From Eledone cirrhosa (taxonomy: Eukaryota): 64,000 bases of DNA. Below the pieces are notes generated by a model. That model had not been told where the DNA came from and searched no databases. It saw nothing but the letters and a program-made list of their open reading frames with translations. Every line of letters begins with the position of its first letter. Positions within the stretch are counted from its first letter, which is position 1. Below are positions 1-64,000 of this stretch, in pieces. Both the position numbers and the translations under genes were made by a program. Where the stretch lies: NCBI GenBank assembly GCA_964016885.1, contig OZ024741.1, forward strand, positions 347,200,001 through 347,264,000. Direction: 5' to 3'.

Positions 1-220
1 GAATAGCGATGTGTATGGTGGTGGTGGTGGTGGTGGCGATGGAGTGATATGTTCGACATTATATTTACAGGATCGGATGTGACGATGGTTTACAAGTTAA
101 AACGTGACAGAGAGGACAGATAGAACACAACGGTACTGATATGAGGGATGTATGGCCATGTGTCTGTTGGTGGCGATGGTGGGGGTGATGGATGCGACAA
201 GATATTTACAAAATCTGAAG

Positions 221-2745
221 TTACAATGGGTTACATGTTATATAAGAGATGAGGGACGGTGTGGCAAAGCAAAGGTGGTTATCACTACGTTGAGTCAGGG
301 TTAGTGTGTGGCCCTCGGCCGAATATGTTTGTGCAGAGGTGTTCAACCTGGTGTGTCTACAATTTATAATTATGTCAGACCTAGATTGAAGATATTGTTT
401 GGAGTCTGAGGGTTTGTAGTATATGTCTGTTTCTATTTTGTTGTTTGTTTTCTTGATGAGGATGTCAAGGGAAAGAGAGTTGTTCATGGCTGTATTCCAT
501 TGTAAATTGTAAGTTTGTATTGAGTCCATTTAGAAGTGTTTTAAACTCAATCAGTCTTTCTATACTTTCATGCTTGAAGCAGTCGTCCAGATATCTCTTC
601 CAGTTTGTTTCTGTGTGTAGGTAGAAGTGGTTACCGTATTTGTCTAGAACTTTGCGGTAGAGAGTGGTTTCCAAATATATCATGACAAGGTTGGCGTATG
701 AGGGGGCTACTTTCGTGCCCATGGCAGTTCCAGATTTCTGTCTAGTATTTGGCATCGAATTCGAAGAAGTTGTTTTCCAAGATGAATTTGAGTCCCTCCA
801 ACACAAATTCTTTAGGGATGCGCTGGGGAAGTTCACTAGGGAAATTTTCCATCCAGAATTGTATTGACTCTATACCTAGGTTGTGTGGCATATTGGAATA
901 CAGATTGAAGACATCAAAGGTTACTAGTATGTTATATTCAGTATTAAGGGTTGTTGGGTGGTGGTTGAGCATGTCAATCTCGTCCTTTTTGAAGCTTTTC
1001 ATGTGTTTTAGGAAAGATTCCAGCAGAATATCTAGGAAGTTGCTTAGGGGTGGGTTTCACATGTGGTACCTGCTATTATGGGTCTTAATTTTAGGTCATC
1101 AGGAGAGGGGATATTGATGTAAATATTTGTGGCTTCCTTGCAGGCCCTGCCTATTACTTCGCTTTTGTGTGTTTTGGGGATACCGTATAAGAGGTTGGAT
1201 CTGCTTTTGAAATTGGTGATGTAGTTATATTCCTTATCGGTAAGGCCTTCTTTGTACAGGGGTGTTAGGGATTTTAGGGTTCTCATTATTTTCTGTTGTG
1301 TGTAGTATTTGGCCTTTTCGTAATATGTTTGGTTTTCTAGAGTTGAGAGTACTAGAGTCGTGTAGTAATCTGTCTTCATAATGACTACTGCACTCCCTCT
1401 ATCCGCCTCTTTGAGTATTAGGGTTTTGTCGTTCTTTAGACGGTTAAGACGATTCCATTATTTTTGGCTTAGGTTTGGTTTTTGTTTATGTCTGTGTAGG
1501 TGGTGGTATGGGTAATTAGTAATGTGTTCCCAGAATTGATCGAGTAATTTGTTCTTGCCTTTTGGTGGGGTGTAATTGCTTCTATTTCTGGCTATTGAGT
1601 TATCCTCGTTGTATTTATCGTATATTTGCTCCCTCAGTCTTAGTTTTCTCCAGAATTCTGCAATGTCTTCCTTCATTGCGGGGTAGTTAGGTCGTTGAGG
1701 AGTTGGCGAGTATGTTGATTTGGTCTGTTATTAATTTTTTAGGAGTTAAATTAACGATTTTTATTACATTTTGTGTCTCCTGTGTGTTTTGTGTCATCTC
1801 GTTACCCTGTGTCTGTGTGCTGTGTCTATAAAATGACTACGGAAGTTGTGGTGGTTGTTGTTAGAGGGTGTGTAGCTGTGGTGTTTGTTGAAGTTAGGTT
1901 GTATCGTGTGGTTGTATTGAGCCTTGCTTTTGTTGTTGTAGGGTGTGTAAACTTGGTGGTAGTTGTAGTAGGGTTGTCTTGTGTGGTTATATTGAGTTTT
2001 GCTTTTGTTGTTGTATGGTGTGTAGTTATGGTGGTTGTAGTGGTTAGGGTGTCTCGTGTGGTTGTATTGTCCCCTGCTGGTGTTGTTGTAGGATATGGTT
2101 AGTGGAGGAGGGTATATTAGGTTTCCTTATTGTTGGAGTGTGGTTGTGAGGCCCTATGTGGCATGTGTGGTAGTTGTGTATTTTGGGTTCTATATTGAAA
2201 GTAGTGATGTTTGTGGGTTTGTTCTGTGGGGATGTTAGGGTGGTTTTAAGGGTGGATTTTCTATGGTTTATCTTTGTGAGAGAGAAGTTTTAGTGTCTAT
2301 CCTGTAGCTGATGTTTCTCTATTAATATATTTGTTGCTTGGGAATCCTACTGGTAGCTATGTGGTGGGTGTAGGAGGTAGGGGCGAGGTGATGCCTTCTT
2401 TTTTGGTATGTGGGGAGCTATTGTTTTTTCGTTGTTGTTGGTTGTTGTGTGGTGTTTGGGTGGTGATTGGGTTTTCTTGTTATTTTGGTTTTAATGAAGG
2501 GGATGTGTGTTCTTTTTGGAAATGTGTTTCATAGTTAGAGAACCAGGTTTCGTTTATTTCCCAACGTTGAAGGGATTTTAATTCTTCGTTATTTCAGTCC
2601 TCTAACCATAGTTTTGAAATATTTTCTAGGGTGGATTTATTGATAATTGCTTGATTAATCTCATCGTCGATTGATTTGATCCTATCTTCATTTGCTTGGG
2701 CTCTCAAATTAAGGAGTTCAATTTGGGTTTCTATGTTATCAAGTG
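221..2745 (-). mobile_element. Decayed Penelope-like element (possibly Neptune-like): N-terminal region plus RT, GIY-YIG apparently deleted
   Basis: Broken minus-strand ORFs give ordered PLE RT motifs: FWRKLRLRE, LYGIPKTHK, LRPIIAG, TFDVFNLYSNMPH, GTAMGTKVAPSYANL, WKRYLDDCF, IETDIYYKPSDSKQYL. Several frameshifts. Low-complexity Thr/Asn-rich upstream part at 1770-2745. Confidence 0.9.
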
Positions 2746-2749
2746 CCAT

Positions 2750-4179
2750 TCTTTCCCGCTACGTTGATGATATAAACATCGTAGTTATAACAACCCCACT
2801 AGAGAACAGTCAGGAATTAGAGCAAAAAACACAATGGAAAGCATCGAGCAAATAGCTAACTCCATCCACCAGAGTATTAGAGTTACTATAGACTACCCAA
2901 GCAAACACCCCAACCATCGATTACCTGTACTAGACACAGAACTCTGGTTAGATACCATTAATAACAAAAAACAAATCCTCCATTCCCATTATGCCAAACC
3001 CATGACTTCCAAATATCTGATCCACCGAAACTCAGCTGTTTCGGACCATACCAAAATCAACATACTGATTGCGGATTTGGTACGGGTGATGAGAAACGTG
3101 TCCCGCATGTGCAACCACAAATAACTAGAGAGACACATACAACACTTCATCCACCGTATGCAGCTCTCTGGTTACAATCAGAGAGATAAAATCAGAGTGT
3201 ATAGAGGAGCCAGAATCAAATGGGAAAAAATGGTAAATAATGACACAAATGGGACCTGCCCCTTGTGTAGGAGCAAATTTTGGAATAGAATAGAAAGAAC
3301 TAGGAATAAGACTAATAGAATAAACTCATGGTATGATAGCAATAAATACCAGAGTGTAATGTTCATCGATACAACCCCTATAGGTGAATTAGCTTACAAA
3401 TTTAGAAGGGCCCTAGATAAACATAAACTCAATATTAAGATAGTAGAAAGACCAGGTACCTCCATAAAAACACTTATTAGCAAGACATACCCGTTCCAAA
3501 GACCCTCATGTATAGATAAGAAATGTATAACCTGTAAAATAAGCCCCCATATTAACTGTAAAACTAGAAATGTAGTATATAGCATAAAATGTGCTGAAGG
3601 ACAATGTAGAGATAAAAATATAGTGTACGTAGGTGAGACAGCTCGTAGTGTAGGGGAACAGATAAATGAACACTGGCGAGACCTTCAAGATAGTAAAGAA
3701 TCATCTGTACTCTACCAACATGCTAAAATAGAACATAAGGGTAAATTAGAGAACATAGAAATAAAAATAGAATCTACACACATAAAAGACGCAATGTTTA
3801 GACAAGGCAATAAACAAAAGAAGGCAATAAACAGAGGCAATAAACAGAGGCAATAAACAAAAGAATTACAACCAAAATTAAATAGAAAACATGAGTGGAA
3901 CTGCAACATCACATCTTCCAATTAAGGATAAATTTAAAACACACACGCACATAGAACAAACGACCAACCAGTAACATCTAAATAAACAAATAAACAAACG
4001 AATATAAACACACACAGACACCCGGATGTGGCGCATGCGCAGACTGAGTACACAACACACAGAAACAAGATGGCGTAGGGCAGAACAAAGGAGAGGCACA
4101 AAAACAAAGAAAAGAATCCCTAGACACTGAAGAGGTCACAGAATGTGTGACGAAAGAACTTTGAGAATATATAAACAAC

Positions 4180-4180
<1 letters not shown>
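2750..4180 (+). mobile_element. 5'-truncated Penelope-like element (RT C-half, GIY-YIG endonuclease, 3' UTR)
   Basis: RYVDDINI at about 2757-2780, LPVLDTELW, MQLSGY, Cys-rich linker, then NVVYSIKC...VYVGETARS...EH (GIY-YIG). 3' part is homologous to 43570-44120. Ends at a (TA)-rich tract. Confidence 0.9.
4123..4165 (+). ncRNA. Minimal type-I hammerhead ribozyme in PLE 3' UTR (decayed stem I)
   Basis: CTGAAGA-G-GTCACA(gaatg)TGTGAC-GAAA-GAAC-TT. Stem I is disrupted relative to the 44062 copy. Confidence 0.65.
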
Positions 4181-4551
<371 letters not shown>

Positions 4552-4825
4552 AATTATCTCCAAATTATTTTGTTGACCAAAAACTTGCCAAAACTGGTAC
4601 TATAGTTCATAGTAATAGTTCGTCTGCTGTTTTCTTAACACCCCACTTCTCACTGATTAACCTCGATGACACGTGATTGATTCTTTTGGCCACTGACCAA
4701 GTAGGCAGTGAAATTTTCAATGTCTTGGAATTTAGTCAACGCTTTGCTTTTTACTATCCACTCAATTATTTTTGTATAGGTTCCCTGTGTCCATGCATTG
4801 CCTGGGATCTTAGCTGAGAATAGAC

Positions 4826-4880
4826 TTCCCTGATGACGAAAGGCTTTCTCCATGTGTTCCTTCGGAAACCATGTTTATTC
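4826..4880 (+). ncRNA. Hammerhead-like motif
   Basis: CTGATGA (4830), stem II CGAA(A)GG/CCTTCG, GAAAC-CAT-GTT. Stem I does not pair next to the core. Confidence 0.45.
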
Positions 4881-4950
4881 CCTTTCAGAAACTAATTATT
4901 TGGAGTGAAATTTTAGTAAGTTAATTTTTATAATTTTCTTATTTTACGTT

Positions 4951-5001
<51 letters not shown>

Positions 5002-5144
5002 TATATATAACGAAGGAAATGTGGTAAGGAACCAGGTGGACCATAACGGACCAAAGTACTCAATACTTTTTATTTATTTTTATTTTTTAGTCCAGAATTA
5101 GCCGTCGAAAATGTTTGAGCTCAGCCGGCGGGGTCCTACTTGTT

Positions 5145-5180
<36 letters not shown>

Positions 5181-5221
5181 CGAAACATATGTAAATTTCA
5201 AGAATGCATAATCCTTTATTT

Positions 5222-5277
5222 ACTGTTATATATATTTCGATGATAGCCATTGAATGGCTATGACCCCATCAGGCAGT
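5222..5277 (-). ncRNA. Type-I hammerhead-like motif (A9 to G variant or decayed)
   Basis: Minus strand: actg-c-CTGATGG-GGTcATAGCCAT(tca)ATGGCTATcATC-GAAA-T-ATAT-ATA-a-cagt. About 11-bp stem II, palindromic stem III, 4-bp stem I. Confidence 0.6.
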
Positions 5278-5362
5278 TAGTCAGTTCTTAGATATGCCAG
5301 CTCTGTGTTTATAGTGTTGCTGGTATCAACGCCTTGGGATATATATATACACATATACACAT

Positions 5363-5467
<105 letters not shown>

Positions 5468-5624
5468 TATACAGATATGAGTTTCAGAAGATTCCGCAAT
5501 GGGAGTGGCGGGGGGGGGGGGGCAGAGATTCTTTGTTTAAATTTAATCTGTACTAATAATATATTTATTCACACACATACACTATACACACACATCCACT
5601 CATACACAAGCACACACACATACA

Positions 5625-5667
<43 letters not shown>

Positions 5668-7039
5668 ACACACACACATACACTTAATATAAATATGTTA
5701 TTAGTACACATTGAATCCATCATTGTGGGATCTTCTGAAACTCATATCTCTACATCCATCTATGTCTCTGTCTCTCTCTCAATATATATACATATACATA
5801 CGGAGAGATTGGGAGAGGGAGAGAGGGAGGTACACATTCTAATGCACAGTGATTACCGTATTTCCATACTCGGGACATCACCTTAAAGACGACAAAGATG
5901 TTTAGAAGATCCAACTATTTCATTTCAATCTAATTTATGTAAGCCATTCGTGTTTAAGGTTTTCTCCGCTCTTTACTTCTGAATTTTATCTTTAGATCTC
6001 TCTATAACTTTTCAATTCAGAATTTTTCAAATTAGAATGTCGGTGATTCACACCACAAATTGTCTGGTGAAATTACTATTATGCTTAATGGAATAATAAA
6101 TGTGCATGAGCCGAATAAACAAACTAATTCCATTCTCAACACCATAGATTTCAAACCGGGTTCAAATCCCAGGTAGTGATGGTAATGGAGATATCAAATT
6201 AAATTTAAGATCGAAAATCTTCGTTCCTTCAGAAAGGTTTTCATACACGGCTTATTCACTTCCAGACATATGACAGTTACCGACTCCTGCATAATTGGAC
6301 ATGGCACTTTTCAAGTGTTCAGTGTAATGGACTAGAACAAGAAACCATTTGTCTGTGAAGCGATTATCGTAAATGATGTCCAAACTGAGAGGAATACAGA
6401 CGCATTTGACCTATTTCCATTCGTCAAAATTCACAATATATTCTTCCTATAAAGACAGTTGTTAGGAAATAAGGCAATGTACGAATTGTAGAAAAACTAG
6501 TAGATGGAATTGCTTTCCCTGTTTCAATAATCATGGTAGTGAATGTATTATTTCACATCAAAGATGTGCATTTACCAGCCCACAATTTCAAATTATGTTA
6601 AGTAAAATATGCTAATGTTCCTGATGCTGCATATAATCTGCTTTTCCATTTCCAGTTATTCCGCTTCAGCATTCTGTTAAAGGAAATGTAGAGAAAGCAT
6701 TTATTTATCATCAAAAATTGTGGAACAAATTATATTTTTGGATTGATTTATACATATAAACATTCATTAAATATGTATATAATTATGAAAACGATGAATA
6801 CTCTTAATTTATTTTGATTCTTTTTAGAGTCTCTTTACATGATACCAGTATAGACGAACAATCAAAAGGAGGATCGTTTCAGATTGAAAAAACGTATCGA
6901 AATATTGGGCTCTGAATTCTATATTTGTAGTATTGTTTATGTTTTCAGTTAGTCATGCAGCCCAAGGTTACGCAGAAGCTTTTCTCTCCGCATGAAATTA
7001 ATTTAATATTTCACAGATATTGTTTAGGTATAACACATT

Positions 7040-7175
7040 TCTACGACCTTTTATGATCTGAGTTCAAATCCCGCCGAGGTTAACTTTGCCTTTCATCCTT
7101 ACGGTGTCGATAAAATAAAGTACAAGTATTATACAGGGTAATTGCTTGCCTTGTGCCAAAAGTAGAAACAATTAT
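7040..7175 (+). mobile_element. Octopus OK-like tRNA-derived SINE (5'-degraded)
   Basis: B box GAGTTCAAATC, body CCGAGGTTAACTTTGCCTTTCATCC, tail GCCTTGTGCCAAAAGTAGAAACAATTA shared with the other copies. Confidence 0.9.
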
Positions 7176-7179
7176 TTAT

Positions 7180-7760
7180 TCTATATCATGTTGTTGGTTT
7201 ATAGTGGGTATACTATTGCCAGGTTCACCTGAATGTATACATTGTGATATTGACTGATATATCGTTCAGAATTAATGTAATATAGACTATATTTTAATTC
7301 TTTGAGTTTTAGTTTTGAATGATACGGTGAATTGTGTGAATTGAATGACTACAGTCAAATTTCTTTGTTGGCGCAAGGCTTTCTTGTTAGCTAACTTTTC
7401 TTATGTGTTTCTGGTAGGTTATGTTTTTTATGTGGAGCTCATCTCTGATTTTGCCAAGAGAAATTATAATAAATACTGACCCAGGGCTGCCCACTCTCTC
7501 ATGTTTATAGATAACGGATATATTGTGTTATATCATCCAATGTCAAGTTTTGACTTGACTCGTTCGTAGTCAAACAATTTGGAGTATTGACAGAAAACAA
7601 TGTGTAAATTGTTTGTCTGATGTTTCATATTTCTTGTAGTTTTGTTTCGTAGTAAGTTAAAAGGAAAATTGTTATTTTTATTTTATTTATTCCGGTTTTA
7701 TTTGATACCCACTTAAATATGATGACAAGTTGTGAAGAGTGCGCTAATTTAAGTGTCCAG
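7180..7760 (-). mobile_element. Possible ancient PLE remnant
   Basis: Weak minus-strand motifs (RQQRNL; HSGEPG resembling YxGETG). Heavily decayed. Confidence 0.3.
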
Positions 7761-9616
7761 TTCTCTTTTTCCATGAAATCAATTTGCACAATTTCGTTTT
7801 ATAAAGATTAACATAATTCTAATACACATACAAATAAATGGATAACAACAAGCAGAAGACACGCATACATATACATACAAGTTAAAGAAATTCGAGTTTA
7901 TTTAATGAACATCATTTTCATTTTAACACGATTTCATTTAATTGCTTTTTATTTCACTGTTATTTGCCTCAGGCAACAAAATGTATTATATTTTGATCAT
8001 TCACTAACATATTTATTCGTCCAAAAAATATATTTCATTTTTTAAATAAGTATTCATCTTATATATTGTTATATTTTCATATTTATTAATTCATAATTTT
8101 ATGTTATATGTTTAACTCTGTAGTGGATTTAGATTTTTAAACAAATGGTCATTTCTTGTATTCATATAGCTACTCATATTAAACCATTATGGCAAATATC
8201 CCTCTATATATATTTTACCTCACATTACTTTTATTAGTTAATATTGTTGTTTACTTTTATGCTGATTATCACATTACAATGTTGCGTACAATACATGCCC
8301 TGCACTATTTAGTTATATCCCATTGAGGTTTCATACAACTAAAATTTCTATCCCATATTTCGTTTTGTTATTAATAGAATTTGCTTATAAACCTCTAGAT
8401 GGTAAATACTGAGATCTGTGACGTTGGGAAAGGCACGTTCGGGAGGGATATACTTGTGGAATATGTGAGTAATGGAGAGGGAGAAGATGTTAGCGTAGGC
8501 ATAGATGTTGTTGATTTTGTCATTACTTTAATGGGATAATTTAAGAGAAAGAGCATTAATGAGAGAAAATAACACCGGGAATTTATATAGAGATTCAATT
8601 AAAAAAGTTAGATTGCAATAGGTAGGTTTATATATTGTTGACAAGTATAATGAAAAACATTGTTTGAGACGATATAACTTGTATTAATGTATTTGCTCAT
8701 GTTTGTTTTAGGTACGTGTTTGGGGGAATGCCATTGGTTTGATTTACGGTGGTTTAGAACTCGTAGAAGAAGAGTTTCTTGTTTGATTCACAGCAAAAGA
8801 ACTGCATGTGAAATGCTAATAAATATAAAGGCGCTGGATTATAAACATTCTATGTGGAAGAGTCGAGTCAGTATCAGACCTGGTGAAATGCTCTCGCGAT
8901 AATTATATTAATAATGGGAAACATACAATTATATTAATGTTGTGCTTTTGTACAAAATTCAGAAATTGTTACATCATCGTGTAGTGCCGGTTTCAATTAT
9001 TATAACGTCTCGAAAGAAGCTATACAGAAGCAATTGCAAGTATAATTCTCCCATAAAATGCCATTGAATTGATATTAAAATAATTATAAGCATGATTTTC
9101 GAAGATACGAATGATTCCATATAATTCAGTTATAACATTAAAGGCATTATCATATTCTATTTTCTTTAATTTAATTTTTCGAGAAATTAAGCTAACGAAT
9201 GGTATTTTTTTAGCAGAAGGTTTAACTTAATCAAACTGATTACTTGTAAATCCTCACCGCTGTAAATTTATTATGATCACAATATATTGATGGGTATGTT
9301 ATCATGAAATGAAAACCGACGCACCTGTCTCCGAGGATATTACTAACATTTTGTTCGTGATATTGTACCTGATATTTGGCAACACTACAATTACGGTAAT
9401 TAGTATTTTCTTACTTCTAACAAACATTATACTGAAGAGAACCAACAGATATTTATCATTATTCATACGAAGGTATACGAAGTAGGTGATTGAAATGTGT
9501 GTGCTATTCATGGTAGTTTGATTTACATATATAGACATGCTCAGGAAAATTATTTCAAAAAAGCAACTCGCATACATACATAGCTGTAAATATATATATA
9601 TATATATACACATATA

Positions 9617-9721
<105 letters not shown>

Positions 9722-9734
9722 TGAGAGAGAGAGA

Positions 9735-10204
9735 GAGTGAATCTTCGCTTATCCGGACGGTCAAAAGCAAACAGTTAGAAAAAGATCCGGTTAAGTGAAA
9801 TGTCCGTATAAGTGAATTCTAAAATCCCATTGTTACATAATGCTCGTGGTTTCTAATGTTTTCGCTTATTTTAGTCAAAATAAAAGACAAATGCTAAGTA
9901 AAGAAATGTTATTATAATAATAAAAGAACACATAGAATTTATAAGAAAATTAATTAAACAAACATAAGAATAACTAAAAATCTTGATAAAACTGAATTGA
10001 GTCAAATCATAAAAAGTTAGTACTGTTTTAAAAATGAATAAATAGTAGTATAGAAATAGCCGTCCAGTAAATCGAATTTCGGAAAAGCGATATCCGGATA
10101 AGCGAAGCTGCACTGTATATACAAGTACATACACACACACGTACACACACACACACATATATATATTTCGGAAAAGCGATATCCGGATAAGCGAAGATGC
10201 ACTG
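9735..10204. mobile_element. Tc1/mariner (pogo/Tigger-like) MITE with duplicated right end
   Basis: TIR AGTGAATCTTCGCTTATCCGGA (left) and TCCGGATAAGCGAAG(C/A)TGCACTG followed by TA, ending at 10115 and again at 10204. Subterminal TCCGGTTAAGTGAA-like repeats. Confidence 0.8.
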
Positions 10205-10229
10205 TATATACAAGTACACACACAAACAA

Positions 10230-10321
<92 letters not shown>

Positions 10322-10607
10322 GGAGCGACAGAGAGAGCGTGAGAGAGAGATAAAGAGTGAGAGATGGAAACTGTGCGACCAAGAGAGAGAGAGAGAGAGA
10401 GAATAATGATATTAGTCCCGTGCATGGATTTTTAAATACATATGTCTGTGTAATCTTTCGTAAAGCAGTTAGCTTAAATCAATCTATAACAATTGAAACG
10501 TTGAAAACTGTCAAATGCTTAGAAAATTGCTTAATCGTTTAATTTGACGTCCATCGTTCGAAAACCTTAATGTTTTTCGATAGTCGTTCTCATTATTATT
10601 ATTATCT

Positions 10608-10783
10608 GTATCGCTAGAGGGTCGGACGCCATGCTTTCCAGCATAGATACTCCCTTTACAATCTGAGTTCAAATCCTGCCGAGGTTGGCTTTGCCTTTCA
10701 TCCTTACGGGGTCAATAAAATAAAGTACCAGTGATGCACTGGGTAATTGCTGGCCTTGTGCCTAAAGTAGAAACAATTATTAT
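10608..10783 (+). mobile_element. OK-like SINE
   Basis: Matches the 56345 copy over nearly its full length. Confidence 0.92.
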
Positions 10784-11022
10784 CTGCGTGAAATACTGTG
10801 CAACTCGGAGGAGAGCTGCCAATACTGAAATAAGTCTAGGTTTATCAACGTACAGAATGTGTTAAATTACTTATCAAATTAACTTTCGAAGTGCTGTCAT
10901 ATACTCTCTTCATTTCTCATTTATATGAAATCCACTATAGATGTATCGCTGAAAAATGTTTCTATGTCTCTATGTAAGAGGGCGAATAAATGCGTATTCA
11001 CCGTTCATTATACTCCAAACTT

Positions 11023-11456
11023 GTCATGGGCATCCTGCGGCCCACGAAGTATTCTGAATGGCCCGCCTAAGTAAGAAAAGAAAAATATTCGCCATCGTCA
11101 GACAGCCGTGTAATTTTCCACGTTCCTCAAATATTCACATGTTTTGTTTCAAAAACAAACGTTCAAAATAAATCTTTTCTCCGGAGAAAGATTGTTGCCG
11201 CTAATTTACTTATCAGAATAATTAAATCTACGGTTAAATGTAAGTGAAATCTTTCTGAATTTTTTATCCCAACTTTTCAGTCACAATTTTGTTTTCTACC
11301 ATGGTTACGACCGAGGAAAACAACGCGTACGAATTCTGAACAAACAAATCAAAACAACCTGAGTTAACGCCCTTTTTGTTGATATGGGCACGAATGTAAA
11401 TTAGCGCTAACCATTTCTCATGTGGCCCGCATCTCAAAAAAAGTTGCCCATACCCA
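11023..11456. mobile_element. hAT (Charlie-like) MITE
   Basis: Ends ATGGGCATCCTGCGGCCC... and ...GTGGCCCGC...AAAAGTTGCCCATACCC with GGCCCGC subterminal motifs typical of hAT MITEs. Confidence 0.65.
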
Positions 11457-11699
11457 CGTCTGCTCTAAATCTAAACGAGGTCTTGGAAGTAGGATTACAT
11501 CTTGTGGGCCGAAACAACAGTCCAATATAATATCTATATTGGGTCATCAAGTATCAAATTTGTAGAAAAAAACAGTTGACCATATGCCCCCTTACACATT
11601 TCACAACTTGACGACCCAATACTACAATCTACAGATATATATCTAAATAGCACGCGTCTGTATATTTAATGTTTGTGTTTATGTTTAAATGCTGAGCTT

Positions 11700-12080
11700 T
11701 AGCATTTTACTTTTCATTTCAAGTTATTCAGACTTCACACCGCTATTCATATGTGTACATCTAAAGACATTTCCTCAGACAGTAAACCTTCAATTGCCTA
11801 TTTCAACATTTCACATTTTATATAACAAGACATGTGCTAACCCACTTACCTAGATTATATGCTTTCTTTATATCTAATAAAACTATCACAAAACCCTTGA
11901 TTTTCCCTTCTCTTGTCTTAAACTGTTCAAAATAATGTGGTGCATGTCTGGCGCATGTTGGTTTTGCTCTTCTTTCCTTTACGATACCTAGAATTATGTC
12001 TTGAAATTTCGAGAATTCACTGAGCTTATTATGGATTATCATGTCATTCGTCTCATATATTACGTTCCTCTTAAACATTA
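11700..12080 (-). mobile_element. L1-like LINE RT fragment
   Basis: ORF 11818-12078 contains VIVLLDIKKAYNLGKW, resembling the L1 RT motif LDxEKAFDxVxW. Confidence 0.55.
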
Positions 12081-12639
12081 TACGATGTTATGCTATATAC
12101 ATATACGTTGTGGAGAAGAACAGGATGAAGTTTTCTCATAAAAGAACAGTGCAAGCCAGCGACTGTAAAACAAATTCTTACCTAAAATGGCAGGGGAATT
12201 GTGAGGTCTGAATTGACCTGGACCGCAATTACCAATATCCCAGTTTTACTACTAAGAGATTCGCCATCGTCTTGTGATGCAGGGAAAGAAAGGTGGTGTA
12301 GATTGGGGCTTTCTACTTCTTGGGAGATATGCATCGTTGACACATTCAGGAGGAAGCTCAAGAAGTAATGTGAGCTGATTCAACATTGTGAAACCTGTGG
12401 ATATGAGGCACCCTTTTCCCTTGTAGAGTTGGGAATTACAGGATTCAGCAGAACTAGAGTTTACCTGTTCTTAGAGGGCGTTAGAATACAAACAAATGAA
12501 AGGAAACATTATAAGAGGCAGCTGGGACAGAGAATTAAAACATCTACCTCAAAGAAGAAAACGAATGGTGCACATGGCACATTAAGGTGGAGGGAAACAT
12601 CTTGATCGGAGTCACAACGTCTGGCTAATCGAATATCAT

Positions 12640-13316
12640 TGTGAAACATATATAGTGAAATCATTCAGAAAATTTACAATTTGTCAAATATGGGAAACGA
12701 TTTGGAAATACTCTAACTCAACCAGATCTGACGACATTTAATAAATGTTAACAAAAAAAAGCCTATGGTGGCTTCGAACTCGACGTACCATCAAGTCACA
12801 TTTTATCACGAACTGATCACAAGGAATCACCTCTAAGTTCTTTTGGTGACTGCCCTGAAGAGAAACTATTTGGCACTAAATGTTCCAATGTAAATGCTAT
12901 CAATATTAGGGACAGTAAATATTGAAACCAATCATTACAAAAGTACTAATATTGGAGATACAATGCATTGTAAAATATCTACAAACTATTAACAAACACT
13001 TTGAGTGCATGGCAGTTGAAGAAATTTTCGACAAAAGCTCATAGCTGTATTAGAGCTTGCATTGCTTCCCAAGTTTTCTTTATTTTCTATACTTATTTTG
13101 CCTTCTATAACCATCCTTATTTAAATTTTTTATTTAACTTAATTTAATTTAATCTTTTCTTTTAATTTTAACATTACTTTAATTTCTATACATCACATGT
13201 CTCTTTATATATATTTTTTCTAATATATAAGAAGTGCGAAGTACTTCCCTAGTCTGTCATGACTTACAAGTTCTGTACGAACGTTTAAACTGATTGAATA
13301 AATAAATAAATAAATA
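12640..13316 (+). mobile_element. L1-like LINE 3' fragment with (TAAA)n tail
   Basis: KKAYGGFEL (post-RT GGLxL motif), decayed ES..F.DC knuckle-like segment, T-rich UTR and TGAATAAATAAATAAATAAAT tail. Confidence 0.5.
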
Positions 13317-13449
13317 TACATATATAGTGTAAATCGTAATGGTCTTCCGTCTACACATTAAATATTTTTTTATGACCAATGCCGTACAGTCAATTTATGT
13401 ATATATTGTTTAGATTGGAATCATATACATTTGTCCATACACAGACATA

Positions 13450-13456
13450 CATACAT

Positions 13457-13520
<64 letters not shown>

Positions 13521-13566
13521 GCATGCAATACATATATATACATATGCATGCAATACACATATCACG

Positions 13567-13597
<31 letters not shown>

Positions 13598-13670
13598 GTA
13601 TATATATATAATATATATATATATGCATGCAATACATATATATACATATGCATGCAATACACATATCACG

Positions 13671-13762
<92 letters not shown>
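13450..13762. repeat. (TA)n microsatellite with an internal ~105-bp tandem duplication
   Basis: Block GCATGCAATACATATATATACATATGCATGCAATACACATATCACGTA occurs twice (about 13521 and 13625). Confidence 0.9.
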
Positions 13763-13765
<3 letters not shown>

Positions 13766-14477
13766 GAGAGAAATATAAGAAGTAAAAGAATGAAGATACT
13801 GACAATAGGAAACTAATATAAGCCAGCTAAAGACAGTTTATTATGAATAAATGAATAGCTTGGCAACTACTGCGAAAAAATAACAAATATTAAAGAAAAC
13901 GAAAAGTTCAGAATGTAACATAATAAAAAAAAATGGAAGAAATCTATATGCCAATGAATTTGCCATCACTTCTTTATATAGAATATATAGCTGGATAAAC
14001 ATAGTGGCAAATCCTAACACACTGTACCATAATTCTGCCAACACAGCATTAGAAGGCACATATTTAGAAGGAAATTATAGCCGTAAATAAATCGCAATTA
14101 TGTAGTTAGAAAACCACATTATAAATCTACATTTGTTTTCTCGTGGATGCTATTTCCTTCTTCATTTTCACTCACACAGACTGAAATCAATCAATCTATC
14201 TATCTATCTATTCATTTATCTATATTTCTATCTATATAACTATCTATATAACTCACTAACTATCTATTTATTTAACTATTTATCATTCTATCAATCTATC
14301 TGACCCCCCCCCCCTCTCTCTCTCTCTCCATATATATATATATATAAACTATTTATATACACAGATACATACGCGTATATATATATATACATGTCTGTAT
14401 ACATATATATATACATATATATGTTTGTGTATATGTATATATACACCCACCGACACATACATGTATACATATGTACA

Positions 14478-14559
<82 letters not shown>

Positions 14560-15224
14560 GGGTGAATGTGTGTGCGCAAGCGTAGACGTCTATATGCCAA
14601 TGCATTATTTTGTTCTATTTTAATTTTATTTTGTTGTCAGTGCTAAATATTTTTTTTATATCTTCATCCATTTATTCATACTATTTTATCATCTGTATTT
14701 GGTCTGTCATTTTACCAATCTGTTTTTTTTTTTTAACTTTAGGAATTATAAAACGTTTACGGCCATCGTATTTTTGACACTGGCTACATAATTTCCCCCT
14801 TTATTTATTCAAAATCAACTGTTTATTAAATTTACGACGACTCAGTTTCTTAGTATTGCATTCTCTATGTACATCCATGACCAAAATGTTATTTTGGTAT
14901 TATGCTCTAATATACTACAGAAATCAGTGTCAAATTATAACTATGGTCGAAGAGGGACAAATGTTAACCATGCCTTTTCCAATCATAATAAAGACGACGA
15001 TAAACAGGAACAGTGAGTGTAAAACATGTAATTTCACTGCGGACAATTATTATATAGATAAATAAATGCTATCTTTCTTGGTGATACTGAACTATAAACT
15101 TTTATGTATCTGACAACCATCTAGCTGACAAGAAAATAAAACCAATTTTACTTTCCTAAGATCATATTATATTGTTCAGTATTTACCTATTATTATTAAG
15201 GATGGTTGAATTCCGTCCCTTTCC

Positions 15225-15350
15225 TTCCTGAGTTCAAATTCTACCATTGTAAACGTTGGCTTTCAGCTTTCCTGTTCCGATAATATAAAGTACCATTAAA
15301 AACCAGGGGTTGATATAATCCTTTTTTCCTTCCAACAAAGATACTAGCCT
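15225..15350 (+). mobile_element. Old diverged OK-like SINE
   Basis: CTGAGTTCAAATT...GGCTTTCAGCTTT...CGATAATATAAAGTACC. Confidence 0.6.
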
Positions 15351-15653
15351 TTATTTATCTTTCATATAGGTACATTACAAATGAGTTTCTATTAGGTTTG
15401 GAACTCAGATATTAAACGAATGTAAAGCAAAAAATACAAAGGCTATATAAGCTTTTAACATTTCATCTTATCTTCACCTTAGAATATCATTAAATGCATT
15501 CAAACAGCAATGTAAATATTCAAATCAATACTGTTTCAGAGAAAGATAATATATTGAGTGAAATTAATGTTTGAAAAGTTATGAATTTTTTCAAATGAAA
15601 GAGTAAGGCACATAACTTTCTAAAATTAAGATGAGGCAAAGATAATATAAATA

Positions 15654-16199
15654 TTCTTCTTCTTCTTCTTCTTCTTCTTCTTCTTCTTCTTCTTCTTCTT
15701 CTTCTTTTTCTTTTTCTTCTTCTTCTTCTTCTTCTTCTTCTTCTTCTTCTTCTTCTTCTTCTTCTTCTTCTTCTTCTTCTTCTTCTTCGCATACTTATTT
15801 CTGAGAGGGTCTTGGGGGTAGAGTCCTCCAACATTCCCTCCAGCGTGTCCTGTCAGAAGCAACGGTCTCCAACCGATCCGACTGGATCCCCAAGCGTGAC
15901 CAGCGTAGCTCATGGCCGTTGTCCAACTACCTTGCTCGGGAGCTACCCTTGCGACTCCTACCTGTTAGTTTTGCCCATAAAGTCTATCCAGCGATACTTT
16001 CCTGAGACATTCTAAACGTATGGCCATAGTATCGGAGCTGTGATCTCTAAATTCGGAGAAGTAGCGGCTCTACGTAGAGTGACTATCTGATCCTCGAGCT
16101 ATGCTTTTTCTCGCGTAACATTACTCCAGAGACCCTTCAGACGAATCCCATTTCCGCCGCTTGTATTCGCCATCCTATTCTTTCGGTCATTACCCCAGA
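15654..16199 (-). mobile_element. RTE-clade LINE 3' end with (GAA)n tail
   Basis: Minus translation VMTERIGWRIQAAEMGF...VEPLLLRI*RSQLRYYGH..RM (RTE C-terminal motifs). (TTC)n at 15654-15788 reads as the (GAA)n tail. Confidence 0.85.
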
Positions 16200-16493
16200 T
16201 TTAGAACCACATCTGAATGGCTGGAATGGAAATCGGTTCTGCGAAACTGAGACACTCGTGCTCTCAAGGAACCTTGCGCAGTGCACACTACACGTGAACG
16301 GAATTCACTGAAGCAGGTACAGAAGTTCAGGTATTTCGGAACCGTGTTCCCGAATGATGGAAGGCAGGAGACTGAAATATGTGCAAGAATTGCAAAATAT
16401 TGTGCCATAATGCGCCAGCTTCAGCATTTAGTAATTAACATAAGGGGTAGGTGTAAAAAGGTTTTCGTGCCAACCCTTACTTATGTTCAAGGG
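16200..16493 (+). mobile_element. Inverted upstream segment of the same RTE LINE
   Basis: LKQVQKFRYFG...EICARIAK...VFVPTLTY, the region that directly precedes WVMTE in RTE RTs. Confidence 0.85.
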
Positions 16494-16522
16494 TATACAC
16501 ACACATATACACACACGCACAC

Positions 16523-16564
<42 letters not shown>

Positions 16565-16700
16565 GAAAAAAGGAAATTTCATTTATCACTCTTAGTACGG
16601 CTGATACTTAAATATAAGTATGTATACGTACATACATATATGTATACAGACGTACAGTAGTATGTATATATATACATACATGCACACGTATATACATGTA

Positions 16701-16866
16701 CGTATGGGTTTACCGAACACTTATTACAATTCTCGGTTTGTTTGTAAACAAACAGCACGAATTATTAGCCGTACAGTGTTCGGCAACCATCATTTTGTTC
16801 AACACTGACACAGGAACGATGAACTATAATACGAGCCTTATAATAAGTGTTCGGTAAACTCTTACG
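16701..16866. mobile_element. Tc1/mariner-type MITE (166 bp)
   Basis: 26-bp TIR CGTATGGGTTTACCGAACACTTATTA / TAATAAGTGTTCGGTAAACTCTTACG, flanked by TA on both sides. Confidence 0.85.
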
Positions 16867-17543
16867 TACATATATATATGTATATACATACTACTGTACC
16901 TCTATACATATATGTATGTACGTATACATACATACTTACATTTAAGTATCTGCCGTACTTATATATATATATATATATATATATATGGAGGAGAGGCGTT
17001 TTCTTTGTTATATTTTGGTATCTCGCCTCTTCATCAAAAAATAAAATGGTTAACAAACAAAATAGTATTATATACATATCTATGTATATCTGTAGAATCA
17101 TTTATGTCAATGGAATAATTCATGAGGTTATGTCGCATTCCCTTTGTATTTCTTAAACGACACATCTTTATTAATATCATTAAATATTGGTAAGTTTAAA
17201 TACAGAGCTATGATTAATCATTTTAAGGGTTTAGTTAACCTGAGTAAACGTAAGCAATTGCAATATTTACAGTAATGTAAATAATTAAATAGTTAATTGA
17301 AATATATATCTTGCATCAGGTTTCCTTTCAATTCATTAGTTTTGTCAAACGTGTCATATACATTGGAACTTAAGAACGGCATTAATAACGCCCACGTATT
17401 ATGTCAAATATATGGGTATAATTGAAAAGTGCTTTCCGGTGAGACATCAATATCTTGCAATAATTTGCTTAAGTTGCACAGAGAATCGATTCAATGCAAT
17501 TATAAATGTCGACACATTTCAACGCGGATTCATATAAGCATGG

Positions 17544-17684
<141 letters not shown>

Positions 17685-17833
17685 TATATATATATCAAAA
17701 GATAGTGTGTGTATGGATGTATTCAACATTCTAGATATACGTCAATTTGAAGAAATTTTAATACCTTCGAGATTTACTTGTATTGAAATCCCGTGCAGGT
17801 GAATCTCAATAGATATTCCAATTACTCAGTTGC

Positions 17834-17864
<31 letters not shown>

Positions 17865-18524
17865 TGTATGTATGTATGTATGTATGCGTGAGTATAGAAA
17901 TCTCTCTCTCTCTTTGTATATATATATATAATTATTAGAGGATTATTAAAGGAAGACATATATCATATCGACAAAATTTATTTCCGTTCATCATCAAGCC
18001 GACTGTATAGTAATCATATAAAAATTAATAGGTTAATTGAAACACATGGTAACATCAATAACCTTAATAATGTTAATAGTTCTAGTAATTGTATAGAATC
18101 ATTAAATGATAGCACTTTCACAAATAATCTCATCCTTCTCATTGATATCCCTCCTTAAAACTTGTGTATTATTTTAATGAGTGAGAATATATTTGCATAT
18201 GTAGAAAGGTCTGTTCTTTGGCAATGGATTAGGACACGCTATGAATATATTATTCATAATATACATATTTCATAATAGTATATTAAATATCAAATAATAT
18301 ATATTATATATAGATAAATCAAAATAAAAACCAAAAAACATATAATATTTATATTTACATAGTATGTATTGCATTTATTTATTTTATATAAAATTAACGA
18401 TTTTATTTACTATATAATATCTACACTTTGTGTGTAGGCAGGTTTCTCTGTAAATATGGTTGGGGGTACTGAGGGTATTGTGTGGTTGTGAAGAGGGGTT
18501 GAGACAAATATTGAGAAAATCTAT

Positions 18525-18580
18525 GCTACAGCAACTATAGCAAATCATGTGTCGGACGATCTAACGACTTTGCCATCCTA
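18525..18580 (-). mobile_element. SINE head fragment
   Basis: Minus GATGGCAAAGTCGTTAGATCGTCCGACAC resembles the A-box region of the OK SINE. Confidence 0.45.
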
Positions 18581-19569
18581 ACGTACGTACTTCGTTTGAG
18601 GGTCACCGTACGGGCGAGTTTTGCAGTGGCAATGAGAATAAACAATAAATGGAAATTTAGAAACAACCTAATAAATAAATTGATACCGACCTACTTTGCT
18701 GGTTATTATTGCTCCGATATTTCCACACAAATTAAGAAATAAAACAAACCCTGCAGGCAAGAAAACTTTATTGTTTTTTAATGAAATTGCTTGTAGTGTA
18801 TGTTGGACAATATTAAATGTATTTCAACTACATGTATAACAAATCTTACAATGAAACAAATACATTATTAAGAAAAAGCTAAAGCTATTGTTCTTTCTTT
18901 TTACAATAATTTTTGTTTTCATTTAATTTTGCTCTAGAGAATTTCCTGAGAATGAGAATGAATTATTGGTGTCGGATATTATATGAATTGTTTTTCTCCA
19001 ATAATTACATTAGGATTTGAATTTTTCTTTGCATTTTGTGATGAAAGTTATTATTTTCTTGCTAAATTTAACACTGTTTCTAATTCCATGACGTGGCATC
19101 AAGTCCAATCATATTCATTAAAATAACGGTAAAATGATTTTTAAAATAGTCATCAAGTCAGCAATTGAAGCGGAGGCGAAATATCTATGATATTGGCCAT
19201 TGTATTTGACTGAGACAATATCATATCCAACACTGAAACATGAAAGGCAAATTTGACCCAGGTGGGATTTTAGGAAGGTATATTTTAGAAGTAAATATGT
19301 TCTTCACAATGCACCGAAAACGAGAAAAAAAAAAAGAAGGCGCAGCCAGAACACATGACTCATAACAATTTGTTCGACGTTCTCATGCTTTTGCCAATTC
19401 GTTCTACAAATGTTCGAAATAATTCCACAAGTCAGTAATTTACGGGCACTAGACGAATGCGTACAGAACGGGTTTGTCGTTCGGTTCTACACGCATGTCG
19501 GGACGGTCCGTACGAGTAGAGCAATACTATTAATACTACTACTACTAATAAAATTAATAATAATAATAA

Positions 19570-21796
19570 TGATCTTTAGACTTCTGAAGATATCTGGCCG
19601 TCCTGCCCCTGCTGGGACGTAGACGACTACTAGACTGAACGCATTGCCTTCACTGCCGGTCACATCCATCACCACCGACTTACCTTCTCGGTCCAGGAAG
19701 TTGGGCCCTATGGCGAGATACAAGCCTCTCCGAAAAATCACAGAAACTCCGCCGCCAGTCCCCGACGGCTGCGAGATGCCGTCGAAGATCGGTGCGAAGG
19801 CCATTGCTTCAGAAATTCTGATCTCGCCGATGGCCACCACATCTATGTTAAGTGACCTGAGGTCGTTAAGCAGGTGGCCCTGCTTCCAAGATGACCCCCG
19901 GCAACGTACATTTACACTGCCTATTCTAAGTAAGGCCAAGTTGGGTGAGGGACGGGTTAAGTGAGAAACGATCACTTACCTTGATCGTGTCGAACCGTCC
20001 CTTCAGCTGGTCATGGGTGTCTCCAAGATATCATCCGTGTATATCCTCTTCGGAAGCGACCCTCTGAATTCCCCAACTGAGTTGCGCAATTTTTACTTGA
20101 ACTGCTTATATTGTTTCAGTATGATCTTAACGATTTTTATGTTTTTCGGTAATGTTCTTGGTGTTGGTGGGGCAGAGTAATTGTTGTCTGTAATGGCTGT
20201 GTGCTGCTTTATATGTTCCATAAGTTTTTTATTTGCAATGTTTATGGCTGTGTAATTCTTCTTGGGTGGGTGGGGGTGTTGCTGTTTTATTGTTGCTGGT
20301 GTTGGGTGGGTGTGCCTTGTTGTGTTTGCGATGTGGGTTTTTGTGGTGATGCTCATGGTGGTGGGTTTGTTGTTGGTAATGCTTGTGGTGGTGATGGTGA
20401 TGTTGGTGGTGTTGCTGCAAGTCACCTTGTAGCCTTTACTCCTCTTTGTCTGCCCTCGCTTCTGGAGGGCGGAGGTAAGGGGATTTTTCTTTTCTTTTTG
20501 TGGAAGAGCTTTTGCCACTCAACTCACGCCTCACACTCCATCTTGGATTCCGTGGTGTCTCGGAGGGGTATGAGATCCACGACTGTTGTTGGTGCTAGTG
20601 GAGCCCGCTCCGATGATTTTGTCAACGGTGTAGCTAATGCGACTGTTAGTGTGCCGCCACTGCTGTCGTAGTTTTACTTGTCCGTGGCCTTAGTATGGGT
20701 GCCACGGACGTAGCCCTTCTACATACTATAGAAGGACATGAGGCCTCTGTTGCCCGTCCTGCTCCTGGTAGCAGCTGACCAGGCGTCGGAAGGAGGGTGT
20801 CCTCCTTTGCAGACTTCTGCGGGCAAAATACCCTGAGGTGCCCCTTTGATCCACATATATAATACTTTGTGCACCTTCCTTCCACGTTTATGAGGAGTTG
20901 AACTATTTCGAGGTTGATGGTGTCCGAGATAGTTTCCTTACAATCCTGGTCAGTTTTGATTAGCATTTGCGTTCGAACACCTGACCAGTTCTCCCTCCCT
21001 ATCATCTAAACTTGCAGCGTGGTCACCCTGTCCTCAACTACGACGAGGACAGACATGGCCAGCCAAGGTATAGGCACCTCATGCTCGACCTGGGATAGTT
21101 TCACCCTCACAATCTTCTGCCCACAGTAGGAGGGCTCAAACAATATCTCCTCACTTTTTAGGGTTACCAGAGTATAAGACTTCTCCACTTGAGGTGTGGT
21201 AAAAAGTAGATTTACGGTGGCAAATCTTTTGCCTCGAGTGACATGGGTTTTGCTTGCCCACACGAACCCCAAGGCCTTTTGAATTTGAACCTCCGTGGCT
21301 CTCTCCACCCGATGTATTTTTTTGTTTATTGTGCTGTATGTAACCGTCCGCAGTTGTGGATCTTTGAAATACTGTGGTGAAGGTTTCAGGGAAAACCCAT
21401 TTTTTTCATAGTCACAATGGCCTTTGCGACCACCATATCCTCCTCCGTGACTTTCACTGTCTCTATATTCCGGGCCACCTTTGCAAAAGAAATGGTCCCT
21501 TTTTCATCGGCACCATTGAGGTACCGCTACTGCTGCTACTGGTCTCGTTGATGGTGCTGGGATCGTTGTGACTGTTATTGATGTTGTTGTTTTGGTTATT
21601 GTTCTTGGTTTCCTTGATACTGTTAGTGCTGTTATTGTTCTTGTGGTTATTGTTTGTGTCGTTTGTGTCAGAACCATTTGGCTGTTTTAAATCTGAAACT
21701 ATGTCATTAATATCGATATTTTTGCACTTTTCTTTCGAAATATTATCTTTTGTATCCAGCTTCGCTAAAATGCTGTTTTGTTGGACTGTTGACAAC
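19570..21796 (-). mobile_element. Tx1/L1-clade LINE 5' part: ORF1 remnant plus APE endonuclease N-terminus
   Basis: Broken ORF1 with zinc knuckle (Y)YICGSKGHLRVFC. ORF2 start LRIGSVNVR...DVVAIGE...GGVSVIF...DREGKSVVMDV...VVYVP. 3'-truncated. Confidence 0.88.
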
Positions 21797-21843
21797 GTCT
21801 CTCTTTCTCTCTCTCTATCTCTGTCTCTCTCTCTCTGTCTCTC

Positions 21844-21877
<34 letters not shown>

Positions 21878-21901
21878 GCTCTCTCTCTCTCTCTATCTTT
21901 A

Positions 21902-21966
<65 letters not shown>
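21797..21966. repeat. (TC)n microsatellite
   Basis: Direct inspection. Confidence 0.95.
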
Positions 21967-21969
<3 letters not shown>

Positions 21970-22190
21970 AGTGGTATCTATGTTTGAACAACATTTTTTT
22001 CCTCGTGAAATTTTACTGATTAACGATGTGTCGTAATATTTACGGGTGAACCACCTGTTAAGTGGGTCACTTCCTCTAAACTCTTATCAAGTTTAAACAT
22101 TGAATAGAATGTTAGAGGCGGTCGAAATAGATTAACACAGTTAAATGGCTTCATCTTTAATAATAATAATAATAATATATATATATATAT

Positions 22191-22330
22191 TTTCTACTTT
22201 TGGCAAAAGACCAGCAATTAAATAATCAGAACATTACTGGTACTTTATTTTATAGATCCTGTAAGGATGAAAGGCAAAGTTAACTTTGGCGGGATTTGAA
22301 CTCAAAGCATGGCGTCAGACCTTCTACCGA
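22191..22330 (-). mobile_element. OK-like SINE (internally deleted head)
   Basis: Reverse complement of the SINE body, B box and tail. Confidence 0.88.
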
Positions 22331-22334
22331 AGAG

Positions 22335-24560
22335 TTATAATTGTTTCATTTATTAGACAGAAGGACCGACATATAGTGTACAATAAAATCACAGGAACAG
22401 TTGGAGTTTGAAATGAAATCGAGTGAAAGGCGAAGATAATAAAAACAATTAACAATAACATGATCACAAAAGGCTGGAGAGTCAATACGTACAGGAAGGA
22501 GCAGATGCCGTTTTGCATTGCAGTGATCCTGGTTTTGATGATGGGACCGAAGAAAGTTGTTTCAGTCCAGCCCCCATGTATCGATTGTCAGACCTATCGA
22601 AAGATTTCGATTGATAACAATTGATCAAAGCCCGACCGAAGCCATACTTAATTCTACTCAGTCTATGATGGTTCGCATGAAGTGGAGTTTGTTGTGTATG
22701 GATCTAATCGGAAGTGTGCAAGGTTTCGCCTCCCTAACAGAACCTCGATGAAAATCGCCAAACTTTTCGCTAACATCTTAGCCAACAGAGTTATGGGCCT
22801 GAAATTATCAAATGTATCCTCTTGTTCTCATATTTTTCTCATCAACACCACTAATCCCTGGGAATACGTTTATTCTGCTGCCAGTTATGCCAGTTGCAGT
22901 AGATTGCTGCAAAGAGATCGGAGAACACGTCTAGAATGTCTATGTAAATCTCGTAGGGCAGATCATCTATCGACGCTGACTTGCGTCCCATGCTTCCCGA
23001 TCAAGTCTTCCCGAATTGCGGCTGATGTTATCAACCTTTCGCAGAATTCCTCATTGGCTGCGAAGAGTCGCAGGAGGCTGTTGAGTGAGGAACTGAAATC
23101 CACCACCGTTTCCGATCTTCCCCTCTCCCCATCAGTCTAGAAAATTGGTGGCGAAAGGCCTCAGACATCTATCACACATCTTTCAGCTCGTATCCGTCTC
23201 GCATCCGTTCACACTACGCCTCCACAATGTAAGCGATTCGAACAACTTTCGCTCCCTCGTTTCTTAGACCACACACCTTAGCTCTGACAATGCTACCTTC
23301 GTATTTCGCATTGAAGAAATGGTCTGATGCCACTCTCACATCTAACACGTCAGTTGCAATGTCACTGCCAATTATGCCCCTTTTTATTTTCTCCTAGCGC
23401 TATTTCTTTACTAATGCCTATTGATATTACTGTAATCTCTCTCATGAGAGCGCCCCACCAACTATTGTTGAGGATCCCCTGTCAGCTTACACTTAACTAA
23501 AGAGCTGACCCGGCCCCTCTTAGCTTTACGTGTTGGGAATGGCGTGTACAGATTCCATTAATCAGGTCCTAATCTACGTGTTCTATGTAGATCAACCATG
23601 CAGATCAAAATGTTATGATCTGAATAGGATACTGTTTGAACTTGTGGACAATCTATACTATCGATATTTACTGACCTAATAAAGTACCTCTGTATATACG
23701 ATCTAGGTGATCATATGCGGTTGGTCCATGTCTACACTGATACATTAGGGGAATCGTCAGTATTTGTGAGACAGTTGGAACTGGCCCATCAGGCAGTTGA
23801 TGCTTTTGAACCCTACTATCCTATCAGCTAATCCCACACATTCTCAGCGTGCGTCTAAAAGGCTGTGCCAGTCCTCCGCTAACAGTCAAGGGCGATACGT
23901 TCACAGGAAGCCTTCCTGGCACTCGAAGAAATCAGAGCGTTGACTGATATTTTTCCTGTATTTTTTGTTGTCGCTGATATGGAGACAGCTGAATTCCAAG
24001 GGCCCCTTCCTATTTTGTTGGAAGGTCTTACATTCTGCTTTGTCTCCTGCTCGCTATATACGTTTGACAAGACTTAGTTTATTTTGTTGTTGTTTTGTTA
24101 CTCTTACTGATAGTATTGTTCATGTTGATGCTTCTGCCTTTGCTATTAATATCTGATTTGAGCCAGTGTTTTTTGTGTTGTCATGATGGTGGGGTTGGTG
24201 GTTTTAGTGTTGTTGCTGTTTTTTATTATATTTATTTGATTCTTTTTGTGTTGATGGAGGTGGCAGCGATGCTTGATTCGGCTAATGCTGGATAGTCATG
24301 TTCATATATTTTTATTGTATGAATTTTGTCGTTATCTTAGTATCGTTGCTGTTGCTGTGGACTTAACTTATGTTGGTGTGCTTGTGTTGGTTTTAGTGAC
24401 AGTATCTGTATTGCTGTTGGTGAAATTGGTGATAGTGTTGTTGGGGATGTAATTTTTGCCCTTTAGACTCGAATGCGTGTTTCTGTCGCGTGATGTGCAA
24501 CTTTGGTTGCTTGGTTTCTAAGTAAAGGCTTATCGCTTCCATTTCTTTAAATGCTTGTGA
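22335..24560 (-). mobile_element. Decayed Tx1-like LINE (ORF1 piece, APE C-half, RT domains up to about domain 4)
   Basis: Minus motifs TWTN, SYSDH (APE), DNFRPITLL, RSIHNKLHFMR, QSKSFDR, FLYVLTLQP (RT). Many stops. Confidence 0.8.
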
Positions 24561-25333
24561 GCGTAAAATGTAATATAAAACTTAAAATTTTATTACAAAT
24601 CATTGTGCCCAAGGCACAAATACTATGGGGTCTCCCTTGTTGAGCGTAAGACTAACGTGTCCCCTTTGTATGAAAACATTCTAACATTTAAATACCTTAA
24701 AATAATAAACGTACCGAAACACGTCCACATGATTCAATCACCAATAATAATAAAAATAATAGTAATAATAATAACAATAATTATTAGTGTTATAATTGTA
24801 ATAATAATAATACAGACAGGTTTGTCTTTTAATATTAACGTCCCTAACAACAAAGTAAAATTAAAATAGAACAACAGAAAAACTATGAAGATATTTAAGT
24901 GTTATATGAATACTACACAACATTGTACCGAAAATAGACAAGAATCATAAAAGATATATATGAGATATGGAGGATTATGAACAATTACGCAAGGAAAAAT
25001 ATTAAAGTGAACACTTTAGAAAACGTGAGAAGAATAATTCCTATGAGATTCTATATATTCCAGAATCAATTTAGACAAACGTATGGAGTGAATACACATT
25101 GAAAATAAAACAAATCATATAACGGCAAATAACCAATGAGATAACAAACTAAAATTACACAACCAAGCATTCTTTTCCTAAAACAGATAAAATCCCGCAA
25201 AACAAAGAATGGAACGCATCAGAGACAGATTACCATATATGCAATAAGTGAGAAAGCAAAACAAAATTAAACAAGAACAGAGGAGAGCAAATCAAAAGCC
25301 GACAGAAAGCCTAAAACAAAGACATACACGAAA

Positions 25334-25402
<69 letters not shown>

Positions 25403-26537
25403 CCTGAAGACCACAGCTAATAACAAATATAATAGAAACAAACACACAGTGTTACATATACCTTAGCATCAATAATGAGCTGAAAAGTGACTGATGCATT
25501 AAAGAAGACACACTATAAATAATTTGTATATTTAAACATTTGATGCCACAAGGTTGTACTTTCGGAACGGCAAGTTATCTAAATATTAGTTTTGGTAGAC
25601 TTTATTCTACTACTATCAAAACTTTTTTTTTTTTAGCTTTTATCCAGACATGATCTACGATATATTGTTTAATGCGTGCAAGGTTGCATTGTTAATTACT
25701 TGTTTCAAGTTCTTGGTACACTGCAAGATGAATGAAGTTGGGGAAGGCTTTGCTGTCCTTTAATCCATCGTAAATAATATCATACACACAAATATGATGA
25801 CGATAATAAAATAGGCTTCAGTGTGTTGATCTGTGGGTATATTTGAAGATGAGGGAATGAAAGATATGTTTATAGAGTTAGTCATGGAGGAACGAGAAAT
25901 AAAATGAATAGTTTTGGTGTTTTCATAGCACTTTCAATAAAGGAAATTATAAAAGAAAAAAATAATGATTTCACGTAATAATGTGGATTTGGAGTTTTTT
26001 CAATTGCTGATGCGTATGTATATATGTGTCCGCTTGTGTGCATATGCATGCATTTATATGTATGAGTATATAAATATAAACGCCCAAATACAGACACACT
26101 TACACAAATACACACACACACTCATACATTCACAGAAATACCCATATACCTTCACAGAAAAGCATATATACACATACAGCATAGCAAATGGAAACCCAGC
26201 CGCTGGTTGGTTATAGATGTTTCACTATCCTCTACCTTCCTTTTACATACACATACATTCACACAGGGACAGAATTTTCTGAAAATTATATATAGTGTCA
26301 GTCCACGGAAATTTAACGGATTGAAATATGTTTAGGATATTCAAATAGAAGAGAAAGAAAAATGGTAAATTGATTGGCAATTGCCAATTCAAGATTATCA
26401 AAATACTTTTAGAATTGCCTCAAAAACAATTGATAAGACCAATCGTGAAGACACCTCAAATGTCAACATACGCATAGGAAGGACCTTTAAACCCTGCCAA
26501 GCGTTAAACTGCGTGAACATCATTATGTATCTATACA

Positions 26538-26702
26538 AAGGGTCGGACGCCATGCTTTGACGCATAGCGTTACAGCCCTTGTCATTCTGAGTTCAAATCC
26601 CGCCGAGGTTAACTTTGCCTTTCATCCTTACGGGGTGATAAAATAAAGTACCAGTAATACACTGGGTAATTGCTGGCATTGTGCCAAAAGTTGAAACAAT
26701 TA
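26538..26702 (+). mobile_element. OK-like SINE
   Basis: Matches the other copies. Confidence 0.92.
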
Positions 26703-27639
26703 TGTATCTATACAAATCGACATTGCCCGGCTGGTTATTCATTTTGCGTATTGTTATAAGTGCTTTTAATCATTACTTTTCTGTGTGAGTATAACTGGTA
26801 CAAAGATTCAACAGCTCAATGTTCTGTTCGAAGCAGAACACTGTTCTTCTTCCGTAAAGAATGAAAATATTATACACATCTGTGAATATTTTGAAATCCT
26901 TATTTGCCCTCTCCAGCAAATTGCAAACAATGACACGAATGCGTATATTTCGTTTAATATATGGAAAATAACTTCATTCTCTTGATACATATCTTAAAAG
27001 AACTGTATCAGTGAAATATATACTAGTTTAATGGCGTTCTATAATGTGTGTTCTAGTATAGCATGCTATATTTTGGTACAACATTTCATTTGCTTATGCC
27101 ATATTATCTCAAATTGCGGCTTGCAGTAGAAACCCATATCTGACATCTATATACACCGGTTTGGAGTCTGAAATCCATAATTCCTCCAGATAATTCCGTA
27201 TGTAAACTAGTCAACAGAGGGACCTAATGTTTAAAATTTAGAACATATAAATGTTGAAATCTTATAACCACTTAGAGGATTCAAATCAAGTCTACTAATT
27301 GCGCCATCTGTAGGTGTTTTATTTTGCACTCCATATATAAACAAGTATACAATTATCTGAGAAGACAAAAAAAAAAAATAATAATAATAATATTAGAAAA
27401 CTTTTAGCGTGGGGATGAAAGAGAGTAAAGAGCATCATGTTTTCAGAGATTTATAAAACAGCAGGAGTATGCCTCAAATATTTATCGTTTTGACGTAATG
27501 TAGGATATATATGAGAAGTAATCCATTGCGAGTATCGCATCAGCACCTCAGTAATTGGTGGCACACATATTTTTCTGTCTCTGAATAAGAATATATTTTA
27601 AAAGTCAATGAATGTCTCTTGTGTTGAAATGCCGCAGCA

Positions 27640-28950
27640 TTAGTAAACCTAAGCATTGGCAGATACATCCACATTTCTTGTTCAGAGTTTTCATATAGAT
27701 GTGGGGTTCAAATACAATTTCGTGGTTTGTGTAGTATTTGTATTTTATTAATGATGAAGGTGAACATTTAGCATAGAACCATGTGAATGTGTGTTTGGGA
27801 ATATCTGAAAATGGAGTTCTGCAACTATAAAGTAAGACATTTCACTTGTATAAGTACGAAGCTTGAATATGATAGTTTAATGAGCATTGAAGTTTGGAAT
27901 CATCTACAACATGTCAGGGAAGGTTTTTCCGACCATTGAAATATGCCAGTTACAATACTGTGTGTCACAGCGATATATTAAAGCAGAAGCCAGGATGGGC
28001 TAACCTAAAGTGAACGCACAGGCAAAGGCTTTAAAAGACTATGGAATTACCATCATGGCTGAAACCAGTAACTATATACATGTATCAATCCAGGCCAATA
28101 AATTAAACTGCATTTATCAGATGTTACATTCATATGTATATCACAGCTAATAAGTAATCGACGTAGAACAGTGCATTCCAACAAATTTCTCAATTGGAAT
28201 AACGTGCGGCATATGGTACCTCTTACAATCAGTTGTCTCCTCATAGTGTCTTTCATCTCTCGACCACAAAGTGGAGTAAATCAGATAATCCTGAGTGCCC
28301 ACTCTACCAGGTAAACAGACAGGAGAACAGAGTCTAAGCACATGCAGATAACACTAGCACAAGGAGATGCACGTGGAGGTAAATTAAATGCTAAAGGAGA
28401 TCATAAATTTCATATGTACGATAAAACTAAAGTCAGTAGCACCAGAATATCCAGCATTCTTCACGTTAGGAGGAAGCAAATCATGGTCAGGAACAGCTTT
28501 GCTATACAGGACAAGGGAGTGTAATATTTCGGGTGGTGCTGATGACTAGAAGTGTACTGCTGACGTCCCAGGATCGGCTAAAAAACAAGAAATCATGAAG
28601 AAGAGTAACGCGAGGCCGGATATCTTACTCCATGTGATATTCATTGAACTCCTCAAGCCATAGAAGATGCACATATATCAAGACCGTACCCCAGTTTTGC
28701 CAACAGCCCGGGGTAAGCCAGCATCTGGATGAATCTCTTTGCCGTAGAACATAGATCTAAATGTTTTGTGGACAAGTCTTCCTATAACCTCATGAAACAA
28801 CTTTCAGTCACCGGGAAGAACAGGAACAAAGCCTTTAAGGTAATATAAAACGTGGTGGAGATGATTTGCAGCTGTAGCTGGTCAAGGAGGAACACACACG
28901 ACTTCCATGCTGTTGGAAGTCATTGTGTTTGCATTTTAACGTACGCTAAG
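27640..28950 (+). mobile_element. Decayed RLE-type non-LTR element (Hero/NeSL-like) C-terminal fragment
   Basis: RPDILL..VIFIEL, FAVE, LAQG..TWR-like motifs across frames. Strongly decayed. Confidence 0.5.
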
Positions 28951-30179
28951 TGAGATAAACCTGAGTAAGTGAGATACACATGAGTCATTGTTGCAGTGTT
29001 GCTGAAGACAGTGGATATGTTGACGATCACAGGTTCCTTGACTAACAAATTTATTCTTCCAAAAGCGTTGAAATATAACTTCAAAATCAGGGGCATGGGA
29101 GTGGAATTTCAGCTAGGTCAAGGCACGAAAATCTCCATATGGTTTAAATACACAAGTCTCCGCTATCCAAGTGGCTAAATGTCTGCAGAAGAGCACCCAG
29201 GAGGCATCACTTTGATACAGACCCGCCTCCCATGTGTGTAAGTAGCTAAAAACCGAAAGACTTGCATGAATGACTTTCCTTTCTGAAGACCTACTGCTAT
29301 CCAGCTCTCCTGAGTATTTATCAACACTGTAAGCATACATAAAGAAATATATAGAGATATGGTCAAAACACTCACGCTCACACATAAGAAATTCAAACAC
29401 ACACACACATACACACACACACACGCACACACACACACAAGCACACAAATAAACACACATATCTTTACTTTCTTTATTCAATAGAAAATCTGAATTCTGA
29501 CGCCCCAGCGAACTAACCATATTCACTGAACCAGAAAAATTCTCCCATCCCTTTTTCTTGACCATTATCTTTTTATCATAAAATTCTCTAAAAAGGCTAG
29601 AGAATGGATTTCTAAAGAAGGGCACAAAAATTTAATGAAAATTTGTTCACGTGACAGCCATAATTTCATTTATAACCAACCAAAAAAAAGTCTTCGTGAG
29701 CTTCCTTTTTTCAAGTAAAAAGAAATTCAAACACTCATATATGAAAAAACAACCTGTCACAACCCCCCTCCCCTCTTATTTGAAGAACTATTGTAACGCG
29801 AACTGGCGCGAAATTTATTATAATTATTGACAAACCAATCAAATTACTTCTCGAAAAACCTGGCATTTCGAGCCACTCATTCCATATAAAACAAGTAACA
29901 TTCAGAGACCAACCAGATGTGAGAAAAACCACAGACCCTCCATCTCAACTCACCTTTTGAAAAGCAGAAGAACTGCGAAACCGGTAAAGGAACCAAATAT
30001 ACTTTATACTTTCACTCGTGTAGGACACCTCGGTTATTTTTCATTTTGTAAAAAAAACCCTCACTTTCTAATATATATATTATATATATATATAAAATTT
30101 CAGGTTATCAATAATGTAGTGATAATATATCGTTACGTTAGAGATGAACAGCGTACGTGCAGGTTTGCTCAACGAGTAT

Positions 30180-32245
30180 AAATTATATTCCGGAGAAATG
30201 TAGAAAGGATGAATATAAAATGAAAGTGCTTTTGTTAAAAAAGGAATTTATTAGGTATTGACATATGTTTCTGTAACAGACCGAATACCTATGTATCGCT
30301 GCTTGCGTAATCATATAATGTTAGCAAGTATTCGATAGCAAATGTATAATCAGCTGTCACTTCTTCAGAGATTTTGGATAAACTGGATAAAATCAGAAAA
30401 ATTGAAGTATTTATATTAGTAAAAGAGGAAGGAACAGAGGGGATAGTATATGACAGATGGTAAAATAATTTACTGCTAAACAAGTATATAATGGGTTTTT
30501 AATGAGAATACCATGAGTACATCTAATTAAGAATTTTGGGAGTGCCAATTTTAATCTCTACTTGACCAACTGGACAGTGGACAGGGCTGGTCATTCGGTG
30601 CAGTAGTATTAATTATAAAGTGTCAATTGGGGAAGGGGGAGATTTCGATTGCTACTAAATAACATCAATGCTAGTAGCCAGCTGGTATATGCATTAGGGA
30701 ATTGAATCAAGAAATCAGAAATCTCATTTTATCTATAGCAGTTTGTATTAAAAGGTAAATAATAGAAGAGTTGATAGAATTAAGACTAATAAAGAATGTT
30801 CATATCTATTTTGACAATCAAACGGGGATAGAGACAGGCGTTCAATCCTGGTAGTATTTATAATATGAAAATGTAGATTTTAAGCGATGGTTACAGTATA
30901 ACGATCGCTCTATTCTGTTATTTAATAAAATGTTTTTTGATTTCATAATACAAAATAATTCTACATTACATAATTTACAAAATTCCTGTCCTTGGGGTTA
31001 TGGGGGGGGGGGGGGGGGGGGCAGCCGCTATTATATCCCATTTTAGGTGAAATTGTTGGTTATTTTCACGCAGCTGCCAAGCCTTGTCTGCGAGTGTTGT
31101 TACATAACGCTGGTTTTCATGTTTTATCGAATAACGATGTCTATAAAGGCGTGATTTGAAGGGGGTGGCTGTAGATCCCACATAGTACCACTTCTGTCTA
31201 TCCGATTCGATAGTACATTTGTATACGATGTTGCGTTCAAGACACTGATTGTTCAACGGACACATTCCTGGTTGGACACAGTTGCAATTATAATTTTGCG
31301 TTGTTGTATTGCCATGGATGGGTTGATGAGGTTGCTTATGTAGGACAGGATGTTGTTTGTTGTTTTGTGATGTTATAGCTAATGTTTTACGTGTATTGTT
31401 ATGTGTTGGAAGGCGTTTATACAACCGTTTTGCGTTAAGCTTTTATATATGTTGTTCAATATTAGGGGCGGTTGAATATGAAAGTCGAATAGTGTTAGGG
31501 TTTAAGATTTTATTATATTTATGTAATGTTGGAAAGTGTTTTCTAACTAATCGAAAGAATTTTGAGGGTAGATTGGTTTTAATAGATTTGTTATAGACCG
31601 GGTTGTACCAGATATACTCCTTACATCGCCTTCTGTTTGGTGGTGTGCGACTATTATTGTGTCTATTGCGGTAGTGTATGTATGGTGGTGATTCTGTGCT
31701 ATTTCTACTCCTATGTGATTTATTTTGGGTGTTTTGGTGATCTTTGACTATATACTCTATATTATCTAGGTGACCGGCTTTCCTAAGTGCATCATCATAA
31801 TACTCGGCATGTTCTTTGAGGTTTGTTGGTTGGACGATAGGCGGGAGATCCTAAGAGAAACATTTCTAGGGATGGATTTAATTATAAAGAGTGGATGGTT
31901 AGAACTCGTATTTACATATTTAAGGTTCTCATTTAGTTTATGGAACGGTTTAATCGTATCTGTATTGAGATTGAAAGTAACATCAAGGAAATTGACCTCT
32001 TTGAGGTTATATTCAACTCGTATTTACCTCTTTGAGGTTATATTCAACTCGTATTTACATATTTAAGGTTCTCATTTAGTTTATGGAACGGTTTAATCGT
32101 ATCTGTATTGAGATTGAAAGTAACATCAAGGAAATTGACCTCTTTGAGGTTATATTCAAATGTAATATTTAATCCTAGTTCCTTAAAAAGCTTTCTGATA
32201 TTTTTACGCATCCTTTCTAAATTCTGGTTATTCATATGCTTATAT
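30180..32245 (-). mobile_element. Naiad-type PLE, second family, 5'-truncated
   Basis: LFKELGLNITFE..EVNFLDVTFNL, WYNP, CNC..GMCPLNNQCL..NIVYKC..YVGST..FKSR..H (GIY-YIG). HHR near the 3' end. Confidence 0.9.
30255..30375 (-). ncRNA. Type-I hammerhead with ~90-nt stem II (stem I decayed)
   Basis: CTGAAGA-a-GTGACAG...CTGTTAC-a-GAAAC-ATAT-GTC. Inner helices TATCG/CGATA and CTTGC/GCAAG. Confidence 0.7.
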
Positions 32246-32316
32246 ATATATATATAAATTATTAAATATGCTTATATATATATATATAAATTATTCATAT
32301 GCTTATATATATATAT

Positions 32317-33039
32317 ATAAATTATTAAAAAAATAATGAATAAACAAAGAAACAGTTCCTTATATTAAAAAAAATTCATTATTTTACGATCGTTTCTAGG
32401 ATATATATGTGTTAGAATTGGTATGCATATTCTATAGATCTATGTACAATATTTATACAAACTATCAGAGGGAATATACATACCTTCACATATATATGCT
32501 GTCTTCAGAAATAATGATACTTGTTTATTGATAAGAACAAAGATTCAATACAATAGGTCTGTTTGGGAACAGGTTTTGAATTGACCAATCAGGAGATAGT
32601 GAGGGTCAAGATAGTGATACAGTATTAGAAGAACGAAGGTAGATTTCAGTTTTGGATGGAAAAGAGTGTTATGAATGAAGGATTACTTTAGGGAAGAAGT
32701 AGGTCATAAGTTGACCTCAGAAATAATTTTATTTGTTCATTGAATAAAACCAACAAAGATCCAATGTAATAATGGATTACTTTAGGGAAGGAGTAGGTCA
32801 TATGTTGACCTCAGAAATAATTTTATTTTGTTAATTGAATTTAACCAACAAAGATCAAATAAATTCTGTCTGTTTGGTAAGAGGTTTAGAATTAACCAAT
32901 AATTGGCCAAATAGTAAAATAGTAGTAATTGAAACTTATTTTAGGGGTGAAACTAGGTCATGTGGTCAGTAGAAGGTATACAAGCAGTTGCTGTTATAAA
33001 ATAGTGATGCCAATACAAATATCTAAGGTGACCAGAGTC
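32317..33039 (-). repeat. 3' pseudo-LTR of the Naiad element
   Basis: Matches 37005-37726 with about 3 differences seen by eye. Confidence 0.95.
32376..32517 (-). ncRNA. Type-I hammerhead ribozyme with extended stem II
   Basis: TCATTATTT-CTGAAGA-[105 nt rod]-GAAAC-GATC-GTA-AAATAATGA. 9-bp stem I, GUA cleavage triplet. Confidence 0.88.
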
Positions 33040-33216
33040 TTAAGATAAGGATGTTAGTGAAAAAAATACATCTATGAAAAGGATATAAATTAATTTAATT
33101 GATGGGTATATTTATATTGATAAAACTATACTAATACATATAGATATGATAAATAAGAGTTGCATACAGTTGAAAAGTGCTATTAAGGATGCGGGGAAAT
33201 TAAAAGAATATAAAAA

Positions 33217-33218
<2 letters not shown>

Positions 33219-33297
<79 letters not shown>

Positions 33298-33471
33298 TAT
33301 ACCTACATATATATACATACATACACACACACATACATATACATATATATATATATATACACATACATACACATACACACACAAACATATACCCATATAT
33401 ATATATATATATATATATATACGCATATACATATGTACATATACATATGTACATATACATACACACACACC

Positions 33472-33565
<94 letters not shown>

Positions 33566-33700
33566 TATATATACACACACATATATATATACACATATAT
33601 ATATATTTTTACACTCACATACATACACACATACATACATACTTATATACACACACATCCACACTTACATATACATATAATTATTGGGGGGGGGGGGGGG
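33219..33700. repeat. Compound (TA)/(CA) microsatellite plus G-run inside the Naiad 3' UTR
   Basis: Direct inspection. No equivalent tract in the 3' UTR of the copy at 60040-62838. Confidence 0.9.
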
Positions 33701-34267
33701 ATTAAATTTATTAGTGGGAAATAGTAATTATATATAGGTTTCAAGGAACATAGAAACATAACCTGAAGTTAAAGCATTATATATGTTTACTTAATGGTAT
33801 CAGTTTTAGGAAATGATATTTGTAAGAAGGAAAGCCAAATTATGTAGTTCATCATTAGTAGAATATTAATTATAGGTTAACTAAAATAAAAATAGTTCAT
33901 ATATTAATTTCTAAGGTGTATAATAATTAGGTTTATAATATTTAAAGCAGAATTATGTAGTTCATCAGTAGTAGAATATTAATTATAGGTTAACTAAATT
34001 AAAAATAATTACATTTGTTTACTTAATGGTATCAGTTTTAGGAAATGATATTTGTAAGAAGGAAAGCCAAATTATGTAGTTCATCAGTAGTAGAATATTA
34101 ATTATAGGTTAACTAAATTAAAAATAGTTTATATATTAATTTCTAAAGTGTATATTAATTAGGTTTATAGTATTTAAAGCAGAATTTTGTAATTCATCTG
34201 TAGTAGGATATTAATTATAGGTTAACTAAATTAAAATTAATTTATATATTAATTTCTAAAGTGTATA

Positions 34268-36719
34268 TTAATTAGGTTTATAATATTTAAATGTTTTTCT
34301 GAGTTTATGATTACACGATATTATTAATTCCTGTCGCTTATTTAATAGGATATCCTTAGATTTCATTATTTCGAAAAGTTCTTGGGAACACAATCTACAT
34401 TCATTTCTACTATTTTGATAAGGGGTGGCCCTTTTGAGCACACTCCAGGTCAGGTCATATTCTATATTCTCCTTTCTATAACTATTAATTTTTTCAGCTA
34501 GAGATGTTGTATTAGCTAGTGCGGCATTTTTAAAACTATGTTTGTGGGTATTAAATCTTACCTTAAAATTGTTAGAGGTAGCTCCTATATATGAATAAAT
34601 AGAGTCCTTAGTGTTAACTCTACATTTATATATTATGTTATTAACAAGGCAATTTCCTTTTAATGGACAGTTTGCCTTGTTTCTACAGTTACAACTTTTC
34701 GTGAATCCTGTCTCTGAGGAGATCTTATGACTAGTTTGATGTACTGGTGGTATACTTATGGTTTTTTTACATTTATATGCATTATAGGCACTTATATTTT
34801 GTTTTATGTTTTTGGTTGTTGAGTAGGAGAATTTAACTGTTGATCTATTTAAGATTTGATGGTATTTGTGGTTTGGCGGGAACTTTTTCTCTAGGATATT
34901 AAAGAATTTTCTAGGTATATTATCCTTAACTTGTAAATTAAATGGAGCATTATACCAAGTAACTCGTCTATTACGGTTTCTATGTTGTTTATTGTTTTTA
35001 TAGGATGCATCCTGATGTTTACTAGGAGAATTATTGTTAATGACCTCTCCACACACATTTTTAGTTAGATTTATTGATTTAGGTGTTTTAGCTTGTTTAT
35101 TAGGAGTTTTATTATTAACATTTATTAGAGTTGTAGGATGAGTAGTTTTTTGAGAGTTACTATACTGTATATAGAGGAGTTAGAGAAATTTGGTTTTATG
35201 TTGGTATTTTGGGGTATAGTGTGAGTGGCATTTAGGTGTGTACGTTTCATTTGGTGTTTGTTGGTAATATTAGGTTGTATGTTTGTAGTATTATTGGTAG
35301 AAGGTATATATACTAATCTATTTTTGTGGCCACTTCTAGCTAGAGCTTCGTTATAAAAGGTCGCATTTTTATCAAATACATCTTGGTTAGACGAAAGGTT
35401 AGAAATTCTAAGTGATATATTATATGCAAGGTTTTTAAGGATATATTTAGGGTGATTAGATTGTGAGTGTATGTAGTGTAAATTTTGGTTGGGTTTATGG
35501 TAAGGTTGGTAGATACCCGTAGATAAGTCTAATGTTATATCTAGGAAATTAACTACTTTACTTGTGTTTTCAAATGTAATATCTAGACTATAATAGTCTT
35601 TAAGGAAAGTTCTAATAAGCTTTTTATTTTTTTCTATCTCTGAGAGGCTAAGGTTATTGGAAAGATGAAGACAGTCGTCACGATATAAACCACCTTTAAT
35701 GTGGGGAAAGGAAGCATTTATGTTAAAAAGAAGAAAGAGGCCCACAAGATCAGTAATTTGGGCAGAATCGCTTGAGCCCATAGTAATATCAAAAAGATTA
35801 CTATATGTGTTTCTGGTCCAGTATTCATTCTGAAATTCCAGTAGTGTTAGTCTAGCATGTGTAATAATATTAATGTCATCCAAAGTTAAGTTAGATCTAT
35901 TTTTAGCAAATATCAAGGCTTTGTTCAGGAGTATAGGTGATATAGAAGAATAGTAATTATCTATATCAAATTGTAGAAATGAAGCAGAGGATTTATATCT
36001 AATATTATTAAACCAGTTCTTACCTGGGATGTGTTTTCCCAGAGTGGTAAATTAACATGTTTTCTTATTTGTGGGATGACTCTATCTAAAATTTTTTTAC
36101 TAATTATTGCAATATCAGATTTGGAAGGGCATATAAGTCTTATAGAAGGATTAGAGTTAAAGTTTGATTTATGATCTTTCAGGTTGAAGTGTGGTCTTTT
36201 CAATGCCAAAGGTTCAGTTCTATCTTCAATATTAAGTCTATTCACTATGCTGTGTGTTTTGTTGTTGATATTGGTAAGTGACGCATTGTTTGTTTTTCTA
36301 TAATTTTTCCTGAGTTCTTTATATATGAACTCATTGTAATTTTCAATATCCATGTGATATAGGTTTCCAGTTTTTTCCGAGTGGACATGGATTTTTTTAG
36401 ATTTTTTTAGGTCCAATAGGGTAGAATGAAGGTCCTTTTGAAAGTTAGATTTATACCTCTTAAATTTGAGGTGTTTGATTAAATTAAAAAGGTCTTTCTC
36501 AAAGTTTTCAAGTAAAGAGTTGTGTGGTGGATTTTTATATGTCGTGAAATCATACAGATATTTCCTATCTGTATATTTTGATTTTTTATCGAAGTGGTAG
36601 GCCCTCCATCTGACTCTTCTGATAAATTGGTTGGTTTTTTGTATCATAAGAAGTAAGAAATCATCCTTAGAAGGCAATGGTATATTCTTTAAAGAAGTTA
36701 CCAAGTATTGTTTTTCCAT
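34268..36719 (-). pseudogene. Naiad RT-GIY-YIG ORF (about 817 aa when repaired), two -1 frameshifts
   Basis: SLKNIPLPSK, FIRRVRWRA, LKDHK.NF..NPSIRLICP, FDIDNYYSSI, DITMGSSDSAQITDLVGL, GLYRDD, NFLDITLDL, WYNAPF, CNC..CPLKGNC, IYKC..YIGAT, CRLC. Frameshifts at about 36020 and 35172, both in frame in the 60-63 kb copy. Confidence 0.93.
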
Positions 36720-37004
36720 TGTGATATGGATAATGAACAAGAAAAAGGGCTCAACTATTTGTATATGGAGTTATAAAGCCATACACATATATGCATATAT
36801 ATATATATAAATTTACATACACATACAATACAAAAATAAGAATATCCCCGTGAAAATAAGAGCAAAGTATGTAGATAAATCTACCAAAAGTTTACGGTAG
36901 TGTCCAATCCGTATGAAGAACTCAATGTAATCCGGATATCATGAAAAGAGAAGATGCATTCAAAAACTACTTTCGGTGAAAAATAAACGGAAAACAGAGT
37001 CAAG

Positions 37005-37726
37005 ATAAATTATTAAAAAAATAATGAATAAACAAAGAAACAGTTCCTTATATTAAAAAAATTCATTATTTTACGATCGTTTCTAGGATATATATGTGTT
37101 AGAATTGGTATGCATATTCTATAGATCTATGTACAATATTTATACAAACTATCAGAGGGAATATACATACCTTCACATATATATGCTGTCTTCAGAAATA
37201 ATGATACTTGTTTATTGATAAGAACAAAGATTCAATACAATAGGTCTGTTTGGGAACAGGTTTTGAATTGACCAATCAGGAGATAGTGAGGGTCAAGATA
37301 GTGATACAGTATTAGAAGAACGAAGGTAGATTTCAGTTTTGGATGGAAAAGAGTGTTATGAATGAAGGATTACTTTAGGGAAGAAGTAGGTCATAAGTTG
37401 ACCTCAGAAATAATTTTATTTGTTCATTGAATAAAACCAACAAAGATCCAATGTAATAATGGATTACTTTAGGGAAGGAGTAGGTCATATGTTGACCTCA
37501 GAAATAATTTTATTTTGTTAATTGAATTTAACCAACAAAGATCAAATAAATTCTGTCTGTTTGGTAAGAGGTTTAGAATTAACCAATAATTGGCCAAATG
37601 GTAAAATAGTAGTAATTGAAACTTATTTTAGGGGTGAAACTAGGTCAGGTGGTCAGTAGAAGGTATACAAGCAGTTGCTGTTATAAAATAGTGATGCCAA
37701 TACAAATATCTAAGGTGACCAGAGTC
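37005..37726 (-). repeat. 5' pseudo-LTR of the Naiad element
   Basis: Direct repeat of 32317-33039. Confidence 0.95.
37063..37204 (-). ncRNA. Type-I hammerhead ribozyme with extended stem II (5' pLTR copy)
   Basis: Same sequence as 32376-32517. Confidence 0.88.
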
Positions 37727-37829
37727 ATATATATATGTGTGTGTGTATCGAGTACACTGGTGGGTCTGGATCCACTGGCATTTTACCACACCCTTTCTGT
37801 ATATATATATGTATGCACGTGTGTGCCCG

Positions 37830-37899
<70 letters not shown>

Positions 37900-37900
<1 letters not shown>

Positions 37901-38140
37901 CAGGACACTCTTTAACCGCACAGGTTTCTTCTTTAGCGTTCACTCCCAAAGCCCTGCGGCGATGGGAGAGAGGTGGAGTTAACCTCGGGGAGTTGCCGGT
38001 TTGAATCCGGTCTCTTCCCCTGTTTCCACTGTCCCGGGACCTGCAAGTCAAGGATCGGCCTCCACAGCCACCTTCGTGCCCACGGCAGACGGGAACAACA
38101 ATAAAAAAGATGTCATCATCGATAAGATGGACAACCAAGA
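37900..38140 (+). mobile_element. RTE-BovB-like LINE 3' tip
   Basis: FPCFHCPGTCKSRIGLHSHLRAH C2H2 finger, then 3' end TCATCATCGATAAGATGGACAACC. Flanked by microsatellite. Confidence 0.82.
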
Positions 38141-41100
38141 TATATATGTATATATACACATATGTCTACGTAACACACATTGATACACGTGTCTGTGATG
38201 CTTATACGCATATATACATTTGAAGAAGAAACATAATTTTTTGATGATTTCAGTAATATTCCAACCCAATTCGATATTAAGAAGCAAATAATCTGATGAA
38301 AGTCTGCTGAATTGTCTGATTATGACAGTGGAAGAAATAAATATAATCTCATAATAGCATTTTTACTTCTGCATATATTTCTTTATTTTATTAGTCCTTG
38401 TCTTCCATGTATTTCTTCTCATCCGTTGTTTGTTGTTGTTCCGTTTATATACTGAAAGAATTTCTACCAAATAACTTTATGAGTGCTGTTTGTTTTTGTT
38501 TTTTATGGTGCCTCTGTTGTTATTCTTATGATTGTTTTTCTGGTTATTGTAGCTATTCTAGAATCAGTAAGAATAATGCTGTTATTTGTAGTTATGTAAT
38601 GATATTAAGTTTGTTGTGCTAGAATTGATGGTGTTCTTCAGAAAAAAAAATTGTAAAACTTGCAATTTTTATTTGCTAAAATAAATTTATAAAGTTACAA
38701 AGTTCAATGAGACCACAAAATACAGAATCACACAAAAACAAAATGAATAAACAATAGATACTAATCGTAAAGATATATTTTTGAATAGAGAAAAATAATA
38801 TAAAACAGAATAAAACCAGGTTAGAATCCATTTAGATATTTTATATACTTTTTATGGCTTATATTTCATTTCCCTTCCTAGAGATAGAATTTAAATATAT
38901 TCGTTTATATTTGCAAAGAATCATATTTGGATGGAAAATCCCATAAACTAATTAATGCTCCATGTTATGTATTGGAGATAAAGAAAAAAACGATATACAT
39001 AAACAATGAATTATACAGAACAATGAATTAGAAATAACCGTAAAATTTTACTGCAATCGTACATCAGTATCTTCAAATATGGCGGCTAATCTCGGATTAT
39101 TCACGGGATGAAAATTGATCGAAGAACTTTGATTATATATTTGGTTGCCAAGGGCTGACATTTAGATAAACATCGCCAGATATTTCAAATACACTTCTAA
39201 CATGCTTATTCCATACATTATGCAGGAACACGATCAGCGGGGGAATATTTCCATGAAACATCTGTGCGTAAAATGATCAACATTAACATTTACTGTTAGT
39301 AATAAAAAGTCAGCAGTTTGGAGGCAGTGGGGGCGCGGGGTCAGTTAAAATAGATCCTGCACATCGCAGATAATTTCTTTTCTCGTCCGTAGCAGATAAA
39401 AAACAATGTTGGCTCAGAACGCAATGGTTCGTAAATAGATACGTTAAAGCATTTGGTCCAATTCGAAATCAATGACAGCTGGTAGTGATATAAAAGAAAT
39501 AAAAGCTCCATGCCCAGGTAAGATTTTCTCAACATCCAATGCATGAAAGCGAATATAATCTCTGTCTGATTTGAACCCAGAATATTAAGATCCGGAATAA
39601 ATACAGCAATGTCATTTTATGTGACGTTCTACAAATACTGCTTATCTACCAACCTACACCAAGGCCTAATATAATAAGCTTATATTTAACCGATGCTACA
39701 AGAGAAACCGTTACTGCTGCTGCTGCTACTGCTACTACTACTACTACTACTACTACTAGAATGACAAATGTCCACGTCGACTGACATAGAAATCAACAAA
39801 CTGAAATCCAAGGTATAAAACAATTTTATCTTGAATGCTTTATTTTAAGAGCTGAACAAACACACATCTATTTATAATAGTTTTGTAGCAATTGTGACTA
39901 GTAATTTTATATTCATTTTGAATATCAAATACGATATTTATACTTAACCATATATTGCTTAAGTGATAAAGTTATGTTACACCAACTATTTTCAACGAAT
40001 GATATTGCGCATATATATTTGTATATCCGTATAAAAAGAAAGCTCATTATGTAAAGAATTTTTTTGTTTCAGAACAGCAACTTTACTATTCCAGAAATGT
40101 CGAGTATTTCAATTTTACAGATTCTATAGACACCATGGACGAGATGCTCATACCATCCTCAGATATCTTCTGTAACGTATTACAATATTGTTTTTTCGAG
40201 ATAACTATCAGATGGCGAAAACGTTGGTGAGGCGAATTTGGTATATGTAATCTTCAGATGCAATTATTATCAAATTCTTTTTCAATAATTTTGTTTAAGC
40301 GTATTACAAATACCTAACATCGATATGAACACATTTATATGAGATATGTTAACACCAATTATTGAGGAACACTGTATCCTCGGAACGAAATAGATTACGC
40401 ATGAGTACCTTAGCTATAATGCGTTGACTAAACCTAATTATCAGCATGATTATGATTAATTTCTATTGTTACATAATGTTATGGTAAAAGGTACTATTTA
40501 TCATGAGGCATTCTTGCAGGATTAAAAGCCTATTAATACGAATCATAAACATTGAGGGCGAATACTTATTACATGTGTATGAATTACTGTGAAGGCATTA
40601 ATGAGCTCAAATAGTTTTAATATATTTCTGAACCGCATGGAAGTGAATTATAATTGTATACCCAATTTCCATAAGTATGTAAATACTGGGTGTTTATGAA
40701 ATTATTACATTATATTGTGCATTCCAATATAATCAATAACAAAATATCGTGTGCGTTACTGAATAGCAAAGACCTGAAAGGTTATGAAGTTCATTGGGAA
40801 TCACAGGTTTCCGAATTCTATCTGATTATAACAGATAGCAACCAAATGCTTTTCACCATAACCTGTGAGCGAAATCCGTAGCTATATAAGTTATGTCTTT
40901 TATTTTATTTGCCTGCGTTTTCATGAAAATAATGTATAGGAAAATAGACAGTACACTCCCTTATCGGAATCCGACTACCACATTACGTTTTCAAGGTCTA
41001 CAAAACTAAAATATACCTCTTGGTGATACTCAGACGATTTCTTGAAGACTTGCTGCAGTGTGACTATACGGTCGGTTCTGCTGCGCCCGCAGCAAAAGCT

Positions 41101-41496
41101 TACCACTTTATTCTGTATGTAAACCTCGACCTATCAGGTTTCTGGGTTTCTTTTATTTTAGGTAATCTGGAGTTGCATATAACTAGATGGTGATCAGTTG
41201 ACAGTTTAGTACCTCTCTTAACTCGAACATCCATCGAAGAAATCCGAACAATAACAAAGTCATTTATTGATCCCTATCCTCCTCATACATTATACATGGA
41301 TGTCTCTGAGCTTGAAGAAACTGTAGAACTTTATTTGGTTCTAATGCTTTTCCCCATTCTGCTTTCAGTTAAATGAATTCAATGAAAATGCTTAAAAGAT
41401 GCACACATGTTTTTAAATAATTTCTTTCTTATTTAAGAGAACCTGACATTGAATTGGCCTATCATTACTTTTCTTGATATTATTAAGAGTGTAAAT

Positions 41497-41676
41497 AATT
41501 GTTTCTATTTTAGGCACAAGGCCAGCAATTAACCAGTACATTACTGGTACTTTATTTTATCGACCCCGTAAAGATGACAGGCAAAGTTAACCTCGGCGGG
41601 ATTTGAACTCAGATCATAAAGGGACGTAACTATTTGCTTCAAAGCATGGTATCCGATTCTTTACCGATACTGCCAA
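41497..41676 (-). mobile_element. OK-like SINE
   Basis: Full reverse-complement copy with A and B boxes. Confidence 0.93.
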
Positions 41677-42753
41677 ATGGCATTGCAGGAAAATATTTAA
41701 GGTTTATCATACATATCTCACACACATGTGAATAGTCTTTCGTGTTAGAGGTGAATTAGAACATCATTAGGGAATTCACCTATGCCGAAATAGATATTAA
41801 ATTTCTAATTTAAAAAATTCCTATGTATACATATGATGATATTTTTTTTTTCTAAATGCTAAGTTGATTTTAGTTTAATAAGAAGATGCGATAAATTTAT
41901 TGACTAGGACTTACATTATTAGAATTTCTATGAGGTCCACAATAAATTTATTCTGATGCTAAATAAGTCTTAGAATCTATTAGTTAATCTTGATATGTAA
42001 TTCACCCCGTCTTTCTCCATAATGTCATGAAATCTCATGTACTTCATGAACTCTATAGTGGGTGGCTGAAGAGACAAATCTTGTTTACGATATTGATAAC
42101 GTATGTCATTATTTCGTCTTATGTATTTTTTAAAATTTATCTCACTTTCTTCCCAAAATGCCATCCTGAAACTTGCTATAATTTCAGATCTATCGCTGTT
42201 TCTTTTCGGACTAACTACCCTTGTGTTATCTCACCGATATTTGTCGTCTCGAAAAGGTGTTAAAAGTTATTTCATCACTTTCACCTACCTGCACTTGTGC
42301 ATTGTGCACAAATGCATCACCCGTTTTAGTTTCTGGTTTTGTAATAAAATTAATTATAATCTAACCGTTTGTTCAACTTTGTTTTTCCGTCAAGGAGCTT
42401 TGCGTTTGTTATTGTACTTTCGCTCCTTTGCTTCATTTATTTTAATACTGCATTGTTGCATGTAGTGTGAATACATTCGTATTTGTGAATTCGTCACACG
42501 TAAAGTCTTTTCGTTAGTCACGTTGAAGGCTTCTGATGTCGGTGTAAATCCAGTACTACCTTATGCATCGAAACAAGGTTGCTACGTAATATATAGTGGC
42601 TGACAACACTGGTGAGATTATTGTTCCGTGTTTTCTACGCGTGTTTTCTACGCGTGTTCTGTATTCTACGCGTATATATATATATATATATACATGACAC
42701 ACGTAGAATATATATATATATATATATCCACGCTATACCACATTAGATACGTA

Positions 42754-42814
<61 letters not shown>

Positions 42815-43569
42815 AAGTAAGTCCTTCATCAGTGACCCTCCAACCGTCCCAGGCATTTCATCGCTTTAAGGGCCATATACCTCAGGTTGGTGCGAACACG
42901 GCTAAAAAAAGTCGTTGGGACACGTAAATAAAGGGGACGTTAGGGTGAACAAACAAAATGGTTTAAGCAACAGAAAGTGAGAAGAAAGAGACAAGTCCCA
43001 GATTTCTATGAATATAAACTCGGTGAAATCGTGAACAAGAGACAAAAGACCATCAAACCTGGTTGAAATGTGAGCAAGGAAGGAATTTCGCACAGGTCTA
43101 ACGAGGGGAAGAAGAAGGGGTCTGGTCTGCGAATTCGGTAAACATAAGTTCTGTGAAGTCGCAGACGAAAGAGAGAGAGAGAGAAAAAAAAATTTCATAC
43201 CGGCTTGGCCAAGAACGCGCGAGAAAAGAAATCGGACAGGTCAAGCGGGAAGAAAGAGGAGGAAAGAGGAGGAGGAGGAGAGGTAGTGACAGAGAATGAG
43301 TGAGTGAAAGTTTAGGAGGAGGCTAACAGAGAGAGAGACTGCTAGAAATGGTAAAGATACAAAGAACGAAACAGACGGGTGGCAGCAGAGGAAAAAATAT
43401 GTGTAAATATGATAATAATGGAGCCTCTGCTGCCACCCGTCTGTTTCGTATGAGGAGAATAGGGGATAGGGATCAATAAATGACTTTGTTATTGTTCGGA
43501 TTTCTTCGATGGATGTTCGAGTTAAGAGAGGTACTAAACTGTCAACTGATCACCATCTAGTTATATGCA

Positions 43570-44237
43570 ACAATGTAGAGACAAACATATAGTGTACATA
43601 GGTGAGACAGCTCGTAGTGTAGGGGAACGGATAAATGAACACTGGCGAAACCTTCAAGATAGTAAAGAATCATCTGTACTCTACCAACATGCTAAAATAG
43701 AACACAAGGGTAAATTAGAGAACATAGAAATAAAAATAGAATCTACACACAGAAAAGACGCAATGTTTAGACAAATCACAGAGGCAATAAACATAAAAGA
43801 ATTACAACCAAAATTAAATAGAAAATATGAGTGGAACAGCAACATCACAACTTACAATTAAAGACAAAATGAAAACACACACACACATAGAACAAACAAC
43901 CAACCAGTAACATGTAAATAAACAAATAAATAAATGAACATAACACACATAGACACCCGGATGTGGCGCATGCGCAGACTGAGCACACAACACACACACA
44001 GAAAGAAAATGGCGTAGGACAGAACAAAGGAAAGGCACAAAAACAAAGAAAGGAATCCCCAGTCACTGAAGAGGTCACAGAGTGTGTGACGAAAGAACTA
44101 TGACAATATATAAACAACTATCTGGTTGTGGAACCAACCAACCAACCAGAAATTTATAAATTTATAAATTTATTATAAATTTATTATAATAAATTGAAGT
44201 GAAAGCAACTGGTGCGTGTGTTTCTTATTGGCAACAT

Positions 44238-44238
<1 letters not shown>
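43570..44238 (+). mobile_element. 5'-truncated PLE (GIY-YIG C-part and 3' UTR), same family as 2750-4180
   Basis: IVYIGETARSVGERINEH...FRQITEAINI...PKLNRKYEW. High identity to 3601-4180. Ends at (TA)n. Confidence 0.93.
44062..44104 (+). ncRNA. Minimal type-I hammerhead ribozyme
   Basis: GTCA-CTGAAGA-G-GTCACA(gagtg)TGTGAC-GAAA-G-AA-CTA-TGAC. Stem I GTCA/TGAC, CUA triplet. Confidence 0.8.
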
Positions 44239-44851
<613 letters not shown>

Positions 44852-45019
44852 ATTTCATATAACTGCTCTGTAAATCATCTGATGTTTTTACATTGAGCTA
44901 CTTAACTTACTGGTAATAAGGTAGTAATACATTACTGCCTACCACTATTTAGGGTGTGTGTAAAATACTTACAACTGCTTAAGGTTTTGTGTTTACATAA
45001 CCATAAATAGTATAACTAA

Positions 45020-45093
<74 letters not shown>

Positions 45094-45095
45094 GT

Positions 45096-45545
45096 AAAGA
45101 CCTGAAACTCCGCCTCTTCATTGCTGTAGTGGAGTCTGTGCTGCTGTACGGGTCTGAGACTTGGACACTGACCAAGAAACTCACTCAGATGGTGGATGGC
45201 TGATACATGAGAATGCTGAGGATGGCTCTGAACATTAATCAATATACTGAGGATGAACAATTCAGAGCTGTACAGGAGCCTCCCAAAAGTCAGCTCAAAC
45301 GTGACACAGAGGAGACTGAGGTTAGCTGGACATGCTCACCGACATCCAGAGTTGACATTGCAATCAGTGCTCCTGTGGGAGCCCCTACATGGACACACTG
45401 GAAGAGGAAGACCAAGGTTAACGTATGTTGATGCCCTAAGGACAGACACTGGTCTGTTGGAGACACATGACATGGCAGCAATAATGAGAGACAGAGACCG
45501 CTGGAGAGACATCGTCATGGATCTCGGGAATTTTACCCGCCTAAG
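45096..45545 (+). mobile_element. RTE-clade LINE 3' fragment
   Basis: FIAVVESVLLYGSETWTLTK..MRMLRMALNI..RRLRLAGH..GRGRPRLTYVD. Confidence 0.88.
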
Positions 45546-45591
45546 AATATATATATATGTACACGCACAAAATGAGAGAGAAAAAGATGGA

Positions 45592-45721
<130 letters not shown>

Positions 45722-46287
45722 GGGACAGAGAGAGACAGAGAAATCAAAGTTTTGGAAGATGAACGATTATATATGAGAACAAAAAAAATGTGGTACATAG
45801 TAAAAGAAATACAAACACACAGTTTATATATATACTTCGTTTTTGTATTTCTTTTGCAAGATTTTGTATCTGAAAACATGTGTTGAGATATATACTTTTA
45901 TACTTTCGGTGGGTCAGGCTGCAAAAAAAAAAAGGAAAAAAAAAAGAGAAAAAAACGTTCGATTTCCAATTAATTAATTATAAATTTCAAGTTGGTTAGT
46001 TCATTAACCGGAAGGTTTTTTTTGTTAATTGACAAATTTCTTTAGTCACAAATTTTGTGATCTCACTTAATAATTTGTTATTATCTGTCTCTGTTTGTCA
46101 TAAACTATCTTGTTTTTCTGAACTCACTTCTTTACAATCGTATGAAGTATTCTGAGAATAATGGGTTGATATATATAGTAATCATAAAGTTTGCCCATTC
46201 ACCCTCTGTCGTTTTCCATGAGGTATTGTCAAAGGGACTGTCTAAAGAATCAGGTTTTCTTTATTTATCACCTTCTCCCTCGACGAT

Positions 46288-46333
<46 letters not shown>

Positions 46334-46368
46334 AGTAAATATACATATATATATATACATATATATAC

Positions 46369-46402
<34 letters not shown>

Positions 46403-46814
46403 AAATATAAATATATATATATGTATATATATATTTATTTACATATATATATATATTAATTCAAAATATTTATTAATATTTTGAATTAATATTAATAACT
46501 CCAGAAACTTGCTTGTTGAGTGCTTCTAATCTATTGTAAAACTATATTCATTGATTAATCAATGAACCTTGTTTAACCTTTGGCTATATATATATTTATT
46601 TATTTATATATATATAAACAAATATTTGGGCCTGAAAGCCCAAATATTATAATTTGCCCTTCACAGGGCAAAGTCCAAGGGCATCTGTCCCTTTCACGAC
46701 GACAAAATTTAACAATAAATCATTTGTGACAGGTAAATAAAGAGACTTACAGGAGCAAGCAAAAATACGTCTGATCACACCAATAACCAATAATAATAAT
46801 TATAATTCACAGGC

Positions 46815-47395
46815 TCACTATAAAGGCTGGAGGCATGATATAATAAGAAATGTGATTCTCTGGCATTTATGAAAACTAAATAATTTAGCACATTCTGAGA
46901 AGTGGTATGGGCATAATTCAGAGTCGGTGATAGAAAACGATCAGGTGAAGATGCTATGGCATTTCAGGATCCAGACACGCAAAAAATTAGAACATAATAG
47001 GCCGGACTAGGTGGTTTTTCACAAGTTCGTGCTTGATAGTATATGTAGTCTGCTCCTTTGACACAAGAGTGCAAGAAAAGGAGAAGGAGTAAATTAAACA
47101 ATCCCAGGTTTTAAAGTGGGAATTAAAAAGAATTTGGGACTATCATCAGATCAATGTAGTCCCGATAGTAATAGAAGCACTAGGCCCTATCTCGAAGATT
47201 GTTAAAGCACACAAGTCCAACCCCTTTCTTGGATCACTAACAGAACCCTCCGATATGTCCTGAAAATCTGAGGCTGCAGGTAGCAGTTTGGGATTCATTT
47301 GAACAAAGTTTACAGTTAAATAAAAATCAATGAGTGAGATTCCAAGAATAACAATAAAAATAATAACAATGATAATGATAATAATATTAATAACA
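46815..47395 (+). mobile_element. R4/Dong-like non-LTR element, RLE endonuclease fragment and AAT-rich tail
   Basis: YKGWRHD..ILWHL, KWYGH..VIENDQVKMLWHFRIQT..HNRPD*VV, LKWELKRIW, VVPIVI.ALG. Confidence 0.85.
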
Positions 47396-47426
47396 AGAAG
47401 AAAAAAAACATGAACAACAAAAATAT

Positions 47427-47493
<67 letters not shown>

Positions 47494-48384
47494 GTAAATA
47501 AATACATACATATATATATATATATATATTTACTATTAAATTTATTAATAAATACAGATTCATTCGCTTACAAACGTGTACGCCTACAGAAACAGTCTCA
47601 GACCGCTATGGAGACACATGAAGCAATAGGAAAAACATAAATTAAGTTAATTTAACAAATTCTTATGCTTTAGAACGACATAAAGTCTATTATATTGTTG
47701 CAAGTTTCAAACAGTATGTATATAATGCTTATAACTGAAATAAGGAGAAGAGAGTGAAGATGAGTAACATAAAGCCTTGAAATCTTGTGGATGAAAGTGG
47801 CTATATAAGATAAGGCTAGCTGAAATGAAGAGATGAAGAGAGCAAAAGAATATACCGATCAGCTTCTAGTAGATAGGCATGAATATAGAATAAATATTTA
47901 CGTTTTATTGAAACCGTCCGGCTCAGAAAGAGCGAGTGCGAGACGAAATTAGCTTGCAAAGTTAATAAAACAACGAATATATCAAATCTAACAATAATAC
48001 ATTGAATATAATATTATTGTTTTTAACAATTGTCCATTTGTTCTGTGTGAAATGGAATGAATTGCCGACTGAAAATCGTAAATAATTTTATAACTATCTG
48101 TATTTAGACACATCTAACCATTATTCAACAAACACACATGGGCATACACCTGTCTGCGTGGGTATATAAACTATATATATATATATATATATGTGTGCGT
48201 GTGTATATATATATATTCAAATACACAGGGACACACACATACACATATATATTTATATATACATATAAGTATCGCCGCCTTGGCATAATGTAGGTTGACT
48301 ACATTAAATATGCATACGCATTTGTGTGTTTACGTGTATATCGTTTCGAATGTAGACATATACGTGTGTATATTTGTGCATTTA

Positions 48385-48422
<38 letters not shown>

Positions 48423-48516
48423 AAACATGATGCATACGTACATATCTCCTGTGTGCTCACAACTATTCATTCACTAACATATGAATACAATTCTATTAAT
48501 CAATACACTAAACATA

Positions 48517-48681
48517 TAATTGTTTCTACTTTTGGCAAAAGGCCAGCAATTATCCCAGTGCATTACTGGTACTTTATTTTATCGAGCCCGTAACGATGAA
48601 AGGTAAAGTTAACCTCGGTGGGATTTGGACTCAGGACGTAAATGGATGTAACTCTATGCTGGAACCGATGGCATCCGACCT
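48517..48681 (-). mobile_element. OK-like SINE
   Basis: Reverse-complement copy. Confidence 0.9.
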
Positions 48682-50159
48682 AATACATAGTTATTATGGT
48701 CACTTCCAACCTAGTGTGTTGTCTTATTTATATACTATCGTCAACACTTTTGAACTTATCACGGAGTCGCCATCCCTTACATCGTCATTAGCCATTTGTG
48801 TACGATTTTAATATAATTCATAGAAATGCTATTGTATAATGTTATTCAGTCGCATTTAGTTTTGACTGGTGTTCAATTTATGAACAAAACTTTTCGAAAT
48901 CTCTCGTCCCCATTGTATCCATAAACTTAGGAAATATAATGATAGGAATTATTGCGTTATAAGCAACCCTCTGCCTTGATTGACTTACTTCTCTTAGATC
49001 CTCGAGTCTAATACTTGTTATTTTAAAAAATATTAATGGTGTATACATGTAAGCTCACTATAATTTCAGATGATGTTAGAGACATTATGATTTTGATGAA
49101 TTTAAAGGAAAAATGATATTTATTCCATCTCTATATCCATAATATTTATAACACCGGCATTGGCGCGTCTAGATACCCAGGAATAAAAGCTACATTATGT
49201 TACCATTTACTACAGTCTTAACTGCATGGGACATTAGATAATATATACATCCTTTGTGGTTCACGATCAAAATCGGAGGAAACAAAATAAAAGAAACAAT
49301 AATAATCAGGTTTCCAATGTCAACATAGGAAGTTGAACTAATGATTGAAACAAGAAAATATTGAAATGATATTAATTGGATTGAGGCAGCGATTAATGGT
49401 TGACAAGAATTAATCAGTCTAAGCTTTCCAATAAAGTCATGGAATTATAGGGAATATAAATGTAAATGAATGTTTAAGTTGTGTATATATGCATGAGTAT
49501 GTTTGCAAATGGTACGCGATATGTTTATGTATGTATGAAGGTGTGCATTAATGTGTATACGAAAGAATAGTCGTGAGTGTGTGGGAGATATTGAATGAAA
49601 ATTTATGAATATAGAATCCAAATATACATTTGGACGTTTCAAACGAGGTACTAAGTCTGTATATCAGCATAATGTTATGACGACTTGCTTCCAAATACAT
49701 ATATACATATTTCAGATATCATGCTGTGCGTAAAAGTTAGCAAATGTGTGCCCATGTGTTGAAACGAGTCCAAATCTCTGTGACGAAAAAATTGTCATAC
49801 ATGGTTTTATGTCGAAACATAGATACATGTTCGCTAGCGTGATCAATGATTCTTCTATCTCTTTATTTCTCTGGAAGAAATGGCTTCGTACGGAATTGAA
49901 AATAAATGAAGTAGACCGGGTTTAAAATTCCAAAGACATGTGCATCAGGACGTTGGGGATACAACTAAATCAGGAAATACGGGCTATATTTATCATTTTT
50001 ACGTACAGCAGTATGGTATAGAATGTGTGTGAATATGTTTACATATGTATTTGTATATGTGCACGCGAGAAATAGTGATGAGTCCTTATCAGATCATTGT
50101 TTCTGATTTAAGTACACGGCAAACGATTAGGTGTGAGACTAAATTTGCATACATTGAAC

Positions 50160-50290
50160 TCAGTGCATTACTGCTATCTTATTTTATCAACCTACTATGA
50201 ATGAAACACAAAGCTAACCCTGGCAGGTTTTGAACTCAGAATGTAAAGGACGAAGCTATTTGCCGTAAAGCATGTTATGCGATACTGCCC
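50160..50290 (-). mobile_element. Diverged OK-like SINE
   Basis: TTTTATCAACC..ATGAAACACAAAGCTAACCCTGGCAGGTTTTGAACTCAGA. Confidence 0.75.
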
Positions 50291-52077
50291 TTGCCGTGAT
50301 CAGATAATGGAAGATATGGTGAGATCAAATATATTTTTGATATCGAACAATGTCCAGATTAAGGTTTTTGCACTTGGTCTCATTTAAGGCAGCTTGCCGA
50401 TTGCATTGAGCTGCAAAGCGGCGACAGAATATCGGACGGAGTTCGAATTCGTCAACCATAGACCCAGCCGCGCAGTGAAACAAACAACATACATTTCAAA
50501 TTACACAATATAGAACGCATTTTTTATTACTAGATAATCTTTCAAAATACTCTCTCAGAACCAAATTTAATATCTATATTAAGTGTATGTTATATTGACA
50601 TCTCATCTGAAATGTAGTCGTCTCACAAGAGACATTTACAGATAGGCAGCGGATATTTCATCTAAATTTCCACGTATTTCTCTATAGTTACATTCTGCAA
50701 TTAGCGAGACTACGTCGTTATTTTAAAGAGAATCTCAATATTAAATGTATTAATAGAATCAATAGAATTCGTCTACTGAAAGATTAACGTCATGTGTGTG
50801 TTTGTGTGTGTATAGTGAGTGGAGGCAATGTTTTACCTTTGATTGAGTTCAAAATGAACAATGTATTTGAGGTTTGATCACCGGTATTAAAAGTATTTCC
50901 TATATTCAGATGGTGGAATCGAATCTAAATGAAATACCTTTAAAACATACTTGCAAGTCAAAATACAAAGTAGCGAAAACATTTGTTTGATTGTTGAATA
51001 CCATTGTTGTTGGATTAATGTATAACCCCAGCTGAAATCTGGTTGAGAAAAACCAAGATGAAAGAAATTTCAAACATGAGAATCCCATTTATTTTCTAGA
51101 TGATCAATGAGAAATATGAACGCATTTCCATGTCGTAGAATTTGGCTTTGTGGGAAATTCTTTTCTATATCAAGAACATTCCTGTCTGTTTAATAAATGG
51201 ATTGATCTGCTTAACTCCTAAATTTCACATAAATGTTCCAATATACAAAAGAAATATACAAAGGAAGGTTGTTCAAAATAAAAATGAAGCCGATGTACAA
51301 CATTCTAAACGTAACATGTAGCATAGTGTTTTCAGGAATCTAAATTAAAAAGAATTAGCTCCCGTGGTAATATGTCGTTCGCGATGTCCTCCCTTTTCCT
51401 CCCTCTTACTTAATCTTTCTTTCAGTACACACCCACACGAATGCACTCAAACGCATACACATGCACATGAAATATATCCCACAAGAGTTTTGAGTAATAT
51501 ATATTTCTTTAAGCACTTTTTAGTAAAATATCTAAGAATAAATATACTTTGGATTTGTTTGAAGTTCCAAGCGCATTTTCTCTACCTTGGGAGTCGTTGA
51601 TTTTTTTTCTTACGCGAATGTATATACAATATGTTATGGTGTAATTGAAAGTTATCTAAACTCATTCACTGCTGATTATTATTGTATTCGTGTCGCTACA
51701 AAGGCAACCATTTTCTACGGTGACAATACTGTCTCCACTTAGAATTTATTTTAATATTTAATCTTTTTCTTTATGATTCAATTACTCTGAAGAAAAAAGA
51801 AAGGTATATTATTTTGAATCTATTTCTTGCAGAATTACAATGCATTCCTCATAAACGTCCCTGCCTACATCTCATTATAATCGTAATCATGGTCTTCATC
51901 AACTTCATCATCCTTATCTTCTCGCTCCTTCACCTCCTCTGCCTCCTCCTTATCCTCCTCCTGATCGTCCTTATCCATCCACCTTCTCATCAACATCATC
52001 CTTGTTATACTCCTTCTCATCTGTTCCCCTCCCTTCCTCCTTCTAAATATCATCATCATCATCCTCATTATCGTTAC

Positions 52078-52124
<47 letters not shown>

Positions 52125-54432
52125 GCGTCGTCGTCATCAACCTAACCACCATTTTCTGTCTGATTTCTTTGTTGGCATTGCATGGACGTGTTTTCATGAT
52201 CGTAGCTTCGCTTGGTTGCAAGGTGCGCAACGTGTTTACACGTTCCGTTTTTTCGGTATGGTTTTTAAAGCTTGATGACCTTCCCAATACGAATCACTTT
52301 CCATACACTAACAAGTGCAGTTCATCGTGACACCACAGGTGATAGCAATTTACCATATGCAATTGTTGCGTTTTCGCTATGCATCCAGTAGTGGCATGTT
52401 ATCGTCTTAACATACTGAGTATATTGGATGCATTTTATCGTAGCCCCAATAGGAATGGTGTTGTTGTGGGCTCCGAAGCGGAATGAGATGCCGTGATGGT
52501 TGAGGGGATTTCGTTCGGATTATAGAAAAGACACTATAGATTGAACAATGGTACGTGCATATTTGTTGCTGGGAGAGAAATAATGAAGAGGGGAGAAGGA
52601 GAACCAGAACAATTGTTCAGCATTGGATGCTATTAAGAATGCCTTAAAGATAAGGAATGATGTTTGATTGCTCTGATTTGTGAGAATAACATTCGTAAGA
52701 TTGTGATCACCATAAAAGGTTTCGATACGTACAGTGTTACAAGTATTTCTCGTATGTCGGGCAGCATAGAACAAGGATTATAGGGGTGAGTGTGATGCAG
52801 CGGAAAACAGTAAAAATCTGACAGATTACATGCTATTTTCAGATTCCTGGTCAGAGTGTTTTCTAGGGTTCGCTGTATATGCATAATATTGATTCAAATG
52901 AGAGACAGGGGATAGTTTAGTTGAGAACAGTGGATTAAATAAAAAGGTTTAAAAAGAAATGTTAAACGATGCCTTGCATGCGTTTTTGAAATAGTGTTTG
53001 TTATCTAGCAACGTGATCTGTCAATTTCCAGGGACCTTTAAATTATGTCGTAAGATTCAGTTTTTTGATAATGGGGTTCACCACTTCCTCCCGTATCATT
53101 TTAGTAGATCTACATGTTTCAAATGTCCCATCAATGTCAAGAGCTAAGGACTTCTTCATACAATTGACATTCTATATGAATATCATATATCCAAACCAAT
53201 GCTTCCTTCTCTTTTGTATTCTAAAATTATTATTCTTATACCTATTTTCCATGCAAATTGTCCATGCTATTTCGCTCATAAACAAAAGCATTTCACATCT
53301 AATGGATTGTACGGGGTTTATTTCTTTCCAGCCATCGTATATTACAAGGATTCAAGACACACGTTTCAATTTTCCCCCATCACATCACATGATTAACTTC
53401 GATACGACATCGAATTTGTACAAAAGTATCATTTAATATTACTTTTACTTTGATATAATAAACATGTCTTGTTGCTATCAGGTGTAACGTCTCTCTCAGT
53501 TGTCCAACACTATCCGCATTCGGACTTCTAGGTATTAAGTACACGTACTTTCAATACTGATGCGATTACTTAAGTAGCCATAAGCCATCATCTATTTCCA
53601 GTTTCGTTGTCGAGCATGCCATGTAAATTGTTTTATATGTAACCTTATTTTTAAGAACTTTATCGCATCTACCTGAAGCGATGTATTTTGTTCTGTCAGT
53701 ATCTTTATGTTTATGCTTGTGTCTCTGTTTATGTTCCGTAAACTAGCGGTTCTACCAGAAAGGAATAGATAAATTAGTTACTAGAACTGAAAGTGGAGGG
53801 GGCAAGTATATCGTTTAGAGCGATTGGTTAATGATTAGAAACAGCGATGGAAATGGAAGAAATGCGTCAATGTTTCTATCTGTTTGTGCCTGTGTATGCA
53901 AGTATGTAAGGCGATGTTTGTGCGAGGTATACATATTTTTACACGCAATTTATTAGAAACTTAAAATTTACAAATCGTTACAATGGGTTTCTTGTTGACT
54001 TTTTCGAAATAATAAATATAAATGTTTATTAATTTTGTAGAAATCCATTATATCTTTTACAACTGTATACACTTCCACTCTAGCCTATTCAGCTTAAATT
54101 AACTACAATAAATGACATTATTTTTAACAACACGGAAGAAAACCTCAGTCGAAGTACGTTTTTCCTTTAACAGGATTTGTTGTTCTTTACTCCTTTCCAA
54201 CAACAATCTATTTGTTTTCTATAAGTACACATAGCAACAAATAGCATTAAGATTTTGAACTGAACGAAATTAAATATATTATTATATTTTGTAATACAAG
54301 ACATTTCCTAGTTGATCTGGTGCAGACTATCGGGCTGAACCGTGTATGCAACGTTATTACATTTTTGAATACAAAATCGATTAACTATATCTTGTTTGTT
54401 TATTTTTAACAGAATGAACATACATCGTATAT

Positions 54433-54509
<77 letters not shown>

Positions 54510-55329
54510 TATACACATATATATATATAAAGATAAAGAGAGAGAGAGGAGGAGGAGGGGAGAGAGAAAGAGAGAGCTAGATAGATAATATATACGTACA
54601 TTTATGTATATACATCCAATTATATCTCTCTCTCACTCTCTCTCTCTCATCCCCCTCTCTCTATCTGTATATATATATATATATGTGAGTGTGTGTGTGT
54701 ATGTGTGTGTGTGTGTGAATGTGGGTGGGTATGTGTATTTGTGTGTGGGTGTGTAAGTGTGTGTGCATGTATGTAAAGGCGTTTATGTTTGCGCTTATGC
54801 ATGTGTTTATATGTTTCCATTTATTCAAATGTTTCTATCATTGTTGTATGTACGTATGTTTCTTCTCTGTGGCCTGAATAGTATTTTGCTAACTTTATAT
54901 CACTAGCATCTACTAGAGCCACATATCCTATAACACACAATCACACAAGTACACACATTTACACAAATCTATACAATATATACCTCTCAGGTCATTTACA
55001 CCACCAAAACAGATATAATCTAAAAACGTATACGCAGACATGAAAATAGGTATATATATACGTTTTGAAAAGTAGACGAATCTTTTTTCATATCACAGTC
55101 CGCTGTATTCTCTATAACACGTGATAGTCACGACAATAATATACTTGAACAAATGTGGTATCATTCAACGCTATATTGGGGTCAAATAACAGCAATAATC
55201 ACACATATTGAATTTATCCTAGTCTGAAAAGTACACGTAGAGTGATAATATAGCAAACCGTTAAACAGTTATTATATAGCATTGTTTGTTATTTCTGGTC
55301 AATATATGTTATTTATAGAAGTGCTCATA

Positions 55330-56340
55330 GCAAAGGCGCATTGGACCCCCACCCCCCAAAAAACATGCCAGTAAGGATGGTGTCATGTACGCTTAGATAT
55401 GTATAGGTAACCGGAGGTGGGGTGGTAGTGCTATTTAAGAAAGACCTGGATCTTGTGGTGAGGTCACTCTTCCGGGACACTGACGAGAATTTGGTGGTCC
55501 TGGACGTCAACAGCAACGACGGGACATATTTAGGTGCCTGGAAGACTTCCTGGAAACGTCTCACCCTTTATCGTTAGCGGGGAAACTGGAACAGCGTCTT
55601 AGACGCACGCTGGTATTATGTGGGAGTATCTTATAAGAGCGGTATGTGCAAACGTCTAGATATCCTTAAAGAGTCAAATTTTGACCTTGACCAAGCGTAT
55701 AGAATCATCTAAACCGTATATAGATTATAGTAATTTCGATACGTCTTAGCAAAGAAGTAGTGTTAGAGAAAAATAGACGGGCTTGCGGGCTGCTCACTAA
55801 ATTCGACGAAGTAATTTATAGTGGAATTGCAACTGATATGCTAGTTCCCTCTGTCCGGTGGAGCTAACAAAATAGGTTGTGTGGTAGATGAGGTTGAAAG
55901 GGCTGAAGACGGAAACTTTTTCTATTCGGCCAATCCTTCCTCGACTTTTTTCAAGTTTCTCTTGTGAAGGAAGGTGAGGGTGGATTAAGAAGTACTGCCT
56001 CCCAGTAGATTTGCTAAAGGGTGGGTGAATGTGGCCAGAATGGCCCGTGTGACTGGGCCTATTCTGAGCATGTGCCTATAGGTTATTTACTTTAAAGAGG
56101 AGAAAGGTGACCTTCCCGGGCGTCCTCGAAGCGTCGTGTGGTTCAGGATTGGTGGGTTACCTGAGTCGACCCTGGATGGTTATCCCCCATTATCCCTATT
56201 AATTGTTGTATTTTCATTCTTTTTTGTTATTGTTATTTATATTTTTTACACGCATTATATGTAAACGTCCAATGTCCTTGTTTTTTGTATTGACCCCTAT
56301 ATGTCGGACCTCGTGGCCAATATAGACATTATTATTATTA
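55330..56340 (+). mobile_element. Internally deleted Tx1-like LINE (APE piece joined to the 3' end)
   Basis: GGVVVLFKKDLDL..RDTDENLVVLDV (homologous to 19640-19760). 3' part similar to 57900-58070. T-rich UTR and (ATT)n tail. Confidence 0.72.
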
Positions 56341-56344
56341 TTAA

Positions 56345-56533
56345 GTGGATTGGCAGTATCGGTAGAGGGTCGGACGCCATGCTTTGAAGCAAAGAGTCAC
56401 GGCCCATTATGGTCTGAGTTCAAATCTCGCCGAGGTTAACTTTGCCTTTCATCCTTTTGGGGTCTATAGAATAAAGTACCAGTAATACACTGGGCTAATT
56501 GCTGACCGTGTGCCAAAAGTAGAAACAATTATT
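56345..56533 (+). mobile_element. Full-length OK-like SINE
   Basis: A box TGGCAGTATCGG, B box GAGTTCAAATC, conserved body and tail. Confidence 0.95.
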
Positions 56534-57499
56534 AATATCATTATCATAGTTGTTGTTTCATTATTGCTTTTAGTTTGTTGTTCCTCTTGTTACTGTTGCT
56601 GCTGATTCTCTTATTATTAAAATCTCTATCATGATTAATTTTATCAGCCTCATGATTATTATCACTGCCACCAGCGACCCCACCACCACAATCATCATCG
56701 CAAACATTATCATCATCAACAACATGACCACCATCATTATCAGCAGCAGTAGCATTTTCATCATCATCATCATCACCATCACCACCAACATCATTTTTTT
56801 ACGCTATTGCATCAACAATAATTTCATTTTTTAAATTCCAATGTCTCCTATTTCTGGTACACATATGGAGTTAATTCCACCATTGCTGTGTTTGAACTCT
56901 AGATAGGCCTCTAGGGTGAAATCGATTTGATTCCTCGTCGTAAATATGAAAACAAATCTTCCTGGCTGTAATTTTATACAGAGATTATACAGAAAACGTG
57001 AAACCAATTAACGTAATCTTCAAAATCTCTTTCACATCAAAACTTTTTAATGTTTTAGTTTTCATGCGTTTTTGTCTTCGCCGCGTTAAAATAGATTTTT
57101 CTCAGGACGACATTACAATTATCAAACTCACCATAATGTCAGTTCATAAAATTCCATACAGATGTCTGAAAAAAGGTTTAGTGATTTTCATTAATATTGT
57201 TTGAAGTTTTTCAATTCGAATTGTGTGAAGGACGATTATATATTGCATATTTGTAGGTATTAAAAAAAAATAGAACTTAAACGGACTTCCTCTGGAACAT
57301 ATAATGTAACATTTAAGAAGCATAATTCCCAGTTATATAGTCCTTATTCTGCTTTCTTTTCAGTAGTAATAATAGCTAGCAATATTTAGTGTGTTCCGTT
57401 GTATTACATTAGTTATCCAACAATTACACGAAGGACACATACGACGTATACACATTAGAATATAAACGTATTGCCTATCAGTTTAATTCATGAGCTTAA

Positions 57500-58290
57500 A
57501 ACAAAATACTTATGACCATGGCAATGGATAACGAGCCACTACTGCGGAAGCTGAAGACGTTAAAGAGCCACCCGCTCGAGTATGGAGGTCGAAAGACTTC
57601 GTCGGCGTTTCTGACGACGTTGACATCTGGTCTAGTTTCTGTGAGAACGAACCAACCGTCAGTTCCAGAGAACTTCAGTTCTGGAAACTATGATTAATTT
57701 CAAGAAATCCCTAGGTTAGCTGTGACAGTGTTCTCACAAATGCCGAGTGTTCGGTCTCTGACGAATTGTGAAATTTGTCGAACATCTTTCAGCACATGTC
57801 GGATCTACAACCTTCTTTTCACCTGGAAGGGCAGGCACTTTTCCTGTCTTGTGGCTATGGTGAAAGAACATCTGTGGTGGACGCAACAGAAAGCAGAGAA
57901 GACTGGGATTTTTCCCTTCGGCGAAGCCTTCATCGACATTTTCAAATTCCATTTGTATAGGAATTTGAGGGTGAAGAGAGAGGTACTGCCTCCCAGTGCA
58001 TTTGTTAAATTGTGGGTAAATGTAGGAAGTATGTTTCGAATGAATGGGCCTACTCTGAGCAAGGACCTTAAGGATGAGTAGTTTGAAGTGGAAGGGGCAT
58101 CATTCATGGGTTTTCACGGTGATTAGTTTGGTTTCGGGGCTGTGGGCTTCTTAAATTGCCACTTTCTGTTGCTCCTTCTATTGGGGATTCTGTTGTTTTA
58201 ATTTTACTCTTATTTCTCTTCCGATTATTTATAATATATTTAAATCAGGGACTAGGAATATCTCCCCATATTTTGTGTTGTTCAAATCAC
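57500..58290 (+). mobile_element. Tx1-like LINE 3' fragment
   Basis: WWTQQK..FKFHL..LRVKREVLPPSAFVKLWVNV. AGTACTGCCTCCCAGT-like segment shared with 55992. Confidence 0.7.
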
Positions 58291-58531
58291 TGCAGAAATT
58301 TCAAGAAAGAATATGAAAACCTGAAAAAGAAATTGACATCAGTGAACGCTCTATTATGAGATATTATGAGATATCCAGAGCGAGATATTTAACTGGAGCT
58401 GGTCTTGGTGTTCTTTGTTATCATGGCTTTGATTCCAATAATCTTTGTTCTCAGGAAGTCATACTTTTAAGAGGTGTTTAGCATTGGCGGGATAAATCAC
58501 CCCTTTTATATGGATTATCAGAAACTGCTAA

Positions 58532-58576
<45 letters not shown>

Positions 58577-58580
<4 letters not shown>

Positions 58581-58900
58581 AGTAAGTAAGACCCCGACGG
58601 CTGGGCTCAAGCCGTTTCGACGGCTAATTCTGTACTGAATGAAAAATCAGTTCTGGTATTTAAATAGCCGAACTTGTCAAGGGGCAATTCCATATATGGT
58701 CAAAGAGATAATCACCAGGATTGGTCATCCCACAAGGTAGTAGTAATTCTGCGATGGCAAGTTGGTGGGGGAGGTAGCCAAACCTGCCAGTAGGAGAAAA
58801 GGGGAGAGGGGGCGGAGTAGACCCATTATGCGTTGGTGGTGCCAGCTACAGCTGGGTGTGAGGTCAACGAGGAAGCAGGAGAGGGGGAGGGGGATGAGGT
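58577..58900 (-). mobile_element. Repeat terminus (probable PLE pLTR) with decayed HHR-like motif
   Basis: 58577-58638 is a reverse-complement homolog of 5085-5148, and both abut (TA)n. Minus: gccc-cTTGACAA-g..CGGCTA...TAGCCGtc-GAAAC. Confidence 0.5.
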
Positions 58901-59016
58901 CAATACGGTAAGTAGAACGATGAAAATGTAAAACTGTAAAAGGTACTGAGTGAGAAAAGAAATATGAGCGGAATCTGGTTACTAAGACTTAATTCTCTCG
59001 CTATTGCTAGGCTGAA

Positions 59017-59345
59017 GAAATACATAAATAAGTAAATAAGTAATACATAAATAATATTCCACATAAGTAAATAAGAAATACATAAGTAATATTCCACATA
59101 AGTAAATAAGAAATACATGAATAATATTCCACATAAGTAAATAAGAAATACATAAGTAATATTCCACATAAGTAAATAAGAAATACATAAGTAATATTCC
59201 ACATAAGTAAATAAGAAATACGTAAATGATATTCCACATAAGTAAATAAGAAATACATCAGTAATATTCCACATAAGTAAATAAGAAATACGTAAATAAT
59301 ATTCCACAAGAAATACATAAGTGAGTAAATAAACAAATAAGTGAG
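59017..59345. repeat. 35-bp minisatellite, about 8-9 units
   Basis: ATTCCACATAAGTAAATAAGAAATAC recurs at 59056, 59091, 59126, 59161, 59196, 59231, 59266 and partly 59301. Confidence 0.95.
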
Positions 59346-59401
59346 TAAATGGATGGATAGATAGATTTAAAAAAAACAAAAAAAAAATATATATATATAT
59401 A

Positions 59402-59590
59402 TAATTGTTTCTACTTTTGGCACAAGGCCAGCAATTACCCAGTGCATTACTGGTACTTTATTTTATCGACCCCGTAAGGATGAAAGGCAAAGTTAACCTC
59501 GACGGGATTTGAACTCTGAATGGCAAGGACCGTAACTCTATGCGTCAAAGCATGGAGTCCGACCTTCTACCGATACTGCCAATCCACCGA
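59402..59590 (-). mobile_element. Full-length OK-like SINE
   Basis: Reverse-complement copy with A and B boxes. Confidence 0.95.
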
Positions 59591-59629
59591 CCTTATATAT
59601 ATATATATAATGTAGAATAAAAAGAATAA

Positions 59630-60039
<410 letters not shown>

Positions 60040-60045
<6 letters not shown>

Positions 60046-62838
60046 TAATAAAAACAATGAAATAAAAACAAAAAACAAGTTCTTTATATTAAAAAATCAT
60101 CATTTTACGATCGTTTCTAGTATGTATATGTATGTTGGTATGTATATCATATAGATCTATGTAAAAATATTACAAATTATCAGGGGAAATATACATACCT
60201 TCACATGCTGTCTTCAGAAATGATGAGATTTGTTTATTGAAAAAAAATTAACAAAGATTTAATATAAAATGTCTGTTTGGGAACAGGTTTTGAATTGACC
60301 AATAGAAAAGTAGTTAGAGGTTAAGTTGATAGAATAGTGGTAGTAGAAATTTAATTTAGAGGTAGAGGAGTGCAGACTTATATTTTTAATGAAAATAATA
60401 CTTTGAATGAAAAGAATACTTTGGAAAATTTGATGTTATTAAAGGATAATGTTAAAAACGAAGGAAAATAAAATGTTAGGATACGGGTATTAGTGAGAAA
60501 TACCAATCTTATTTAAACCACAATGAATCTAGATCTATAACAAGAAATTAAATTAATTGATAGGGATAAATTTATATTAATTCATATGAATGTGATAAAT
60601 AAGAATTAGATGTTATTAAAAAGTGTTGTTAAAAACGAAGGAAAGTAAAAGTTTGGGATAAGGTTAGTGGTGAGAAATACCAATCTTATATAAACTACAA
60701 TCTTATAATTAATACCTAAAAGTATACCTATAAATTAATTTAATTTCCTGTTATGTTTATAACAGGAAATTAAATTAGTTTATAGGTATACTTTTATGTA
60801 TTAATTTTTGGAAAAGAGAGCTGTAAGAGGGAAATAAAATTATGAAGTTCTCTGCAGTAAAGTACTAATTATAGCTTAACTAAATAAAAAAAAACTAATT
60901 ATAATAATATGTAAAATATAAGTGTAAGGTGTATATTAATTAGGTGTATAATATTTGAAGGTTCTTCTAATTCTATGATTGCAAGATATAATTAATTCCT
61001 GTCACTTATTTAATAGGATATCCTTAGATTTCATGATTTCAAAAAGTTCCTGGGAGCATAACCTACACTCGTATCTGTTATTTTGATAAGGGGTGGCCCT
61101 TTTGAGCACACTCAAGGTCACGTTGTAATCGATATTCTTCTTCTTATAATTATTAATTATTTCAGCCAAGGATGTTGTATTAGCTAATGCGGCATTTTTA
61201 AAACTATGTTTATGGGTATTAAATCGTATATTAAATTGGTTGACGTAGCTCCTATATATGAATAAGTGGAGTCTTTAGTGCTAATTTTACATTTATAGAC
61301 TATGTTATTAATAAGACAATTTCCCTTTAATGGGCAATTTCTTTTGATTCTACAGTTACAACCATTCGTGAATATTATATCAGGGGAGTTAGTCAAATTT
61401 GGTGTGGAATTTACTCGACTTGTTATAGGTGAAGGAGATGGTGGTTTATTGCGGTTTATTTTAGTATTATGGTTGGTTTGATATGTTGGGGGTATATTTG
61501 TGGGTTTTTTTTACATTTATATGCGTTGTACGCACTTATATTTTGTTGTATATTTTTGCTAGTGGAGTAGGAAAATTTGACAGTTGATCTATTTAAAATG
61601 TGATGGTATTTATGGTTTGGCGGGGAGTTTTTCTCTAGGATAGTAAAAACAGTTTTAGGGATATTATCTTTTAATTTGTAGATTAAATGGAGCGTTATAC
61701 CAAGTAACCCGTCTATTACGGTTTCGATGTTGTTTTTTTATATGTATACGATGTATCAGGATATTTACTAAGAGAGTTACTATTAGTGAATGTATTATAT
61801 ATAGGTTTAGTTACATTAATTGATTTAGGTGTTTTAGTCTGATTACTAAGAATGTTGTTAGTAATGTTGTTAACATATATTGGAGTATCAGGATGAATGG
61901 TTTTTTGAAAGTCATTATATTTTATGTGAGAAGAGGTAGAGAAATTAAGTTTTAGGTTGGTATATTTGGGTGTAGTATGAGTGGCATTTAGGTGTGGGTT
62001 TTCATTTGGTGTTTGTTGGTAATATTGGGTTGTATGTTTGAAGTATTATTGGTGCAAGGTATATAGACTAATTTGTTTTTGTGGCCGCTTCTAGCTAAAG
62101 CTTCGTTATAAAAGGGCGCGTTTTTATCGAATACATCCTGGTTAGATGAAAGGTTAGAGATTCTGAGTGAGATATTATATGCTAGGTTTTTAAGGATAGA
62201 TCTAGGGTGATTGGTTTGTGAGTGTATGTAATGTAAGTTATGGTTAGGTTTATGGTAAGGTTGGTAGATGCCCGTAGATATGTCTAAAGTTATATCTAAG
62301 AAATTGACTATTTTACTGGCGTTTTCAAATGTAATAGTGAGATTGTAATAGTCTTTGAGGAAAGTTCTAATAATTTTTTATTTTTTTCAATTTCTGATAG
62401 GCTAAGATTAGTGGAAAGAAGAAGACAGTCATCACGAGATAAACCACCTTTAAGGTGGGGAAAGGATGAATTAATGTTAAATAGAAGAAAGAGGCCCACA
62501 AGATCGGTAATTTGGGCGGAATCACTAGAGCCCATAGTAATGTCGAAGAGATTACTATATGTATTTCTGGTCCAGTATTCCTTCTGAAATTCCAGTAGTG
62601 TTTTTTTAGCGTGCGTGATAATATTAATGTCATCCATAGTTAAGTTCGATCTATTTTTGGCAAATATCAAGGCTTTGTTCAGGAGTATGGGTGATACAGA
62701 GGAATAATAAGCATCTATATCAAATTGTAGAAATGAAGCAGATGATTTATTTCTAATATTAGTAAACCAGTTAATTACCTGGGATGTGTTTTCCCAGAGT
62801 GGTAAATTAACGTGTTTTCTTAATTGTGGGATGATTCT
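60040..62838 (-). mobile_element. Naiad-type PLE, diverged relative of 32317-37726, 5'-truncated
   Basis: Colinear homology over RT, linker, GIY-YIG and pLTR. Catalytic motif reads GLSRDD. Frameshifts present. Confidence 0.93.
60097..60226 (-). ncRNA. Type-I hammerhead ribozyme with extended stem II
   Basis: TCATCATTT-CTGAAGA-[93 nt]-GAAAC-GATC-GTA-AAATGATGA. Compensatory stem I change relative to 32376. Confidence 0.88.
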
Positions 62839-62880
62839 ATCTATCTCTATATATATATATATATATACGCACACACACAG

Positions 62881-62883
<3 letters not shown>

Positions 62884-62978
<95 letters not shown>

Positions 62979-62989
62979 AGGGAGGGAGG

Positions 62990-63059
<70 letters not shown>
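62884..63059. repeat. (GA)n/(GGGA)n microsatellite
   Basis: Direct inspection. Confidence 0.95.
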
Positions 63060-63060
<1 letters not shown>

Positions 63061-63699
63061 GAAAACAAAAATGCATCTTAATTCTATATTAGCTTATTTT
63101 AAAACCATCTGGTTTAATGATTAGAACTGTAAATAATTAGTACAATATATCGGTAGAACTATATACAGAATATAATAAAATAATTTGTTTGTGTATATAT
63201 ATATATGAGTGCGTGGCAGCGGAAAGAAGAAGAAATCAATTTTGTAGGATTAAAGCAGGAATCAAAAGTATAGAGAAAGCTACGATTTGAACAGTGAAAG
63301 AAGCAAATCAAAATAAAAAAAAACATCGATAGTGTATAAGTGATGACATAGATCTTAATTAGATAAGCAGAAATATACATAGAAAAATTAGATGGAGATG
63401 AAAAATGATAAAAAAATAACATCTAGGAGATAACGAATGGAAAGTAGATGAATTTAAAATATTATGCCAAGTGTTCTATTAAATCATAAATAATAGGAAA
63501 ATAAGATTTTAAACTGATGAATGATGGGGCAAAAAACGAAACATGCACAAATGAAAGAAAGTAACGAGAAATTCGGACGTTGCTTTATCATAGAAACATT
63601 ACAAACCTGATATTAAGTAAAAAAAATATAAAATTGAAATAATACGAAAGTTTTAAAAAGTAGCACTAGAAGAAGAAAAAATGTCTTCTTCTCCTTCTT

Positions 63700-63852
63700 C
63701 TTGGTATTATTGTTATTATTATTACTACTACTACTAGTAATTGGTGGTGGTGCTGGTGCTGATTATGCTGTTGGTGATGGTGTCGGTGGTGCTGGTAGTG
63801 ATGATGCTGGTCGTTTTTGTGTTATTTGTAGTAGTAGTAGTAGTAGTAGCAT

Positions 63853-63917
<65 letters not shown>

Positions 63918-63930
63918 ATAGTTGTTGTTG
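63700..63930. repeat. Trinucleotide low-complexity tract (TAG/CAG/TGG/TTG)
   Basis: Direct inspection. Confidence 0.85.
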
Positions 63931-64000
63931 TTTTAGATGCAATATAATTACTCGTTGGAGAGTAACGAGAGATGCAAATAAATAAAAACTGCAAACGTAT

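Follow-up and report, generated by a model that had tools for sequence, protein, structure and literature searches.

A predicted hammerhead ribozyme with a long, very probably selected stem II in the pLTRs of a Penelope-like retrotransposon of Eledone cirrhosa

Both pLTRs of a Penelope-like element (PLE) in the window, that is, the whole 64,000-nt stretch of DNA analyzed here, carry a type I hammerhead motif whose stem II is extended into a 105-nt rod. The evolution of its copies across the genome leaves us in little doubt that this rod is a real and selected RNA structure.

Hammerhead and host element

The first-pass annotation had described the hammerhead of the 3' pLTR. Its complete type I core and 9-bp stem I were confirmed on the minus strand, with an intact core in both pLTRs, and the 11-bp and 13-bp helices of stem II are as described there. 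The features of the element and of the focal hammerhead family are as follows.

32317..33039, minus strand: 3' pLTR, 723 bp, ending in (TA)n about 65 nt past the cut site
37005..37726, minus strand: 5' pLTR, 99.6% identical to the 3' pLTR
36871..37004, minus strand: tail of about 135 nt, at the end of which lies the family's second and longer insertion end
34268..36770, minus strand: putative Hydra-clade ORF with RT and C-terminal GIY-YIG, in three frames (frameshifted copy)
32376..32517, minus strand: type I hammerhead, 3' pLTR copy, predicted cut 32385/32384
32517-32509, minus strand: stem I, 5' strand, 9 bp with 32384-32376
32508-32502, minus strand: first half of the core, CUGAAGA
32501-32397, minus strand: stem II insert, 105-nt rod
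32396-32385, minus strand: second half of the core, GAAAC-GAUC-GUA
32384-32376, minus strand: stem I, 3' strand
37204-37063, minus strand: identical hammerhead in the 5' pLTR, missing from the list of the first-pass annotation
60097..60226, minus strand: diverged copy of the focal family with a 93-nt insert, downstream of the ORF fragments 62844-60939

The two pLTRs are direct repeats flanking the frameshifted RT-endonuclease ORF, and we infer that the hammerhead of the 5' pLTR is the dimer partner of the focal one in a read-through transcript. The type I core features C3-A9, G12-A14, A15.1-U16.1, and H17 are all present at the focal site, and positions N7 and H17 vary between subfamilies of the focal family. 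Three stems surround the core: stem I, which shows two-sided changes; stem II, which opens with C.A; and stem III, 2 bp around a palindrome. The rod contains more than 30 predicted pairs and runs from a weak base (C.A, A-U, G-C, C.C) through the 11-bp and the 13-bp helix and a UGAUA/UAGAU internal loop to an apical hairpin. The focal fold has a z of -4.5, and none of 200 shuffles is equally good. In the focal family, stems I and II show no evident tertiary contact; group C alone offers a candidate pairing (see below). Both changes previously noted in the diverged copy, a compensatory pair in stem I and U-G to U-A in the rod, were found; part of the basal rod helix is lost there. The AUAG/CUAU helix previously assigned to the rod proved not to be conserved, its 3' side being CUAU, CUGU, CUUU, or CAAU, depending on the subfamily.

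Judged by its motifs and domain order, the element is a Hydra-clade Penelope-like retrotransposon. The earlier attribution of the pLTRs to a Naiad is rejected because of the domain order: the endonuclease is C-terminal and is accompanied by Hydra motifs. Naiads share the pLTRs, the inverted 5'-truncated copies, and the (TA)n targets, but have an N-terminal endonuclease and are without a canonical hammerhead (available part of PMC8557442), and neither of these two features holds here. The Hydra clade is defined in the same part of that paper by a C-terminal endonuclease, RWK, DKT, CxCX5C, no CCHH, CxxC/CxH, and (TA)n targets. A single ORF with RT followed by C-terminal GIY-YIG is found here, frameshifted in the window copy; an intact relative of 830 aa (L218) has YRDD at residue 363 and IVYKC/YIG at residues 709-724, and the window copy keeps this order. 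RWR and DKT occur in L218, RWK and DKT in L199 and L200, and RWR and EKT in the window copy; Hydra-1_Obim, compared by eye, agrees in the RWK/DKT motifs. The linker CxCX5C is present as CNCRNKANC and the C-terminal CxxC/CxH as CRLC and CNH, whereas CCHH is absent, with no cysteine pair within the GIY-YIG of the element. Hydra motifs were found in L218 and two sister families. The (TA)n bias is seen in 21 of 28 unselected copies, whose (TA)n end falls at either of two sites. Among six pieces searched against Pfam, one gives a sub-threshold GIY-YIG match, the sole match found; the endonuclease tree discussed below was built with unnamed homologs.

Two other features of the window are mentioned for completeness. 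The sequence upstream of the hammerhead shows two older partial duplications, at 32690-32900 and 37380-37590, both of which stop near TTTCTGA. A fragment of a different PLE (3125-3856 on the plus strand, and 43571-43774) encodes a C-terminal endonuclease with cysteine pairs, which by motif is probably Neptune-like.

Evolution of the rod

The covariation support offered earlier came from two copies and was thin; genome-wide copies now carry the claim. Two-sided changes affect 14 of 41 pairs among 22 subfamily representatives, and pairing holds in 89.5% of cells; neither value is reached by any of 500 shuffles, and slid controls give 5-8 pairs. Since this test ignores relatedness, events were counted on a tree. 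Here, 87 model matches yielded 57 distinct copies, of which 47 were kept, and 30 rod pairs were scored. The ten distinct copies dropped for alignment register comprised the GC-rich and the L221/L222 subfamilies and four damaged copies, and three events were reassigned before the count, being one place present twice or two arms of one insertion. Pairing was kept in 16 of 18 inherited changes versus 13 of 31 private ones (p=0.002), which agrees with the original proposal of a selected long-stem-II hammerhead. The inherited wobble changes comprise seven G-U and no A-C and the private ones 12 and 7, respectively, a contrast that alone is not significant (p=0.13). In one subfamily, the AU-rich basal helix is replaced by GGGUAG/CUAC-CC. 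The sense strand out-folds the antisense (by z) in 20 of 23 long-arm representatives, a count that overstates independence since the representatives are related; the better folding of the sense strand points to selection on the sense RNA, not on a DNA inverted repeat. Short-arm versions of the focal family arose by four deletions and were never amplified.

The UGAUA and UAGAU strands of the internal loop are fixed across subfamilies, including the most diverged. The loop columns are A.G in 20 of 20, G.A in 18 of 20, and U.U in 19 of 20 cases, and these three columns carry no inherited change, whereas the other unpaired columns carry 36. A GA(R)U...AG(C/A) loop located 26-39 nt from the core occurs in nine of ten group A and B representatives. 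Overall it is present in 11 of 23 representatives versus 1.7 expected, a post hoc comparison since the motif was defined from these same sequences, and it is absent from the branched groups C and D and from six of seven medium-arm representatives. The tandem G.A of the loop has what we take to be a resemblance to SECIS or a kink-turn. Neither identity is claimed, since group B is without the second GA and no in-frame stop interrupts the intact ORF.

Other hammerhead families in the genome

A second hammerhead family is present in the window next to the focal one.

30255..30375, minus strand: family 2 hammerhead, core 30368-30260, 90-nt rod
32232-30857: family 2 Hydra RT/EN fragments, upstream of the family 2 hammerhead

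Family 2 had been ascribed the same layout as the focal hammerhead. This holds for the rod, present as a 90-nt insert, but not for stem I, which is reduced to one proximal pair. Up to about 2,400 pattern matches of this family, mostly near-identical copies, have an intact rod and a nearly lost stem I; the rod is thus retained in a setting of seemingly weak cleavage. In family 2, bases 30252-30259, the eight that follow the cut, are complementary to the rod segment 30283-30290, a possible alternative fold.

The pattern of the focal family has 10,972 matches in the genome and none for the reversed control, a number far above chance. For the core pattern, 12,907 matches (571 in the control) were found with N7=A and a spacer of 95-125, 10,662 (553) with other N7 and a spacer of 85-115, and 13,271 (2,944) with a spacer of 8-38. 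The count at a spacer of 45-75 (21,420 versus 1,286) is inflated because LINE RT codons mimic the hammerhead pattern; at L170, L171, L174, and other loci, the codons for ADDL and a downstream GAAAC produce such mimics. The loci studied are the first listed places on one contig (C1), among the matches listed.

These loci fall into several sequence-unrelated long-arm families, with rods in groups A and B and branched arms in groups C and D. The long arms span 75-116 nt, and the arms of other families 45-70 and 11-20 nt. Stem II forms a branched junction with two hairpins at four group C loci (L123, L126, L223, and L108) and one group D locus (L136). Groups A and B, L109, and short-arm families have Hydra endonuclease domains upstream; one group C copy has such a domain 1.75 kb upstream, a weaker link, and group D has no linked ORF at the loci examined. 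The endonuclease tree joins groups A and B as sisters with weak support, places short-arm families within this weak clade, and does not separate one long-arm origin from several. The group A covariance model gives other long-arm families at most 34.8 bits, versus 94-158 bits for its members. For group B, RNAalifold recovers the basal eight pairs only, seven of them with two-sided changes.

Inverted copies join 7-20 nt upstream of CUGA in 9 of 22 head-to-head pairs of group A, among the matches listed on C1; the same junction occurs in 5 of 12 pairs in a short-arm family and in 1 of 13 pairs in family 2. These junctions suggest a fold-back hot spot at stem I, independent of arm length. In group B, in medium-arm hammerheads, and in many outside Hydra hammerheads, AAUAAA or AUUAAA follows the cut on its 3' side at a distance of about 10 nt or less.

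Cleavage and possible role of the rod

PLE hammerheads with an unstable palindromic helix III cut weakly, as dimers (available part of PMC4209133), and the cleavage of one PLE hammerhead in vitro was protein-assisted and dispensable for insertion (available part of PMC11167929). Self-cleavage of the focal hammerhead under some condition is probable. By analogy, we infer that cleavage at GUA would be slow, needing a dimer via the ACGAUCGU palindrome and/or protein help; in group C, the stem III palindrome shows covariation. Insertions terminate 54-75 nt beyond the cut site in 13 of 28 copies and 191-211 nt beyond it in 8 of 28, and since they run past it, uncut or religated RNA would be copied. 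In the window (36871-37004) and at loci L004, L007, L055, and L057, there are two distinct 3' ends, separated by about 135 nt and found one per arm of inverted pairs. This tail of about 135 nt exceeds the published 30-40-bp tail, and small hairpins precede its distal end.

As the leading, still tentative, reading of these data, to which we give somewhat less than an even chance, we propose that the rod is a scaffold and a sequence-specific docking site for the RT-endonuclease of the element. It would clamp the weak base of the ribozyme and present the fixed, purine-rich internal loop for binding by this protein. The proposal draws on the weak dimer-type motifs, the protein-assisted cleavage in PLEs, the insertions past the cut, and the amplification of family 2; a docking or scaffold role is further favored by the unpaired UGA(U)/AG loop, which is fixed within the family and recurs in a sister group. 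Arms of 10-25 nt occur in Hydra elements both of this genome and from elsewhere, so Hydra transposition in general does not require the rod. We rank this role ahead of passive folding-back, cleavage control, editing or small-RNA production, and an intron, in this order.

Stem II could have grown passively by slippage or duplication in AT-rich sequence, selection demanding only that it fold back and the rod having no job. Pair-preserving evolution is expected under this explanation too, and it fits the continuum of arm lengths across families (11-20, 45-70, and 75-116 nt), the difference in arm shapes between rods and branched forms, the basal helix consisting of an (AU)n tract, and the 9-nt duplication in the apex of one subfamily. 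We nevertheless consider it unlikely, though a serious competitor: unpaired loop bases are fixed while their neighbors vary, matches drop sharply above 116 nt (2,067 versus 1,007 in the control at a spacer of 117-147), the deleted versions failed to spread, and there is no long arm among 58 outside hammerheads. An improbable explanation is that the arm supplies or blocks the tertiary contact between stems I and II and thereby adjusts cleavage, so that the 3' end is not cut too early; the protected 3' end would hold the nearby AAUAAA-like signal and the RT start sites. Group B has AAUAAA just 3' of the cut, insertions reach 54-75 or 191-211 nt past it, so that the template is uncut or religated, and in family 2, UAGGUAUU in the rod is complementary to the bases that follow the cut. 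A GGGC upstream of stem I in group C could pair with GCCC at the junction, immediately beyond the basal stem II, but this pairing is without clean covariation, and no such pairing is seen in the focal family.

We give very little chance to the rod serving as dsRNA for ADAR editing or for the production of small RNAs. Most inherited G-U pairs did come from A-to-G on the sense strand; however, A-to-G is the main route to G-U because the rod consists mostly of A-U pairs. Among 24 unselected copies of family 2, A-to-G accounts for one of 13 private changes in the rod, the group A private changes comprise six A-to-G versus four T-to-C, and the focal helices do not exceed 13 bp. Editing, earlier put forward as a second role of the rod, thus leaves no signature in young copies. 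We give the least credence of all to the insert being a spliceosomal intron of the kind known from PLE pLTRs (GUAUGU donor, CUAAC, and YAG ending at G12), whose splicing would yield a short hammerhead. The donor, CUAAC, and YAG motifs do occur in the window copy, and the Penelope intron adjoins its hammerhead (available part of PMC4209133), but the donor and branch motifs are kept only in part of group A, and several long-arm families lack the AG that precedes GAAA. A GT..AG segment, 37149-36967, is skipped in one contig (depth 5.7, run X1, one of four runs of contigs that carry no information on expression); this skip has no copies in the genome assembly. Moreover, short Hydra hammerheads commonly have a mismatch at the base of stem II. 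An intron in stem II was rejected since none of the four short copies is a precise splice product and the motifs are not kept across families.

Returning to the scaffold and docking role, a broader form of it seems possible to us, though more doubtful than the role itself: by sequence, the Hydra stem II in the host lineage may be an evolvable protein-binding domain, with a 45-116-nt arm and a recurring non-canonical loop read by a telomerase-related RT. If true, this would represent the first cis-acting RNA recognition element to be defined in a Penelope-like element, and standard searches would overlook tens of thousands of ribozyme motifs. It is an open question why PLEs retain hammerheads (available parts of PMC8557442 and PMC11167929), and the arms of 11 to 116 nt in one genome provide natural constructs separating cleavage from binding.

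Comparison with known hammerheads

The expectation that searches with capped stem lengths miss the focal hammerhead was borne out by Rfam. At E<=10, the region 30100-32700 has four matches, with no hammerhead family among them, and no hammerhead family occurs among 150 of the 163 matches listed for the whole window. With more than 20,000 core matches at 85-125-nt spacing in this genome, length-capped descriptors and Rfam undercount hammerheads. The "no hammerhead" or "half core" calls in other PLEs used short spacers (7-17 nt, with 35-50 nt noted) and merit a re-test.

As an outside control, 77 Hydra-like loci from metagenome contigs gave 58 hammerhead calls, all with 10-25-nt arms; a relaxed look at the remaining 19 loci gave two more short candidates and no long arm. 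The focal arm of 105 nt is four to ten times longer than those of relatives elsewhere. In the Clec2 hammerhead, the insertion sits in stem I. This discontinuous hammerhead (available part of PMC6765202) also has core halves split by a long insertion and a cut site adjoining the polyadenylation signal; unlike the present one, it resides in a mammalian mRNA 3' UTR, with several hundred inserted nucleotides.

No description of a PLE hammerhead with a stem II of such length was found in a literature search covering part of the supplements, and the available parts of PMC3088659, PMC10085705, PMC6765202, and the preprint 10.64898/2026.07.22.740005 mention no long-arm PLE hammerhead. The long-arm architecture is apparently unpublished.

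The following comparisons refer to the available parts of the cited papers. The minimal metazoan PLE hammerheads (Cervera and de la Pena 2014, PMC4209133) share the pLTR location, the unstable palindromic helix III implying dimers, the low expected activity, and the high diversity of families within a genome. Their "larger than usual" helix II has 6-8 bp and a conserved G10.1-C11.1 pair, whereas C.A or U-A is found at this place here. The longest stem II tabulated in PMC8557442, that of the PLE-X1_sMoe hammerhead (9-bp stem and 34-nt loop), is about half the focal length and belongs to an unrelated clade, and its loop is not established as a selected rod. The Hydra-clade hammerheads (Craig et al. 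2021, PMC8557442), for instance those of Hydra-1_oBim and Hydra-1_aMil, share with the present one the type I core, the location in the 3' region of an element with C-terminal EN, the palindromic short stem III, the mismatch often seen where stem II begins, and the (TA)n targeting. Their listed stems II consist of 3-7 bp with 3-10-nt loops, whereas the arms described here, of 105 and up to 116 nt, contain internal loops or branches.
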